Source: a bacterium | GTDB lineage: Bacteria; Patescibacteriota; Saccharimonadia; Saccharimonadales; SZUA-47 | Direction: 5' to 3' | DNA: 64,000 nt | Assembly: GCA_030428125.1 (NCBI GenBank) | Contig: JAUIBF010000001.1 | Span: forward strand, 234,383 to 298,382 | Part shown: positions 1 to 64,000 of the stretch, piece by piece | How positions within the stretch are numbered: position 1 is the stretch's first letter | Layout of the letters: every line of letters begins with the position of its first letter | The notes under the pieces: model-generated | Told to the model about the DNA's origin: nothing | What the model saw: the letters and a program-made list of their open reading frames with translations, nothing else | Database searches by the model: none | Program-made: the position numbers and the translations under genes

Positions 1-695
1 TGAGACAGTTTGAAAAACTAGCTGATGACGGACTAACTGGCGAAGAGGTGTTTACTCTTTATGACACATATGGATTCCCTGTTGAGCTGAGCGTTGAAGA
101 GGCCGAGAAGAGGGATATTGCTATTGCTAACGATTGGGGCAAGGTATTCAACACAAAGATGACAGAACAGCGGGAGCGTTCTCAGACGGCCGCAAAGGGC
201 ACTTTTAAAGGTGGATTAGGTGGTCAGAGCATGCAGCACAAGAAATACCACACGGCTACGCATTTGATGTATCAGGCGTTGCGTGACGTATTAGGTGATC
301 ACGTGATTCAGCACGGTTCTAATATCACAGAGGAACGTCTGCGTTTTGATTTCTCGCATCCTGAAAAGATGACACCCGAGCAGATTAAACGAGTGGAAGA
401 CATTGTGAATGAGCAAATAGGTAAAGATTTGAAGGTGTCTTACGCTGAATATCCTACAGAAGAAGCGACCGGCCCACTAGGTGCACTAGGCCAATTCGGG
501 GACAGGTACGGTAATTCTGTAAAGGTATATAAAATGATTGCTGATGATGCTGAGAAACCGTTCAGTTTTGAAATATGTGGTGGTCCACACGTAGATCACA
601 CTTTGCAACTTTTTGAAGAAGATAAAAAATTCAAAATCACAAAAGAACAGTCCAGTTCCGCTGGTATACGTAGAATAAAAGCAGTGCTAGATTGA
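1..695 (+). CDS. alaS: alanine--tRNA ligase, C-terminal portion (5' end upstream of window)
   Basis: Frame 3 is open from the window edge (RQFEKLADDGLTGEEVFTLYDTYGFPVEL). AlaRS editing-domain motifs are present: HTATHL, GSNITEERLRFDF, ICGGPHV. TGA stop at 693-695. Confidence 0.9.
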   Translation, partial: RQFEKLADDGLTGEEVFTLYDTYGFPVELSVEEAEKRDIAIANDWGKVFNTKMTEQRERSQTAAKGTFKGGLGGQSMQHKKYHTATHLMYQALRDVLGDHVIQHGSNITEERLRFDFSHPEKMTPEQIKRVEDIVNEQIGKDLKVSYAEYPTEEATGPLGALGQFGDRYGNSVKVYKMIADDAEKPFSFEICGGPHVDHTLQLFEEDKKFKITKEQSSSAGIRRIKAVLD

Positions 696-781
696 GCTCG
701 GGAAGAGCAGCCAGCAGAGGTGATTTATTCGCCTCTCCTGCGCGATGAGAAACCCTGAAAGGGTGTCTCATAGGATTTCTC
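696..781. other. 86-nt structured insert between two copies of the alaS 3' end
   Basis: Hairpins at 717-735 (GAGGTG/CGCCTC) and 747-769 (GAGAAACCC-TGAAA-GGGTGTCTC). A 9-bp inverted repeat GATGAGAAA/TTTCTCATC lies at 744-752 and 776-784. No ORF. Confidence 0.5.
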
Positions 782-841
782 ATCACAAAAGAACAGTCCA
801 GTTCCGCTGGTATACGCAGAATCAAAGCCGTTTTAATCTAA
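782..841 (+). pseudogene. displaced duplicate of the last 19 codons plus stop of alaS
   Basis: 782-816 is identical to 636-670. The remainder encodes the same peptide (ITKEQSSSAGIRRIKAVLI*) with mostly synonymous differences. Confidence 0.8.
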
Positions 842-1004
842 ACATGTAAACAAGTTGTGGTGTAGTAATTAAATCTACAAACACTACATGTAGTGCTTTT
901 CAAAAAAAGTAATTATTCTGTGATATAAATCACAGCTTTGTGGTGATTGCGGGCGTAGTGTCTAGATAACCTTAAGTTATATTAAACAAATAGGTACTAC
1001 AAAA

Positions 1005-1418
1005 ATGGTTAATCGAGTAAAAATAAACGGTCAATTTGAAACCGTTGCTCGATTCAGCGCTCACTACAATGAAGGCTGGAACCAATGTCTCGAAGGTCTA
1101 GGTGCTCTGCAACTAGGCCATTTAATGTATAATCCCGGAGAATTCCCAGGATTAACTGGCGTATATCCGAGAGACTCAGATGTTCATTCCCGGTTTATCC
1201 ACTATTGGACGTCAGACGAAGAAATTACTCATCATAGAGTTTTACATGCTGGCAGGGAATCAATTCAGGCTACGAGTTCCGCTGTGCTTCAATTAGTAAC
1301 AGCAGAATTTGAACCTCAGACGCCGAATTGGCTACAAGAAAAACACACAGCTGAACGTCAGGTATACGGACAAATGCCTACGGAGCTTCCGTCGAGACAA
1401 AGGGTGGGAGTAGCTTAA
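1005..1418 (+). CDS. hypothetical protein (orphan, 137 aa, 2 Lys)
   Basis: Long ORF, first of three tightly packed ORFs. No motif recognised. Confidence 0.6.
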   Translation: MVNRVKINGQFETVARFSAHYNEGWNQCLEGLGALQLGHLMYNPGEFPGLTGVYPRDSDVHSRFIHYWTSDEEITHHRVLHAGRESIQATSSAVLQLVTAEFEPQTPNWLQEKHTAERQVYGQMPTELPSRQRVGVA

Positions 1419-1419
1419 A

Positions 1420-2004
1420 ATGGTATTTCAGTCCCTCGAGCCAACACCAAACCTAGACGGCGCAGACAGGGCTGAACAGTACAGAGAAATGGATAGAGCC
1501 GACAGAGCAAGAATACTTTATGAGTCATTCATGCACGCAGATGATGACGAATTGTATATAGGCGACGAGGTGGGGGTTAAGGGGCTTCTGGTGTATCTAG
1601 TGGGGACCTACGTTTCACACAGGGGCGACGAGATAGCAAGTACGCATATATCATTCTCACCACCCACGAAAAAAATTACTTGCACCACAGACTTGGTGAG
1701 TATTTCGTCAGATGGAAGTGATGCGCCTACATTGGACTCGGTTGCTAGGCTTGGTCTAGAGATATTGAGAGAAGAGTACGGAGCGGAAGAAGGAGACCCT
1801 AGGTTCGCTGATTTAGGGTCATTCTGCATGGCCGAGGATATTTCGATTCGTAGTCTCCCAGAATCCCTAACATCTGTTCCTCAAATCGGAGCCATCGAGT
1901 GGCTCGCTGCTCATAGATCACCCGAGCTAGCAGAGGTGCGAAAGCTACCAGTAGCTTATGTGGACGGATCAGACGTAGTACAGGCAGTAGCAGTAGGCAA
2001 TTAA
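1420..2004 (+). CDS. hypothetical protein (orphan, acidic, 194 aa)
   Basis: ATG lies 1 nt after the upstream stop. GGGTGGGAG Shine-Dalgarno-like sequence upstream. No motif recognised. Confidence 0.6.
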   Translation: MVFQSLEPTPNLDGADRAEQYREMDRADRARILYESFMHADDDELYIGDEVGVKGLLVYLVGTYVSHRGDEIASTHISFSPPTKKITCTTDLVSISSDGSDAPTLDSVARLGLEILREEYGAEEGDPRFADLGSFCMAEDISIRSLPESLTSVPQIGAIEWLAAHRSPELAEVRKLPVAYVDGSDVVQAVAVGN

Positions 2005-2006
2005 CT

Positions 2007-2273
2007 ATGTATTTACAAAATGTAGGAATCGAAGCGCCCCAAGGAACTGGTGGGGGTGGCTACCGTGTTGAAAGAGGAATAACTCCCGGGGTTGCTATCG
2101 TGACAAAAGATCCATCCGAATTTAGTGTAATAAGAGAAATAGGAAGTAGTCCAGAAGTAGATATCAGAAGCATGAAGATAACCGAATCTATAGGATATGT
2201 GACAATACCCCAACCAGTTAATGTGGACGCGTTACCCGATTGCGCTCGTGTACTATTTGCTGTTGCTGCGTAG
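2007..2273 (+). CDS. hypothetical protein (orphan, 88 aa)
   Basis: ATG lies 2 nt after the upstream stop. Contains a GTGGGG glycine run. No motif recognised. Confidence 0.5.
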   Translation: MYLQNVGIEAPQGTGGGGYRVERGITPGVAIVTKDPSEFSVIREIGSSPEVDIRSMKITESIGYVTIPQPVNVDALPDCARVLFAVAA

Positions 2274-2333
2274 TTAACTATTGATGTTTTATATCTGTTT
2301 TGTGCGCTCTTTGCGTGATACAATAAAGCGCAT

Positions 2334-3635
2334 ATGCTAGACAAAATTCAGAGGGTTAAGGATAGTGTTCTAGAAAAAACTAGAGCGCGAACTGACAAGG
2401 TTGCTGAACGCTACATTGTGGCTTTAGATGTAGGAACGGAAAACGTGAAAGCTCTGATTGGCAAAATCAACGGAAATAACGTAGATATCATAGGAGTTGG
2501 CAAAGCCCATCAGGGTTTATCAGATATGCAAGCAGGTGCTGTTGCTGATATTGCCGCTGTTACTGCTAACTGCAACGAGGCATTGGCTCAAGCTGAAGAA
2601 CAGGCTGGGGTTAGTGCACGTGCAGTAGTAATTGGAATTGCTGGCGAACTAGTCAAAGGCACAACCATATCTGTTAGGGTTTCCCGGAAAGACGGCAAAA
2701 AACCTCTAGAGGTAGAAGAAGTTGAAAAGATTATTTCGCTTGTCCAAAAAAGAGCTTTCGAGAAAGCACGCAAGCAAATTGCTACCGAATTGGGTGGCAA
2801 AGAAGTCGACGTCCAGTTGGTTAATAGTGCGCTAGTGCGAATGGAGATTGATGGCTATGCCGTCACTAACCCTGTAGGGTTTCAAGGAAAAGAAGTCACA
2901 GTACAGCTTTACACAGCTTTTGCACCGTTGATTCACATCGGTGCACTGGAGCAAGTTGCCACACAACTAGACATGGATTTGCTGGCAGTTGCTGCAGAGC
3001 CTTTCGCGGTTGCCAGATCAGTTGTCGGTGATGACACGGAATCGACCTTTAGCGCTGTTTTAATGGATGTAGGTGGTGGGACTACGGATATCGCAGTCTT
3101 AAATGAGGGTGGAGTCCAAGGGACAAAGATGTTTGGCATTGGTGGACGTGCATTTACTAGGTCGGTTGAGCGTGAGCTGGACATTTCATTCGACGAAGCA
3201 GAGACAATGAAATTAGCGTTAGGAAAGGGTGCATTATCTGAGTCTAAGCGAAAGACTACCGAAAAAGCCCTGGGTAAAACAGTAAAAGTTTGGCGTTCAG
3301 GTGTCGAACTTGCTCTAGAAGAGTTTCAGAATCTAGATCACCTGCCTCATAACATTCTACTTTGTGGTGGTGGTGCTTCCCTGCAACTGCTGATCGATGA
3401 GCTAGAACAGTCTAGCTGGTATAGAAGTTTGCCGTTTGCAAAAAAACCAACGGTTAAATATATTTCACCAGAAACAGTCTCTGGGATAATTGATACAACT
3501 GAAAATCTCGATGATCACACATTCATAACTGCCATGGGACTTTTAAGAGTAGGAATTGATACAATAGGACAGACAGATGCCGATGATGACTCAGTAAGCA
3601 TCGGCGACAGAATAAACAGAATTTTAAGAATATAA
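2334..3635 (+). CDS. ftsA: actin/HSP70-fold ATPase, FtsA-like cell division protein
   Basis: Phosphate-binding motifs ALDVGTENVKALIG and VLMDVGGGTTDIAVL, plus ILLCGGGASL. Overall FtsA-like motif order. TGaTACAAT box at 2316-2324. Confidence 0.6.
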   Translation: MLDKIQRVKDSVLEKTRARTDKVAERYIVALDVGTENVKALIGKINGNNVDIIGVGKAHQGLSDMQAGAVADIAAVTANCNEALAQAEEQAGVSARAVVIGIAGELVKGTTISVRVSRKDGKKPLEVEEVEKIISLVQKRAFEKARKQIATELGGKEVDVQLVNSALVRMEIDGYAVTNPVGFQGKEVTVQLYTAFAPLIHIGALEQVATQLDMDLLAVAAEPFAVARSVVGDDTESTFSAVLMDVGGGTTDIAVLNEGGVQGTKMFGIGGRAFTRSVERELDISFDEAETMKLALGKGALSESKRKTTEKALGKTVKVWRSGVELALEEFQNLDHLPHNILLCGGGASLQLLIDELEQSSWYRSLPFAKKPTVKYISPETVSGIIDTTENLDDHTFITAMGLLRVGIDTIGQTDADDDSVSIGDRINRILRI

Positions 3636-3638
3636 ATT

Positions 3639-5285
3639 ATGGCAAACAGCACAAAAGATACAGTTTATATAGATGTCGAAGATGAAATAACTGCTGTAAT
3701 TGATAAAGTCGTAAATGCCAAGCACAAAATTGTAGCGTTAGTTTTACCTAAACGAGCTACAGTGTTCCAAAGTCCGGTTAACATGAAGTTGCTCCAAAAA
3801 GCAGCAAAATCTGCCAAGAAAAGTTTGGTTTTGATTACTTCCGATAAAGGGATTCTAGCGATCGCAGCTGTAAGTGGTGTTCATGTTGCTAAATCTCTAA
3901 CCACCAAACCTGAAATTCCCAAGATTGAACAACCAGAGGAAAACATCGAAGAGAGTGTAGACTTAACCGGAGCAGCTATTGCTGGCGCAGCCGGAGCAGC
4001 AGCTGTTGCCGCAAGTACAGATGATAAAGATGAGGCTATCGAGCTAGATAATACTGACGAAAGAGCTATCACATCTGACGAAAAGCCAAAAAGTGGCAAG
4101 AAAAAACTGATGAAAATACCTGATTTCTCAAGCTTTAGGTTAAAGGTTGGCCTAGGAATTGCTGGAGTAGTGCTTCTCGTAGTTCTGTGGTTTGTGGCTT
4201 TTGTTGTTATGCCTAAGGCTACCGTGACAGTAAATACCGATACTTCAACCACTAGTGTAAATACTCAAGCTATATTCCGAGTAGGTGCAGAAGAAGTCGA
4301 TGTTGAAGAGAACATAATACCGGCTGAGCGAGTACAAGCAGAAAAAATTGATAGCATAAAAGTACCAGCTACCGGCCAAAAAGACATAGGCGAGAAAGCT
4401 ACGGGCACATTGACACTAACCAACTGTATCGACGACGGTGAACAGAAAGTCGTTCCTGCTGGAACAAGATTTACAAAAGACGGACTAACATTTGTAACTG
4501 CTGAGCAGGTAATATTGCCGTTCGCTATCGTTGCAGCCGGTGACTGTATCAGCGCAGATTTCGGAAGAAGCCGGGACGTAGATGCTGTTGCCGAAGAAGC
4601 AGGACCTCAGTACAACATATCCGAAGGTAGCTATAACTCCAGCATAAGTGGCATACAAGCATATGGGTCGGATATGAGTGGTGGAAGCTCTGAGATTGTC
4701 AAAGTAATTTCCGATGAAGATGTGCAAAAAGCCGAACAGCAGCTAAAAGGCACCAGCAAAACAGCTGCACTTAACGAAATGAAGTCACAATTAGAAGAAT
4801 CAGGGAAGACACCGGTCGAAGAAACTCTGGCAGAAGGAACTCCGAAAACAACCGTAGTTCCGGCAGTAGGAAAAGAGGCGGACGAAGTTGAAGTTACCAT
4901 AACTATCACCTATAACTTACAAGGTGTTAACGAAGACGATTTGTCTGCAGTTCTAGATCATGAAATTAATGAAAAGATGGGTGAAGATAAAAAGAACATC
5001 AAAGATAATGGCATAGAGGCAGTTAGATTCCAGGTAAGCGATAACTCTAATGAGGCAGACACTAACGTCACGCTTCAAACAGTTGCAACGCTGGGGCCAG
5101 ACATAGATGAAGCTGCCTTAAGAGAGGAGATTGCTGGAAAAAAACGTGGTGATATCGAAAAGCAAATCGAAGAAATTGATGGAGTTAGATCCGTGAGCGT
5201 AGAGTATTCTCCTGCCTGGGTTACTACAACTCCTAAAAGTGCCGATAAGATAACAATAGTTTTTAACGAACCAGATGAAGAATAA
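3639..5285 (+). CDS. single-pass membrane protein with large beta-rich C-terminal domain, function unknown
   Basis: Cytoplasmic N-domain, Ala/Gly/acidic linker, TM helix (GIAGVVLLVVLWFVAFVVM), then a KATVTV...ATGTLTLTN...VPAGTRFT segment. That segment resembles, from memory, baseplate-J-like annotated proteins of CPR genomes; this was not verified. Confidence 0.6.
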   Translation: MANSTKDTVYIDVEDEITAVIDKVVNAKHKIVALVLPKRATVFQSPVNMKLLQKAAKSAKKSLVLITSDKGILAIAAVSGVHVAKSLTTKPEIPKIEQPEENIEESVDLTGAAIAGAAGAAAVAASTDDKDEAIELDNTDERAITSDEKPKSGKKKLMKIPDFSSFRLKVGLGIAGVVLLVVLWFVAFVVMPKATVTVNTDTSTTSVNTQAIFRVGAEEVDVEENIIPAERVQAEKIDSIKVPATGQKDIGEKATGTLTLTNCIDDGEQKVVPAGTRFTKDGLTFVTAEQVILPFAIVAAGDCISADFGRSRDVDAVAEEAGPQYNISEGSYNSSISGIQAYGSDMSGGSSEIVKVISDEDVQKAEQQLKGTSKTAALNEMKSQLEESGKTPVEETLAEGTPKTTVVPAVGKEADEVEVTITITYNLQGVNEDDLSAVLDHEINEKMGEDKKNIKDNGIEAVRFQVSDNSNEADTNVTLQTVATLGPDIDEAALREEIAGKKRGDIEKQIEEIDGVRSVSVEYSPAWVTTTPKSADKITIVFNEPDEE

Positions 5286-5709
5286 CCAAGAACAGCCACT
5301 AGAGGGTGAGTTGATCGGCCTTGATATTGGCGAGAAAAATATTGGAGTTGCTAGAATTAGTACTTTCGCAAGAATAGCTGAGCCCCTGGAAACTATTAAC
5401 GCAAACTTGGATGCATTTACAGCCATTTTGACAGCTGTTAAAGAACATGATGCTGTAGCAGTAGTAATTGGGCTGCCAAGGGGCTTAGATGGGCAGGAAA
5501 CAGCTCAGACGGCAAAAATTAGACAGTTTGTATCTGAATTTTCTAAAAAAACTGACAAACCGTTATATTTAATTGATGAAGCAGGTACGACAAAGGAAGC
5601 AGAAAAAAGATTAACATCAAATCCGAGTGCAAGTATTGATAGTCTTGCAGCTACCATATTTTTGGAGGATTTTGTGTCATCCGACAAACAATCCCTAATG
5701 AGGTATTAG
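5275..5709 (+). CDS. ruvX: Holliday junction resolvase-like nuclease YqgF/RuvX
   Basis: LIGLDIGEKNIGVA N-terminus, VVIGLPRGLDGQET, and DEAGTTKEAE near the C-terminus. Confidence 0.85.
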   Translation: MKNNQEQPLEGELIGLDIGEKNIGVARISTFARIAEPLETINANLDAFTAILTAVKEHDAVAVVIGLPRGLDGQETAQTAKIRQFVSEFSKKTDKPLYLIDEAGTTKEAEKRLTSNPSASIDSLAATIFLEDFVSSDKQSLMRY

Positions 5710-5712
5710 ATC

Positions 5713-6786
5713 ATGTCAAGATTTCACGTAGATCGTCAGCATCGTCGAAGAGGAAGGGTAAATTTCTGGATAGTACTCCTGCTTTTACCACTGCTTACCC
5801 TACTGGTAGTGTCGTTCAGTTTTGCCTACTGGTACCAGTCCAATCTACAACCATTGTCGGAGCACACGTCAGAGGTAATCGTGAACATACCTGAAGGGGC
5901 ATCAGCAGGCGAAATAGCAGAGTTACTAGAAGAAACTGGTGTTATAAAATCTAGTTTTGCATTTGATTTATACACAAGATTAAATGGTCATCGCAATGAT
6001 TTGCAGGCCGGAGGCTATAAAATTTCGCCGAATAGCAGTGTCCAAGAGATAGTAACACGACTGGTGAACGGTGATGTGGCGACAGATTTAGTCATAATAC
6101 TACCAGCAAGAAGAATAGATCAGGTTAAATCAGATTTTATTAATTCTGGATATGAACGAGACGAGGTGAACGCTGCGTTTAACCCTAAAAATTTCGTAGA
6201 CCACCCTGTCTACAAATACATTCCCAACGGCGCAACCCTAGAAGGTTTTATATACCCAGACAGCTATCAGAAAACTACCCAAACCGAAGCAATAGAGATT
6301 TTAACTATCGCGATGGATGAGCTGGACGAAGTAATCACTCCCGAGTTGACTCAAAAGTTCGCCGAACAGGGCTTAACGGTTTTTCAGGCAATCACCCTTG
6401 CTTCGATAGTTGAGAGCGAGGTGCCTGCTGCTTCTGGCGATAGGGCTACGGTTGCACAGGTTTATTTAAAGAGGCTTGCTGAGGGAATGCCACTGCAGGC
6501 CGATCCTACAGCCCAATACGGTACACTTCTAGCTACGGGTACTGCAGATGACTGGGCAAATTACGATACGCCGTACAATACCTATCTGTATACTGGATTA
6601 CCTCCTGGTCCGATCTCAAACGTCAGTGCATCTTCTCTTGAAGCTGTCGCTTACCCGTCAAATACAGACTATCTATTCTTTGTAGCTGATGACGATGATG
6701 ATAATGTTACACATTTCTCCAGAACTTTTGCTGAACATGAGGAGAATATTGCTAAATATTGTCAGGTGAAATGCAACAGCTACTAG
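5713..6786 (+). CDS. mltG: endolytic murein transglycosylase MltG (YceG-like)
   Basis: N-terminal TM anchor. LQAGGYKI, ASIVESE and YNTYLYTGLPPGPISN motifs. Confidence 0.85.
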   Translation: MSRFHVDRQHRRRGRVNFWIVLLLLPLLTLLVVSFSFAYWYQSNLQPLSEHTSEVIVNIPEGASAGEIAELLEETGVIKSSFAFDLYTRLNGHRNDLQAGGYKISPNSSVQEIVTRLVNGDVATDLVIILPARRIDQVKSDFINSGYERDEVNAAFNPKNFVDHPVYKYIPNGATLEGFIYPDSYQKTTQTEAIEILTIAMDELDEVITPELTQKFAEQGLTVFQAITLASIVESEVPAASGDRATVAQVYLKRLAEGMPLQADPTAQYGTLLATGTADDWANYDTPYNTYLYTGLPPGPISNVSASSLEAVAYPSNTDYLFFVADDDDDNVTHFSRTFAEHEENIAKYCQVKCNSY

Positions 6787-6798
6787 TGTTACAGCACT

Positions 6799-6828
6799 TG
6801 ACAAAACGCTATAGTTTTTGTTAATATT
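6799..6828 (+). promoter_or_regulatory. sigma70-like promoter (TTGACA-18-TAATAT with TGn)
   Basis: TTGACA at 6799-6804 and TGTTAATAT at 6820-6828. Precedes a leader of at least 190 nt ahead of the LysM/CHAP gene. Confidence 0.5.
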
Positions 6829-7145
6829 TCCTGCGTAGTGACAAAGATATAAACTATTTTTAGAAAGTTGATTATATCTGTTGCTATTGTTGATTTAAAA
6901 AGCATAGAAGTTAATAAATAACAGAGTTGATGAAAAACCACCTCTGAAACATAAGCTAAACGCAAGAATCAACAGACTTTGGCCATGCGAGCATAGCAAT
7001 ATGTGGCTAAAAGGAGAATTTTATTCGTACTTCAACTGAAAGTGCTACTAAACCAGCACAATCGTTAGTAAAACAAGTAGAGTCGACTGCAAAGTCGGTT
7101 AACCACGTAGTTAAGCGACGTTACTTTAGGAGTAAACGTCGTATT

Positions 7146-8162
7146 TTGCGTAACAGTCTCGTAATTATCAATGTTGCCGTAGTAGTCATGGTAATGGGGT
7201 TTGTTCTAGTATCCAGAAGGCCTACAACTACAACAAATATCGCAACACCATTGAATAATGCCCCAGATGAACAAATAGCCGATCCATTGGACACGCTGTC
7301 TAGTGCTGACATAGCAGTTAACATCGCACAGCTTGCCCGATTAGATGAAGTAACGGCAGTCGCAAACAATGCAGACACAGTTAATTCACAACTAGAAATT
7401 GTACCAGCTGATACACAGGTAGTAGCGAAACCACAAATCGTAACGACCGACATTAAGACCATCCAGGACTTAAAAACTTATGTGACAGTTGAGGGCGATA
7501 CAGTATCCTCAATCGCAGATAAATTTGATCTATCTGCAGAAACTGTCCGATGGTCAAATGATCTAACTGGTAATACCGTTGCAGTAGGCACAAAATTGAA
7601 AATACCTCCAATAAACGGACTAGTTTACGAAGTCAAAGACGGGGATACTGTCGAAAAAATTGCAGAAAAATATAGTGCCGACAAAGATAAGATTATAGCT
7701 TTCAATGATGCAGAAATCGTGGGCTTAAAATCAGGACAGCAAATCGTAATCCCTGGTGGAGAAGTTCCTGCTCCGGTGAGAAATAGCGTACCAACATATG
7801 GTGGGTTTAGGTTTGGTGGCTCAGCAGTCTACGGCTACAACGGCTACGATTACGGGTACTGTACTTGGTACACTGCGAATAGACGCGCAGAAGTAGGCAA
7901 AGCTATTCCTGCTAATCTTGGAAATGCAAGTACGTGGAAGGTGTTATCGCAAAGGGCAGGAATCCCGGTAGGCAGCAAACCAAAGAAACACGCTGTTATT
8001 TGGACTCCACCCCGAGATTATTATGGTCACGTAGGATTTGTAGAAGAAGTTTATCCGGACGGCAGTGTACGCGTTTCCGAAATGAATGTTCGAGGTTGGG
8101 GCGTAAGATCCGAGAAGGTCCTTACGCCTGCTCAAGCAGCAGGCTACTCATACATTTATTAA
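7146..8162 (+). CDS. LysM-repeat CHAP-domain peptidoglycan hydrolase
   Basis: TM anchor, two LysM repeats (YVTVEGDTVSSIADKF, YEVKDGDTVEKIAEKY), and C-terminal CHAP (CTWYTANRR...GHVGFVEEV). The frame is open back to 7011. AAGGAG at 7011-7016 followed by ATT at 7023 suggests a possible longer form. Confidence 0.85.
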   Translation: MRNSLVIINVAVVVMVMGFVLVSRRPTTTTNIATPLNNAPDEQIADPLDTLSSADIAVNIAQLARLDEVTAVANNADTVNSQLEIVPADTQVVAKPQIVTTDIKTIQDLKTYVTVEGDTVSSIADKFDLSAETVRWSNDLTGNTVAVGTKLKIPPINGLVYEVKDGDTVEKIAEKYSADKDKIIAFNDAEIVGLKSGQQIVIPGGEVPAPVRNSVPTYGGFRFGGSAVYGYNGYDYGYCTWYTANRRAEVGKAIPANLGNASTWKVLSQRAGIPVGSKPKKHAVIWTPPRDYYGHVGFVEEVYPDGSVRVSEMNVRGWGVRSEKVLTPAQAAGYSYIY

Positions 8163-8188
8163 ATGATATTGGCCTGAAATAAACCTGC

Positions 8189-8220
8189 TTTCTAGCAAAG
8201 CTAGAAACTTTGTTTATTTC
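8189..8220 (+). terminator. rho-independent terminator after LysM/CHAP gene
   Basis: 8-bp stem TTTCTAGC/GCTAGAAA with loop AAA, followed by a T-rich tail. Confidence 0.65.
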
Positions 8221-8393
8221 ATCTTGGCTTATCTTTAATTTTCTCGTCTACGTACTCGCTTCAACGTACAGCAGCGTACGTCTCGTTCCGTTCGTCAACG
8301 AAAAAATCCAAGCTAAGCTCAAGCCAATACCTTTTAAGGAAACAAGACCGTACAAAGGATATTATTCATTAACAGGGAAGTGATTTATAATAG

Positions 8394-9665
<1,272 letters not shown>

Positions 9666-9705
9666 CTTTAATAGCCCAGTAGTTGTTTGCTACACTAGCT
9701 AACAT

Positions 9706-11133
9706 ATGGCCCAGACCTTCTATTTTTATGACTTGGAGACCTCAAGTGGCAGTCCACGCGATGGACGGATTATGCAATTTGCGGGCCAGAGAACAGACGA
9801 AAATCTTGAGATAATTGGTGAGCCAGATAATATCCTGGTGCGTTTAGCAGATGACGTAATTCCTGAACCAGATGCTGTGTTAGTACATAAAATAACGCCA
9901 CAAAGGGCGCAAACAGAAGGCATCACTGAAGCAGAGTTTGCTAAGTTCTTTCAGGAAAAAATTGCTACTGCCGATACGGTTTTTGTGGGTTATAACAACA
10001 TTAGGTTTGATGATGAGTTTATGCGCAGGGTTTGTTATAGAACTTTTTACGATCCGTATCAATGGCACTGGAAAGACGGAAAAAGCAGGTGGGATTTACT
10101 TGATGCGATGCGAATGATGCGAGCTTTGCGACCTGAAGGCTTAAAGTGGCCGATGCTTGATGGCAAACCAACGGTAAAGCTCGAGTTAATGGCCAAAGAA
10201 AACGATTTATTGCATGAGAATGCTCATGACGCTCTCAGTGATGTTCAGGCATTAATACAGTTAGCACAAAAGTTCAAAAGTTCACAACCAAAACTCTTTG
10301 GCTATTTACTAAATGCTAGAAGTAAAAAAGCTGTTTCTTCGCTGGTAAGCTCTGGTGAACCGTTCGTCTACACTTCCGGAAAATACAGTAGTGAATATGA
10401 CAAAACTACAGTCGTTTATCCGTTGTTTGCACACCCTAGACGAGAAGCAGCTATTGTATATAATCTACGCGAAAATCCAGAAAAATGGTTCAATAAACCT
10501 GCGGAGGAGCTAGTTAAGCATTGGCAAGTAAGGTACGGTGATGACATTGAGCGTCTGCCGGTAAAAACTCTGCAATTTAATAAATGTCCGGCTGTTGCAC
10601 CGATGGGTGTTTTGGACGAGGAATCTCAGGATAGGCTGAGCGTTGATTTAGAAGAGATTTCTAAAAATTTGAGCATTATAAAAAGCAATCAAAACTTTAT
10701 TTCTGAGCTAGAAAAAGCGCTGGATATTATCGAAAACGCTCAACAAACAAAACTCTCTCTAGACGATTCAGTAGATAATAAAATTTACGATGAATTTTGG
10801 GTTGACTCCGATCAACGAGAACTGCAGCTAATTAGGGCAGCAGAACCAAATGAAATTAGTGGTCTAATAACTACAGTTAAAAACCAAAGAATCAGAGATA
10901 TGATTCCTTTGTACATAGCGCGAAATTTCCCTAACGTACTAGATAGTGAGCAGCGTGAGAAGTGGGAAGAGCACAGGCAAAAAGTGTTCTATGGAGGAGG
11001 AGAAAAAAGTAGATTTTCTAAGTTCTCCAAACGTATGCAAGAGTTAGGTAAGTCAAAGCTTAATTCGGAGCAAGAGTATCTTCTTACAGAGTTGCAGCTT
11101 TATGCCGAGTCAGTATTGCCGGAACCATCCTAG
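9706..11133 (+). CDS. sbcB: exodeoxyribonuclease I
   Basis: DEDDh exonuclease motifs (FYFYDLETSS, GYNNIRFDDEF, HDALSDV). Length is typical of SbcB. Confidence 0.85.
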   Translation: MAQTFYFYDLETSSGSPRDGRIMQFAGQRTDENLEIIGEPDNILVRLADDVIPEPDAVLVHKITPQRAQTEGITEAEFAKFFQEKIATADTVFVGYNNIRFDDEFMRRVCYRTFYDPYQWHWKDGKSRWDLLDAMRMMRALRPEGLKWPMLDGKPTVKLELMAKENDLLHENAHDALSDVQALIQLAQKFKSSQPKLFGYLLNARSKKAVSSLVSSGEPFVYTSGKYSSEYDKTTVVYPLFAHPRREAAIVYNLRENPEKWFNKPAEELVKHWQVRYGDDIERLPVKTLQFNKCPAVAPMGVLDEESQDRLSVDLEEISKNLSIIKSNQNFISELEKALDIIENAQQTKLSLDDSVDNKIYDEFWVDSDQRELQLIRAAEPNEISGLITTVKNQRIRDMIPLYIARNFPNVLDSEQREKWEEHRQKVFYGGGEKSRFSKFSKRMQELGKSKLNSEQEYLLTELQLYAESVLPEPS

Positions 11134-11306
11134 ATGGTCAAGTACTGAATCTTGTTTATAGCTTCTGTTAAAATTCGACTTTTTTCTTTGTACAAAAGAC
11201 TAATAAGATAGGCGAAACTAACAATACAAAACATTGTTGCTATATTATCGAAACCAATTTGAACTTCTGTCCCAGGTATATAACCCAGAACTATAAACTG
11301 CATCAT
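11130..11306 (-). CDS. possible small membrane protein (58 aa, below ORF-track cutoff)
   Basis: GAGAGGTGG Shine-Dalgarno-like sequence precedes ATGATG. Translates MMQFIVLGYIPGTEVQIGFDNIATMFCIVSFAYLISLLYKEK..., with one hydrophobic helix. Lies downstream of, and co-oriented with, the PGPGW gene. Confidence 0.3.
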   Translation of the reverse strand: MMQFIVLGYIPGTEVQIGFDNIATMFCIVSFAYLISLLYKEKSRILTEAINKIQYLTI

Positions 11307-11371
11307 TACTACAATGCCACCTCTCTTCTATTAAGCTTAAGGTAACATAAAATGGACTAAAAATCAAGTAT

Positions 11372-11818
11372 TTAGTTTGGTTTATTGCGTCTTGATGCCG
11401 GTCGTACTTTTTTATCCAGCCAAATTATACGGTCTCTATTGAGCATAAAAATAGTAGTAGAGCCTGCTAAAATCAAGTAACTGAATCCTTTCCAGAACCA
11501 GCCTTCGGCAACAACATTGAACCAAGTTCCGCCTACCAAACAAACTACAACAAAAATATCCCAAGCCCATTTAACCCAAGAGATGTCGGGGAAGAAAACG
11601 TGGCGTAGAGATTCGCTGCGAACTTTTGCATAATGCAACCATCTATCAGCCCAGTCATGATTTGCGGCAAGCAAGCCCAGGCCCGCGATTAACAGAGGAA
11701 TTCCACCCGGCCCAGGCAGGGGCCCCAGTAGTGGTACAAGAATCAAACAAATAACTCCTGCTATGTCGGTGAGTATGATTTTTATCACACTATTTCGTCG
11801 TTCTTCATCTTTTGACAT
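11372..11818 (-). CDS. PGPGW-motif transmembrane protein
   Basis: LLGPLPGPGGIPLLIAGLGLLA motif. Three to four hydrophobic helices. Confidence 0.6.
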   Translation of the reverse strand: MSKDEERRNSVIKIILTDIAGVICLILVPLLGPLPGPGGIPLLIAGLGLLAANHDWADRWLHYAKVRSESLRHVFFPDISWVKWAWDIFVVVCLVGGTWFNVVAEGWFWKGFSYLILAGSTTIFMLNRDRIIWLDKKVRPASRRNKPN

Positions 11819-11914
11819 GTACTCTAACAGTATACTTTATAACTTTTACACTTGTGAAAGAATAAATCTCTGCTACTCTAAGGGTAAGTTCAAGTGTAAA
11901 ACAAAGAGGTTAGA

Positions 11915-12718
11915 ATGCACACGAGACACATAAACAGAAATCCTAGGGGCGGATTGTACCCCGGGAGAAGAGAAGTTGATACTAGACCAGATATTGAGTC
12001 AGTGAAAGTTCCAAGTGTAAAGATAGGTCGTTATGTTGATTTTAGTGGTGATGGGGTGCTGTTCGCCAACTACCTTAGGCGACTAGAACTAGATGAAGGC
12101 AACGCTAGAGGACTCTCAAAAGGATGGTTCTCAATAGCCATGTCACCTATTTTTGTAGAGTACGCAGACATAACAACAGGCTTAGGTGAAATGCTGGTTG
12201 ATAGAGCAAGACCTCGAACGTATGCAGGCGAAGTTCGCAGAACCGTTGAAAGTTTACGCACCAATATAAGAGGTATCACAGCTAGCGACAGTGAGAGAGT
12301 AGATAAACTTAATGCATCAAGAAAAGAAGCAGTCGCAACGGCTATAGCAAATGGCGATCATGTTGATGAGATTCAAGAATTTTCCTGGCTGCATGAACCG
12401 GAGTCATCAAGATGGGGTACATCGTTATTTAGTCTTTTAAAGCAGCCCAAGGTTATGGCTACAAGTGGGAGCACCACTGCACACGAATACGGATTTCCGA
12501 TAGCGCAAGGCTTACAAGACCAGATTTTACGAGATGATCTTGCAGAGTTAATCAAAAGCGAAGGCTTACCACTACCTGAGCAAATGCAAAAAGGAAAACG
12601 ACCGGTAGTGCCAGCATTGTCTCTGCACAGAGAATTGTCAGGAATGGTGGGAGGAGAGCCAGTTTTGCCAGTTCCTCCTCAAGTACAGCTCGGACCACTA
12701 GAAATTCATCGATTTTGA
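11915..12718 (+). CDS. hypothetical protein (orphan, 267 aa)
   Basis: Long ORF with AGAGG Shine-Dalgarno-like sequence upstream. No motif recognised. Confidence 0.6.
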   Translation: MHTRHINRNPRGGLYPGRREVDTRPDIESVKVPSVKIGRYVDFSGDGVLFANYLRRLELDEGNARGLSKGWFSIAMSPIFVEYADITTGLGEMLVDRARPRTYAGEVRRTVESLRTNIRGITASDSERVDKLNASRKEAVATAIANGDHVDEIQEFSWLHEPESSRWGTSLFSLLKQPKVMATSGSTTAHEYGFPIAQGLQDQILRDDLAELIKSEGLPLPEQMQKGKRPVVPALSLHRELSGMVGGEPVLPVPPQVQLGPLEIHRF

Positions 12719-12760
12719 CAAAATTACCACTAAGTATTGTGGTATAATCATTTTTAAGGG

Positions 12761-13441
12761 ATGGCAAGAGTAGCAATATTTGAAACATATGCTCCGGTGC
12801 ACTTTGACGGCGAAGAAGATTTTTTCGGTAGAGTCACTGCACTAGTGAGAGACCACCTAGATGATAATAGGTCATCTGGTGGTGTTGTCACGCGAACAAG
12901 CGATAGATTGATTGCTGGCGTAAGCAACCGAGCACAAGTTTTCAACGAGGGCAGGTACTACTTCGGCAGACTATTAGTTCCCAATGTTACGCACAACAGT
13001 AGAAAATTGGACCAAATTCGCGATCAGCTTCTTGAACCAGATGGTGCATACACTAAGTTTGCCGGTGCTCTTATGGAGCTGACAATTGATAAAATTTCAA
13101 CGGTTGAAATTGGAACAGCAGCAGGCAGAAACACATTGATTGTTGCCGGTAATTCCAGACAACTAGATCCAGACATCAAAGTAGTTGATAACTCACTTGC
13201 AGAGTACACAGATGTAGTTGTGGATGCGACTAATAACTTAGTGAGGAGAAGGCAGTCAATGGAAGGCGCTAGTTTTAATACCCTTAATGGCTGTATGCCG
13301 ATTGCCTCTCTAGGCAATGTTGCAACTACGGGTATTGATACCGAACTGCTGGTCAAGAACATAGGTGAATTGGTCGAGGATCCACTAGAAACCTTTGTAG
13401 AGATACCGCAGGATGGTCTGGTGACAGTACTCAAGAGTTAA
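12761..13441 (+). CDS. hypothetical protein (orphan, 226 aa)
   Basis: Long ORF preceded by TGGTATAAT. No motif recognised. Confidence 0.6.
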   Translation: MARVAIFETYAPVHFDGEEDFFGRVTALVRDHLDDNRSSGGVVTRTSDRLIAGVSNRAQVFNEGRYYFGRLLVPNVTHNSRKLDQIRDQLLEPDGAYTKFAGALMELTIDKISTVEIGTAAGRNTLIVAGNSRQLDPDIKVVDNSLAEYTDVVVDATNNLVRRRQSMEGASFNTLNGCMPIASLGNVATTGIDTELLVKNIGELVEDPLETFVEIPQDGLVTVLKS

Positions 13442-13451
13442 ATCTTACATT

Positions 13452-13480
13452 TTGACCGATACAAAATAAGTATTTATAAT
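13452..13480 (+). promoter_or_regulatory. promoter TTGACC-17-TATAAT ending 9 nt before the uvrA ATG
   Basis: TTGACC at 13452-13457, TATAAT at 13475-13480, ATG at 13489. Confidence 0.6.
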
Positions 13481-13488
13481 AGAATGTC

Positions 13489-16305
13489 ATGTCTGAGGTG
13501 ATAAAGGTTCAGGGTGCTCGAGAGCACAATCTGAAAAATATCGATATAGATATACCCCGCAACAAGCTGGTGGTTATTACTGGATTGAGTGGATCTGGTA
13601 AATCTTCGTTAGCGTTCGACACTATTTATGCCGAAGGTCAACGACGCTACGTCGAATCTTTGAGTGCCTATGCACGCCAATTTTTGGGACTTATGGAAAA
13701 ACCCGATGTAGATTACATCGAAGGCTTAAGCCCAGCGATATCAATTGACCAAAAATCTACTTCTAGAAATCCTCGCTCAACTGTCGCGACTGTCACAGAA
13801 ATTTATGATTATTTGCGACTACTTTACGCACGGATTGGGACTGCACACGGACCTGATGGCAAGCCAATTCAGACAATGACCACTCAGGACATTGCCGAAG
13901 GTGTAGAACGTCTACCCGGAGGCCATAGGTTGATGGTTTTAGCGCCCGTAGTTATCGATAAAAAAGGTGAGCACGCCCATATTCCAGAACTATATACTCG
14001 TCAAGGTTATGCAAGAGTTCGCGTTGATGGAGTCGTGTACAGCTTAGAAGAATTTCCGAGTTTAGATAAAAAATACAAACACAATATTGAAGTGGTCGTT
14101 GATAGGGTAGTCAATAATGAAGATCAAAAAAGCCGAATATTCCAAGCTGTAGAAAACGCTTTGCAGTTGGCCGATGGACAGCTGGCTGTTCTTGATGTCG
14201 ATGATGAAGATAAACTACACCGGTTTTCACAGAGATACTACAATCCAGATTACCCGGATTTCATTGCGCCGGACATGGAGCCACGGACATTTAGTTTTAA
14301 TAACCCACACGGGGCCTGTCCAGTATGTACAGGTCTTGGTAACAGACTAGAAGTCGATCCGGAACTAGTAATGCCAAACGGTAAGTTGACAATTGCAGAA
14401 GGGGCGATTCGTCCGTACAATCGGATGGCTCCTGATGCATGGAATATGAAGAAGATGGCAGCCGTTGCTGAGAGGTACAAGTTTTCAATCCATGTTCCGA
14501 CGTCAGAACTTACTGAATCACAATTAGAAAAAATCTTGTACGGGACGGCCAGAGAAACTTACTCAATTGCTCTCGGGTCTGGTAGATATTTCGACACAAC
14601 TTATGAAGGCGTTATACCAAATCTCGAACGACGCCACAAAGAGACCGACAGTGACTTTATGCGTCGTGAAATTGAGCGATTCATGGTTGAGCGTCCATGC
14701 CACGCCTGTCATGGCAAGCGTCTGAAACCCGAAGTTTTGGCGGTTACGGTTCACAATCAATCAATCATGGACATTTGTGAGTTGCCTGTTGCAGACGCAG
14801 TTGAGTTCTTTGCCAAACTAAAATTAAGCGAGAGAGAGCTTAGGATCGCTAAGCAAATTATTAAAGAAATTAACGACAGGCTCAGATTCCTGCATGAAGT
14901 CGGGCTAGGCTATCTAACACTAGCCAGAAGTGCTAGTACCTTGTCTGGTGGAGAAGCTCAGAGAATTAGACTGGCAACGCAAATAGGTTCAGGATTGCAG
15001 GGTGTTTTGTATGTTTTGGACGAGCCATCAATAGGCCTTCATCAGCGTGATAACGAACGGTTGATAGCGACACTGAAGCGACTGAAAGAACTAGGTAATA
15101 CAGTAATTGTTGTCGAACACGATGAAGATACAATCAAAACCGCAGATTATTTAGTAGATATTGGTCCGAAAGCTGGAGTTCATGGAGGTGAAGTAGTAGC
15201 ACACGGGAAGCCTGAAGATGTAGCAAAAACTAAAGCCAGCATTACGGGTCAGTATTTACGCGGTGAACTAAAAATTGACATGCCAAGAACCAGGCGTAAA
15301 GGTAGCGGTAAAACATTAAATGTTCGTGGTGCGCGTGAGCACAACTTAAAAAACATTGATGTAGAAATCCCGTTAGGCAAGATGGTGGTTGTCAGTGGAG
15401 TAAGTGGTTCCGGCAAAAGTACATTAATTAACGACATTGTTGCAAAAGAACTGCACGTAAGGCTTAATCGTGCTCACGAGGCAGTTGGTAGGCATGATGA
15501 TATTGAGGGAATCGATAACCTGGACAAAGTTATTATCATTGATCAGTCGCCAATTGGTAGAACCCCTCGGTCTAATCCTGCAACATATGTTGGACTTTTC
15601 ACTCCAATTAGAGACTTATTTGCTGCAACCCCTGAAGCGAAAATTAGGGGCTACAAGCCAGGCAGATTCAGCTTTAACGTTAAGGGTGGACGTTGCGAAA
15701 ACTGTCAGGGCGACGGAATGATAAAAATTGAAATGCACTTTTTGCCTGATGTTTATGTCCCGTGTGAAGTTTGTAAGGGCAAGCGCTACAACCGTGAAGC
15801 ACTAGAAATTCACTACAAAGGTAAAACCATTGCCGACATTTTAGAAATGACAGTCGAGCAGGCGTTCGAATTTTTCCAGAACATACCAGCAATAGCACGT
15901 AAGTTAGAAACACTAGTTCAGGTAGGCTTGGGCTACATGCATCTGGGCCAGTCCGCAACAACACTGTCAGGCGGAGAAGCTCAGAGAGTGAAGCTTGCTA
16001 CCGAGCTGTCTAAACGCTCAACAGGCAGAACGCTTTATGTATTGGACGAGCCAACAACGGGGCTGCATATGGATGATGTAAATAGGTTGCTCGAAGTTTT
16101 GCATGCCCTGGTCGATACAGGCAACAGCATGGTGATAATCGAACACAATTTGGACGTGATCAAAAACGCAGATCACATTATAGATATGGGTCCAGAAGGT
16201 GGAGCAGGTGGTGGACAGGTAATTGCCGAGGGCACACCTGAGCAAGTCTCTAAAGTAAAAGATTCATTTACCGGTCAATTTTTAAAAAACATCATAGCTA
16301 AATAA
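13489..16305 (+). CDS. uvrA: excinuclease ABC subunit A
   Basis: Two ABC modules ([18 protein letters not shown]; LSGGEAQR twice). Zinc-finger CxxC pairs. 938 aa. Confidence 0.97.
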
Positions 16306-16715
16306 TGAAAACATCGCCGGTTTGTACTTTTAGTAACTTGTCCAATCCGGACATCGCCAATAATTTCCATGCGATTCAAGTAATTGATAGAGCCGCGACC
16401 GACTGCCTAGACACCGACCCCTACGATGAACCACAAAGAGCAGCCGCGCTTTTAGCAATACTTTTTGCTACTGTGCAAGAGCAACAACCAAAGAGAATTT
16501 ACTTCGAAGGAAACGACACCTCGATAATGGCGCAGTCATATTACGCCCTGGATGACCTATGGTTAGAAGATGACCTAGAGCTTTTTGAAGACCCAAAGTC
16601 ATTTATTGAGCGCAATAAAAGGCTAAACGTATATCTTGAAGCTACATGCTTGCTACTGTCGAACATGGATTTAAATCCCAACAATAATCCAATTGTTGCG
16701 GCGCTCGATAGTTGA
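16305..16715 (+). CDS. hypothetical protein (orphan, acidic, 136 aa)
   Basis: The ATG shares its A with the uvrA TAA stop (TAATG). No motif recognised. Confidence 0.55.
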   Translation: MKTSPVCTFSNLSNPDIANNFHAIQVIDRAATDCLDTDPYDEPQRAAALLAILFATVQEQQPKRIYFEGNDTSIMAQSYYALDDLWLEDDLELFEDPKSFIERNKRLNVYLEATCLLLSNMDLNPNNNPIVAALDS

Positions 16716-16756
16716 GTTCAATCTGTTATAATAGTATTAAAGAAACGAGGAAAATA

Positions 16757-17416
16757 ATGTCAGACAGTATTGAATTAGTAGCAGAGAAACGTGAAATTAC
16801 CGGTAAAAAGGTACGAGCTTTGCGAGCTGAGGGTTACATCCCAGCAACGGTTTATGAAAAAGGAAAAGACTCAATCAATGTTAGAGTTCCGTATATTCCA
16901 CTAACAAAAGCTTATGCAACAGCAGGGCAGGGACAACCAGTAGAGCTAACTGTTGATAAGAAAAAAATCCTAACTATGATCAAGGATGTTCATATTGACC
17001 CTGCTAAAAATACTATTATGCACGTTGCTTTTCATGCAGTGAACGCTAATGATCCGGTGGAAGCTGAAATTCCTGTGCATATTGAAGGTGATGTTCCTGC
17101 TGAAAAGGCTGGAAACTTTATTGTCCGACCAAACGACCACGTACTAGTGAAAGCATTGCCTGCAGACCTGCCTGAAGTATTGAACGTAAGTGCCGAAAAA
17201 CTAGTAGAGCCCGGCGATCACATCACTGTTGCTGATATTGCTGCAGTTCCAAAAGTAGAGATTCTTGCAGAGCCAGAAACCGTGTTAGCTACAGTTGAAG
17301 AGCCACGAAAAGTCGAAGAAGAACCAGAAGAAGCTGAAGTTGACGCAGCCGATGTGCCAAGCGCTCACGGTGGCGATGAGGGTGATTCCTCCGAAGAGCC
17401 AAAAGAAGACGAATAG
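16757..17416 (+). CDS. rplY: ribosomal protein L25/Ctc with acidic C-terminal tail
   Basis: MSDSIELVAEKREITGKKVRALRAEGYIPATVY is a typical L25 N-terminus. GAGG Shine-Dalgarno sequence precedes the ATG at 16757. The ORF-track start at 16712 lies over a TGTTATAAT box. Confidence 0.85.
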   Translation: MSDSIELVAEKREITGKKVRALRAEGYIPATVYEKGKDSINVRVPYIPLTKAYATAGQGQPVELTVDKKKILTMIKDVHIDPAKNTIMHVAFHAVNANDPVEAEIPVHIEGDVPAEKAGNFIVRPNDHVLVKALPADLPEVLNVSAEKLVEPGDHITVADIAAVPKVEILAEPETVLATVEEPRKVEEEPEEAEVDAADVPSAHGGDEGDSSEEPKEDE

Positions 17417-17428
17417 GCGTAACCGTTA

Positions 17429-17457
17429 TTGACATATTTAGTCATATTTGGTATAAT
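17429..17457 (+). promoter_or_regulatory. consensus promoter TTGACA-17-TATAAT
   Basis: TTGACA at 17429-17434, TATAAT at 17452-17457, ATG at 17466. Confidence 0.7.
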
Positions 17458-17465
17458 ATTATACT

Positions 17466-17789
17466 ATGACAGAGTATGCCTCCGAAACCCCCATCTTTGA
17501 TATAGGACAACCCGAATCAGCAAGCACAGTCCTAGATGTTGCACCTAATTCCTCTAAGTATTTTAGGTGTGAAGATGGTAATCTACTAAGCCCAGTAGAT
17601 ACGGTTACGATGTTAACCAGGCTAGAACTCGATGTTGACCCTCATCAAATTCAACAAATGGTAGAGCCTAGCCTTTTAGGGATAGCAAACGCAACGCATG
17701 TTGCGATCCTCCAGCATCACAACGAAAGAATCCGTCGTGCGCTAGATGCTAGTACGTGGTTTACGGAGTATTCTCAGATTCAAGCTTAG
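17466..17789 (+). CDS. hypothetical protein (orphan, 107 aa, 1 Lys)
   Basis: ORF directly behind a consensus promoter. Its 3' end overlaps the convergent ABC exporter gene by 4 nt. Confidence 0.55.
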   Translation: MTEYASETPIFDIGQPESASTVLDVAPNSSKYFRCEDGNLLSPVDTVTMLTRLELDVDPHQIQQMVEPSLLGIANATHVAILQHHNERIRRALDASTWFTEYSQIQA

Positions 17790-19558
17790 TCGTCTTGTAA
17801 GAAGCCACCAGATTGATGTTTCCAAAGCCTCGCGTAGCGTCCATTTTTCTTTTTAACTAGTGCAGAGTGTGAGCCTTCCTCTACAATTTTTCCTTCGTCC
17901 AGGACTATTATTCTGTCCATTTTTTGAATTGTACTTAGGCGATGAGCAATCACAATTGCTGTCTTGCCTTCCATCAATTTCCACAGAGCATCCTGTATTA
18001 ACTGTTCACTCTCAGAGTCAAGTGCAGAGGTAGCCTCATCAAGCAATAGAATTGGTGCATCTTTAACCATCGCTCTTGCGATTGCAACTCGTTGTTTTTG
18101 GCCTCCGGATAGTTTAACTCCACGCTCGCCGACTAGTGTTTCGTAACCTTTTTCAAGAGAATTTATGAATTCGCTAGCATGCGCGTTATCAGCTGCTTTG
18201 GTTATATCTTCGTCGCCTGCATTCTCGTCTCCGTATGCGATATTTTCACGTAGTGAACGATGGAAAAGCAACGGTTCTTGTGGAACGTAACTGACAATAC
18301 TGCGTAAATTGTCTTGTGTAACATCACGGATATCGACACCATTAACCTTAATTGATCCAGATTGAATGTCTTTAAATCTAAGAAGAAGTTTGGTCAAGGT
18401 AGTTTTACCCGAGCCTGAATGACCAACCAGGCCTATCTTTTCTCCATTTTTAATATTCAAATCAAAGTCTTCGAATAATTTATTGTTGTCGTGTGAAAAC
18501 GTGACATTCTCAAAATTAATCCGTCCATCATCATTAGGCATATTTACAGGATTTGCAGGGTCAACAATTTCTGGCTTGCGCATTAGGTTTTGTGCACCTT
18601 CTTCTGCATCGCCAAGTGATTTGTTTAGGTTACGCAAGGTGCGCTGAGAAAAGTCCCACAACCTTATGGTTAGATTGGTTGTATATGTGTATACCAGAAA
18701 TACCGTCCCGATTTCAGCATCATAAATCATGACGCTAACAACGGCCATTATTAGAGCTAGTGAAGAAATAGTGCCCGTCGATAGAGCAAAGATGTTTTCA
18801 CGATGAAGCTGCGCCCATTTAAGTTTATGCGTAGAGTTCTCCAAAGTTTTTGTAGCTCGTGCGAATCTGGAGTTCTCATAAGATTTTCTTGCAAAACTTT
18901 TTACTGCCAACACATTGGTAATCATGTCTGCCAGATAGCCTGTCACAATGTTCTGCTTTGAGGCTTCTACCGAAGAAAGCTGACGTATTCTTTTGGTAAT
19001 TTTTACTGCAATAACCATGTAAACTACCGAAAGAGTGTAGAACATTATCACGTAAGTAGGCACTCTAGACCAAAGTACTATCCCTGTTGCAATAAAAATA
19101 GTAAGTAGCCCATAAACCTCGAACACAAAGGTATCGGCTATGCGTATATAGCTGCCTACGAGCTTGTTGCTTCTAGAAACAAGCGAGCCTCCAAATGAGT
19201 TGTTATGGAACTCCATATCTATCTCAGTAAAGTGATTAAAAATCCTGCGCATTAAGTCTCTAACAACTTTGGCTTCTACCGTCCAGACAATGTAGATAAC
19301 AATTCTCCAACCAATCGTGTTCGTAAAAAGGATAAGACCTGTATACAGAAGAAGCTCAGGACCGAACGAAGCCCAAACTTCACCTGATGTAAACTCCCCG
19401 GCAGTTAGTTTGTTTAACACGTCAGCAGCAATTAGTGGGGGGATTATCTGGTTTAAGATTAAAAGTATCGGATGCCAAATCAGCAATACTAGGACGTATT
19501 TTTTATACTTCCATGCATGTTCAAAATATAGCCTAAATATATACTTCGTTACTGACAT
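17786..19558 (-). CDS. ABC exporter, fused permease/ATPase (MsbA/type I exporter-like)
   Basis: Six-TM N-domain. Walker A GHSGSGKTT, signature LSGGQKQR, Walker B ILLLDEATSALD. Confidence 0.9.
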   Translation of the reverse strand: MSVTKYIFRLYFEHAWKYKKYVLVLLIWHPILLILNQIIPPLIAADVLNKLTAGEFTSGEVWASFGPELLLYTGLILFTNTIGWRIVIYIVWTVEAKVVRDLMRRIFNHFTEIDMEFHNNSFGGSLVSRSNKLVGSYIRIADTFVFEVYGLLTIFIATGIVLWSRVPTYVIMFYTLSVVYMVIAVKITKRIRQLSSVEASKQNIVTGYLADMITNVLAVKSFARKSYENSRFARATKTLENSTHKLKWAQLHRENIFALSTGTISSLALIMAVVSVMIYDAEIGTVFLVYTYTTNLTIRLWDFSQRTLRNLNKSLGDAEEGAQNLMRKPEIVDPANPVNMPNDDGRINFENVTFSHDNNKLFEDFDLNIKNGEKIGLVGHSGSGKTTLTKLLLRFKDIQSGSIKVNGVDIRDVTQDNLRSIVSYVPQEPLLFHRSLRENIAYGDENAGDEDITKAADNAHASEFINSLEKGYETLVGERGVKLSGGQKQRVAIARAMVKDAPILLLDEATSALDSESEQLIQDALWKLMEGKTAIVIAHRLSTIQKMDRIIVLDEGKIVEEGSHSALVKKKNGRYARLWKHQSGGFLQDD

Positions 19559-19700
19559 TTTTCCTCAAACTTTTTTGTATTGGACCGGCTTTTAATTTTT
19601 ATTCTAGCCGTTCTTGCAAGAATTTAAATTTAGAAGGTTAACTATACTCTAGTTTAAATTCTAATGCAAACACCTTTATTTTATCTGTTAGAATTATTTT

Positions 19701-21638
19701 GTGGATAACGAAGATAAATCACCCGAAAAATTAAGAGCAGCAGAATCATCTAAAGATGAGTCAAATTCTGATGATGATGCCGAAAATGAGGGGTCAGAAA
19801 ATAAAGAATCGGAATCTAAGGCCGAATATCAACCAAAAAATGAATCAAAAAAAGAGAAGCCCGCAAGTTTCTTTACGGCAAAAGACAAAGAAGGCAAACC
19901 AGTAAGTCTATTTGACACAGGAAAAGATAATGCCGAAGAAGAGAGTAGTTCAGAAAATGAGAGCGCATCTGAAACTTTGGCCGAAGAAAGTGATGAATAT
20001 TCAAATTTAGAATCTGAAGTAGGAGAGCAAAAAGCTGACGATGAACCTGGATTAAGTGAACTAGAGGCGCAAGAGGTCGCAGTGGCTTTAATCGAGTCTA
20101 GAAATGAAGAGTTAACCGGAGAACTGTCCGGTGCTGATGAGGATAGCCCTGAAGAACTAGAAATTTTAGCAGATATAGCATTTTTAGAATCTTTGAGAGA
20201 AAAGATGGAGAGTGGTGAAGATTTGACTGAAGAATCTATTGACGAGGCGTTTGCAGAGACTGCCGAAGATTTAGGTGTAGATCCAGTCGAAAATTCGGTG
20301 GGTGAAAGTGTCGAAATCGTTGCTGAAGAAGTAGATTCAGAAGAAGTGCAGGAACCCGAATCAGAACAGGAAGAAGAATCAGAGTTCGAGAGTACAGATA
20401 TTGAGGAGGTTGCTGAAGAACTCGATGAGGATAAGGACGATACTGCAGCGCCACCAACCCCACCTACTCCACCAGTTCCACCCACTCCACCCGTACCCCC
20501 AACACCTACGAGCCCACCCGTACCTCCAACACCTCCGAGCCCACCTTCACCTCCGACCCCTCCAATTCCACCTGTGCCACCACCATCACACTATCCATAC
20601 AATCCAAATCAACACAATCAAAACGCGCCAAATCCGAATCAAAATAATAATTCAAATACCGTAATCCATTACGTTGAGCGTCGCAGGAGAGGTAGAGACT
20701 TGTTGGTGGGTGGAATTATTGGCTACATTATTGGTCGGCGTGGAGGAAGAAAACGTACTGAGAAAAAATTAATTCCGAAAATTGAAAAGTTGGAACGAGA
20801 AGTCGAAACTTTGCATGACGTAATTACCGAGCGTGAAGAAAAAATTAGGAAAATTGCAAGAAAAAGTGCTGAGACTGAATATAAATTACGCACTGCAGAA
20901 GAGGAAATAAGCGAACTAGGGTCTGCTAGTACAGATCAAGTTAAACAAAAATCCAATCAAGAAAAATCAACCAAAAACAGGGCAGTTTCTTTGGTGGAAA
21001 ATCGTCAAAAACGCGTCGAGATAAAGCAAACTTTGAAGCGACGTGAAGAGCTCGCATCTAAAGAATCGGTAGAGAAATTGACAAAGTTCACCCTGCCTGC
21101 GCTAGAAGTATTTAAGGAACGTAGATTGATGGATGGTAGCGAGAACAGCCCTAAACGAAAACGCTTTGAAGCCATGACCGAATCAGAATTGTTGGAACAA
21201 GCAGAAAATATAACTATCGAGGGAGCGTCTGTAGTGAAAATGTATCACGAAAAACGTATCACCAGGGACGGACTACTAGAAGTGGTTAAAAAATACTATC
21301 GCAAAGGAACCGGTAGTCACGAGCAAGTTTATTGGAAAGAGCTGAAGAACGATCCAAGCGTAGTGGATAAACATCGCCAGACTCTGGAAACTTTGCATGA
21401 AAGTGCTCAATCACCAAGCCCACGAAACAGCACTCTAGCCATAAACAGAGACACTGTATCTACGCCAAGTGATGTGGATAAGCAGAGATTTTATCAGCGT
21501 AATGCAGAATCGGACCAACAAGTTGTGCCAAAAGAAACCGACAACGCTAAAAAGCCGAAATCGTTGATGCCGTGGATTGCTGTGGTAGTTGTGATAGCCA
21601 TATTGGCAGTTGGATACTTGCTTATCTCGCTAAACTAA
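19701..21638 (+). CDS. membrane protein with acidic disordered N-region, Pro/Thr-rich repeat, two TM helices and a coiled-coil region
   Basis: GTG start. [45 protein letters not shown] tract. TM helix LLVGGIIGYIIG, and a second TM helix at the C-terminus (WIAVVVVIAILAVGYLLISL). Confidence 0.65.
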   Translation: MDNEDKSPEKLRAAESSKDESNSDDDAENEGSENKESESKAEYQPKNESKKEKPASFFTAKDKEGKPVSLFDTGKDNAEEESSSENESASETLAEESDEYSNLESEVGEQKADDEPGLSELEAQEVAVALIESRNEELTGELSGADEDSPEELEILADIAFLESLREKMESGEDLTEESIDEAFAETAEDLGVDPVENSVGESVEIVAEEVDSEEVQEPESEQEEESEFESTDIEEVAEELDEDKDDTAAPPTPPTPPVPPTPPVPPTPTSPPVPPTPPSPPSPPTPPIPPVPPPSHYPYNPNQHNQNAPNPNQNNNSNTVIHYVERRRRGRDLLVGGIIGYIIGRRGGRKRTEKKLIPKIEKLEREVETLHDVITEREEKIRKIARKSAETEYKLRTAEEEISELGSASTDQVKQKSNQEKSTKNRAVSLVENRQKRVEIKQTLKRREELASKESVEKLTKFTLPALEVFKERRLMDGSENSPKRKRFEAMTESELLEQAENITIEGASVVKMYHEKRITRDGLLEVVKKYYRKGTGSHEQVYWKELKNDPSVVDKHRQTLETLHESAQSPSPRNSTLAINRDTVSTPSDVDKQRFYQRNAESDQQVVPKETDNAKKPKSLMPWIAVVVVIAILAVGYLLISLN

Positions 21639-21685
21639 AAAATATCCAACCTGTTATAATATATTAAAGACAACAGAGAAGATTT

Positions 21686-22540
21686 ATGCAGAAGATAATT
21701 CTTTATTACAAATTTGTGCCGATTAAGGACCCGGAAATGACCGTTCGCTGGCAACGCGAGCTATGTACTCGATTGGGTCTGAAAGGACGGATACTAGTTA
21801 GCCCGCACGGCATTAACGGGACACTTGGTGGTGAGTTAGAGAATCTTCGTCTTTATCGTAGAGCAATGAGCGACACCAAAGAATTTAAGAATATAAAGTA
21901 CAAGTGGAGTAAGGGCGGAGAAGAGCATTTTCCTAAACTTAAAGTTAAAGTAAAGCCTGAGATTGTTGCTTTTGATGCTGCTGACGAAATCGTAGTATCA
22001 GAAAATGGAATTGAAAATGGCGGCAAACATTTAAAACCTGAAGCCCTGCATAAGTTAGTCGAAGAAAAAGGCGAAGACGTAATTTTCTATGATGGCCGTA
22101 ATATGTATGAAGCGCAAATCGGCAAGTTCAAAAACACCATCATACCCAAGACAACAACTAGCCGCGACTTTAAAAAAGATATCGAAGAAGGCGATATTTC
22201 CAAGCATAAAGATAAGCCAATCGTTACCTACTGTACTGGTGGAATTCGCTGTGAGATTCTTAGCGCTATGATGATGAACCGTGGCTATCAAGAGGTCTAT
22301 CAGATGGACGGTGGGATAGTGAAGTATGGTGAAAAATTTGCTGATGATGGGCTGTGGGAAGGTAAGTTATTTGTTTTTGATGACAGAATGCAAATGGGTT
22401 TTTCTGATAATGCCAAGGATATAGCCAGTTGTGAGTATTGTGGAAAAAAGACTTCACATCAAGTGAACTCTACAAATGTGCGTCGTAAATTACATGTAGT
22501 ATGTCAGGAGTGTGCAGTTGAACACTCGCCTTCAAACTAA
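21686..22540 (+). CDS. trhO: rhodanese-domain tRNA uridine(34) hydroxylase (UPF0176/YceA family)
   Basis: IILYYKF...GRILVSPHGINGTLGG N-domain. Rhodanese active-site loop YCTGGIRCE. C-terminal Cys cluster. Confidence 0.8.
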   Translation: MQKIILYYKFVPIKDPEMTVRWQRELCTRLGLKGRILVSPHGINGTLGGELENLRLYRRAMSDTKEFKNIKYKWSKGGEEHFPKLKVKVKPEIVAFDAADEIVVSENGIENGGKHLKPEALHKLVEEKGEDVIFYDGRNMYEAQIGKFKNTIIPKTTTSRDFKKDIEEGDISKHKDKPIVTYCTGGIRCEILSAMMMNRGYQEVYQMDGGIVKYGEKFADDGLWEGKLFVFDDRMQMGFSDNAKDIASCEYCGKKTSHQVNSTNVRRKLHVVCQECAVEHSPSN

Positions 22541-24026
22541 GCTTAAAGAACTTCCGAATACGCCTGGAGTTTACTTTCATAAAGATAAGTCGGGTGAAGT
22601 TATTTATGTCGGTAAAGCCGCTGTGCTTAAGAATAGAGTCAGGCAGTATTTTCAAAAATCTCGTAATCGAGATCCGAAAACCGAGGCATTAGTAGCAGAA
22701 ATCGAAGATATTGAATGGATTGAAGTCGAAACAGAAATCGATGCATTATTTTTGGAAGCCGAGATGGTCCGTCGTTACATGCCTCGTTACAATATCCTGC
22801 TTAGGGACGACAAAAGCCTATTGTATGTTCGAATAGACATAAAAAGCGAGCACCCAACAGTAACTTTTACTAGAAGGCCACTCGATGATAAGGCTGAGTA
22901 TTTTGGTCCGTACATTCAGGGGTACGCAGTTCGTAAAGCCCTCAGATTACTGCGCCGTATTTTTCCGTACGCAGTTACCAGGGAACAGGCAACAATGGGC
23001 AGTAAATTATACGAACAAATTGGCCTTGATCCGGGGCTGAATAGCGGCAAAACATCTATAGACGAGTATCGTAAGAATTTAAAAAACCTCATGTCATATC
23101 TTCGAGGAAATCGATCGGCGCTGATGCGCGAAGTAGAAAAGGAGATGAGGTTAGCTGCAGAAAACCATGAATTTGAAAAAGCTGCAGCACTTAGGAATAA
23201 ATTATCTGAGTTAAAAAGTCTTAAGAAACAGGTTATTTTTTCTGATAGAGAGTTTATGGACATCTCTAAAGACAAGGGCCTTCAAGGCCTAGCTGAACTG
23301 TTGAATATAGAATTGCCGCCCAAAAGGATAGAGGGCTACGACATTAGTCATATGAGCGGAACTGATAATGTTGCAAGTATGGTGGTATTTGAAAACGGTA
23401 TTCCAGCTAAATCATCATATAGGAAATTCAAGATGCGAAAGCTCGGCAACGATGACTTTGCGCATATGAATGAAGTAATCACTAGAAGGCTCGGCAAACA
23501 AAATGTTTCGTCTTGGGGATTGCCGAGTTTATTTTTGATCGATGGAGGCAAAGGACAGCTCGGAGCGGCCATTAAGGCTCGAAATAATGCAGAATGTGAT
23601 AAACCAATGATTGGAATTGCTAAAAGAGAGGAAGAAATAGTTATTAGTAAAAAAGACCCGAACACTTCTCTTAATGTTAAAAATGCAACTCAGATGCAAT
23701 TTGTAATTACAGAAACCAAAGACTTTTATTTGGTAAGAATGCCTTTGAGTAGTGATATTGTAAAGCTTCTTCAGCGCGTTCGTGACGAATCTCACAGATT
23801 TGCCGTGACATACCATTCAACACTTAAGCGAAATCGACAGACAACAAGTTGGCTAGATGAGGTGCCCGGGATTGGTCCTGCTACAAAAAAGAAGCTAATT
23901 AAGGAATTCGGAAGTTCCAAAGCTGTGCTGCAAGCACGTAAATCCGAACTCGAAAATTTAATTGGTGAAAGTAAAACTGCTATTCTAAAAACATACATAA
24001 GAGCTGAGAAAAAAAGTGATAAATAG
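22512..24026 (+). CDS. uvrC: excinuclease ABC subunit C
   Basis: GIY-YIG (GVYFHKDKSGEVIYVGKA...Y), UVR domain (FEKAAALRNKL), endonuclease domain, C-terminal HhH (VPGIGPATKKKLI). The GTG start overlaps the trhO 3' end. Confidence 0.93.
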   Translation: MQLNTRLQTKLKELPNTPGVYFHKDKSGEVIYVGKAAVLKNRVRQYFQKSRNRDPKTEALVAEIEDIEWIEVETEIDALFLEAEMVRRYMPRYNILLRDDKSLLYVRIDIKSEHPTVTFTRRPLDDKAEYFGPYIQGYAVRKALRLLRRIFPYAVTREQATMGSKLYEQIGLDPGLNSGKTSIDEYRKNLKNLMSYLRGNRSALMREVEKEMRLAAENHEFEKAAALRNKLSELKSLKKQVIFSDREFMDISKDKGLQGLAELLNIELPPKRIEGYDISHMSGTDNVASMVVFENGIPAKSSYRKFKMRKLGNDDFAHMNEVITRRLGKQNVSSWGLPSLFLIDGGKGQLGAAIKARNNAECDKPMIGIAKREEEIVISKKDPNTSLNVKNATQMQFVITETKDFYLVRMPLSSDIVKLLQRVRDESHRFAVTYHSTLKRNRQTTSWLDEVPGIGPATKKKLIKEFGSSKAVLQARKSELENLIGESKTAILKTYIRAEKKSDK

Positions 24027-25212
24027 TTTTAACAGTAAATTTTTTACGAAAAATAGAGAACGTCTGGCAGGAAAACTACCGGATTGTTTAATTGTAGTTA
24101 CAGCTAATTGCATGATGCAAAAATCTGCTGACGAACCATATCAATTTAGACAAGATAGTAGTTTTTGGTATCTGACCGGAATAAATGAACCTGACGTGGT
24201 GCTGGTTATTGATACAAAAGAAGGTGAGTCTACCCTACTCCTTCCGGAACAAAATCAGTATCAGAAAGAATGGGATGGCGAGATTGATAAAATACACCTT
24301 AAAAAGATAAGTGGGATTGATAAATTTGAAACCAGAACTAATCTCGAGGTTATTTTAAAGCGAGCAAAAAATGCGGGCTTACAAATATGCCAGCTTTCTC
24401 CGATGCCGGATAGAGTAGAGCCCTATGGGTTTATGAGCAATCCAGCACGTAAACTTTTAGAGCAAGAAATAAACAAAATTGAATCAAAACCTAAAGACGT
24501 CAGACTGGAAATGGCAAAAACGCGACAAATTAAACAGTCGGAAGAAATAGAGCTAATCCAAAAAGCGATTGATATTACAGGAGAGTCACTGGACGAGCTT
24601 AAGCAAAATATTCAGAATTATAAAAATGAAGCCGAGTTACAACGAGATTTGCTGATTAAATTTCTAGAGAAAGGTAGTGACGGACATATGTTCGACCCGA
24701 TTGTCGCTAGCGGCAAAAACTCAGCCACTATCCACTACAAGCAAAACAACGCAACAATAAAGAAGAACGAACTAATACTTATGGATGTTGGCGCTAAAAC
24801 CGGAATGTACGGAGCAGATATCAGCAGGACTTGGTCGGTTGGAGACCCTACGAAGAGGCAGAAAGATGTTTTTGATGCTGTTTTGAAGGTACACAAGAAT
24901 TCACTTTCAAGGTATAAGCCAGGGATGACTCTCAAAGAAGAACAAGATAATGTAAATAAAGATTTGTCTAAAGAGTACAAAAAGCTAAAAATTTCTGATA
25001 GACAGTTGCCGAACGGAATCTCGCATTTCTTAGGAGTCGACACTCACGATGCCGGGGATTATAGATCTCCACTAGAAATCGGATCCGTACTTACTGTGGA
25101 GCCAGGAATATACCTGCCTGATGAGGGAATCGGTGTAAGGATTGAGGACATTGTATTGATAACAAAAAATGGTGCACAAATTCTGTCTAGTAAAATAGAC
25201 CAGAATCTTTAG
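24016..25212 (+). CDS. pepP: Xaa-Pro aminopeptidase (M24B)
   Basis: Creatinase-like N-domain and M24 metal ligands (DVGA...YGADISRT, HFLGVDTHD, LTVEPGIY, IRIEDIV). Confidence 0.85.
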   Translation: MINSFNSKFFTKNRERLAGKLPDCLIVVTANCMMQKSADEPYQFRQDSSFWYLTGINEPDVVLVIDTKEGESTLLLPEQNQYQKEWDGEIDKIHLKKISGIDKFETRTNLEVILKRAKNAGLQICQLSPMPDRVEPYGFMSNPARKLLEQEINKIESKPKDVRLEMAKTRQIKQSEEIELIQKAIDITGESLDELKQNIQNYKNEAELQRDLLIKFLEKGSDGHMFDPIVASGKNSATIHYKQNNATIKKNELILMDVGAKTGMYGADISRTWSVGDPTKRQKDVFDAVLKVHKNSLSRYKPGMTLKEEQDNVNKDLSKEYKKLKISDRQLPNGISHFLGVDTHDAGDYRSPLEIGSVLTVEPGIYLPDEGIGVRIEDIVLITKNGAQILSSKIDQNL

Positions 25213-25249
25213 CGGATCCTTAGGCTAAAATGCTATAATTACACTTAAG

Positions 25250-25609
25250 ATGAGATTCAAAAAGTTTGTAATTCGATGGGGTGTGTCATCGCTTGGTCTA
25301 TGGATTGCCTCAGAATTACTAGGTAGCGAAAGTGTAGATCTGGGTGGCAAATTAGGAGCTGTAATTATATCTGGATTAGTGTTAGCCATCGTAAACACTA
25401 TCATTAGGCCGATCGTAGTTTTCTTAACCCTACCTGCTGTTTTGCTTACTTTAGGTATATTTATGGTTGTAATTAACGCCTTAATGGTAATGTTTGCTGC
25501 CTGGATTAGCCCCCTTGATGTAGACGGTTTCGGGATAGCATTAATAACCGGATTAGTAATAGGTCTGGTAAACTGGTTAGTAACAGCATTATTGGAGGAT
25601 AAAAAATGA
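25250..25609 (+). CDS. DUF360 / phage holin family IV-like membrane protein
   Basis: Four hydrophobic helices. IVNTIIRPIVVFLTLPAVLLTLGIF motif. Confidence 0.65.
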   Translation: MRFKKFVIRWGVSSLGLWIASELLGSESVDLGGKLGAVIISGLVLAIVNTIIRPIVVFLTLPAVLLTLGIFMVVINALMVMFAAWISPLDVDGFGIALITGLVIGLVNWLVTALLEDKK

Positions 25610-25827
25610 ATGTTTGGAATATAATTACAGTCGTGTCGGCGATAATTATGAGTATATTGATTTTAGTACAAGTACGTGGAGCCGGTTTAGGCGCAGGACT
25701 TGGTGGTAGTGGAAGTAGTGAAATGAATACCGTACGTAGAGGTTCTGACAGGACTATATTCCAGCTCACAATAATTGCAGCAATAACTTTCGCACTTTCT
25801 ATTTTGCTTGCAATTATTTTGGCCTAA
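25606..25827 (+). CDS. secG: preprotein translocase subunit SecG
   Basis: Two TM helices flank a Gly-rich loop (RGAGLGAGLGGSGSS). 73 aa. ATGA overlap with the upstream gene. Confidence 0.7.
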   Translation: MNVWNIITVVSAIIMSILILVQVRGAGLGAGLGGSGSSEMNTVRRGSDRTIFQLTIIAAITFALSILLAIILA

Positions 25828-25858
25828 TCTTTTTTAGGTGGGAGCTAAAATATAAATT

Positions 25859-27676
25859 ATGCCGATTATAGACAGAAGAACAAGACTTAGAGCCAGACGT
25901 GCACTGCGTAAGCAAAAACGACAAATGGAAGCAGTCACTGCTCAAGCTGATGATAATATCGACAAGCACGTGATGAGACGCTTTAGCAGATTGATGGCTG
26001 TAAGGCGTTTCGTTATTTTTTGGGTTGCTTTGGTCGCTTTGTTAGGGCTAGGCGCGTTGTGGCAAGTTCGTGGAATGGACAAATTTTATTTAGAAACTCG
26101 ACCTGCGTCTGGTGGGACGTACCGGGAAGGAATAATAGGCACATTCACTAATGCCAGCCCACTTTTTGCGACAAGTTCCGTCGATACCGCAGTGTCCAGA
26201 TTGCTATTCTCGGGGCTATTTAAGGTTGGTCCGGACGGCAAGGTATCAGGAGATTTGGCATCCAATTTAGAGGTTGACGAAGAAGGCAAGCTCTACACCG
26301 TTACCTTGAAGAAAGGTATAAAGTGGCACGACGGTGAGGAGTTTAATTCTGAGGATGTCTTATTTACATACGAGGTAATCCAAGACAGAGAAACAAGATC
26401 ACCGTTGCGACCAAGTTGGGATGGTGTGAAAGTAGAAAAAATAGACGACTATAAAATTTCATTTGAGATACCAAACGCTCTAAGTTCATTCCGGTATGCA
26501 TTGACTAACGGAATTGTTCCAGAACATTTACTTGGCAGTGTAGCTCCCACAGACTTAAGAAGTAGTAATTTCAACACCGTGCAACCAGTAGGTACAGGAC
26601 CATATTCAATAAAGACGCTTGAAGTTGTCGGTCAGGATTTAGACACAAGACAGGAAAGAATTGCATTAGTTAAGTATGAAGACTTTTATGTTTCTAATGA
26701 GGGTCCAGATGGTATCGTTATACGCTCATACAGAACAGATGAGGCAATGCTTAAAGATTTTGAAGAACAAGTCATACAGTCGATGGTAGGCTTAAGTTTC
26801 TTGCCAGATAATTTGCTGGAGGATGATGAAATAAAACAAGTATCTGCACCACTAACTAGTGCTGTAATGGCGTTTATCAATAATTCTTCAGAAGGACTAA
26901 ATGACAAAAAAGTGAGGAGAGCACTAGTCCAAAGCGTCGATAGTAATGAGTTGCGCAAAGGATTAAGTTTTAGCTCGATTGCTGTCGATAGCCCTTTTCT
27001 AAAAAGCCACTTCGCATACAATCCTGATATAGTCCAACGACCGTATGATTATGCCAAAGCCTTTGCGTTACTTGATGAAGCTGGATGGGAACTGAATGAT
27101 AGTGGTGTTCGCGAAAAAGATGGTAAAGAGCTTAAAATAAGATTAGTCTCGCAGAGTTTGTCGGAGTACTCAGTTATTGCTCAAAAACTACAGCAGAACT
27201 GGGGCGCCCTAGGAGTTAAGGTAGAAGCAATACTCCAACCAGAAGAAGACATACAGTCTGGAGCGATTGCCCGGCATGATTACGACGTGCTGTTGTATGG
27301 AATTTCAATTGGTTATGACCCGGACGTTTTTGCTTACTGGCATAGCTCGCAGTTTGATCCAAATGCTGCAACTAGATTGAATTTCTCAGAATTCAGCGAT
27401 AAGAAAGCTGACGAGGCACTTGAAGCAGGACGAACAAGAATTGATGAGGAGCTAAGAAACGTGAAATATCAACCATTCTTACAAGCCTGGAGGGACGAAG
27501 CCCCTGCGCTTGCCTTATATCAACCTAGATTTTCAATGATTGTCAGGGGTACATTTGAAGGGTTTCAAGGTGGGCAGTTAAGTACGGCGACGGACAGGTA
27601 CTACTCGATTGGTAACTGGAAGATTAGAAATGCCGAAGTAGTCAAGGAAACCAATTTAAATAAAGGCGATGAGTAA
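25859..27676 (+). CDS. ABC-type solute-binding protein, family 5 (peptide/nickel type), TM-anchored
   Basis: Basic N-tail plus TM anchor, then an SBP_bac_5-like body (GGTYREGIIG, KGIKWHDGEEF, GTGPY). Confidence 0.75.
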   Translation: MPIIDRRTRLRARRALRKQKRQMEAVTAQADDNIDKHVMRRFSRLMAVRRFVIFWVALVALLGLGALWQVRGMDKFYLETRPASGGTYREGIIGTFTNASPLFATSSVDTAVSRLLFSGLFKVGPDGKVSGDLASNLEVDEEGKLYTVTLKKGIKWHDGEEFNSEDVLFTYEVIQDRETRSPLRPSWDGVKVEKIDDYKISFEIPNALSSFRYALTNGIVPEHLLGSVAPTDLRSSNFNTVQPVGTGPYSIKTLEVVGQDLDTRQERIALVKYEDFYVSNEGPDGIVIRSYRTDEAMLKDFEEQVIQSMVGLSFLPDNLLEDDEIKQVSAPLTSAVMAFINNSSEGLNDKKVRRALVQSVDSNELRKGLSFSSIAVDSPFLKSHFAYNPDIVQRPYDYAKAFALLDEAGWELNDSGVREKDGKELKIRLVSQSLSEYSVIAQKLQQNWGALGVKVEAILQPEEDIQSGAIARHDYDVLLYGISIGYDPDVFAYWHSSQFDPNAATRLNFSEFSDKKADEALEAGRTRIDEELRNVKYQPFLQAWRDEAPALALYQPRFSMIVRGTFEGFQGGQLSTATDRYYSIGNWKIRNAEVVKETNLNKGDE

Positions 27677-27754
27677 TAATAAGCAATTGTGACTAGCCAA
27701 ATTCCTTATGCTATCATATGATTATTCAATGCTAATTTCGAGGAACAAGAAACA

Positions 27755-29392
27755 GTGAACAAGGTTGCGCATTACTTACAGCAACATCTAGTTGGTGAGG
27801 TATTAACAAGTCCGGATGTATTAAGTTACTTTTCTACGGATGAAAGTATTTTTCAGATACAGCCTATGTTGGTTGTGCATCCTAGATCGGAGAACGATTT
27901 AAGAAAAGCCGTGAGGTTTAGTTGGCAGCTTGCAGAGCGAGGCAGGAAGGTGCCAATAACCATTAAGGGCAAGGGTACTGATCAGTCAGGAGCGAGTTTA
28001 GGTAATGGAATTGTTCTGACAACTCCTGCTCATTTAAACAAGATTATTGAGCTAGATCCTAAATCTGGGGTCGTAAGCGCAGAGTCCGGTACAGTTGTAG
28101 CAAAAATCCAACAAACACTTCATACGCATGGCAGGTTTCTACCATCGGTTGCCAGTTCCGTAGAGACTATGACAATTGGTGGTTCGGTTGCCAATAATGA
28201 CTCAGGCCCAACTGCCTACAAGTATGGCCCCGTCCGTGAATATGTGAGGGGGTTGAGGGTTGTTCTGTCCAATGGAGAATTAATCAGGACAGAAAGACTC
28301 AGTAAAAGAGAGCTGAACAAGAAGCTTGGGCTTGCATCATTTGAGGGCGAGATATATCGGTCTCTGGATAAATTAATTGAGGAAAATCACGACCTAATTG
28401 AATCGTTAAGCGAATTCGGAGATCGAAATAATGCGGGCTATGCGATAAATGATGTGAAGCTCAAAGATGGTTCGTTTGACTTGACTCCACTATTCGTAGG
28501 GAGTCAAGGAACACTTGGTTTGATTAGCGAGGTAACTCTAGAGACAGAACCACATAGCGCGCAAACAGATATTATTGTGGGTCAGTTTTCGGATAGACAA
28601 AGTGCATGGAATGCAGTTAAAAAAATAAATAATATAAAGAATGGTCCTATATCGCTCGAATTCATAGACAGAAGTTTAATTGAGTTCGTAGTTAAGAATA
28701 ACCCAAATCTAGTCAAAAAAACTATAGATAAGACTTCCCCTGCGACAATTTTGTACGCTGAAATAGAGAAGAATACCAACCGAGCTTCTAAGAAAGTACA
28801 AAAGAAAGTACAAAAGATTTTTGAAGAGGCAGGAGCTGAAACGATCCAGGTTGATGAAGATAGTAGGCAGTCTTGGCTAGCACTTAAGGATAGCCCTTCG
28901 ATTTTTCTATCCGGAGACAGTGGTAAAAAGGCCGCAATTCCTATTACAGACGATGCTTATATTCCGGTTGAGCGATGCGCAGAGTTTATTGAAAAATCTG
29001 AAGAAATTCTCGCTGCGACTGGGCAAAAAGCATATGGTTTTTGGGGTCAGGCAGGAAATGGCGTAGTACACGCAGCTCCGTTGTTCGACATTAGTCAGAT
29101 TGGCGAAAAGCAAAAGATGTTCAAGTTGCTGGACTCTTACTATTCGTTAGTAGTGGACTTTAATGGATCTGTTGCAGGTGAGTTCGCAGAAGGAAGACTT
29201 AGAGGCTCGCAGGCAGAGAAGTTATTCTCGCCAGAGCAAATTAACCTCATGAACAGTATCAAATCCATATTTGATCCATTTGGCATTTTAAATCCAGGCG
29301 TGAAAGTTGGCGTTGAAATGGAGATTATAAAATCACAACTTAGAAATTCATACAGCCTAGACCATCAGTATTCTCATTTACCTAGAAATTAG
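27755..29392 (+). CDS. FAD-linked oxidase (GlcD/D-lactate dehydrogenase family)
   Basis: PCMH-type FAD-binding domain (KGKGTDQSG, IGGSVANNDSGP). C-terminal FDPFGILNPG. GTG start with GAGGAA Shine-Dalgarno sequence. Confidence 0.8.
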   Translation: MNKVAHYLQQHLVGEVLTSPDVLSYFSTDESIFQIQPMLVVHPRSENDLRKAVRFSWQLAERGRKVPITIKGKGTDQSGASLGNGIVLTTPAHLNKIIELDPKSGVVSAESGTVVAKIQQTLHTHGRFLPSVASSVETMTIGGSVANNDSGPTAYKYGPVREYVRGLRVVLSNGELIRTERLSKRELNKKLGLASFEGEIYRSLDKLIEENHDLIESLSEFGDRNNAGYAINDVKLKDGSFDLTPLFVGSQGTLGLISEVTLETEPHSAQTDIIVGQFSDRQSAWNAVKKINNIKNGPISLEFIDRSLIEFVVKNNPNLVKKTIDKTSPATILYAEIEKNTNRASKKVQKKVQKIFEEAGAETIQVDEDSRQSWLALKDSPSIFLSGDSGKKAAIPITDDAYIPVERCAEFIEKSEEILAATGQKAYGFWGQAGNGVVHAAPLFDISQIGEKQKMFKLLDSYYSLVVDFNGSVAGEFAEGRLRGSQAEKLFSPEQINLMNSIKSIFDPFGILNPGVKVGVEMEIIKSQLRNSYSLDHQYSHLPRN

Positions 29393-29394
29393 GC

Positions 29395-29577
29395 TGGTGG
29401 AGCTAAGGACTAAGCTTGAAATGCTCGCAAAAAGCTAGAAGCATTTGCTCGGCCAAGCAAGGATTCCGCAAACTGCCACAGGCAGTTTTCGCCTATCGGT
29501 TCAAATCCATTTACTGTAAATCGGGGGTCCCCGCAAAACCTGTTTTGTGGGGAAGAGGAATAATCATGCAAGACCAA
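29395..29577. other. unclassified structured non-coding region with tRNA-Ala/tmRNA-like 3' acceptor fragment
   Basis: On the minus strand, 29395-29405 reads TAGCTCCACCA, identical to the 3' end of tRNA-Ala at 36278-36288. Hairpins at 29419-29446, 29470-29488 and 29528-29553 (11 bp). The ORFs called here overlap tRNA-Leu and are discounted. Confidence 0.4.
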
Positions 29578-29608
29578 ACAAAAAAGACGCCACTTGTTTG
29601 CGTCTTTT
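29578..29608 (-). terminator. rho-independent terminator downstream of tRNA-Leu
   Basis: Stem AAGACGC/GCGTCTT with a 9-nt loop, followed by a T6 run on the minus strand. Confidence 0.7.
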
Positions 29609-29635
29609 ACAGTTTGGTTGGAATGAATTATTCCG

Positions 29636-29722
29636 TGGTGCGCAAGAGAGGACTTGAACCTCCACGGGAGTGATCCCACTACGACCTCAACGTAGCCTGT
29701 CTACCAATTCCAGCACTTGCGC
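29636..29722 (-). tRNA. tRNA-Leu (anticodon GAG), class II with long variable arm, CCA encoded
   Basis: Reverse complement is GCGCAAG-TG-CTGGAATTGGTAGACAG-G-CTACG-TTGAGGT-CGTAG-TGGGATCACTCCCGT-GGAGG-TTCAAGT-CCTCT-CTTGCGC-A-CCA. Confidence 0.9.
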
Positions 29723-29731
29723 TCTTCAAAC

Positions 29732-29757
29732 TAAAAACCCTGCTTCGTTTTGCAGGG
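29732..29757 (-). terminator. rho-independent terminator downstream of tRNA-Val
   Basis: Stem CCCTGC/GCAGGG with an 8-nt loop, followed by a T5 run on the minus strand. Confidence 0.65.
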
Positions 29758-29767
29758 CGATTGTTAA

Positions 29768-29844
29768 TGGTGGGTTGTGAGGGACTTGAACCCCCGACCC
29801 CCTCGGTGTAAACGAGGTGCTCTAGCCAGCTGAGCTAACAACCC
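29768..29844 (-). tRNA. tRNA-Val (anticodon TAC), CCA encoded
   Basis: Reverse complement is GGGTTGT-TA-GCTCAGCTGGCTAGAGC-A-CCTCG-TTTACAC-CGAGG-GGGTC-GGGGG-TTCAAGT-CCCTC-ACAACCC-A-CCA. Confidence 0.92.
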
Positions 29845-29964
29845 ATTAAACTATCCAATTGATTTTACTATCTTTATCGCAATTTCTCAAGTGTTGTAGG
29901 CTGTTATTTTTAAGTAAAATGTATGATTTATTGCTATACTAAAAGCATAAGTAAAGGAGATGGT

Positions 29965-30522
29965 ATGATTTGGATATTACTGATTGTGGCGGGTCTATTT
30001 TTGGTTGCAATTGTTGGAATATATAACGGACTGGTTAAGAGTAAGGTTCGGGTTGACGAAGCTTGGAGTGACATTACTGTTCAGCTGAAGCGACGAGTAG
30101 ACTTGATTCCAAATTTAGTTGAAACGGTCAAAGGTTATGCGAAGCATGAAAAAGGTGTTTTCGAAGAAGTCACAAAAGCACGGGCTGCTGTAGCTGGGGC
30201 AGGTAGTGTTGATGAAACTGCGAAAGCAGATAACATGCTTACTGGTGCTCTAAAGAGTTTATTCGCCGTTGCAGAAGCGTATCCAGATCTAAAAGCAAAT
30301 ACGAACTTCCAGGATTTACAAGCAGAACTAGTCGACACCGAGGACAAAATCCAAGCAGCACGACGTTTTTATAACGCTGCAGTTCGTGAGTTAAATACTA
30401 AATTACAGGTATTTCCAACTGTACTTTTTGGAAGAATGCTAGGCTTTTCACCTAGAGACTTTTTTGAGCTAGAAGAGTCAGAGCAGGCTGCAGCTGAAAA
30501 ACCAGTTGATGTTAAGTTTTAG
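29965..30522 (+). CDS. lemA: LemA family protein
   Basis: AAAGGAGA Shine-Dalgarno sequence before the ATG at 29965. TM anchor, then YNGLVKSKVRVDEAWSDITVQLKRRVDLIPNLVETVKGYAKHE. Confidence 0.88.
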   Translation: MIWILLIVAGLFLVAIVGIYNGLVKSKVRVDEAWSDITVQLKRRVDLIPNLVETVKGYAKHEKGVFEEVTKARAAVAGAGSVDETAKADNMLTGALKSLFAVAEAYPDLKANTNFQDLQAELVDTEDKIQAARRFYNAAVRELNTKLQVFPTVLFGRMLGFSPRDFFELEESEQAAAEKPVDVKF

Positions 30523-30550
30523 GTAGCTTGACTAACCTAGGGCCAGCTTC

Positions 30551-31423
30551 GTGTATTCCGAAATAGAATCAAATAAAAGAAAAACAGTCGGACTTCTTGC
30601 CGTGTTTTTACTAATACTAGGATGTTTGTCTTACTTCATTGGTATTTATTTCGGAGATTTTACGATCACTGTAGGTGCGTTAATCGGATCATTACTATAT
30701 GCTCTGTTTAGCTACTATGGTGCGGCCAAAACAGCACTAAGCTTTAACGGAGCAAGGCAGATTAAAAAACAGGACAACCCGAGGCTGTGGAGGACCGTTG
30801 AGAATTTAGCCATTACAGAAGGCCTGCCTATGCCAAAAATTTACATAGTTGAAGACAATGGCTTGAATGCATTTGCTACTGGTCGGGATCCTAAACATGC
30901 ATCAGTGGCTATCACAACTGGGCTCCTCGATAGCCTAGAAGATTCAGAGCTGGAAGGAGTTATGGCACACGAATTGGGTCACATAAAGAATTATGATATC
31001 AGGGTTAGTATGGTGGTTTTTGGGTTAGTCGTGGCGATATCACTACTTGCTGACGTTTTTCTTAGGATGAGTTTTTTCAGCAATGAAGACGATGATACGC
31101 CTCCGTTTATGATGGCATTTGGAATAATTGCTATGATTTTGGCTCCTATGGTAGCAGCGATGGTTCAGGCTGCAGTGTCGAGAAAGCGAGAATATTTAGC
31201 AGATGCTACGGGCGCGTTAACTACTAGATATCCTGAAGGTCTTGCAAATGCATTGGAAAAGATTAAAGATGGTTCTTCGACAACCAGGCGTCAACATACG
31301 GCATCAGCGCACCTATTCTTTGCTAACCCCATGAAGGGCAAAAGATTAAGTGGAGCATTTAGTACTCATCCACCGATTGATGAACGGATAAAGAGATTAC
31401 GCGAAATGGGCAGAAAGGTTTAA
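30551..31423 (+). CDS. htpX: M48 zinc metalloprotease HtpX
   Basis: HELGHIKNYD zinc motif, four TM helices, C-terminal STHPPIDERI. The LemA-HtpX pairing is common. Confidence 0.9.
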   Translation: MYSEIESNKRKTVGLLAVFLLILGCLSYFIGIYFGDFTITVGALIGSLLYALFSYYGAAKTALSFNGARQIKKQDNPRLWRTVENLAITEGLPMPKIYIVEDNGLNAFATGRDPKHASVAITTGLLDSLEDSELEGVMAHELGHIKNYDIRVSMVVFGLVVAISLLADVFLRMSFFSNEDDDTPPFMMAFGIIAMILAPMVAAMVQAAVSRKREYLADATGALTTRYPEGLANALEKIKDGSSTTRRQHTASAHLFFANPMKGKRLSGAFSTHPPIDERIKRLREMGRKV

Positions 31424-31428
31424 CGAAC

Positions 31429-34945
<3,517 letters not shown>

Positions 34946-35044
34946 GCGTTCGTGATGAAATAGCACTTAGACGGGTGTCTAGGCTCGAGTAAAACAAACA
35001 TCCAAAAACAAAAATACCCGAGCCGGGTGGGCACACCCGACAAC

Positions 35045-35071
35045 AATACCTCTGGCAGCAGGGGTATTTTT
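35045..35071 (+). terminator. rho-independent terminator after rdgB
   Basis: 8-bp stem AATACCTC/GGGGTATT (one G-U pair) with an 8-nt loop, then TTT. Confidence 0.5.
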
Positions 35072-35089
35072 AATATACAGATAAGTATA

Positions 35090-35118
35090 TTGACAAGAAA
35101 GCAAAAGCATGATACAAT
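35090..35118 (+). promoter_or_regulatory. promoter TTGACA-17-TACAAT (with TGn)
   Basis: TTGACA at 35090-35095 and TGATACAAT at 35110-35118. AAGGTGG Shine-Dalgarno sequence and ATG at 35144 follow. Confidence 0.65.
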
Positions 35119-35143
35119 GAAAAGATAAGGTGGTATTTATTTT

Positions 35144-36268
35144 ATGTCAGCGACAGCAGTAGCAATTTTATCGGCAACAAGTGTTTTAGGTGCAGGTTCT
35201 GCTTATGTAGGTCACGAGATGATGCAGGATCATCCTGAAATTAGTGGTAATAACTGTGTAGATATGTCAGGCATTCCACTAGAGGACGCATTTGCCGATC
35301 CGAGTGTTTCTAGCATTCAGCAAGCAATTATGGATAAAGCCGGTATAGAAATCATCGGAGGTGCAGATGGTGATTTTGGTCAGGCTAGCTGTATTGCTTT
35401 TGGTCTCGCTCAAGAAGCTCTTGGAGTTACAGTTGATTACAAATTCGGTCCTGAGTCGGCAGGAGCACTGGGAATTGATCTGAACAATATATTTCCGAAC
35501 AGTGACTTGGCTTCAGATGCTGACGCGGTAGAAGGTACTCAGGTTTCTGTGCCAACAACTGAAGATATCGAGTGTAGGAACATGGATGGCGTGCCTGCAG
35601 AGTCAGGATATACAAATGGCGCAATTCTGCAGATTCAGACAGCTCTTGACTCCCACGGTTACGGTAGAGGTGGAGTAGATGGTAAGTTCTTAGACCTAAC
35701 TTGTGATGAAGTCGTTGCTTTTCAGCGTGCTAATAATCTTACTGTAGACGGTATTGTAGGTCCCGCTACAGCAAGAGCTCTAGGCATAAATTATGAGTCA
35801 CTAGTTTCTGGTAGCATAGCTAGTCAGAAAGAATTTGAGCCAGAAATTGACTGCCCAGCTGCAAGTAGCTGTGACATCGAAGTAAATCTAAATACCCAAA
35901 GACTGCATATCACAGACGGCTCTGGAAATATCATTTGGGATAGACCAGTTCAGAGTGGTAAGCGAGGTTATGAAACCCGAAACATCCGAAGCACTTTAGG
36001 TCATGTCGAGTATGGTGAAGGTGGTAATCCTGAACGGCCCAGCGTTGATTATCCAGAAGCAATACTAGTAAATCCCAGGGGCTTTGGAAATGGTGGACAA
36101 AAGTTTCACGGGTCCTATAGTTTTAATGCTTGGGCAGTAGATAGTCCTGATTCTGGTAGTGCTGGATGTGTCCGTCTAGAGATTGGCGACTCTTATACCT
36201 TTGCCAAAATGCCAATCGGTACCAGTGTCTTGCTTTTTGGAGCAAAGCCCGGAACAACGCAACGATAA
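35144..36268 (+). CDS. L,D-transpeptidase (YkuD) with peptidoglycan-binding repeats
   Basis: PG_binding_1-like repeats (GADGDFGQAS, VDGKFLDLTCDEVVAFQRANNLTVDGIVGPAT). Catalytic HG...SAGCVRL motif near the C-terminus. Confidence 0.85.
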   Translation: MSATAVAILSATSVLGAGSAYVGHEMMQDHPEISGNNCVDMSGIPLEDAFADPSVSSIQQAIMDKAGIEIIGGADGDFGQASCIAFGLAQEALGVTVDYKFGPESAGALGIDLNNIFPNSDLASDADAVEGTQVSVPTTEDIECRNMDGVPAESGYTNGAILQIQTALDSHGYGRGGVDGKFLDLTCDEVVAFQRANNLTVDGIVGPATARALGINYESLVSGSIASQKEFEPEIDCPAASSCDIEVNLNTQRLHITDGSGNIIWDRPVQSGKRGYETRNIRSTLGHVEYGEGGNPERPSVDYPEAILVNPRGFGNGGQKFHGSYSFNAWAVDSPDSGSAGCVRLEIGDSYTFAKMPIGTSVLLFGAKPGTTQR

Positions 36269-36277
36269 GCATTTTTC

Positions 36278-36354
36278 TGGTGGAGCTACGGGGACTCAAA
36301 CCCCGGACCTCTTGTATGCCATACAAGCGCTCTAATCAACTGAGCTATAGCCCC
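36278..36354 (-). tRNA. tRNA-Ala (anticodon GGC), CCA encoded, atypical D- and T-loops
   Basis: Reverse complement is GGGGCTA-TA-GCTC-AGTTGATTA-GAGC-G-CTTGT-ATGGCAT-ACAAG-AGGTC-CGGGG-TTTGAGT-CCCCG-TAGCTCC-A-CCA. G3:U70 is present. Confidence 0.88.
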
Positions 36355-36402
36355 GGATGACAATAATCATATAGCATAGAATAGTGATATAAAAGTGCTA
36401 CA

Positions 36403-37353
36403 ATGAATGTCATGAGATTTAAAGCAAAACCGTCCTTTGATATAGGCCGGAAATTCAACAATGTTACTGCGAGCTGGAATTTAGTAAAGTTAACGAAATA
36501 CTTTTTGGTTATCGGTTTAATTATCGCTCTTGTATTTTCTTGTCTCTGGTACTCAAGGGTATACATGAACAGTGAAAGAAGATTCTGGTCGGCAGTCGAG
36601 AACAGTATGTCAACAAGAAGTGTAGTTCGCACACTGTCAGAAGGAGGCAGCGGAAACCAAGTAGTTCAAGATTACAGGTTCCATTTTTCTCCCCAGCAGG
36701 TAATCGAAAACAGAGTAGATTTTAAGCAAAAAAGCGCCACGACTGACACAGAAGTAGTGACCGAAGGGATTATATTTCCTCAGGAACAATTCTTACGCTA
36801 TACAAAGTTCAGAAATGATACTAATGGCGAAGAAGGAGCTAATCTAGACTCAGTTCTTGGTGAATGGGCAAATCAAGGCTCTGGGGCTGGGGAAGCGGAA
36901 GAAGCAAGGCTGAACTATTTAAGCGAATATGTAACTTTAGCAGTTTTTGGAAATTTTAACGCTCAGCAAAGAGCAGAATTAATTAACAATCTTCGACAAA
37001 ACAATGTTTATGATGTAGATTTCAACAATGTACTGGAAGATGAACTCGATGGCGAAGATGTGAAAATCTATCAGGTTACAGTTAATCTTCGGCCATTTGC
37101 AGAGTTGCTTAACGAAGCATTTGTAATGGCTGGCTACGGAGACTTCCCGCCATTAAACCCAGAAAACTACCGCGAAGGTTCAACCCTAAAGTCGGTATTT
37201 AAGGTCGCGGGTAACAATTCTATAGTCGGGATTAACTTTGGCAACAGAAATGAAGTATATAGCAATTACGGCGTAATCAAGATCATTGAGCGACCGGAAG
37301 CTGATATGACGATTAATGAGCTTCAAAACGAAGTACAATCAATTATTCAGTAA
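36403..37353 (+). CDS. membrane-anchored hypothetical protein
   Basis: N-terminal TM helix (YFLVIGLIIALVFSCLWY) and a soluble body. The TGCTACAAT box at 36396-36404 overlaps the first ATG, so the ATG at 36412 may be the true, leaderless start. Confidence 0.6.
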   Translation: MNVMRFKAKPSFDIGRKFNNVTASWNLVKLTKYFLVIGLIIALVFSCLWYSRVYMNSERRFWSAVENSMSTRSVVRTLSEGGSGNQVVQDYRFHFSPQQVIENRVDFKQKSATTDTEVVTEGIIFPQEQFLRYTKFRNDTNGEEGANLDSVLGEWANQGSGAGEAEEARLNYLSEYVTLAVFGNFNAQQRAELINNLRQNNVYDVDFNNVLEDELDGEDVKIYQVTVNLRPFAELLNEAFVMAGYGDFPPLNPENYREGSTLKSVFKVAGNNSIVGINFGNRNEVYSNYGVIKIIERPEADMTINELQNEVQSIIQ

Positions 37354-37441
37354 AGACATTGATCATGCAGCAATCTTATCAAAGCCAGTGTCCAGCCTGT
37401 TAGAATATAAGCATGGCTAATCAAGATTGTGCTTAAAAGTT

Positions 37442-38200
37442 ATGAATGTTGTAGTCGAGGATCTACTAATAAACTACACTGTTAACGGTTCAGGTCCTGT
37501 CGTGATATTAATTCATGGCTGGGGAGACAGTCTGAATACCTTTAGACCTATAGCAGAGGAGTTACAAAAAAAGTACAAGGTATATGCGCTTGATCTGCCA
37601 GGATTTGGTGGAAGTCAAACGCCTCAATCAGCCTATAATTTGGATAAATTTGTAGGTATAGTTTCTGGATTTTTGAGTAAACTAGGTATCAAGAAGGTAT
37701 ACACCTACATTGGTCACTCAAACGGTGGGGCGATAGCCATGAAGGGTCTATCGTCAGGTGTTTTAGTGTCTGAAAAACTAGTTTTGATTGCCAGTTCAGG
37801 GGTTAGGACAAGTTATACGGGCAGACAGAAAGCACTACGATTGGCCGTCAAGACCGCAAAAGTTCCGACCAAACTGTTACCTAAAATAACCCAAAAGAAA
37901 ATCAGAGCCAAAGTATATTCTGCAATTGGTTCAGATATGCTAGTTGCAGAAAATATGCAGGAAACATTTAAAAATGTCGTTACTGAGGATTTGGTGACTG
38001 ATTCTGCGATGATACCTTCAGATACACTACTGATCTATGGCAGGGAAGACACTGCGACTCCAATCGAGTATGGCAAGCTATTCTCAAAGCAAATAGAAAA
38101 TTCTAAACTTGTTGTTATCGAAGGCGCAGATCACTTTGTGCATCAGACTAAAAGTGCAGAAGTAGTTAAACAAATATCCAGCTTTTTAGGAAATAAATGA
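37442..38200 (+). CDS. alpha/beta-fold hydrolase
   Basis: VVILIHGWGDS, nucleophile elbow GHSNGG, C-terminal GADHFVH. Start taken at the ATG at 37442 (MNVVVEDLL). Confidence 0.8.
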   Translation: MNVVVEDLLINYTVNGSGPVVILIHGWGDSLNTFRPIAEELQKKYKVYALDLPGFGGSQTPQSAYNLDKFVGIVSGFLSKLGIKKVYTYIGHSNGGAIAMKGLSSGVLVSEKLVLIASSGVRTSYTGRQKALRLAVKTAKVPTKLLPKITQKKIRAKVYSAIGSDMLVAENMQETFKNVVTEDLVTDSAMIPSDTLLIYGREDTATPIEYGKLFSKQIENSKLVVIEGADHFVHQTKSAEVVKQISSFLGNK

Positions 38201-39630
38201 AATCAATATTATCGCTTTTTAATTTGCGTCTTCCCATTTACTACACTTATATGTTGCAACAGGTTGAGTACGAGCCCTCCAAGTTCATCAAATGGTTGTT
38301 TAGGCTCTTACGTCAAAATAAAGCCGTAAAAACCGTCATGAACAGACAGACATTAGTGTGGACTTCTAAAGCGAAGGCACTAGTTTTGGTAAGCTATTTA
38401 TTTGTCGCAATGAGCATGTTTCTGTATGTTTTCGCTTTGAAAGACCTGGTCTTCTGGCCGATATGCCTGGGCGTTATTTTACTTGCTACTCCCCTGTACC
38501 TTGCGTATTTTTTATGGGCATTAACTTTAGTTGCTCACATGTTTATCATAAAACCCAAGCAAATTAGACTAGTCGCTGAAGCAAATAAGATTTTCAAAAA
38601 TCATAAAGCAGTGAAAATCGCAGTTTTAGGTAGTTATGGCAAAACCACGGTTAAAGAATTGTTAAACACAGTTTTATCAGAAGGTAAAACTGTTGCTTCA
38701 ACTCCTGGCAACAAAAACGTTTCAGTTTCGCATGCTAGGTTCGCTAAAAAACTTACAGGTGATGAAGAAGTGATTGTTCTGGAATTTGGTGAGGGAGAGC
38801 CGGGTGACATCAGGAGGATGGCGGAAATGTTTGAGCCTGACTACGCAGTTATAACAGGTCTCGCACCAAATCACCTAGATCACTACGAGTCGCTGCAGGC
38901 TGTAGCAAAAGATTTGCTGGAAATAGAAAAATTTGTAGCAAACGACAACATATACATAAATGGCGACTCCGAAATGCTGACAGATTACACTAAAGAAAGA
39001 TTCGTGCACTACAGCGTAGAGGGTCTAGATGGCTGGAAGGTTAATAATGTAAAAGTTAGTGTTGATGCTACGAAGTTTGTACTCAGTAAAGGAAATAAAA
39101 AAATCAACGTCAAAACCAGTTTAGTCGGAAGGCATCAGATAGCTAACCTGACAGTGGTGTCAGTGATTGCTGACGTGCTTGGGCTAACTAAAAATCAGAT
39201 CGAAAAGGGCATAACATCAGCATCTCCGTTTCAGCACCGTATGCAACCAAGAGCTATCAATGGCGCCTGGATTATTGACGATACGTACAACGGAAATCTA
39301 GAAGGGTTAAAAGCGGGCTTGGATTTACTAAAGGAAATAAAAGCAGATAGAAAATGGTACGTTACCCCGGGGCTTGTTGATCAGGGTGACGAGACAGAAA
39401 GGGTCCACGTAGAATTAGGCAAAAAAATAGCTGAAATAAACCCCGACATAGTCGTACTAATGCAAAATTCGGTCACAGATACAGTCAGGAGCTCAATTGA
39501 AGCTGGTGGCTTTAAGGGTGAACTTAGGATTGAAGAAAATCCTCTAGAGTTTTACCTGAATATTGAACACTTACTTGCAAAAGGCGATTTAGTGCTGATG
39601 CAAAATGATTGGACCGATAACTACAATTAA
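38197..39630 (+). CDS. murF: Mur ligase family protein (MurF-like) with N-terminal transmembrane extension
   Basis: About 130 aa with two to three hydrophobic helices, then Mur ligase P-loop VLGSYGKTTVKE and DDTYNGNLEGLKAGLDLL. ddl lies downstream. Confidence 0.65.
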   Translation: MKSILSLFNLRLPIYYTYMLQQVEYEPSKFIKWLFRLLRQNKAVKTVMNRQTLVWTSKAKALVLVSYLFVAMSMFLYVFALKDLVFWPICLGVILLATPLYLAYFLWALTLVAHMFIIKPKQIRLVAEANKIFKNHKAVKIAVLGSYGKTTVKELLNTVLSEGKTVASTPGNKNVSVSHARFAKKLTGDEEVIVLEFGEGEPGDIRRMAEMFEPDYAVITGLAPNHLDHYESLQAVAKDLLEIEKFVANDNIYINGDSEMLTDYTKERFVHYSVEGLDGWKVNNVKVSVDATKFVLSKGNKKINVKTSLVGRHQIANLTVVSVIADVLGLTKNQIEKGITSASPFQHRMQPRAINGAWIIDDTYNGNLEGLKAGLDLLKEIKADRKWYVTPGLVDQGDETERVHVELGKKIAEINPDIVVLMQNSVTDTVRSSIEAGGFKGELRIEENPLEFYLNIEHLLAKGDLVLMQNDWTDNYN

Positions 39631-39830
39631 AGCCTTGTAATTGTAATAGTTAATTGTAATACTGTAAGCGTCAGAAGCTTGAATAATGACAGATTTTGTC
39701 AGTTATTGTCGAGCAAGCGTAGCAAAATGTATTCATGGTACGTGTGCGAGCAGCGCTGAGAAAACTGGCAAAAGATGTTATTAATGTCTTTCAGGCAAAC
39801 TACTTGTTTGATTGACGGAAAGACAGGTTC

Positions 39831-41009
39831 ATGTTTCTGATGAAGACAGTAGCAGTAATATTTGGAAGTCGTTCTGCCGAGCACGACATATCAATAGTCA
39901 CAGCACTTTCGGCAATAATCAAGCCCCTAGAGGCGACCAAAAAGTACAAAGTAGAATCAGTTTACATCTCGAAAGACGGTTCGTGGTTTTGGGACGATAA
40001 ACTAAAGGACATCAAACTCTATCAGTCTAGTGCGATAGACGAATTTATGCGAAAAGCACCAAAGGTGCAATTGCAGTTTGACGACGGCCTGACGCTGGTT
40101 AAGTCTAGTCAGTTCGCAGGTCGCAAAGCTTACAAGAAAATCGATATAGTATTTCCGGCAACACACGGTACTCACGGGGAAGACGGCGAGTTAATGGGGT
40201 TGCTTGAGATGGCTAATGTACCTTATGTGGGGTGCGATGTCCCGTCGAGCGCGATAGCTATGGACAAAGTGTTGTCCAGACAGATAGCAGATGTCAACGA
40301 AATTCCTGTTCCTAAATACGAGTACCTTCAGGCTAGTACGTTCCATCAAAAGGGCGCAGAAGTAGTAAAAGATCTAGAAAAAAGTCTAAAATATCCACTG
40401 TTTGTCAAGCCAGCACGACTAGGTTCGAGTATCGGGATATCTCACGTAAAGAATTCCAGAGAGTTGGTAAACGCTATAGAAGTTGCGCTACATTATGACA
40501 GCAAGGCAATTATCGAAGAAGCTGTCCAAAATTTGGTCGAGGTTACAGTGCCGATAATCGGTAATGATGAGCTAACTTACGCTTCAGCAGAACAACCTTT
40601 GTCCAAAGAAGACGGGGTATTTGATTTTGATACCAAGTACATGAATCAAGGTAAAGGTGGAAAAAAAATGGGCAGTAAATCAGGGGCTCAAGGCTATAGT
40701 AAAATACCAGCTGATATATCTGATGCCCTAACCAAGGAGTCGCTGCGTGTCGCAGGGGCAGTTTATCGCTCTGTTGGCTGTAAAGGAATCGCCAGAATCG
40801 ACCTGCTTATAGATTCAAAGACCAAAAAAGTTTTCTTTAACGAAATAAATCCACTGCCTGGTAGCCTCTATAACCATAACTGGCGAGCTAGCGGAATTTC
40901 CAATGTAGATTTAGTAAACAGACTCGTTGATCTAGCGGAAGACAGCTGGAAAGAAAAACAAAAACTGACAACTACATTCAGTACAAACTTCCTAAAACAA
41001 CAGGGCTAG
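39831..41009 (+). CDS. ddl: D-alanine--D-alanine ligase
   Basis: VAVIFGSRSAEHDISI N-terminus, HGTHGEDGELMGLLE, ATP-grasp body, EINPLPGS. The ATG at 39840 is an alternative start. Confidence 0.9.
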   Translation: MFLMKTVAVIFGSRSAEHDISIVTALSAIIKPLEATKKYKVESVYISKDGSWFWDDKLKDIKLYQSSAIDEFMRKAPKVQLQFDDGLTLVKSSQFAGRKAYKKIDIVFPATHGTHGEDGELMGLLEMANVPYVGCDVPSSAIAMDKVLSRQIADVNEIPVPKYEYLQASTFHQKGAEVVKDLEKSLKYPLFVKPARLGSSIGISHVKNSRELVNAIEVALHYDSKAIIEEAVQNLVEVTVPIIGNDELTYASAEQPLSKEDGVFDFDTKYMNQGKGGKKMGSKSGAQGYSKIPADISDALTKESLRVAGAVYRSVGCKGIARIDLLIDSKTKKVFFNEINPLPGSLYNHNWRASGISNVDLVNRLVDLAEDSWKEKQKLTTTFSTNFLKQQG

Positions 41010-41014
41010 TCATC

Positions 41015-41926
41015 GTGGCAAAAATGCACAAAAAGGTCTTTTTCAAAGACAAAATAATCGATAAAGAAAAAGCCAATTTAAGTATAGGTAGCTCAGCTGT
41101 ATTGTACGGTTTAAGTGTCTATACAGTATTCTCTGTTACTTTGGTGGGTGACAGAAAACTAGCCTTTAGACTTAAGGATCACTATCAAAGGCTGATTAAC
41201 TCTTCTAAAATTATTGGACTTGATGGCTTTGAAGAAAATTGGAGTTACGAAAGTTTCGTTGATATTACAAAGAAGTTGATAGAAAAAAATAAAGTAAAAA
41301 AAGACGTATATGTTCGAGCGACAGTACACGTTAATGCTGAAATTGCTGGTACAAAATCGCGAGGCCTACCTACAATTTTAAGTGTTTTCATATACGACGC
41401 TGTGCCCATATTGAGCTCAGAAGGCTGTCGGCTTAAGACCAGTACCTGGCGTAGAATACCAGACTATTCAATCCCATCTCGCGCTAAAGTAAATGGTGCA
41501 TATATAAACTCTGTCTTGGCCAAGCAAGAAGCTATAGATGCAGGTTTCGATGACTGTGTATTTCTTGACGGACATGGGCACGTTTGTGAACTGTCGGCGG
41601 CAAATATTTTCATTGTAAGGAACGGCAAGCTAATTACTCCTGACTCCACACAAGATTTGCTAGAGGGCATAAACAGAGACACAATAATTAAGCTTTCCAA
41701 AGAACATGATTTAACAGTCGTGGAAAGACCTATTGATTTGACCGAGCTGTACGTAGCAGATGAGGTTTTTGCTTGTGGTACGAGTGCCAATGTCGCTCCA
41801 GTTGTCGAAATCGACTCAAGAAAAGTTGGTGACGGTAAGCCTGGAAAAGTGACCAGAAAAGTCCAAGAATTTCACAAGCAGGCTCGACACAACCAGTCAA
41901 CACATAACTGGTTAACTGAAGTTTGA
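41015..41926 (+). CDS. class IV aminotransferase (IlvE/D-amino-acid aminotransferase family)
   Basis: Fold-type IV motifs (LYGLSVYTVF, KVNGAYINSVLAKQEA, ELSAANIFIV, EGINRDTII, EVFACGTSA). Its position after ddl suggests D-amino-acid supply; that is inference. Confidence 0.75.
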   Translation: MAKMHKKVFFKDKIIDKEKANLSIGSSAVLYGLSVYTVFSVTLVGDRKLAFRLKDHYQRLINSSKIIGLDGFEENWSYESFVDITKKLIEKNKVKKDVYVRATVHVNAEIAGTKSRGLPTILSVFIYDAVPILSSEGCRLKTSTWRRIPDYSIPSRAKVNGAYINSVLAKQEAIDAGFDDCVFLDGHGHVCELSAANIFIVRNGKLITPDSTQDLLEGINRDTIIKLSKEHDLTVVERPIDLTELYVADEVFACGTSANVAPVVEIDSRKVGDGKPGKVTRKVQEFHKQARHNQSTHNWLTEV

Positions 41927-41938
41927 TAGAATTTATGC

Positions 41939-42535
41939 ATGCTAGTTAATGCTGAAACGGGTTTTGTTCACGGGTTTGATATTTATAAAGAAGGATCCTC
42001 AGTTCCCGTAGATATTTTTGTTGGTCATGTCATTGTTGCAGATTGCAGTGTTATCTTGCCAGTCCACTCAAGGGATATGCTAATAGGATTGTCCACTCCA
42101 CTAGGAAGACCGATGCTGGCATCCCATCTTTCTGATAGGATTGAGACGCTAAAAAAACCAGTCAATGTAAACAAAGTTTACGCGGATCTTCAAGAGAGAT
42201 TTGAGGGGACGCCATTAGATGGTCATCTTGTAAGCTTAAGACCAGAAACAGGTGGCCGATCAACCTGGTACGGGATGGTAGATGAAGTTTCGGATGAAGC
42301 ATTGTTAGCATTCGCAAATGAGGGTGAAAGGATTGTCCGTGATTCGAAGACAAAAAAGGGGAAGAGCCTGGACAGACGCCTAGCTCCATTTGTATCATTG
42401 CGTGAATCAATAGATAACCCCGAGCTTGCTGACGAAATAGAAGCTAGTCATCATCTGGGTATTGCATTTGTTACCGCAGGCATTCTAACTTTAGGAACCG
42501 TAGCTACTATTGCGCTTATGAAGAGGGCTAAGTAG
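41939..42535 (+). CDS. hypothetical protein (orphan) with C-terminal TM anchor
   Basis: Long ORF with a C-terminal helix IAFVTAGILTLGTVATIALM. No motif recognised. Confidence 0.6.
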   Translation: MLVNAETGFVHGFDIYKEGSSVPVDIFVGHVIVADCSVILPVHSRDMLIGLSTPLGRPMLASHLSDRIETLKKPVNVNKVYADLQERFEGTPLDGHLVSLRPETGGRSTWYGMVDEVSDEALLAFANEGERIVRDSKTKKGKSLDRRLAPFVSLRESIDNPELADEIEASHHLGIAFVTAGILTLGTVATIALMKRAK

Positions 42536-42580
42536 CAAGTAGCTTGTGTTTAAAAAGAGAAAATATGTTTTTATATACTA

Positions 42581-43390
42581 ATGAGTAATTTTATTGCAGA
42601 GGTTAATCTGTGGAACGGAAGAGGCGCCGAAGGTAGACTGCGTGTGACTACTGGCTTTGAAGTCATGGCTGGCGACACAGTACTTAGCGATGTGAATGTG
42701 ATAGGTGGTTTGGCGATGGCTACGCTGATTAATCATCGAGACACACTTATTCCTAAAAGTGGTTTATTACCGTTAGTAGACACAATTGGGTTAGGGCACA
42801 ATCCACTTGATGATCTGGATCCTAAGTTAAATAGACAGAGTAAATTGACCAGAGGTGTTAATTCCTACAGAAGGGCACTACGTAACCCGTTTGCGAAGAA
42901 TGTCTTGCTGTTAGGGTCTGAAGTAGCTTCTGGGCAATGCTGGTATTTCGCAACTGACTTGAGAGACAAGGAGGCAGTTGTTGAATCAGTCACAAGACAG
43001 TCCGTAGAGGAGAGTGGTATCCCTGATGCTGACGCTGTAGTAAGGAGCGTTACGGAAATGTTCGACAAGAAAGGTTCTGGTCACCAAAGCACACCTAAGC
43101 CAAGAGTAGCTTGTTCAGACCGGCCCGAGGAACGGCTTAGGGGTTTTAGGGTGTTAAGACCGGCAACTGCAGCAGACAACAACGCTTTTTTAGACTTTAT
43201 CAAAGGAAGCGAGCCAGGTACTGAAATATCTGCATCTGCTATCGAGGCTTGGAAAGTAGCTAGGGGTATTAGCAGTATGGAGACAGATAAAATTCTCTTC
43301 GTTGCTAGTGGGTTAGATCTGGTTAGGTACAATACAAGGCCTCCAGAAAAACCAGGAAGCTCCTCAGAAGTTATATTTATACGGCAATAA
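42581..43390 (+). CDS. hypothetical protein (orphan, 269 aa)
   Basis: Long ORF. No motif recognised. Confidence 0.6.
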   Translation: MSNFIAEVNLWNGRGAEGRLRVTTGFEVMAGDTVLSDVNVIGGLAMATLINHRDTLIPKSGLLPLVDTIGLGHNPLDDLDPKLNRQSKLTRGVNSYRRALRNPFAKNVLLLGSEVASGQCWYFATDLRDKEAVVESVTRQSVEESGIPDADAVVRSVTEMFDKKGSGHQSTPKPRVACSDRPEERLRGFRVLRPATAADNNAFLDFIKGSEPGTEISASAIEAWKVARGISSMETDKILFVASGLDLVRYNTRPPEKPGSSSEVIFIRQ

Positions 43391-43453
43391 AAAAATGGCA
43401 AATCTATACAACAAAACACGCAAATTATAAATCCCAGGGACACATCGGAATGG

Positions 43454-43740
43454 ATGCCTTTTGGGGTCTGTAGAGCATATCCAACAGAAACCTTTTTTCC
43501 TTCAGATGGTGTCGGTGTCGATAATGCAATAAAAATATGTCGGGGGGTGGTGGTGGTGGAGTTATAGATGCTTGTTTGGAGTATGCTTTATCCGAAAGAA
43601 TTGAACATGGAGTATGGGGTGGAGAATCAGAAAGAGGAAGAAGACGTATTTTACGTAATCGTCGAGCTACTGCAAACCAAGCGATGGTTAGTACTGAGGT
43701 GTCAGTTAGTAAAGTACCACCGGATACAGCTAATTTTTAG
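43454..43740 (+). pseudogene. WhiB-like (Wbl) gene with a reading-frame break in a G6(TGG)4 tract
   Basis: Frame 2 reads (W)MPFGVCRAYPTETFFPSDGVGVDNAIKIC. Frame 1, from 43537, reads ...VIDACLEYALSERIEHGVWGGESERGRRRILRNRR. Together these give the Wbl pattern C-x22-C...C plus GVWGG and a basic tail. The switch lies at 43542-43559. Confidence 0.65.
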
Positions 43741-43775
43741 TTTTTCAGGTAAGAAGTTATACTAGTATCTGATTT

Positions 43776-46250
43776 ATGAAGAGATTTGAACCAAAAGTAA
43801 TTGAGCCGAAATGGCAAAAAATATGGGCTGAAAATGCAACGTATGAAACATCGGAAGATTCAGACAAGCCCAAAATTTATGCTACGCCGATGCTTCCATA
43901 TCCGAGTGGGACCGGTTTGCATACGGGCCATGTTCGTAATTATTCGATAACTGATGCCGTTGCTCGTTTTTATAGACAGAATGGTCACAATACCCTAACT
44001 ACAATGGCTTGGGACTCATTTGGATTACCGGCTGAAAACTACGCGATTAAAACTGGTACTCCACCAGCAGAATCAACAGCAAAGAACATTGCATATTTTA
44101 AAAAACAGCTTTTGACGCTTGGTATGAGCTACGACTGGTCTAGAGAGTTCGATACGTCAGATCCAAGTTATTACAAGTGGACACAATGGGTGTTTGCTTT
44201 GATGTACAAGCAAGGTCTTGCTTACAAGGCTGAAAAACAGCAGTGGTGGTGCGAAAAATGTAACACCGTGCTTGCTGATGAGCAGGTAATAGCCGGGAAG
44301 TGTTGGCGACACGACGGAGAAGATGACCCTCTGGTCAACAAGCGACCATTATCACAATGGTTTTTCAAAATTACAGATTACGTGGATGATATCCTGGAAT
44401 CAACTGACGAGCTAAACTGGCCAGAAAAAATCAAAACTATGCAGAAAAACTGGATTGGTCGCTCTGAAGGTACAGTAGTGAACTTCAAGTTATCAGGGCT
44501 TGGTGCTGACAAGCATCATCTGGACGTGTTCACCACTGCTATCGAGACCATATACGGTACGACGTTCATGGTTGTAGCGCCAGAACACCCTATCGTTGGC
44601 GAATTTGGTCAACTTGCAGAAAACGCCCAAGAAGTTCAAGATTACGTGGAAAAATCTTTGCGAAAAAGTGAACTTGATCGCGAAACAGACAAAGTAAAAA
44701 CTGGAATTCAGATCGATGGCCTAAAGGCTGTGAACCCATTGAACGGAGAAGAAATTCCGGTTTGGATTGCAGACTACGTACTAATGGGCTACGGAAGTGG
44801 TGCAATTATGGCAGTCCCAGGTGAGGACGAGCGTGACTTTGAATTCGCCAAAAAGTATGATTTGCCAATTATTTATACGACCGACAGAAACGAATTTGTT
44901 AATTACGGAAAAGACATTAAACCCAACAGAGCAGGTTACAAGATGGCAAATTCTGGTGAGTTTGATGGGTTAGATTTAGAAGCTGCCAGAGATGCAATTG
45001 TTAATAAACTTATCGATGAAAATTTAGGTGAGCAAAAAGTTCACTACAAAATTCGCGACTGGTTAGTCAGCAGGCAGCGATATTGGGGCGCTCCAGTGCC
45101 GATTATTTATTGTCCCGAGCACGGCGAAGTTTTGGTTCCCGAAGACAAATTACCGGTAGAGCTTCCAAAGGTAGATAACTATGTGCCAGATGGTAAAAAT
45201 TCGTCAGTTCTTGCAGGGGTAGAAGACTGGGTAAATACAACTTGTCCAGAATGTGATAAGCCTGCAAAACGCGAAACAGACACCATGGATGGCTATGTTT
45301 GCAGTACCTGGTATTTGCATCGCTACACAGACGCGCAAAATGCAAGCCAGGCATTTAACCCAGAAAAATCAAATTACTGGTTCCCGATTGATTTTTACTT
45401 TGGTGCAGATCACGCGGTTGCGCACTTGCTATACATTAGATTTTTCCAGAGAGTATTGGTCGATGCAGGTTTAGCAGATGATAAAGAACCTGTGAAGAGG
45501 CTGGTTTACAACGGTTACATCAATGCAGAAGATGGAACGAAAATGAGCAAGAGCAAAGGCAATACAGTTGATCCGATGGATATTATCGAGTCAGGCTATG
45601 GAGCTGATGCGTTGCGTGTGTTTGAGTTGTTTATTGCGCCATATGATCAGGACACAAGCTGGAACAGTAACGGGGTACCGGGTGCTTATAGATTCTTGAA
45701 TCGAGTTTGGGTTTTGCTTCAGGAGTATCTAGAAGATAAAAATTCTGAACCTGCCACACCAGAAGAAATTTTGCGTAGTTGCCATAAAATGATTGCTAAA
45801 GTTACTGATGACATTAAGAATCTAGGTTTTAACACCGCAGTATCTTCGATGATGACAGCAGTAAATGAGCTGTATCTGCTTAAAGCACAGCATGGATATG
45901 GGGACAGAGAAGAATGGAAGTTTGCACTAGAAAGCTTTGCGCAATTGCTGGGTCCATTTGCTCCACACATAGCTGAAGAAATGTGGCATGAACTGGGCCA
46001 TGAGGACTCGGTGCATATTGATAATTGGCCGAAACATGATGAAAAGTATTTAGCCGAAGATACTCTTACAATTGCCGTGCAGGTAAACGGAAAGGTTAGA
46101 GCAGAAATTAACATCCCGGCTGATGCAGGCAAGGACTTTGTCGAATCTGAAGCGATGAAACAAGAAAATGTTGCAGCTCATATGGAAGGCAAGCAAGTGG
46201 TTAAATTCATCTACGTTCCTGGCAAAATCGCTAATATAGTTGTTAAATAG
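43776..46250 (+). CDS. leuS: leucine--tRNA ligase
   Basis: HIGH-type motif (LHTGHVRNY), KMSKS, CP1 editing domain. 824 aa. Confidence 0.97.
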   Translation: MKRFEPKVIEPKWQKIWAENATYETSEDSDKPKIYATPMLPYPSGTGLHTGHVRNYSITDAVARFYRQNGHNTLTTMAWDSFGLPAENYAIKTGTPPAESTAKNIAYFKKQLLTLGMSYDWSREFDTSDPSYYKWTQWVFALMYKQGLAYKAEKQQWWCEKCNTVLADEQVIAGKCWRHDGEDDPLVNKRPLSQWFFKITDYVDDILESTDELNWPEKIKTMQKNWIGRSEGTVVNFKLSGLGADKHHLDVFTTAIETIYGTTFMVVAPEHPIVGEFGQLAENAQEVQDYVEKSLRKSELDRETDKVKTGIQIDGLKAVNPLNGEEIPVWIADYVLMGYGSGAIMAVPGEDERDFEFAKKYDLPIIYTTDRNEFVNYGKDIKPNRAGYKMANSGEFDGLDLEAARDAIVNKLIDENLGEQKVHYKIRDWLVSRQRYWGAPVPIIYCPEHGEVLVPEDKLPVELPKVDNYVPDGKNSSVLAGVEDWVNTTCPECDKPAKRETDTMDGYVCSTWYLHRYTDAQNASQAFNPEKSNYWFPIDFYFGADHAVAHLLYIRFFQRVLVDAGLADDKEPVKRLVYNGYINAEDGTKMSKSKGNTVDPMDIIESGYGADALRVFELFIAPYDQDTSWNSNGVPGAYRFLNRVWVLLQEYLEDKNSEPATPEEILRSCHKMIAKVTDDIKNLGFNTAVSSMMTAVNELYLLKAQHGYGDREEWKFALESFAQLLGPFAPHIAEEMWHELGHEDSVHIDNWPKHDEKYLAEDTLTIAVQVNGKVRAEINIPADAGKDFVESEAMKQENVAAHMEGKQVVKFIYVPGKIANIVVK

Positions 46251-46340
46251 TCTTTCTTTCATTTGTGCATATGCTCTAAAACAGGTATAATTAAAGGCAA
46301 TATTTCAGAATAAATTTGAGGAAGGAGCAGGTGCACACCC

Positions 46341-46493
46341 GTGGGTAAACCTAAGAAACGAACTAGCGCGCGTAAAACCGGTCTTCGCAGAAGTCACATT
46401 GTATTGGACTTAGCAAAGAAAGTTAACGCAAAATCTCCGGTAAAAGCCCGGACTACTACCAAGCAATCTGGTAAAAAACTAGCTGCAAAATAG
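46341..46493 (+). CDS. rpmF: ribosomal protein L32 (50 aa, below ORF-track cutoff)
   Basis: GTG start. Translation (M)GKPKKRTSARKTGLRRSHIVLDL... matches the L32 K-[KR]-x-T-S...RR-x-H pattern. AGGTG Shine-Dalgarno-like sequence 7 nt upstream. Confidence 0.75.
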   Translation: MGKPKKRTSARKTGLRRSHIVLDLAKKVNAKSPVKARTTTKQSGKKLAAK

Positions 46494-46552
46494 TTAGTTT
46501 ATTTTAAACTTTACAATTTAATACCGCAATCTACTTAAAAAAGAGGTGAAAA

Positions 46553-47017
46553 ATGGCTTCAAACCGACACTTAGGAAGAATCGTCGCTCTGCAGACACTG
46601 TATGAGCTTGATTTTCGGACTGAAGTAGAAGAGAAAGACCTCGATAAAAAAGCAGTATTAAAGCGAAACATTGACCGATATAGTGAAGTAGTGGATGATC
46701 AGGAGTTTATTAGCGCACTAGTTGATGGAGTTTTGAGTCGTCAAGATGAGCTAGATGGGATTATTCAGCCAATCGCACCAGAATGGCCACTTGCGCAGAT
46801 AGCAAGGATCGACCGAGCAGTTTTGCGTATAGGTGTCTACGAGCTATTGTACAACCAGTCCGTACCATCTAAAGTAGTTATTAACGAAGCAGTTGAACTA
46901 GCTAAAAGTTTTGGAGCAGATAATTCTAGTAAATTCGTAAATGGCGTCTTAGGAACAGCCTACAAGCAGGTGGAGAAGGATTCAAAGCCGGCTAAAAGTA
47001 CCACAGGGAAAAAATGA
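46553..47017 (+). CDS. nusB: transcription antitermination factor NusB
   Basis: [14 protein letters not shown]-terminus, [26 protein letters not shown]. Confidence 0.9.
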
Positions 47018-47517
47018 GCATGAAAAGACCAAAACCCCTAAAAGCTTTCAAAAAAATTGTTAAAAATCGCCGCCCAGCAATTTCAGAAGTTGTTAAGGAA
47101 CCTACTGCAGGTGGTGTCGTATGGCGCCGTACGGACAGAGGTGTTATTGAAATTCTGTTGATTCAAGACGCGAAAGAGCGTTGGACAATCCCTAAGGGCC
47201 ACATAGAAGAGGGCGAGACTGCAAAGCAGACTGCCGAACGTGAAATTAACGAAGAAACTGGTTTGAAGCAAATGGAAATGCAAGGTTTCTTAGGTAAAAT
47301 TAATTTTCGTTACCGTAGGCAGCAGAGTCTAGTGCTGATGACCACAGACATATTCCTGGTAAAAGCTAAGGGCGATACCGATGACATAACTCCAGAGGAA
47401 TGGATGAAGGGTATTCGATGGTTCCCGGCAACTGATGCGCTGGACAAAATTGAATACGAAGACATAGGTAAACTAATTTTAATCGGCTTGCAGAAGATAA
47501 GGAAGAACAAGCTCTAA
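47014..47517 (+). CDS. NUDIX hydrolase
   Basis: Nudix box [23 protein letters not shown]. Confidence 0.85.
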
Positions 47518-47521
47518 ATTT

Positions 47522-48223
47522 ATGCAGCAACAAGTTAAAAAATACATAGATTTTGCGCGAGACACTCTTGGACTAACCTTTAAAGACGTGCAGCTACTAA
47601 TGACAGCATTTACTCACAGGAGCTATGTCAACGAGCATAAAAAGTCAGTAAAGGAACACAACGAACGGCTAGAGTTCCTTGGCGATGCTGTTTTGGAGCT
47701 AGTAGTTACAGACTTCTTGTTCGATAATCATGATGAACAAGAAGGTGTTCTGACTAACTGGCGCAGTGCACTAGTTCGTACAGAGAGTATCGGTGCTGCT
47801 GCGCATAAGTTAGGTTTTGAAGAAATGTTACGTCTAAGTAAGGGCGAAAAACGCGGCTCAGAAAGAGCTAGGCTACAGATTCTCGCAAACTCTTACGAGG
47901 CAGTAGTTGGCGCAATTTACCTTGACCAAGGGTACGAGGCTGCAGAAAAATTTATCACTAACTCCGTTATTAAAACATTCGATAATATCTTAGAAACCGG
48001 CTCATGGCTTGATCCTAAATCTAAATATCAGGAGGTAGTACAAAGCGACGAAGGCTTCACCCCTCAGTACAAGGTCTTAAGCGAAGAAGGGCCAGATCAC
48101 GACAAGGTGTTTACCGTGGGTGTGTTCGTAAATGACGACTTGCGCGCTAAAGGAACTGGACCAAGCAAGCAAAATGCTCAAGTAACAGCTGCCGAAAAAG
48201 CCCTCAAAAAACACAAATCTTAA
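47522..48223 (+). CDS. rnc: ribonuclease III
   Basis: Signature NERLEFLGDAVLE and a C-terminal dsRBD (PKSKYQEVVQ...HDKVFTV). Confidence 0.93.
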   Translation: MQQQVKKYIDFARDTLGLTFKDVQLLMTAFTHRSYVNEHKKSVKEHNERLEFLGDAVLELVVTDFLFDNHDEQEGVLTNWRSALVRTESIGAAAHKLGFEEMLRLSKGEKRGSERARLQILANSYEAVVGAIYLDQGYEAAEKFITNSVIKTFDNILETGSWLDPKSKYQEVVQSDEGFTPQYKVLSEEGPDHDKVFTVGVFVNDDLRAKGTGPSKQNAQVTAAEKALKKHKS

Positions 48224-48269
48224 ACTTCTCATGCTTGCAGTTTGCAATGTCCTGTAGGAATATTATCTG

Positions 48270-48932
48270 ATGGGAAATATTGAAATTGCTCCAGAGCTTG
48301 ATAGGAGCTTAACTGCACTCCAGGTCTTTAGACGTTTACATGTTGCAGCAGAAGTTCCGTTTGAAACAGCAGCCGAACTACAGGGAATCGATCTTCAGGA
48401 TACCAGCACCTGTCGGGTGTCACCACAGGTTGGCAATACTGCTGTTTTGATGACAAGATTTCTAGATAGAAGTTACGGTAGTAAGCATAGGATGATACGT
48501 ACAATACACTTGCAACCAACAAACTCTAGTGTACCTTTAATGCAAGTCAATAGAGTCGGAAACAATGGTTCATATGTGGCACGTAGTGTTCAGGCATATC
48601 CACACCTTGAGATAAATGGATTGCGAGTGTACTCTTCTCGTCTGGATAGCGAAGAAGTAGTCTTCAATTTCGATGTATTGCGAAAATCAGCAGAAGAACT
48701 AGCTAAGCAGTCTCGGACTTTAATTCCTGTCGGATATGGCAGAGTTGTTGCTGCTGATGGAATGACACTTGACGAAATGACTGAAGAGGACTTTGCGACC
48801 GTAAACTCTGTTAATAGAGTGATTAGGATTACTGCCGCTGCGGCAGTAACTGCTTTGGGTGGCGCCAATCAAAGACATCTACTTGACGAGATGAACCTTA
48901 CAGCTAGAACTTCGGTTTCCTTGTCCGAGTAG
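48270..48932 (+). CDS. hypothetical protein (orphan, 220 aa, 3 Lys)
   Basis: Long ORF between rnc and rpsP. No motif recognised. Confidence 0.55.
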   Translation: MGNIEIAPELDRSLTALQVFRRLHVAAEVPFETAAELQGIDLQDTSTCRVSPQVGNTAVLMTRFLDRSYGSKHRMIRTIHLQPTNSSVPLMQVNRVGNNGSYVARSVQAYPHLEINGLRVYSSRLDSEEVVFNFDVLRKSAEELAKQSRTLIPVGYGRVVAADGMTLDEMTEEDFATVNSVNRVIRITAAAAVTALGGANQRHLLDEMNLTARTSVSLSE

Positions 48933-48957
48933 TCTGCTCCGTATGTCTTCAATATAA

Positions 48958-48986
48958 TTGACATTTTCTACCTCTGTTGTTATACT
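48958..48986 (+). promoter_or_regulatory. promoter TTGACA-17-TATACT (with TGn) for rpsP
   Basis: TTGACA at 48958-48963 and TGTTATACT at 48978-48986. Confidence 0.6.
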
Positions 48987-49032
48987 ATTTTGAGTATAAA
49001 ATTTAAGTTAAAGACAGGAAGATAACCGAAAC

Positions 49033-49521
49033 ATGCTTACTATCCGTATGCAGCGTACTGGCCGTAAAGGTCTAGCAAATTTCCGTGTTGTTGTGCAGGA
49101 TTCCAAATTCTCACCGACTAGCGGGCGTGTTGTGACTCAGTTGGGTCACTACAATCCACACACTAAAGAGACTGTTCTTGATAAAGAAGAGACTGAAAAA
49201 TATTTGAAGAACGGAGCGCAGCCATCACCGCGTGTCGTAAAACTTCTAGAGGAACAAAAAGTAAAATTACCGGAGTGGGTAGAGAAGTCAGCTACTGACA
49301 AGAAGCGAGCAATCCGAAACCCTGAAAAACTTCGAAAGAATCAACCAAAAGAAGAAGTAGTCGAAGAAGCTCCAGCTGAAGAGCCTATGGCAGAAGCTCC
49401 TGAAGCAACTGAAGAAGCTACAGCTCCTGAAGCAGAAGAAAAAGCTCCTGAAGCAACTGAAGAAGTGTCCGAAACACCAGCAGAAAAGTCTGCTGAAGAA
49501 GAAAAGCCAGCAGAAGCTTAA
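49033..49521 (+). CDS. rpsP: ribosomal protein S16 with long acidic Ala/Glu/Pro-rich C-terminal extension
   Basis: MLTIRMQRTGRKGLANFRVVV and GHYNP core, then roughly 70 aa of EEAPAEE-type low complexity. Confidence 0.9.
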   Translation: MLTIRMQRTGRKGLANFRVVVQDSKFSPTSGRVVTQLGHYNPHTKETVLDKEETEKYLKNGAQPSPRVVKLLEEQKVKLPEWVEKSATDKKRAIRNPEKLRKNQPKEEVVEEAPAEEPMAEAPEATEEATAPEAEEKAPEATEEVSETPAEKSAEEEKPAEA

Positions 49522-49620
49522 AAACTCGCGCATTTTATTTTTGTTTTACAAAAACTTAACAACCAGAAATTAACGAAAGGAGCGCCTGCGCTTAAATTAA
49601 AAGCGTAAGCGAATTAGAGA

Positions 49621-50085
49621 ATGTCTGATAACAAAACAATCGACCAGCAATTTATAGAATATGTGGTCCAATCACTTGTAAGTAACCCGGATGCTGTAGT
49701 CGTTGAGCGAACTATTGATGAAAAAGGTGTATTACTAACTCTTACAGTAGACCCAGAAGATCTAGGGCGAGTAATTGGTAAAAGGGGTGCAACTGCACAA
49801 AGCCTGCGTACTCTGCTGCGTGCACTTGGCACAAAACAAGAAGCTCGATTCAACCTTAAAATTGTAGACAACGGCGAACCTAAGCCTGAGCGACAGTCAA
49901 AAGGTTCAGGCGATGGATGGGCTTCAGCGCCATCTAGCTCAAATGACGAAAGCTCTAATGAAGTAGAAGCTGAAGAAGATACAACGTCAGCTGCAGAAGA
50001 CGCAGCAAACGATAGTGGCGAAGAAGAATCTGCAGTAGAGCGAACTCGACGCGAACTAGAAGATCTTGATGATCTTGATGTCTAG
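49621..50085 (+). CDS. khpA: KH-domain RNA-binding protein (KhpA/YlqC-like) with acidic C-terminal extension
   Basis: VQSLVSNPDAVVVE...GRVIGKRGATAQSLRTLL (GxxG KH motif). Classic position after rpsP. Confidence 0.8.
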   Translation: MSDNKTIDQQFIEYVVQSLVSNPDAVVVERTIDEKGVLLTLTVDPEDLGRVIGKRGATAQSLRTLLRALGTKQEARFNLKIVDNGEPKPERQSKGSGDGWASAPSSSNDESSNEVEAEEDTTSAAEDAANDSGEEESAVERTRRELEDLDDLDV

Positions 50086-50108
50086 AAAGTAAACTAAGAT
50101 ATTGATTG

Positions 50109-50134
50109 AAGAGCTCCTCGGAGCTCTTTTATTA
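50109..50134 (+). terminator. rho-independent terminator after the KH-domain gene
   Basis: Stem AGAGCTC/GAGCTCT around CTCG, followed by TTTTATT. Confidence 0.7.
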
Positions 50135-50149
50135 TGTATTGAAATCGGA

Positions 50150-50177
50150 TTTAAATCGGAGTTAACTCCGATTTAAA
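50150..50177. repeat. perfect 28-bp palindrome TTTAAATCGGAGTT|AACTCCGATTTAAA, plus an extra half-site AAATCGGA at 50142-50149
   Basis: Read directly from the sequence: the reverse complement of the left 14 nt equals the right 14 nt. Confidence 0.85.
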
Positions 50178-50248
50178 GTGAAATAACAGATTAAAATTTG
50201 TACATACTGAACTGAGACCGGATTAATACCAAGGAACAATTATTTAAC

Positions 50249-50277
50249 TTGCTTATGCATAGTTTGTCTGGTATCAT
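50249..50277 (+). promoter_or_regulatory. promoter TTGCTT-17-TATCAT for the candidate ncRNA
   Basis: TTGCTT at 50249-50254, a 17-nt spacer, TATCAT at 50272-50277. Confidence 0.45.
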
Positions 50278-50283
50278 CTGATT

Positions 50284-50500
50284 AGTCGATACAAAAATAA
50301 AACGACTGCGAGCCCCAGTAGTAAGCCAAAAAATTACACTGGTGGAAACCCGAAAGTAAATATGTGGCTACTACGGGGTAAAATCCCAGCTCTGGATTAA
50401 TATGAGCAAGACGGTTTAACAGATAGAAAGCTCACGCGAGCAAACCTTATTGGTTTGGAGCTTTATGTGACTAAACAACCATCCACTGGGGTGGTTTTTT
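50284..50500 (+). ncRNA. candidate structured small RNA of unknown class (about 215 nt)
   Basis: No ORF of 60 aa or more in any frame across 50086-50521. Bounded by a promoter-like element and a strong terminator (50477-50500). An internal 13-bp stem joins 50316-50330 with 50366-50378 (two bulged A). Smaller hairpins at 50384-50399 and 50441-50457. Confidence 0.45.
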
Positions 50501-50521
50501 AGTTGTGATATAATAAAATCA

Positions 50522-51166
50522 ATGAAAATACAAGTTATAACACTTTTCCCAGAGATGTTTGAAGGAGTTTTAGGATCCAGCATGCTTTGGAAGGCTAAAG
50601 AGCGAAATGGTGTCGAATATGAGTTAATTGATTTGCGTCAGTACGGCATTGGACCTCGCAAGCAAGTCGACGATCCTCCATATGGTGGTGGTGACGGTAT
50701 GCTCATGAAGCCAGAGCCAATAGTTGCGGCCATTGAAGCAGCAAAAAAGCTAGATCCATCAGCAAAGGTATATTTACCTACACCTAGAGGAGAAATATTC
50801 AAACAATCAAAAGCTAAGAAGATCGCAAAATCTGAACAGGGTATGATTATTGTCTGCCCAAGATATGAAGGTTACGACGAGAGAATCACTAAATGGATAG
50901 ACGAGCAGTTCTGTATCGGAAACTATGTGTTAACAGGAGGCGAAATACCGGCAATGGCATTAATTGATAGTGTTGTTCGATTACTGCCAGGAGTGCTTGG
51001 TGGCGAAGCATCAGCTGAAATAGAGAGTTTTCAGGCAGATGATAAGTCGATTGAGTTTCCACAGTACACTCGTCCGGAAGATTTTAAAGGCATGAAAGTC
51101 CCAGATGTTCTCTTAAGTGGCCATCATGCTGAAATTCAGAAATGGCGCAAGGAAAACAGTAAATGA
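50522..51166 (+). CDS. trmD: tRNA (guanine37-N1)-methyltransferase
   Basis: MKIQVITLFPEMFEG, PPYGGGDGMLMKPEP, GRYEGYDER, VLTGGEIPAM. TGATATAAT box at 50506-50514. Confidence 0.95.
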   Translation: MKIQVITLFPEMFEGVLGSSMLWKAKERNGVEYELIDLRQYGIGPRKQVDDPPYGGGDGMLMKPEPIVAAIEAAKKLDPSAKVYLPTPRGEIFKQSKAKKIAKSEQGMIIVCPRYEGYDERITKWIDEQFCIGNYVLTGGEIPAMALIDSVVRLLPGVLGGEASAEIESFQADDKSIEFPQYTRPEDFKGMKVPDVLLSGHHAEIQKWRKENSK

Positions 51167-52170
51167 GCAACGTTATAGATATAAAGAAAGCGCTAGAAGA
51201 GCGCAACAGAGATGCTTCAATAGCTGAATCAGGAGAAATAGCACAGCTTCAGCACTTTCCTGAGGCGCCACCACTAGCCACCGCAGGAGAGGTTAGGGCA
51301 CTGGTTGGAGATCCTTTTACAAGTGAAGAGCTTGCTAAAGTTTTTGATTATCACAGAGAAACAGTGCTGGGTTTCACAGCACGGAACGGATTGGAGTCTC
51401 GCACCCAAAGAATCTTTGAAGAATCACTAGCTGACACTACACCATTTCTGCAAGACGACACAGGCAATCCAATACCATCATACTTAGACGTTGCAGAAAC
51501 TGAACCAAAGTCTAAGGAGTGGATACACCGAGGAGTAATAACTTTATCAGATATTAACAGATACGCAGGAGAAATAGTTTTTGGTTATCGCAGAACTTTT
51601 CCACGACGCAAAAGCCATCCGTATTCTGCTGCAGATATTGTCTTAAGGAGTGCTTATGCGGGCGTCGCATATGAACTATTTGCTAAAAGTTTAAACGCTG
51701 CAGCAATGCAAGCCAATAAATTCGGTACGTATAGGCACGGGATTAATATGCATTCTATACATATGGATGAAGGTACCCAGCAGCTACTTGTAGGTGAAAG
51801 ACTACGTAAATTAAAAAGATTTGAGTTGCGTGACCACGAAGGCGAAAGACTGATCAGGGGTTTCGGTCATTTAGGGCTAACTGCCGAGCTTGAAAGAACT
51901 GAACTAGTGACTGAAATTGAAGCTGGTGAGATTACTCGCTACATAAATGCGTACTGGCGAGAACGTCTACCTGAAGGTTGCGGTATAGAAGGCGCCGAGA
52001 ATTGGTTAATAGGATACTCCTACCCGTATCATGTTGACGATATTATTCAGACTCTAAAAGCTTTCAGGAGCATAGAACAACCAAGGTTAATAGAAGACAA
52101 CTTCAAGGATACCCTTGAACAGGCATTTACCCCGTCGCATGGCTTACGACTAGTTACGGACGCTGATTAG
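51163..52170 (+). CDS. hypothetical protein (orphan, 335 aa)
   Basis: ATGA overlap with the trmD stop. No motif recognised. Confidence 0.6.
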   Translation: MSNVIDIKKALEERNRDASIAESGEIAQLQHFPEAPPLATAGEVRALVGDPFTSEELAKVFDYHRETVLGFTARNGLESRTQRIFEESLADTTPFLQDDTGNPIPSYLDVAETEPKSKEWIHRGVITLSDINRYAGEIVFGYRRTFPRRKSHPYSAADIVLRSAYAGVAYELFAKSLNAAAMQANKFGTYRHGINMHSIHMDEGTQQLLVGERLRKLKRFELRDHEGERLIRGFGHLGLTAELERTELVTEIEAGEITRYINAYWRERLPEGCGIEGAENWLIGYSYPYHVDDIIQTLKAFRSIEQPRLIEDNFKDTLEQAFTPSHGLRLVTDAD

Positions 52171-52208
52171 TTTGGTATTTGCTAGAATATAATTAACTAG
52201 GAGGGAAT

Positions 52209-52616
52209 ATGTTAAAGAAATTTATCAAACCAGTTTATGCGCATTGTGATGTACCGTGTGGGATTTACGAAACGGATACCATGACTCATGCGGCCGCAAC
52301 GGTAAAGCGTATGGTTGAAAAATACAATGAAATCGGAGAGGTTGACGACGAAGACCCAGAAAGCATGAATACAGCTATCCGTTGCGTGATGACTAAGGAA
52401 GAACATGCACAGAAGTGTAAAGACCAGTTGTACTTACTATGGAGTGATTACTTTAAGCCCGAACACCTCGAAAAGTTTCCAGATTTGCATGAGAAATTCT
52501 GGATGGCAACAAAACAGTGCGGAAAAGTAAAACAAACAATGAGTGCCGAAGAGGCAGATAGGCTTATCGAAATGGTGCACGAAATATCTCATATGTTCGC
52601 AGATAGCAAAAAGTAG
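52209..52616 (+). CDS. sodN: nickel-containing superoxide dismutase precursor
   Basis: Leader MLKKFIKPVYA is followed by the Ni-hook HCDVPCGIY. The LWSDYFKPEHLEKFPDLH block is typical of NiSOD. AGGAGGG Shine-Dalgarno sequence. Confidence 0.9.
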   Translation: MLKKFIKPVYAHCDVPCGIYETDTMTHAAATVKRMVEKYNEIGEVDDEDPESMNTAIRCVMTKEEHAQKCKDQLYLLWSDYFKPEHLEKFPDLHEKFWMATKQCGKVKQTMSAEEADRLIEMVHEISHMFADSKK

Positions 52617-52886
52617 ATGATATTTTTTAGACGAGTAGTAGGTGAAAGTATGAGGCCGACTCTGCGGCCTGGTCAGATTGTTTGGGCTCATGAAATTCGC
52701 AGTTTCAGAAAAGGCCAAGTTGTAGTTGCTTTTGTTGGCGATAGAGAAGTAGTAAAGCGTATTGAAAGCATCGAAAATGGTGTCGTTACTCTAGTAGGGG
52801 ATAACGCAGAAAAATCAAACACTTATAAAGTCTCGGATACTAAAATTGAAGGTGTAGTATTTTGGCCCTGGGTGTCTACTAGATAA
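52617..52886 (+). CDS. sodX: S26-family signal-peptidase-like protease, NiSOD maturation protease
   Basis: GESMRPTL catalytic-Ser motif and VKRI (Lys) motif. ATG immediately follows the sodN stop. Confidence 0.8.
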   Translation: MIFFRRVVGESMRPTLRPGQIVWAHEIRSFRKGQVVVAFVGDREVVKRIESIENGVVTLVGDNAEKSNTYKVSDTKIEGVVFWPWVSTR

Positions 52887-53838
52887 GTCGACGTTCACGC
52901 AGGTAAAGGTACGCAATCGTTCCGGGTATAAGAGGTTGCCAATAAGTTATTGTCCTGTAGAGAAGTGCGACACTGACTGCTTCTTGAGATCCGAATCCTA
53001 ATATTGATAGTGAAGTGGCTATACCTGCTTCAACACCGAATAATCCACCGGGAGTAGGCAACAATCCACCTACTAAGACGCCGATACTTAGCGCTATGAC
53101 GGCATCAGATGTTGTAATCGATAAGCCAAGAGCGTCTCCACTTAGCTGCAGGAGTAATATGTTACCAATCAGAATTATCAATGCGATTAGTAGAAGCGAA
53201 GCTAATTTTTTCGGCTGTTTTAGAAGCTTAACTGATAGTTTTACGAATTGTTTCTCCACTTTTTTAACAGATTTTTGAATTTTTCTGAAGTGATAGAGCC
53301 AAACACATAGGACCAAGATTCCTATCAGCAAAAGTCCTAAAAAGAGTAGCGACTTAGTGGATATACTAGAGAAGATCGAGTCGCGAATATCTGGTTGGTA
53401 GAAAATCACGAACATAAAAACCAGAACATTCATGATTACACCTAAGACATTGTTGGTAAGGCTGACTACTACAGCTTTGTGAACAGGGACCCCAACCTTT
53501 TTTAGATGAAATACCCCCATAGATATATGGCCAAGCCCGCCAGGGATGATGCGACCTGGTCCCGCGCCTGCAAGGTGTGCAAGAACGGTAGAAAGAAATG
53601 GAATTTTTCTATCGCAAAGTATCTTATAGCTAATAGCAGTCAGGGGTAGCATTAACCACCATAGTGCAAACGCGACCATTAAGTATAAAAGGTCTCCGTT
53701 ACGGATAGCGAACAAGCTGCTATCAATTAACTCCCATTCGCTAATTACGAAAATAATGAGTGCTATCAGGCCTAGCAGCTCTAGCACAGCTCTTCTTTTT
53801 AAATGAGGCCAATGTTCGCTTTTTAGTATTTGTTTCAT
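52879..53838 (-). CDS. polytopic membrane protein, UPF0104/LPG-synthase-TM-like (flippase-like domain)
   Basis: About eight hydrophobic helices, GPGRIIPGGLG-type loop. Assignment rests on overall pattern only. Confidence 0.45.
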   Translation of the reverse strand: MKQILKSEHWPHLKRRAVLELLGLIALIIFVISEWELIDSSLFAIRNGDLLYLMVAFALWWLMLPLTAISYKILCDRKIPFLSTVLAHLAGAGPGRIIPGGLGHISMGVFHLKKVGVPVHKAVVVSLTNNVLGVIMNVLVFMFVIFYQPDIRDSIFSSISTKSLLFLGLLLIGILVLCVWLYHFRKIQKSVKKVEKQFVKLSVKLLKQPKKLASLLLIALIILIGNILLLQLSGDALGLSITTSDAVIALSIGVLVGGLLPTPGGLFGVEAGIATSLSILGFGSQEAVSVALLYRTITYWQPLIPGTIAYLYLRERRLI

Positions 53839-53944
53839 AGAATTTGTTTACTGTTGGTTTGATTATAACAGATAGCCATAAGCGTGATACAATACAGATA
53901 AATACATATAAGTTTAAAAAATCAAAAAATAATGTGGGATATAA

Positions 53945-55597
53945 ATGAAGAGACTACTTAATCAGTTATCAAAGGTTTTAGAAGGCAATATTAGTATTAA
54001 CGAGGAAGATCTAGAGTATTACTCCACCGATGGTGGCGTGTTCGAGTTAGAACCGACTGCTATCGTTTTCCCAAAAGATGTGAATGATGTCGAAAACCTA
54101 GTAAAAACAGTAGATGAATTCCACGAGCTTGGCAACGACAGGATATCCTTAACGGCAAGAGGCAATGGCACCGATCAGGGGGGAGGCCCAATAAATACGG
54201 GCATCATCGTGGATTTCATGAAGCATATGGATCATATTCTAGAAATCGGAGACGATTACGTTGTGGTGCAGCCTGGTTGTCTATACGGTCGGATGCAAAA
54301 AGAGTTGAAGAAGCGAGGGCGCTATATCCCGTCATATCCTGCTTCTATCGAGATAGCCACGATTGGTGGAGCAGTAGCAAATAATGCCGCGGGCGAAAAA
54401 ACAGTTAAATACGGTGCTACGCGAGACTATGTTGAAGCAATCCAAGTTGTTTTAAGCGACGGAACAGTAACATGGCTCCATAATGCTAGTCCATCTCAAG
54501 TTGAAGAAAAGAAAAGCAAGGATACTCTCGAAGGAAACATTTACAGACAGATAGAGAAAATTGTCGATGAGAATCAAGAGACAATTAATAATCATCCGAA
54601 CGTAACCAAAGAATCGTCTGGTTACGCGCTATGGAAGGTTAGAAATGGAAACAACCTAAACCTGGCCCAGGTTATTGTTGGTTCACAAGGAACACTTTGT
54701 TTCGTAACTGCAATTAGACTTAAGACTATCCCGATGCCAGACCCAGATAAAGTCGAACTTATCGTAAGTTATTATGAGTCATTAGACAAAGCCGGTTCTT
54801 CAGCGCAAGAGTTACACAGTCTAGAGCCAAGTGCGTTAGAAATCGTCGATAAGAATTTAATAGAACTAGTTAATAGTCAAAAACCTGAACTTCTAAAAGG
54901 ACTTCTCCCTGACGGACCTACACCAGCAGTAGTATTGTTGTGCGAGTTCGATAACCAAGATAATGAAGAAAGAAAAAATAAACTTCATCAAGCATCCGAG
55001 ATTATAAATAAATATGCATACGAGTCGGCTTTGAAAAATACTCCCGAAGAAGAAGCAGAAGCATGGAAGTTGCGTCGTTCTGCGGCTGCCGTGATGTGGA
55101 CTATACCAGGCAAGAAGAAAGCATTGCCAATTATAGAAGATGGCACAGTGCCACCACATAAACTCACCGAATTTATTAAGAGAGCATATCAAATATTTGA
55201 AAAATACGACCTAGAAATCGCTATATGGGGACATGCCGGCGACGCCGACCTGCATATGCAGCCTTTTATGGACTTGTCTAAAACATCAGATCGTAAAAAA
55301 TTATTTGCAATGACAGATGAGTTCTATAAGATGGTGCATGAACTCGGTGGTACTGCTGCGGGAGAGCATAATGATAGTCTGATGAGAGCTGTATATAGGC
55401 CAATTATGTTTGGTCCTGAACTAGAGAAGTTGTTTGACCAAGTTAAGGCAGTATTTGATCCTGAAAATATGTTCAATCCTCATAAAAAAGTCGGGGTTGA
55501 TTTCAATTATATTAAAAAACACTTAAGACACAGTTATTCTATAGAATCTATCGCGAAATTAGAACGACAAAAAGCTCAAGACACAATAGATAGATAA
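53945..55597 (+). CDS. FAD-linked oxidase (GlcD family), paralog of 27755-29392
   Basis: RGNGTDQGG, IGGAVANNAAGE, C-terminal FDPENMFNPHKKVGV. Same architecture and a similar C-terminal tail (LRHSYS/LRNSYS) as the other copy. Confidence 0.8.
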   Translation: MKRLLNQLSKVLEGNISINEEDLEYYSTDGGVFELEPTAIVFPKDVNDVENLVKTVDEFHELGNDRISLTARGNGTDQGGGPINTGIIVDFMKHMDHILEIGDDYVVVQPGCLYGRMQKELKKRGRYIPSYPASIEIATIGGAVANNAAGEKTVKYGATRDYVEAIQVVLSDGTVTWLHNASPSQVEEKKSKDTLEGNIYRQIEKIVDENQETINNHPNVTKESSGYALWKVRNGNNLNLAQVIVGSQGTLCFVTAIRLKTIPMPDPDKVELIVSYYESLDKAGSSAQELHSLEPSALEIVDKNLIELVNSQKPELLKGLLPDGPTPAVVLLCEFDNQDNEERKNKLHQASEIINKYAYESALKNTPEEEAEAWKLRRSAAAVMWTIPGKKKALPIIEDGTVPPHKLTEFIKRAYQIFEKYDLEIAIWGHAGDADLHMQPFMDLSKTSDRKKLFAMTDEFYKMVHELGGTAAGEHNDSLMRAVYRPIMFGPELEKLFDQVKAVFDPENMFNPHKKVGVDFNYIKKHLRHSYSIESIAKLERQKAQDTIDR

Positions 55598-55602
55598 GTT
55601 AT

Positions 55603-55887
55603 TTACTTAACCTCGACAACTGATTTGTCGAAAGCTATATACCGACTAATGTCCCGCTTGATTCTTAGCTCCGCTGACGGTAGTGGGTTAGGGTAGCCCC
55701 ACATTGCGTCTTTGTTTTCACCTAGATTATAGTATTGAGCATCACCCTTCCACGGGCAGTGATACTGCGTGTCGCTCTTAGAGACTAAATCTGGATTTAC
55801 GGAGTCAAGAGGGAAGTACTGGTTGCCTTCGATATATATTGTGTCGTCTGATTCAGCAATAACATCGCCGTCCATTAACGCTTGCAT
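55603..55887 (-). CDS. DUF427 domain protein
   Basis: VIAESDDTIYIEGNQYFP...YHCPWKGDAQYY pattern. Confidence 0.7.
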   Translation of the reverse strand: MQALMDGDVIAESDDTIYIEGNQYFPLDSVNPDLVSKSDTQYHCPWKGDAQYYNLGENKDAMWGYPNPLPSAELRIKRDISRYIAFDKSVVEVK

Positions 55888-55895
55888 ATTTCCTC

Positions 55896-56147
55896 CTAAT
55901 TTAGTCCGAGAACTGTATCGATTTTTTGCCTATCGAAGCCCAGGATTAGTTCTTCTTTGCCACTATCATCAGTTATCACAGTGAAGGGAACGCCTAGTTG
56001 GCCACTTTTTTCATAGAGTTCTTGCGCTATTTTTTGGTCTTCGTCAGCTTTTTTTTCGTCAAATTTAATATCTTTACTGTTCAGGTAACTTTTAAGCATT
56101 TTACAGAAGCCACAAGTTGCAGTGCTGTAGATTGTTATATTTTTCAT
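55896..56147 (-). CDS. glutaredoxin-like protein (NrdH/YruB type)
   Basis: ITIYSTATCGFCKMLKSYL (CxxC) and GVPFTVI. 83 aa. Confidence 0.8.
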   Translation of the reverse strand: MKNITIYSTATCGFCKMLKSYLNSKDIKFDEKKADEDQKIAQELYEKSGQLGVPFTVITDDSGKEELILGFDRQKIDTVLGLN

Positions 56148-56151
56148 GGTG

Positions 56152-56442
56152 CTAGTTCTCCTTTGTTAATTCTTTTAAATCTTTTACCAGTAAATCATCT
56201 GACTTCAGGGCATAGCATATCTTTTGTCCATAACGATGCTTATCTACCAGACCGATCATCTCAAAATTTCTGAAATGTTGTGAGACAGCGGAAGATGAAA
56301 TATTGAGCTTATCGGCAATCTCTCCAACGCAGTACTCATTATCAGTTTTTAAAAGTTTAAAAATTTCAAATCTTGTACTGTCACCGAGCAAATTCATTAC
56401 GTGGACTAGTCGTTTTTCATCGTGAACGGTTGTCGTTTCCAT
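56152..56442 (-). CDS. ArsR/SmtB-family transcriptional regulator
   Basis: LGDSTRFEIFKLL...CVGEIADKLNISSSAVSQHFRNFEMIGLV winged-HTH pattern. Confidence 0.8.
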   Translation of the reverse strand: METTTVHDEKRLVHVMNLLGDSTRFEIFKLLKTDNEYCVGEIADKLNISSSAVSQHFRNFEMIGLVDKHRYGQKICYALKSDDLLVKDLKELTKEN

Positions 56443-56476
56443 AATATTAGTATTTTAGCAGACACTAAAACATACT

Positions 56477-57052
56477 TCAAGTTTTCGCTATTTCAAAGCT
56501 GTTGTTTATCACTTCTCCAAGCTTATATATTGAATACAGGATCAAAATTATGCTAACCCAGTTAAGAATATTGCTAAGCTCCTCGACAGATACAGCTGCG
56601 GTAGCACCTAATGACGCAATAATTGGAGTTAATATTGATGTACCGCAAGCCACACACCCACCACTCAATATCGCAAAGAATAGTCCAGCCCCGCCGCTTT
56701 TTTTAGGAATTTTTTTAAAACTATTCATACGGACTGCCTTTACTATCAAGGCAAAATTAATACCAAAGAAAATCCCAAATAGAATTATCCCAGTTGCTTG
56801 AGCGTTATTGTAAGCAGTATATATTCCAGTCTGAACATCCCAGATTATCTGGAGTTTATCGGACAAAGCGAACCCTGACTCAAACAGAGTAAACCGAAGC
56901 AGATCTAAGTTAAGTGCCCATATGACCAGACCGGTAATAAGAAAACTGAATACTGCAGCTAAAAGAATATAGACGGGGCTTTTAAACGTTTTTTTTATTC
57001 CAGACCAGCTATTTTTAAGTCTGAACCGTAGTGGAATTTTTATTTTCGACAT
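56477..57052 (-). CDS. polytopic membrane protein with a single CxxC (SGGCVACGTS)
   Basis: Four to five hydrophobic helices; the only two Cys form CVAC. The start lies 1 nt after the DsbA-like stop. Confidence 0.6.
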   Translation of the reverse strand: MSKIKIPLRFRLKNSWSGIKKTFKSPVYILLAAVFSFLITGLVIWALNLDLLRFTLFESGFALSDKLQIIWDVQTGIYTAYNNAQATGIILFGIFFGINFALIVKAVRMNSFKKIPKKSGGAGLFFAILSGGCVACGTSILTPIIASLGATAAVSVEELSNILNWVSIILILYSIYKLGEVINNSFEIAKT

Positions 57053-57053
57053 T

Positions 57054-57764
57054 TTATTGTAGCTGCCTATCGATTAAAGCATTAAACACCGAAATCGGTT
57101 GCAAACCGATAAAGCTTTGCTCACCGATTACAAAACCCGGTGTGCCTCGTATCCCATCATCAGCAGCCAGCAATAAATCCCGGTCTATAAGGTAATTTTT
57201 AGATTCGGAGTCGATGCATTGCCTGAAAGACTCTGAATCAGCTACATAAGAACCGCTTAGCTCAACAAGCAGATCCGTGGTCAGTATATCTTCAATTTCA
57301 ATCTGGTAATTTTCGCTAGAATAGTAATTATCCCAGATGTAATTCATTACAGTGTTATGGTAATCAGTGAATGCATTTTGATCGTTTGCGCAGTACGCGC
57401 CTCTTAATGCACGCCCAGAATCTGGCCCAAAGGCAGGATAGGCACGGATTTCAAAGTTAACTTGAGAATCGTATTCTGTTGTAATTTTTTGAGCAGCCCC
57501 ACGATGGAATTTGTTACAGTTCGGGCATTTGTAGTCTATATATTCGATAACCGTAACCTTGGCGTTCGGACTACCAATTATTAAGGTAGATTCAATAACT
57601 TCAGGATTACTATTCTCGGATACACCTTGGTTCTCTTCCGAGGAAGAGATGGCTACCTCATTAGAATTTTCGTCTTCACCGTCATAGTTTAAAAAATAAA
57701 GTCCAGTGCCTGCTGCTAAGAATATTAAAATTGCCAGCAAAGTGGTTGCTACTGATTTGTTCAT
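57054..57764 (-). CDS. DsbA-like thiol:disulfide oxidoreductase, membrane-anchored
   Basis: Signal anchor MNKSVATTLLAILIFLAAG and thioredoxin fold with YKCPNCNKFH. Start moved to 57764 because a TATAAT box lies inside the longer ORF. Confidence 0.8.
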   Translation of the reverse strand: MNKSVATTLLAILIFLAAGTGLYFLNYDGEDENSNEVAISSSEENQGVSENSNPEVIESTLIIGSPNAKVTVIEYIDYKCPNCNKFHRGAAQKITTEYDSQVNFEIRAYPAFGPDSGRALRGAYCANDQNAFTDYHNTVMNYIWDNYYSSENYQIEIEDILTTDLLVELSGSYVADSESFRQCIDSESKNYLIDRDLLLAADDGIRGTPGFVIGEQSFIGLQPISVFNALIDRQLQ

Positions 57765-57881
57765 CTCCTGCCCTTTCGCAATGTTAATATTTAAGTAAGT
57801 ACTTAATCGTTGTGATATTATACTATACATTATACTAACGTTAATTTATGTGTAAAACTAATCTATAAAAGGGGTTATAAG

Positions 57882-58367
57882 GTGAATAAAGGCGTAATAA
57901 CAGCAATAATAGTTGCGATATTTGTGGCAGTTGGTGCCTTTGCTTTTCTGGGCAACGATAGTGATGACGATAACAGTAATGTTTCTACTAACTCACCAGC
58001 AAGTCCATCTTCAGAAACTAGTAGTAATCCTGTGAGTTCACCTTCCGGTGCAGGTTCGTATGTTGAATACTCAGATACAGTTTTAGCTGACACAGCCGGC
58101 ACTGAACAAGTGTTATTCTTCCATGCTGAGTGGTGTCCGACCTGTAAATTTTACGAATCAGAAATAGAAAAATCCGGAGTTCCTGAAGGAATCACGGTCA
58201 TTAAGATTGATTATGACGATGAAGATGAGCTAAAAGAGCAGTACGGAGTTACAGTACAGTCGACATTTGTTTGGCTTGATGCTAACGGTGAAGTGATGCA
58301 GTCTTGGCCTTTTGCTAGTGGACTAAAATCGCCACAAGATCTTTTTGATGTAGTTCAAGAAGGATAG
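57882..58367 (+). CDS. membrane-anchored thioredoxin-like protein
   Basis: TM anchor, Ser-rich linker, FFHAEWCPTCKFY (WCxxC). GTG start. Confidence 0.8.
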   Translation: MNKGVITAIIVAIFVAVGAFAFLGNDSDDDNSNVSTNSPASPSSETSSNPVSSPSGAGSYVEYSDTVLADTAGTEQVLFFHAEWCPTCKFYESEIEKSGVPEGITVIKIDYDDEDELKEQYGVTVQSTFVWLDANGEVMQSWPFASGLKSPQDLFDVVQEG

Positions 58368-58370
58368 TAA

Positions 58371-59096
58371 ATGGAATTGCAGCTTGTTTTCGTATCTTTA
58401 ATAGCTGGGGCATTAACAATCCTTGCTCCTTGTATATTTCCTTTGCTTCCGATTCTGATAGGCACCAGTGTAGACGGAAAAGCCGATAGAAACAGAGCTT
58501 TTACTGTAATAGCTTCGCTTTTAATATCAATTGCTGCACTAACGCTTCTAATACATGGAACTTCTAACTTTTTCAATATAGATGAAGGGGTATTAAGAGG
58601 AATTAGCGCCACTATTCTTGTATTGATAGGTCTAGTTATGCTGTTCCCGAGAGTTTGGGAAAAATTAATAGCAAAACTTGGCCTAGGAACATCAAGCAAT
58701 AAATGGTTAGGTAAGGCCATGTCTAAGGGTGGTAGGAGTGGAGATATCTTAATTGGTGCGGCCTTGGGGCCGGTTTTTTCAAGTTGTAGCCCGACATATG
58801 GAGTAATAATTGCTACTATTTTGCCGGCAGATTTTGCTGAAGGTACATTTTACTTGCTCTGGTATTTATTAGGTTTAGGACTTATGTTTGCTCTCATAGC
58901 GTTCTTGGGTCGCAAATTTATTTCCAAAATTTCATGGGCGACAGATCCAGAAGGTTGGTTTAAGCGATCAGTCGGTGCCCTATTCTTGCTAATTGGAGTT
59001 TCTATTTTCTTTGGTTGGGATAAAGATTTCGAAGCTTGGCTTCTGCAATTTGAGTTTTATAACAATTTAGTTAATTTTGAATTAGATTTGCTGTAA
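58371..59096 (+). CDS. ccdA: CcdA/DsbD-family thiol-disulfide transporter
   Basis: LAPCIFPLLPILIG and GPVFSSCSPTYG conserved-Cys helices. Six TM helices. Confidence 0.85.
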   Translation: MELQLVFVSLIAGALTILAPCIFPLLPILIGTSVDGKADRNRAFTVIASLLISIAALTLLIHGTSNFFNIDEGVLRGISATILVLIGLVMLFPRVWEKLIAKLGLGTSSNKWLGKAMSKGGRSGDILIGAALGPVFSSCSPTYGVIIATILPADFAEGTFYLLWYLLGLGLMFALIAFLGRKFISKISWATDPEGWFKRSVGALFLLIGVSIFFGWDKDFEAWLLQFEFYNNLVNFELDLL

Positions 59097-59158
59097 TTGA
59101 TTTAACTTCTTTTCATCGGTAGTGATTCCTGTATACTAGATACTCGTACAGGAGATTT

Positions 59159-61342
59159 ATGGCGAATAATAAGCTCGTTATCATATCAACGCGCTTGCCC
59201 GTGAGTGTTAGCAAGGTAAATGGAAAGTTACATTACTCCCAGAGCACTGGAGGGTTAGCTACCGGAGTCTCTACAGTTAGTAAATCTCGAGATAGCGTTT
59301 GGGTAGGATGGCCAGGCATAAGCTCCGACGAATTAACAGCTAAAGACAAAAAAGAGATTACAGAAGAGTTAAAAAAATACAAGTGCCATCCGGTGTTTCT
59401 CACAGAAGAAGAAATCGAGAATTTTTATTCAGGTTACTGTAATGCAACAATTTGGCCCCTACTCCATTACTTTACAAATATGACAGAGTTTAGTGACGAA
59501 TATTGGAAGTTTTATAAAAAAGTTAACCAGCTGTTCTATAAAGAAACTCGGCAATTTGTTAATGGGGGCTCGCAGATTTGGGTACATGATTATCAACTAA
59601 TGCTGCTACCTAATTTGATTCGTGAAAAACACCCTAATTCATTAATTGGATTTTTCTTGCACACGCCTTTCCCGTCGTTTGAAATATTTAGACTACTGCC
59701 CGAAAGAGAAGAATTGCTCAGAGGACTGCTGGGCGCCAACTTAATTGGTTTTCATACCTACGACTACGTTCGACACTTCTTAAGTAGTACCCTGCGAACT
59801 TTGGGATACGAGAGCAGTTTAGGAGTCATTCAGCTTGAGGATAGAGTCGTGCAAACCGATGCTTTCCCTATCGGAATCGACTACAAGAAGTTTGCAAAAT
59901 CTGGCAAGTCTAGATTAGTAAAAAGTACTATAAAATCTTTTGATTTATATAAAGAAAAGACCAAGGTCATCCTAGCCGTTGATAGGGCTGACTATACGAA
60001 AGGCATCCCAGCCCGTCTAGACGCCTTCGAGATGTTTTTGCAGAAACATCCGGAGTATATTGAAAAAGTTGTGATGGTTCTACTTGCCGCACCATCACGT
60101 GAAAATGTAGACGCATATCAGCAGCTACGTGAAGAAATCGAGCAAAAGATTAGTCGAATAAATGGCGAATACTCGACGGTGGACTGGTCGCCAATTACCT
60201 ACTTCCATAAATCAATGCCGCAAGAAGAGGTCAGTGCTCTTTACGCAATTGCTGATGTGATGCTCGTAACACCTTTACGCGATGGGATGAACCTCGTCGC
60301 GAAAGAGTATGTAGCAGCAAAGCATCGCCAAAAGGGAGTATTAGTATTGAGTGAGATGGCAGGAGTTGCCAGTGAGTTAACTGAAGCTCTTCAGGTGAAC
60401 CCAAATAACACCAAGCAAATTGCAAACGCAATTAACCAAGCTTTAAAAATGAAACCTTCGGAGCAAAAAAAGCGCATGCGAGCAATGCAAGACAGGATTT
60501 CAAGCTACACCATTAATAAGTGGGCAGAGGACTTCATCGCAGAACTAGAAGAGACAAAGAACAAAGAGAGTAGGCATCCAAAACTTCTGAGCGACAAAAA
60601 CAGAGGAAATCTAATAAATGATTATAAAAATGCGAATAGACGATTGATAATGCTTGATTATGACGGTACATTGAAAAGTTTTGTTGCATCTCCAGATAAA
60701 TCGCTTGCATACCCCTCATCCAAAGTTCGCAGGATAATCAGGCGCATGACTAATGATCCAGCAAATAAAGTCGTCATAGTGAGTGGCAGGCCAAAGAATA
60801 CTCTAGAGGCATTCTTCGAAGACAAAGGTTTAGGTTTAGTAGCAGAGCATGGCGCTTGGGTTTTTGATGCCGGTAACTGGGTTAAATCTTCGCTGACTTC
60901 TAAAAAATGGAAAAAGCCACTCATGCCAATCCTGCAGCAATTTGCCTCAAGGACTCCGGGTGCGGTGCTTGAAGAAAAAGATTTCTCCTTCGTTTGGCAC
61001 TACAGGAATGTGTCAGCAGATCTCGCATTTGTGCGAAAAGAAGAGCTTAAAATGGAACTTCATAACATACTTGGCGATTCAGAAATTGACGTTTTTGAAG
61101 GCGAGAAGATTCTGGAAGTTAAACCACGAAATATGCATAAAGGAGCGATTGTAACCGAGCTAGTTTCTCAGGAGCAGTGGGATTTTATTCTATGTATGGG
61201 GGATGACTATACTGACGAGGATATGTTCAGAGCCTTGCCCGAGCGTGCAAATTCTATTCATGTTGGATCGGGCGAAACCGAAGCTCGATACATAGTAGAA
61301 AGCGTCAAAGACGTTGTTAACCTGCTAAACGATCTCAAATAA
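59159..61342 (+). CDS. otsAB: bifunctional trehalose-6-phosphate synthase (GT20) / trehalose-6-phosphate phosphatase
   Basis: N-terminal OtsA motifs ([41 protein letters not shown]). C-terminal HAD phosphatase ([28 protein letters not shown]). Confidence 0.9.
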
Positions 61343-61398
61343 CAGATTGAAAAAACACCCCTAAAAAGGTAAAATAACATAAGTCAAAAACCAGATAT

Positions 61399-61473
61399 TG
61401 GGGTGTAGCCAAGTGGTAAGGCAACGGGTTCTGGTCCCGTGATGCGTAGGTTCGAATCCTACCACCCCAGCCA
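61399..61473 (+). tRNA. tRNA-Gln (anticodon CTG), CCA encoded
   Basis: TGGGGTG-TA-GCCAAGTGGTAAGGC-A-ACGGG-TTCTGGT-CCCGT-GATGC-GTAGG-TTCGAAT-CCTAC-CACCCCA-G-CCA, with a U1:A72 pair. Confidence 0.9.
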
Positions 61474-61482
61474 AACTAGGAC

Positions 61483-61504
61483 ACCATCCATTCGGGTGGT
61501 TTTT
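61483..61504 (+). terminator. rho-independent terminator after tRNA-Gln
   Basis: Stem ACCATCC/GGGTGGT (one G-U pair), loop ATTC, then TTTT. Confidence 0.7.
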
Positions 61505-61630
61505 AGTTTGTTTTGGGATGCAGGATTGTTACGCGATCATAGATCGGGGTGAAATATGCCTGTGGCATATTGCAAGGCAATCTTCGCTTGCAAACTAGTT
61601 TGCAAAGTAGAAGTTGCGGGCCTGCTGGAA

Positions 61631-61694
61631 GCAGGTCGAATCCCTCCACCCTAGCCAAGAAAAAGTAATTAACTAAATCCCTCCATCCCAGCCA
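61631..61694 (+). repeat. two degenerate copies of the tRNA-Gln T-arm/acceptor 3' end
   Basis: GAATCCCTCCACCCTAGCCA (61638-61657) matches the genuine GAATCCTACCACCCCAGCCA (61454-61473) at 17 of 20 positions. AAATCCCTCCATCCCAGCCA (61675-61694) matches the first copy (61638-61657) at 17 of 20 positions and the genuine end at 16 of 20. Confidence 0.7.
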
Positions 61695-61772
61695 GGAATA
61701 AATAACTAACAAAGCCTCATACCTTAAAAATAGCAAACAATAAACAACCCCTCTTGTCCCCGGTTAAACGAA

Positions 61773-61820
61773 TTGACCTTAATCCTAATCAGAAGTATTA
61801 TCAATACAAGGTTGATAATA
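61773..61820 (+). promoter_or_regulatory. promoter TTGACC-17-TATTAT overlapped by a 9-7-9 inverted repeat (candidate operator)
   Basis: TTGACC at 61773-61778 and TATTAT at 61796-61801. TATTATCAA (61796-61804) pairs with TTGATAATA (61812-61820). Confidence 0.5.
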
Positions 61821-61835
61821 AGAGGGGATTTAGTT

Positions 61836-64000
61836 GTGAGTAAGAGATCAAAGAAAGATCGCGAGGGTTTTTGGGCGAGAGTAGCAGGCTTCTGGATGAA
61901 GCGCAGTGTGCTCTCGATTTTTATTATTGTGTTTTTACTTGCGTCAGGGGGCTATGTATATAGCTCTGTCATCTCGCGGGATGGCTTCCCGGCTTTAAGC
62001 TTGCCTCTCGTTCAAGTTTCGGTTGAACATGACATTGATAATACTATTGAAGCTGATGAAGAAATCGCAACTGTGCTTAATTCGACTGTTGGTGACATAG
62101 CAGAAGTAGAGGAAGTGCAAACTTCATCAGTAGAAGGCGCTGTTGTATCAGCGATAGTGCTTACACCCGGTAGTGATTCCGAACTTTTAAGTGAACAGAT
62201 TAAAAATGATTTAGATGAAGCCGGTTTAACAAATAGCGAAGTCCTAGAGTTGACACTCGATAACATTGGTTTCTCACTTTCTATTTCATCGACTGAGCTA
62301 GAAGGAAGAGAGCTGGAAGCACTTGCCACTAAGGTTGCCGATAGGTTAAAGCAAGAGGATGATTTGATTCTAGACGCAACAGCATCCAGTAACTACGATG
62401 CAAACGGAAACCTAATCGGATTTGGGCGATACGGTAGTCGAGATGATTCTGGTGAATTTACATTTTCATCCTCTGCGCCACTATTGCTGCAAAAGCAGGC
62501 AAGCGTAGATACACTGACGTTTTCTGATGAAGTAACAGTCCTGATTACTGAAGACTTGGTGTTAGACGGAACATTGCCTGAGCATGCCAACGTCGAATAT
62601 GTTGGTGACGGCGCACAAGCGATACGCGATCAAATAGCAGGCTTGGAGGTTAGTCTCTTCCAGTCGTTGGCTGTTGTCGCGGTCATGGTTATGGTTTTGG
62701 TCGGCTGGCGTGCTGCCGCTGTTTCAATCGTGTTTATCCCAACAGTTATGGCTGGAACAATACTGGTTATGTACGCATTAGGAGCAACACTAAACACCAT
62801 TTCGTTATTTGGATTATTGCTAGTACTTGGCCTATTTATAGACGACATTATCGTTATTGTTGAAGCTATAGATAAAGAACGTCAGCGAGGTCTGAAACGA
62901 ATTGATGCAGTTAAGGCTGCGCTTAGTAAGATTGGTTCTGCGGACGTCATGGGAAGTCTAACGACTATTGCCGTGTTCGTTCCACTCCTGACAATTACCG
63001 GGTTACTTGGTGAATTAGTCTTTGAGCTGCCTGAGGCAGTTATTATTGCGCTATCACTTTCCGTAGTGCTCGCACTAACGGCTTTCTTGTGGCTTTCATC
63101 ACTCACAGTTTCAAGGGGTGAAAAAGGCTCTGATTCTAAAGAAGCTAAAGATGATGACACCCATATTTTAGATAAGGTGCTTAACCCGATAACTAAAGTT
63201 GGGGCAGGAATAATCAATGCAATAGGTAATACGTTAGTTAAATTTGTATCAGGATATTTGAAAAGAAAAACGACTACCTTATTGGTCGCAATTTTCGGAA
63301 TTGTAGCTATAGTGCTCGGCGCTAGTTACGCTACAAAACTAGATTTCGAGATATTTCCTTCACCAGATGATTTGCCAGAAGTTAACTATAGCATCACTTT
63401 CAATGGTGCTAGTTCTGTAGAAGAGGCAGAAGAAATAGCCGCCGAAACTGATCAGCTAATCGTCGCTGAGCTCGGCGACCAAATAGAAAAGGTAGTTTAT
63501 TCAACAGGAACGATTCAATCTGCCGAAGTTGGGGTACAACTTGCAGAAGAACGAACGATGACTTCATCTGAGATCGAAGACGAGATCGCTTCGCTACTAG
63601 AAGAAAACGAAAAAGTTTCAGTTGCCTTCGGAGATCAAGGTGCGTTAGAAGCTCGATTTTCTGCAGATAGTATTGATGAACTGGTAACTTTGACAGCCGA
63701 AATACCTAGGTTTATCCAAACTCAAGATGGCGCTAATTTTGCAACCGTAGCACCGTTAACAAGCGTTGTACAGCGTTGGGATGATTCGCTTGTAGCTACA
63801 GCATTAATTAGTGTCGAAGACGATGTGACTTCAGATGATTTTTTCGAAACCTTAGGAGAGGATGCTGAAGCCGATGGCCTAGGGGTTGAAATAACAGCCG
63901 ACCAAGTAAATACACAAAATGCTATCGAAAAGAGTCAAGAAGATTCATTTAGTAGTATGGCGGTAGTATTCTTGGTTTCTATTGTGGCCGTGTCAATAAT
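61836..64000 (+). CDS. RND-superfamily transporter permease (AcrB/MMPL-like), 3' end beyond window
   Basis: Not in the ORF track because no stop is reached. I translated it by hand from the GTG at 61836 (AAGAGGGGA Shine-Dalgarno sequence) with no stop to the window edge. It has an N-terminal TM helix, a large loop, then TM-cluster motifs TLNTISLFGLLLVLGLFIDDIIVIVEAIDKE. Confidence 0.8.
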   Translation, partial: MSKRSKKDREGFWARVAGFWMKRSVLSIFIIVFLLASGGYVYSSVISRDGFPALSLPLVQVSVEHDIDNTIEADEEIATVLNSTVGDIAEVEEVQTSSVEGAVVSAIVLTPGSDSELLSEQIKNDLDEAGLTNSEVLELTLDNIGFSLSISSTELEGRELEALATKVADRLKQEDDLILDATASSNYDANGNLIGFGRYGSRDDSGEFTFSSSAPLLLQKQASVDTLTFSDEVTVLITEDLVLDGTLPEHANVEYVGDGAQAIRDQIAGLEVSLFQSLAVVAVMVMVLVGWRAAAVSIVFIPTVMAGTILVMYALGATLNTISLFGLLLVLGLFIDDIIVIVEAIDKERQRGLKRIDAVKAALSKIGSADVMGSLTTIAVFVPLLTITGLLGELVFELPEAVIIALSLSVVLALTAFLWLSSLTVSRGEKGSDSKEAKDDDTHILDKVLNPITKVGAGIINAIGNTLVKFVSGYLKRKTTTLLVAIFGIVAIVLGASYATKLDFEIFPSPDDLPEVNYSITFNGASSVEEAEEIAAETDQLIVAELGDQIEKVVYSTGTIQSAEVGVQLAEERTMTSSEIEDEIASLLEENEKVSVAFGDQGALEARFSADSIDELVTLTAEIPRFIQTQDGANFATVAPLTSVVQRWDDSLVATALISVEDDVTSDDFFETLGEDAEADGLGVEITADQVNTQNAIEKSQEDSFSSMAVVFLVSIVAVSI

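Follow-up and report, generated by a model that had tools for sequence, protein, structure and literature searches.

A split WhiB-like gene of actinobacterial type in a Saccharibacteria-like genome

Anatomy of the locus and its cluster loop

The window analysed here, a stretch of DNA of 64,000 nucleotides, carries two open reading frames (ORFs) that are the halves of one WhiB-like (Wbl) gene (Table 1). In frame 2, translation from ATG 43454 gives MPFGVCRAYPTETFFPSDGVGVDNAIKIC and then runs on through the codons CGG GGG GTG GTG GTG GTG GAG TTA (RGVVVVEL) to a TAG stop at 43565-43567. In frame 1, translation from ATG 43537 begins with MSGGGGGGVIDACLEYALSERIEHGVWGGESERGRRRILRNRR and ends at the TAG at 43738-43740, the full product being MSGGGGGGVIDACLEYALSERIEHGVWGGESERGRRRILRNRRATANQAMVSTEVSVSKVPPDTANF. 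The two halves lie one nucleotide out of frame, with the break inside the composite repeat C-G6-(TGG)4-A, and translation of an edited sequence with one G added to the G-run yields a single 95-aa ORF whose junction reads ...KICRGGGGGGVIDAC.... The original prediction had described the Wbl layout, its coordinates and its two frames, had placed the break inside G6(TGG)4 and had noted the effect of one added G; reading and translating the sequence reproduced all of this exactly.

Table 1. Features of the split Wbl gene and its surroundings; positions are those of the window.
Feature	Position	Strand	Remarks
Lineage-specific segment	42536..43775	+	between hyp198 and leuS; 269-aa orphan ORF (42581-43390) and Wbl
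In-frame stretch 5' of first start codon	43433..43453	+	encodes PRDTSEW
Trp codon matching AP1	43451..43453	+	in frame with ATG 43454, outside the ORF
N-terminal ORF	43454..43567	+	frame 2; 37 aa
N-terminal Wbl half, Met1 to Cys29	43454..43540	+	frame 2; Cys1, FF aromatic pair, Cys2; from the homologue alignment
Cys1 codon	43469..43471	+
C-terminal ORF	43537..43740	+	frame 1; 67 aa
Cys2 codon	43538..43540	+	22 residues after Cys1
G-rich simple repeat C-GGGGGG-(TGG)4-A	43541..43560	+	replaces the homologues' 12 nt for x-G-Cys3-Pro
G6	43542..43547	+
(TGG)4	43548..43559	+
C-terminal Wbl half	43561..43740	+	frame 1; VIDA-Cys4-LEYAL, GVWGG turn, basic helix SERGRRRILRNRR, tail, TAG
Cys4 codon	43573..43575	+
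GVWGG turn	43609..43623	+

Membership of the Wbl family, which had been proposed from the layout, is upheld by profile searches. The repaired 95-aa protein covers profile positions 5-64 of 65 in Pfam Whib PF02467 and scores 44.1 bits (gathering score 23.6; E 3e-11). The C-terminal half reaches 32.3 bits by itself, and the match to the PHROG WhiB family is 53.4 bits. Among 5.8 billion proteins, 750 Wbl matches were found, the best full-length ones being 65-73% identical over the core, and the Wbl identity of the gene is far beyond chance. The G[V/I]WGG turn that follows the last cysteine is present as GVWGG, and so is the basic, Arg-rich C-terminal helix, with the R63, R64, R65 and R70 columns invariant in the alignment. 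The N-terminal half aligns with homologues residue for residue. Of the 41 columns conserved at 95% or more across 119 homologues, the window protein departs from two, through Pro to Thr in YPP (the only such change in the N-terminal half) and Cys3 to Gly; the other 39 are kept and lie to either side of the break.

The aromatic patch for sigma-A region 4 comprises a Trp before helix 1 (AP1), a Phe-Phe pair (AP2-3) and the Trp of the turn (AP4) (PMC13013590). AP2-3 (F14, F15) and AP4 (W55) are present in the window protein. The codon for the AP1 Trp falls upstream of the only available start, and thus outside the ORF, because there is no ATG, GTG or TTG between TAA 43388-90 and 43454; the PRDTSEW stretch to which it belongs resembles the conserved D-S-x-T-A-W of homologues. 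Taken together, the gene is a Wbl by descent in which two defining features have failed: only Cys1, Cys2 and Cys4 of the four-Cys ligand set are found, and the single ORF of about 81-139 aa expected for a Wbl is split in two. An AlphaFold2 model of the repaired protein, based on a 57-sequence alignment, was of low confidence (mean pLDDT 59.5, pTM 0.35). No sigma-70 gene, and no sigma-70 region 4 in which to look for the Wbl-binding His-Pro pair, was found in the window, and Rfam and tRNA searches of the same 64 kb returned four tRNAs only, none of them near the Wbl locus.

The repeat occupies the loop that carries the third cysteine. In the alignment, homologues read KIC-x-G-C-P-V-x-x-x-CLEYAL, corresponding to Cys2-x2-Cys3-x5-Cys4, and the repaired window protein reads KIC-RGGGGGG-VIDA-CLEYAL, with RGGGGGG in place of x-G-C-P. 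The distance from Cys2 to Cys4 is 11 residues in the repaired protein versus the usual 8. Among the 119 closest homologues the spacing C-x2-C-x5-C is found in 111 and C-x3-C-x5-C in seven; Cys3 is kept in 118 and absent from one (P0005), so that a three-Cys form is not entirely without precedent. None of the 119 has a G6(TGG)4-type repeat or a Gly-run insertion at the cluster loop. Alignment to the best-matching solved structure, Streptomyces WhiB 8dy7_H (E 2.4e-8), whose counterpart of the loop is C-LA-C-EVRSE-C, likewise gives a 3-residue insertion, with Gly where the third Cys stands.

No Cys codon was found in any frame between Cys2 and Cys4 (43541-43572), and Cys3 is therefore lost whatever the true frame, as had been predicted for the repaired ORF and as the alignment with the 119 closest homologues bears out. 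The repeat is 20 nt long and the homologous stretch 12 nt; the surplus of 8 nt could be made up, for example, by three TGG units with one base lost (+9 -1). Reaching this state therefore takes at least the loss of a Cys codon, the expansion of a triplet repeat and an indel of 1 nt, and a single homopolymer miscall cannot explain the missing Cys3. The four cysteines of Wbl proteins are described as invariant cluster ligands (PMC6282962), and three-Cys Wbls numbered three among 995 in a survey, all three doubtful (PMC13013590). With Cys3 lost, the product would fail a defining Wbl feature even if the frame were restored.

Assembly accuracy and readings of the frame break

Public data contain the 67-aa ORF both on a 558,049-bp NCBI contig and in a Logan re-assembly of run ERR3428546, an accession that our literature search met in no paper. 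Over its 6,204 bp the Logan locus, the work of an independent assembler, matches the window at every base, G6(TGG)4 among them; both assemblies were probably made from the same reads. The window is 94% coding, with uninterrupted ORFs of up to 938 aa, and 103 of its 125 homopolymer runs of at least six fall inside intact long ORFs, so that there is no sign of systematic homopolymer indels. A 20-kb Logan contig built on exact k-mers would imply that the reads are accurate. Among about 15 billion proteins we found no in-frame or tract-length variant and no full-length near-identical match, and the 67-aa protein (P0001) forms a cluster of one member.

These data bear first on the main rival to a real frame break, which we consider unlikely: a one-base consensus or sequencing error in the G-run, the true tract being G7 or otherwise in frame and the gene an intact 95-aa three-Cys Wbl with a Gly6 loop. 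G-rich repeats are error-prone for some sequencing chemistries, one added G is enough to give a full-length ORF, and the conserved columns and the open frame downstream of the break are what an intact gene would display. The identical tract from the second assembler, the homopolymer runs elsewhere in the window, the accuracy implied for the reads and the absence of an in-frame variant from public proteins all argue against it; even if it were true, Cys3 would still be missing and the loop would be three residues longer.

Slipped-strand phase variation, with G6/(TGG)4 switching the gene on and off and the off state having been assembled, we judge very unlikely. The break lies exactly within a composite simple repeat, the remainder of the gene is undamaged, and small symbiont genomes often lack mismatch repair. 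Typical contingency tracts have about 8 or more units, however, and G6 is shorter; the TGG units are frame-neutral. The window is also repeat-poor, with two trinucleotide repeats of at least four units, one of them (TGG)4, three G6 runs and no G/C run longer than 6 in 64 kb, and the repeat is unusual for its surroundings. No length variants were found in public protein collections, and an 'on' state would remain without Cys3.

The same missing ligand weighs on programmed -1 frameshifting, in which a P-site tRNA-Gly slipping on G-GGG (43543-43546) would produce the 95-aa protein. Such a slip, from GGG 43544-46 to GGG 43543-45, would restore perfect pairing and yield precisely the repaired protein, and the zero-frame stop stands six codons downstream. 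The zero frame nevertheless lacks a canonical X-XXY-YYZ heptamer because the A-site codon is GTG, and the downstream RNA folds no better than shuffled sequences (43548-43640, -11.5 kcal/mol, z +0.60; 43500-43600, z +1.11). The repeat or Gly-run insertion is seen in 0/119 of the closest homologues, which speaks against a conserved frameshift site, and the frameshift product would be a three-Cys protein. We regard this reading as extremely improbable.

It is also conceivable, but highly improbable, that the C-terminal ORF functions on its own as a mini-Wbl, a cluster-free DNA- or sigma-binding peptide. Public data call this half as a protein from ATG 43537 (P0001) with a Whib Pfam match of 32.3 bits, and both the GVWGG turn and the basic helix are still present in it. 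It holds one of the four cysteines, however, and lacks helix 1 with the FF pair that is needed for sigma binding (PMC13013590). A promoter and terminator scan of the + strand at 43200-43900 found no site, and inspection by eye found no Shine-Dalgarno-like motif before 43537. The N-terminal half is, moreover, equally conserved, which a stand-alone C-terminal gene would not require.

Four options for the break had been offered at the outset. Decay is the best supported of them; no support was found for programmed frameshifting or for phase variation, and a simple homopolymer error does not account for the missing Cys3, given the 8 extra nt. On the other side of the balance for decay, the gene is undamaged outside the loop and the Pro-to-Thr change, with no stops and no further indels, and an undamaged remainder is equally expected from a one-base consensus error or from an on/off switch.

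Genomic setting and origin of the gene

Searched against 185,579 species representatives, LeuRS is closest to Saccharibacteria/Saccharimonadales MAGs (49-52% identity) and to one MAG labelled Candidatus Parcubacteria (51%). The neighbourhood of the Wbl gene is made up of core housekeeping genes, encoding an L,D-transpeptidase, a Mur ligase, Ddl, a class-IV aminotransferase (ATIV), LeuRS, NusB, a NUDIX protein, RNase III and S16, and the order Mur ligase-Ddl-ATIV-...-leuS-nusB-NUDIX-rnc-S16 is common to the Saccharibacteria MAG contigs L003 and L006 and to L096. This gene order recurs in closer relatives found through the neighbouring genes: L089-L092 share Ddl at 67-78% and ATIV at 61-65% identity, and L096-L099, which likewise have 42% GC, share LeuRS at 62%, ATIV at 70%, NusB at 77% and hyp198 at 59%. 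The LeuRS matches and the synteny support a CPR/Saccharibacteria-like assignment of the genome, in agreement with the original prediction.

That prediction had also proposed comparing the locus across related genomes, and had named a vertically inherited, lineage-wide family among the outcomes that would tell against it. In all ten closest related contigs examined (including L096-L099, L089-L092 and L006) Wbl is absent at this locus. In L096-L099, the closest relative found, leuS begins 100 bp after the hyp198 homologue; in L089 and L006 it directly follows the aminotransferase, and L090 and L092 have an unrelated 152-aa ORF in the aminotransferase-leuS gap. Absence in all closest relatives points to a lineage-specific acquisition and not a lineage-wide family, and the segment bearing the 269-aa ORF and Wbl is lineage-specific, its slot being a variable one. 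For the 269-aa ORF, HMMER found only two relatives among 1.84 billion representatives, one of them on a 990-bp contig of 39% GC without context, and a metagenome scan for its relatives found nothing. No further Wbl copy occurs elsewhere in the window or in 80 LeuRS loci, L003 excepted. We considered the 10-nt direct repeat TTATGAAGAG (42516-25, 43774-83), which brackets the segment, as a target-site duplication and rejected it, since its length is at chance level; there are seven direct-repeat families of this kind in 1.5 kb.

The closest homologues point to Actinobacteria. All five of the nearest homologues examined (P0002, P0004, P0008, P0077 and P0088) lie in one shared gene context consisting of ppk, an 86-87-aa ORF, the Wbl gene and a second Whib-domain gene, with tatA separating the two Wbl genes in at least three of the five contigs and an Rv0959-like gene next in four. 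These contigs have 64-70% GC and actinobacterial-type gene content, and the named members of the orthogroup belong to Ilumatobacteraceae (Acidimicrobiia) or Actinomycetota. We built a neighbour-joining tree of 57 sequences (61 columns, 100 bootstraps) that included the neighbouring WhiB2-type paralogues, two PDB Wbls and the Wbl of L003. The window copy grouped with the actinobacterial orthogroup in 99/100 bootstraps and was nested within it in 98/100. Its mean identity to the orthogroup is 71%, compared with 84% for the members among themselves and 41% to other Wbl types. The nested placement agrees with the actinobacterial origin proposed earlier and supports transfer from Actinobacteria as the probable direction; the donor may have been the organism's host. 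A phage source was tried and set aside for want of evidence from tblastn, IMG/VR and PHROG searches: tblastn against 50,697 phage records gave nothing at E <= 1e-5, a pattern scan of IMG/VR turned up no relative, and the ORFs that neighbour the Wbl have no PHROG matches.

The homologues just described, an actinobacterial ppk/tatA/WhiB2-type paralogue/Rv0959-like orthogroup to which the window Wbl is 65-73% identical over the core, have in common with it the pattern FFPSDGVGV...KIC...CLEYAL..RIEHGVWGG.SER.RRRI. Unlike them, the window copy resides in a Saccharibacteria-like genome of 42% GC, has none of their gene neighbours and is frameshifted. It is without their N-terminal extension, and it carries Thr at the otherwise invariant Pro of YPP and Gly6 where they have G-Cys3-Pro. 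More distant members of the same family include Streptomyces venezuelae WhiB (8dy7/8dy9 chain H) and M. tuberculosis WhiB1, WhiB3 and WhiB4 (5oay, 6ono, 7f7n, 8cyf), with E values from 2.4e-8 to 7e-3. Compared with the WhiB/WhiB2-type group, the window Wbl belongs to another orthogroup (41% mean identity); compared with the solved structures, it lacks Cys3 and bears a 3-residue insertion in the cluster loop.

A second Wbl from the same setting bears on the possibility that the gene is a vertically inherited, lineage-wide Saccharibacteria gene. The Saccharibacteria MAG contig L003 (CAYXCB010000007.1, 5515-5991) has an intact, four-Cys Wbl of 158 aa (Pfam 54.6 bits) in the corresponding ATIV-leuS slot, and the window Wbl has AT-rich codons like its host and unlike Actinobacteria. 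The L003 and window proteins, however, are only 38% identical and occupy different parts of the tree. The L003 protein has GVLGG and not GVWGG, carries a C-terminal extension of roughly 65 aa, and forms a long branch of its own; it has no close relatives and is itself an orphan. With the window copy nested in an actinobacterial orthogroup (98-99/100 bootstraps) and no Wbl at the locus in L096-L099, L089-L092 or L006, we give vertical inheritance next to no credence. The L003 Wbl is most likely an independent acquisition.

Codon composition, inactivation and wider setting

Third-position GC content (GC3) of the window Wbl, with the repeat excluded, is 0.18, compared with 0.81-0.85 in its closest homologues, and its synonymous sites have therefore completely re-equilibrated. 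It follows that the transfer was not a recent one from a high-GC donor. The conserved columns are nonetheless kept, and the 60-codon C-terminal frame is still open, for which we estimate a chance of roughly 2-3% at this base composition. Retention of 39 of the 41 columns together with AT-rich codons argues that the gene evolved under purifying selection in an AT-rich background. This evolution would have taken place either here or in an unknown AT-rich intermediate, and the lesion would be recent relative to the AT-rich history of the gene.

The 60 genes of the window have a mean GC3 of 0.36 (sd 0.047), and the Wbl value is below all 645 windows of 88 codons drawn from them. As it is below every host gene, simple amelioration does not explain it; an AT-richer intermediate donor and a lack of codon selection are possibilities.

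The reading that we favour, with a probability of about 0.6, is that of a horizontally acquired, actinobacterial-type Wbl that was formerly functional and was recently inactivated by slipped-strand growth of a G-rich repeat in its Fe-S loop. A gene for a [4Fe-4S] Wbl transcription factor of actinobacterial descent would have entered a variable slot between the class-IV aminotransferase/hyp198 and leuS, and would have been retained under purifying selection while its codons turned very AT-rich. The gene would then have been disabled by a G-rich microsatellite that grew through strand slippage in the Cys2-x2-Cys3-x5-Cys4 loop, swapped G-Cys3-Pro for a glycine run, added three codons and shifted the reading frame by one base. 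In the assembled state only a 37-aa N-terminal fragment with two cysteines would be made, together with a 67-aa C-terminal fragment with one cysteine if that is translated at all, and neither could be expected to bind the cluster on which a Wbl depends for its fold and for its sigma-factor binding surface. The homology, the structure of the lesion, the tree placement, the absence of the gene from relatives and its codon composition are direct results. We infer the loss of function, the slippage mechanism and the recency of the lesion from the anatomy of the repeat, the conserved remainder of the gene and its codons. No close relative carries the gene, so the case for decay is made from the window copy and not by comparison.

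The favoured history of capture and inactivation resembles simple-sequence-repeat inactivation and contingency loci in that the break falls within a homopolymer plus trinucleotide repeat in an otherwise intact gene. Unlike contingency loci, the window repeat is a short tract (G6) in a repeat-poor genome, with no known length variants, and it destroyed an essential ligand, so that switching back would not restore the canonical protein. A broader history is suggested by the intact four-Cys Wbl of L003 in the same slot and by the selection on the window copy: Saccharibacteria living on actinobacterial hosts may have repeatedly captured and used Wbls, the window repeat then serving either as a slippage-driven switch that turns the gene on and off, or as the way to a Wbl that is cluster-free or has three cysteines and senses redox differently. 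We consider this quite unlikely.

Reviews place Wbl proteins only in Actinobacteria and actinophages (PMC6282962, PMC13013590), and our literature search found no paper linking WhiB to Saccharibacteria or Patescibacteria genomes. The window Wbl is sequence evidence for gene flow from Actinobacteria to an epibiont and a plausible host-to-epibiont trace; the Acidimicrobiia-type orthogroup hints at which actinobacterial class this uncultured lineage contacted. It further suggests that Wbl-type sigma-binding regulators may persist for a time outside Actinobacteria. We see in it a modest extension of the range of a known family and no new kind of system, the broader interest being that Wbl genes are present in Saccharibacteria at all. 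The broken copy itself would be ordinary, a case of microsatellite growth destroying a metal ligand, and it carries a warning for users of public databases, in which the 67-aa protein called as a 'WhiB' is a gene fragment.

The class-IV aminotransferase–leuS slot

Comparison of the window with two Saccharibacteria MAG contigs sharing the gene order around the LeuRS gene leuS (L003 and L006), and with contigs of closer relatives recovered through the neighbouring genes (L089–L092 and L096–L099, the latter being the closest relative found), shows that the gap between the class-IV aminotransferase gene and leuS (window 41927-43775) is a variable slot in the window's clade. The slot is empty in L089 and L006, is occupied by one 152-aa ORF in L090/L092 and by a WhiB-like (Wbl) gene in L003, and in the window holds hyp198, hyp269 and Wbl. 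L096–L099 carry only a hyp198 homologue (59% identity). Since hyp198, which has no protein family match, is kept at the equivalent position in the closest relative only, it is a clade-specific gene.

An exact 10-nt direct repeat, TTATGAAGAG (window 42516-42525 and 43774-43783), has one copy at the end of hyp198 and the other at the start of leuS, and the segment between them is exactly that missing in the closest relative; within 1.5 kb, however, a repeat this long is no more than chance would give.

Features of the slot and its surroundings in the window and related contigs
Feature	Location	Description
hyp198	window 41939-42535	198 aa; C-terminal hydrophobic segment
hyp269	window 42581-43390	269 aa; within lineage-specific segment
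Wbl, intact	L003:5515-5991	158 aa; contig CAYXCB010000007.1, Saccharibacteria MAG
D-Ala-D-Ala ligase	window 39831-41009	392-aa type
D-Ala-D-Ala ligase	L096:5155-6075	306-aa type; same syntenic position as window ligase
LeuRS	L092:5774-8680	968 aa; related metagenome contig

Wbl and hyp269

The intact Wbl of L003 lies, like the frameshifted window copy, between the class-IV aminotransferase gene and leuS. It retains four of four cysteines (C-x25-C-x2-C-x5-C), has GVLGG in place of GVWGG and bears a C-terminal extension of ~65 aa. Because its nearest relatives are only 35–37% identical, it represents an orphan Wbl lineage within a non-actinobacterial genome.

The GC3 of the window Wbl (43454-43740) is 0.18; the remaining 60 genes average 0.36, and none of the 88-codon stretches taken from them falls as low. 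Simple amelioration towards host composition fails to account for a value lower than all of these. In contrast, the GC3 of hyp269 is normal and host-like (0.38). Nothing in Pfam, NCBIfam or PHROG matched hyp269. A set of 1.84 billion representative proteins yielded just two relatives, at 37% and 24% identity, and the closer one is encoded on a 990-bp contig of 39% GC.

Differences in neighbouring genes

The D-Ala-D-Ala ligases of the window and L096 are only 27% identical, whereas the flanking genes are 60–77% identical, which looks like replacement of one gene type by another in place. The LeuRS of L092 carries a ~145-aa insertion relative to the 824-aa LeuRS of the window and L096.

Follow-up and report, generated by a model that had tools for sequence, protein, structure and literature searches.

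The question raised by this locus is what is encoded in the long gap that separates the KH-domain gene from trmD in a Saccharibacteria (TM7) genome. In the window (the whole stretch of 64,000 nt that was analyzed), the local gene order is nusB, a NUDIX gene, rnc, an unknown ORF, rpsP (PF00886), a gene for a KhpA-type KH protein (PF13083; referred to below as khpA), the gap, trmD (PF01746) and an unknown ORF of 335 aa. The gap is 436 nt long (50086-50521), and the ORF list showed none of at least 60 aa within it, on the plus or the minus strand; the longest one reaches 55 aa, is located on the minus strand (50416-50583) and extends into trmD. A previous reading of the letters alone (the sequence-only reading) had noted this lack of ORFs and had proposed a transcript of about 215 nt, bounded by its own promoter and terminator, at the place where rimM normally sits. 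The features identified in and around the gap are summarized in Table 1.

Table 1 Features of the khpA–trmD region, with positions counted from the first nucleotide of the window
Feature	Position	Strand	Sequence, structure or basis
khpA-type KH-domain gene	49621-50085	+	154 aa; Pfam PF13083 KH_KhpA-B, E 1.4e-21
Intrinsic terminator of the rpsP-khpA unit	50108-50135	+	GAAGAGCTCC-TCGG-GGAGCTCTT, then T-rich run; terminator scan and inverted repeat
Perfect 28-bp palindrome	50150-50177	n/a	TTTAAATCGGAGTT/AACTCCGATTTAAA; inverted repeat of 14+14 nt, 100% complementary
Predicted sRNA promoter	50249-50277	+	-35 TTGCTT 50249-50254, 17-nt spacer, -10 TATCAT 50272-50277
P0, 5'-terminal hairpin	50283-50308	+	UAGUCG 50283-50288 / CGACUG 50303-50308, A-rich loop; minimum-free-energy fold
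First UGCGAG motif	50307-50312	+	Directly 3' of P0
Lineage-specific insertion	50313-50415	+	~105 nt; fold, and comparison with L300 and L302
Conserved core	50419-50473	+	Covariance model R1, 56.2 bits, E 1e-10
Core P1	50428-50433 / 50458-50463	+	AAGCUC / GAGCUU
Core bulge	50434-50440	+	ACGCGAG
Core P2	50441-50446 / 50452-50457	+	CAAACC / GGUUUG, loop UUAUU
Single-stranded tail	50464-50469	+	UAUGUG
Intrinsic terminator of the sRNA	50470-50503	+	Core stem 50477-50496, U-tract 50495-50500; terminator scan, fold and inverted repeat
Extended -10 box of trmD	50506-50514	+	TGATATAAT; TG 50506-50507, TATAAT 50509-50514

The interval between the KH gene and trmD is occupied by rimM in many bacteria (rpsP-rimM-trmD-rplS cluster), an arrangement that would be compatible with a decayed rimM, or another pseudogene, in the gap. 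However, six-frame fragments of 50060-50545 matched no Pfam family at E-values up to 10; thus no remnant of RimM, which the sequence-only reading had named as an observation that would speak against its proposal, was found at the protein level. Length differences among relatives were not multiples of three. Furthermore, the KH gene directly abuts trmD in several relatives, with a gap of 5-32 nt, and describing this site as the normal place of rimM is misleading for the lineage. We regard the probability of a pseudogene as negligible.

The Infernal/Rfam scan that the sequence-only reading had suggested was run on the whole 64-kb window, where only four tRNAs were detected at the gathering score. 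At E-values up to 10, three members of the family described below (the window copy, L033 and L078) matched neither 6S RNA, SRP RNA nor any other family, and the sub-threshold matches were generic terminator hairpins only. No match to SRP RNA, RNase P RNA or tmRNA was obtained in the gap at E-values up to 10, in agreement with the earlier inspection of their conserved cores.

The signals that would delimit a transcript were supported by comparison with relatives. The promoter TTGCTT-17-TATCAT, which had been recognized from the letters alone, is of the extended -10 type, because a TG is present at 50269-50270, and its position is kept in relatives: TTGCCA-17-TACTAT (L012), TTGCAG-17-TAACAT (L003) and TTGCAG-17-TACTAT (L302) are found in the same register. 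The predicted start of the RNA is ~50284. This promoter was not listed by the generic promoter scan, since its score of 8/12 is below the cut-off. Nearly all loci possess a near-consensus sigma-70 promoter (TTG(A/C)(A/C)A-17-TATAGT or TATAAT), and in 82% of 51 loci the 120 nt preceding the core contained a match of at least 9/12, compared with 9% of 958 random 120-nt windows drawn from the same loci; a promoter-like site is therefore 9-fold enriched at this place. In 47 loci, ~7 nt separate the end of the -10 box from the 5' hairpin. One clade, which some records label Microsaccharimonas, has its -35 box within the khpA coding sequence, and its -10 box TATAAT consists of the last khpA codons and the stop codon (GAT ATA TAA T). 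At the other end of the unit, the strong terminator AACCATCC-ACTG-GGGTGGTT-TTTT (50477-50500) pointed out by the sequence-only reading was also detected by the terminator scan. Its stem can be extended to 50470-50503, and the A-tract/U-tract extension (ACUAAAC...UUUUAGU) has a symmetrical form, as in bidirectional terminators. In nearly all members, UAUGUG is likewise followed by an equivalent terminator.

Conservation of the unit was analyzed in 80 related trmD loci from Saccharibacteria genomes and in 23 metagenome contigs; the TrmD relatives, with 65-83% identity, bear labels that are nearly all Saccharibacteria or Saccharimonadales. A search with the KH-domain protein retrieved close relatives only (at least 84% identity) and left this taxonomic range as it was. 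Iterated nhmmer revealed that only a 3' part of ~90 nt (~50418-50502) is widely conserved, in 58 related loci (a count that excludes the window and L001, a duplicate contig of the same genome), and on the plus strand in every one of them. Its elements appear in a constant order: an A-rich run, (A/G)GCUC, 0-3 variable nt, (U/C/A)GCGAG, the variable hairpin P2, (G/A)GAGC(U/C)U, UAUGUG, and the terminator with symmetrical A-tract and U-tract. A covariance model of the core (R1; 54 positions, 11 pairs) gave a single match in the 64-kb window and, likewise, no more than one in each of the 56 genome loci (of 80) where it matched, always on the khpA/trmD strand.

Structural conservation was assessed in an alignment of 82 sequences, consisting of the genome members, the 23 metagenome members and two close relatives. 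Cells of paired columns could pair in 87% of cases versus 78.5% in shuffles, and 88 cells were changed on both sides versus 33 in shuffles; when the partner columns were slid, pairing fell to 28-58%. The two helices of the core behaved differently: P1 is invariant in sequence, whereas P2 covaries freely. In P1, the outer A-U pair is replaced by G-C in 7 sequences, and the inner four pairs contained 8 G-U pairs and zero other mismatches, indicating that the plus strand is the functional RNA strand. In P2, changes on both sides were observed at all five pairs, and a hairpin of at least 4 bp was present in 76/76 sequences, with 70 distinct sequences and 47 distinct combinations of stem ends. On the model-based alignment, RNAalifold recovered P1 alone, since P2 differs in length among members and its columns fail to line up; the P2 hairpin was therefore examined in each sequence individually. 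The bulge, (Y)GCGAG, and the tail, UAUGUG, are both single-stranded and invariant, and one short helix separates them.

The 5' part of the unit is conserved in architecture. Of 47 members, essentially all have a hairpin at the predicted 5' end, whose stem sequence differs among clades (AGUCG/CGACU, AGUUCA/UGAACU, CACC/GGUG, GCUUC/GAAGC), and the linker between this hairpin and the core is unpaired and consists of 61% A. Predicted lengths in the family span 87-224 nt (median ~120 nt). Short ORFs in the tail showed no conserved frame: AUG-UGA was found in ~60% of members, a GUG frame was not conserved, and the other frames had random lengths. Since the promoter position, the terminator and the covarying core recur in the 82 sequences, the ORF-free unit of the sequence-only reading holds, and ~50284-50500 very probably represents a real, conserved sRNA gene with a predicted transcript of ~216 nt, as judged from comparative sequence data. 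Its family of sRNAs, found in Saccharibacteria (Saccharimonadales-type genomes), is uncatalogued and has no counterpart in Rfam.

Four known elements were compared with the core by eye only and set aside. A K-turn would require GA on the non-bulged strand, which is not there; domain 5 of group II introns has local sequence similarity, but the bulge lacks a pairing partner; a mimic of the tRNA D-arm and anticodon-arm for TrmD would not fit P2 loops that are unconserved and without GG; and a boxA antitermination site has only CUUUA...ACAA in common, partly inside a helix.

The window copy is near the top of the family length range, and its fold was analyzed separately. On the plus strand, 50279-50505 folded with -70.3 kcal/mol versus -49.0 ± 4.7 in shuffles (z -4.55; 0/200 shuffles as good), while the minus strand of the same region gave a weaker value (z -3.23). 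Downstream of P0, the first UGCGAG motif is shared by the window clade and the clade labelled Microsaccharimonas in some records, and many other members lack it. The closest relatives in terms of KhpA identity (95-98%), L300 and L302, run from P0-UGCGAG (CGACUGCGAG) straight to the linker and the core, and the segment between these elements in the window is therefore a lineage-specific insertion, which accounts for a length of ~216 nt instead of ~120 nt. The insertion contains a 13-bp stem with two bulged A (50313-50327 / 50366-50378) together with an apical extension, and a small hairpin, AUCC/GGAU (50383-50386 / 50394-50397). Otherwise it was found only in L012, in a shorter version with compensatory changes (CCCC/GGGG versus CCAG/CUGG; AUCC/GGAU versus AUUC/GAAU). 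The 13-bp stem had been singled out in the sequence-only reading; it does exist in the minimum-free-energy fold, and its 3' arm was placed correctly, but its 5' arm is not at 50316-50330, and as part of an insertion absent from L300 and L302 it is no feature of the family.

The size of the window copy, its stable fold and a 5'/3' pairing that can be drawn had also led to the suggestion of a rod-like fold with a closing stem, loosely reminiscent of 6S RNA. A divergent 6S RNA would bind RNA polymerase by imitating, as a rod, the DNA of an open promoter, and a strong promoter of the housekeeping type, suggestive of an abundant RNA, as well as the similar size of the window copy, are in line with this. 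However, no 6S model (RF00013 and related models) matched the window copy, L033 or L078 at E-values up to 10, and conservation is confined to the ~90-nt 3' part, the 5' half being unconserved. The typical member, with a median of 120 nt and an unpaired A-rich 5' region, is unable to form a rod; neither a conserved rod nor a central bubble is present, and the extra length in the window belongs to the insertion. The proposed closing stem (50279-50287 / 50469-50477) can indeed be formed with 8 of 9 pairs, but it is unused in the predicted fold and is not kept in relatives apart from a few, in which it shows no covariation. A 6S RNA is thus extremely improbable, and the rod-like fold proposed earlier must be abandoned.

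Analysis of gene order revealed that the RNA stays with khpA. The khpA–trmD interval ranges from 5 nt to 2 kb in relatives, and the RNA is located 36-270 nt 3' of the khpA stop codon in nearly all loci, with the KH gene upstream of it in 49 genome loci. Extra genes, where present, sit between the RNA and trmD, on either strand, and are mutually unrelated (inositol monophosphatase, amidase, SPFH, GNAT, peptidase A4 and unknowns). The same linkage was seen in a DNA pattern scan that used the motif alone, independently of synteny, on metagenomes and viral contigs. Among 120 metagenome matches, 23 were true members, while all 97 matches in viral contigs were due to chance. khpA was upstream in 20 of the 23 metagenome contigs, and two others end at the contig edge; in the remaining contig, L200, an IS with an rve integrase and a FitA/PIN toxin-antitoxin pair are inserted upstream of the RNA.

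This distribution bears on the idea that the RNA is the leader of trmD, that is, a riboswitch or attenuator controlling read-through into this gene. In ~15 loci, 15-47 nt lie between the end of the terminator and the trmD ATG, and GCUC in the 5' strand of P1 could pair instead with GAGC of the bulge, a possible switch; in addition, leaders of the rpsP-trmD-rplS cluster (L19_leader, RF00556) belong to the same gene cluster and likewise consist of a hairpin followed by a terminator. Unlike L19_leader, however, the present RNA has its own promoter, is placed with respect to khpA upstream and not to one particular downstream gene, and does not match the model. It keeps to khpA despite inserted genes, some of which are convergent on the minus strand, so that there would be nothing to control, whereas those on the plus strand are functionally unrelated and form no consistent regulated class. 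No riboswitch family was matched in Rfam, and the short AUG and GUG frames in the tail are not conserved. Because the RNA stays with khpA past the insertions and trmD has a -10 box of its own, separate from the sRNA promoter and 6-8 nt before the ATG, we conclude that the RNA is not a trmD leader; this role has a very low probability.

The association with khpA is not without exceptions, since 13 of the 62 loci with both khpA and trmD had no RNA at the khpA–trmD site. The window KhpA-type protein consists of the KH domain, an acidic tail and a conserved C-terminus (...LDDLDV), and its GXXG loop, GKRG in the window, is invariant among KhpA proteins; neither the GXXG loop nor the C-terminus distinguished loci with the RNA from those without it among the 62 compared. 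The RNA is therefore dispensable or relocated in some genomes, and no signal of co-evolution with KhpA was obtained. The adjacency of the RNA and khpA could reflect simple inheritance of gene order.

Constant location 3' of khpA would also be expected if the unit acted mainly in cis, as a terminator and 3'-end structure that insulates the highly expressed rpsP-khpA from trmD, with a conserved hairpin serving the stability or processing of the mRNA 3' end. The symmetrical A-tract/U-tract form of the terminators is consistent with such a module, and so are one clade in which the distance from the khpA stop codon to the core is only 36-45 nt and the locus L004, where the 3' half and the terminator alone remain, directly after the khpA stop codon. 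On the other hand, a positioned near-consensus promoter is conserved before the unit, and in the window clade khpA is provided with terminator hairpins of its own before that promoter: in the window, the 28-bp palindrome forms a second hairpin 3' of khpA ahead of the sRNA promoter, and the long-spacer relatives L012 and L003 likewise have hairpins in this interval. A plain terminator would need neither the invariant bulge and tail nor a covarying P2. We consider a mainly cis-acting module improbable, and action of the RNA in trans rather probable.

A more specific reading, which we hold with only middling confidence, is that the RNA is a stable regulatory sRNA of this uncatalogued family that acts in trans, probably by binding a protein. 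The layout of the unit resembles that of trans-encoded sRNAs that work with Hfq, ProQ or KhpA/KhpB, with its own promoter, a 5' stem-loop, an A-rich stretch, conserved single-stranded motifs, a Rho-independent terminator and a length of ~90-220 nt; thus the family is new, yet of a familiar class, the terminator-ended sRNAs. It differs from them in its occurrence in a lineage of the candidate phyla radiation (CPR), in the sequence invariance of P1 and in a gene locked to the 3' end of khpA.

The same classic layout, a 5' hairpin followed by an unstructured region and a terminator, would suit an sRNA that base-pairs with mRNAs and thereby affects their translation or stability, with or without a chaperone, using the GCGAG bulge, the UAUGUG tail and the A-rich linker as seeds, and invariant single-stranded motifs would serve a pairing seed equally well. 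We searched the start regions of rpsP, khpA and trmD for complementarity. In the clade that some records call Microsaccharimonas, UGCGAGCA matches rpsP +2..+9 (AUGCUCGCA) with perfect complementarity over 8 nt, and there the rpsP start region ranked in the top 3-17% of control windows. However, this match represents a single inherited event, and complementarity to rpsP was not enriched across the family (median rank 0.28; 5% of loci in the top 5%); the khpA and trmD start regions were worse than random. In addition, P1 is a helix and yet invariant in sequence, which a scaffold stem usually would not be. We rate a base-pairing sRNA as somewhat unlikely.

We favor an sRNA that binds a protein, for which KhpA is the foremost candidate, because P1 is invariant in contrast to the covarying P2, two single-stranded motifs are invariant, a second UGCGAG is present in some clades, and the gene is linked to khpA. 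In the proposed mechanism, the promoter would fire independently of khpA to give an RNA of ~216 nt in the window and ~120 nt in typical members, whose invariant P1 helix, (Y)GCGAG bulge and UAUGUG tail would together offer a surface for a protein to recognize; the first candidate for this protein is the product of the adjacent upstream KhpA-type KH gene. According to published reports, KhpA and KhpB are global sRNA-binding proteins, and KhpA dimerizes and requires its GXXG motif for RNA binding (bioRxiv 10.1101/2023.10.30.564711, PMC10117727, PMC13015501). KhpA/KhpB-type proteins are described there as binding many trans-encoded, terminator-ended sRNAs, and the KhpA/KhpB papers examined define no RNA recognition motif for either protein, so that a dedicated RNA partner of KhpA would be unusual. 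Specific binding of KhpA is accordingly a tentative proposal that we rate as somewhat unlikely.

In its strongest form, the proposal would make the RNA a dedicated subunit or regulator of a Saccharibacteria-specific KhpA RNP, in which a KH-domain dimer would clamp (Y)GCGAG and UAUGUG, and a lineage-wide housekeeping RNA comparable to 6S or Y RNA. Known cases of an RNA gene sitting next to the gene for its partner protein are smpB-ssrA and rsr-Y RNA. The present locus resembles these pairs in that a structured RNA gene is located beside the gene of an RNA-binding protein across a wide clade, with binding being hypothetical in this case; it differs from them in that khpA is retained without the RNA at the site in the 13 loci mentioned above. 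We regard such a dedicated RNP as unlikely. If it exists, the RNA would be the first functional sRNA reported from the CPR and, for bacterial KhpA proteins, the first cognate RNA ligand to be defined.

Saccharibacteria are episymbionts with tiny genomes and few conventional regulators, and we know of no regulatory RNA in Saccharibacteria or the wider CPR. Our literature search found no description of the present RNA, nor of any regulatory RNA from these groups. A single-copy sRNA with a strong predicted promoter, covariation and an invariant surface in many genera provides a concrete object for experiments and a new point of entry into RNA regulation in a bacterial lineage about which little is known, and its fixed place beside khpA leads to a testable hypothesis on what KhpA proteins recognize. 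Among Saccharibacteria, Southlakia epibionticum is reported to be transformable.

The signals of trmD itself were also compared among relatives. The separate -10 box that the sequence-only reading had assigned to trmD was verified, with the ATG (50522-50524) located 7 nt after it, and TGnTAnAAT-type boxes are present 6-8 nt upstream of the trmD ATG in many relatives, including L021 and L004, both of which lack an intact sRNA. A box at this distance predicts a trmD mRNA that is leaderless or nearly so, and trmD thus appears, from its sequence, to give rise to a leaderless transcript. The locus is unusually compact in its gene and promoter signals, with one -10 box being built from a stop codon.

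Analysis of the sequence ahead of trmD revealed an extended -10-like box of the TGnTAnAAT type only 6-8 nt from the ATG, with no Shine-Dalgarno sequence ahead of the ATG, in the window and in nine related trmD loci (L004, L010, L012, L014, L017, L020, L021, L044 and L050). Relatives kept this box-near-ATG arrangement even at loci that lack the sRNA, the predicted non-coding RNA gene between khpA and trmD. The proximity of the box and the lack of a Shine-Dalgarno sequence together imply a leaderless trmD mRNA, and the predicted trmD promoter would then adjoin or overlap the sRNA terminator.

Features in and around the khpA-trmD interval
Feature	Sequence	Position	Strand	Remark
220-aa ORF	window	48270-48932		just upstream of rpsP
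rpsP (S16 gene)	window	49033-49521		acidic low-complexity C-terminal tail
khpA	window	49621-50085	+	acidic low-complexity C-terminal tail
Terminator hairpin	window	50108-50135		first of two in tandem after khpA
Perfect 28-bp palindrome	window	50150-50177		second tandem hairpin after khpA
trmD extended -10-like box and ATG	window	50506-50524	+	TGnTAnAAT pattern
335-aa ORF	window	51163-52170		start overlaps trmD stop by 4 nt
Nickel superoxide dismutase gene, then directly S24-type peptidase gene	window	52209-52886		PF09055 for dismutase
Truncated sRNA remnant	L004	651-721		GAGAGCUUUAUGUG and terminator; 5' half missing

Comparison of the khpA-trmD interval among the related loci (L002-L081) showed the stretch from the sRNA terminator to trmD to be an insertion hot spot. 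It holds unrelated genes, in either orientation, for inositol monophosphatase, amidase_2, SPFH, GNAT, peptidase A4 and unknown proteins. On the upstream side of the sRNA, L200, a metagenome contig found by motif scan, carried an IS with an rve integrase as well as a FitA/PIN toxin-antitoxin pair (1-1732). The sRNA remnant in L004 comes directly after the khpA stop codon; it resembles an intermediate of decay that would retain terminator function alone. The sole other public contig with an identical trmD, L001 (Logan ERR3428546), stops at approximately window position 50147, beside the palindrome.

The window copy of the sRNA contains an insertion of its own (50313-50415), within which a second UAUGUG(G/A)CUA was found (50361-50370, versus 50464-50473), and AGCUC...GAGCAAGAC (50389-50413) was similar to the 5' half of the core (50429-50446). 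The insertion may derive from partial tandem duplication of the sRNA; chance could also be the source of the two-copy 10-nt repeat.

Upstream, long acidic low-complexity C-terminal tails were present on both KhpA (130-190 aa) and S16 (~160 aa) in the window and all related loci, as were GKRG in the KH loop of KhpA and a nearly invariant KhpA C-terminal peptide, R-x-(E/D)-L-x-x-(L/F/M)-D-D-(L/I)-D-(I/V/L). Many assemblies break in or close to the khpA/S16 gene region. In one clade (L049, L054, L062, L063, L065, L066, L067, L071, L076, L077 and L078), the last 30 nt of khpA contain the sRNA promoter: the -35 (TTGCAG or TTGCGG) lies within codons for ...LAEL..., and ...GAT ATA TAA (Asp-Ile-stop) together with the following T supplies the -10 TATAAT. 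The rpsP start reads AUGCUCGCA in a clade represented by 13 loci (L049, L054, L055, L056, L060, L062, L063, L065, L067, L071, L076, L077 and L078), where it is perfectly complementary to UGCGAGCA of the sRNA (bulge and first P2 bases); this match was not found across the sRNA family as a whole.

Downstream, rplS often comes next after trmD in other bacteria, a place occupied in the window by the 335-aa ORF; neither this nor the 220-aa ORF had a Pfam match. The S24-type peptidase is probably the maturation protease of the nickel superoxide dismutase.
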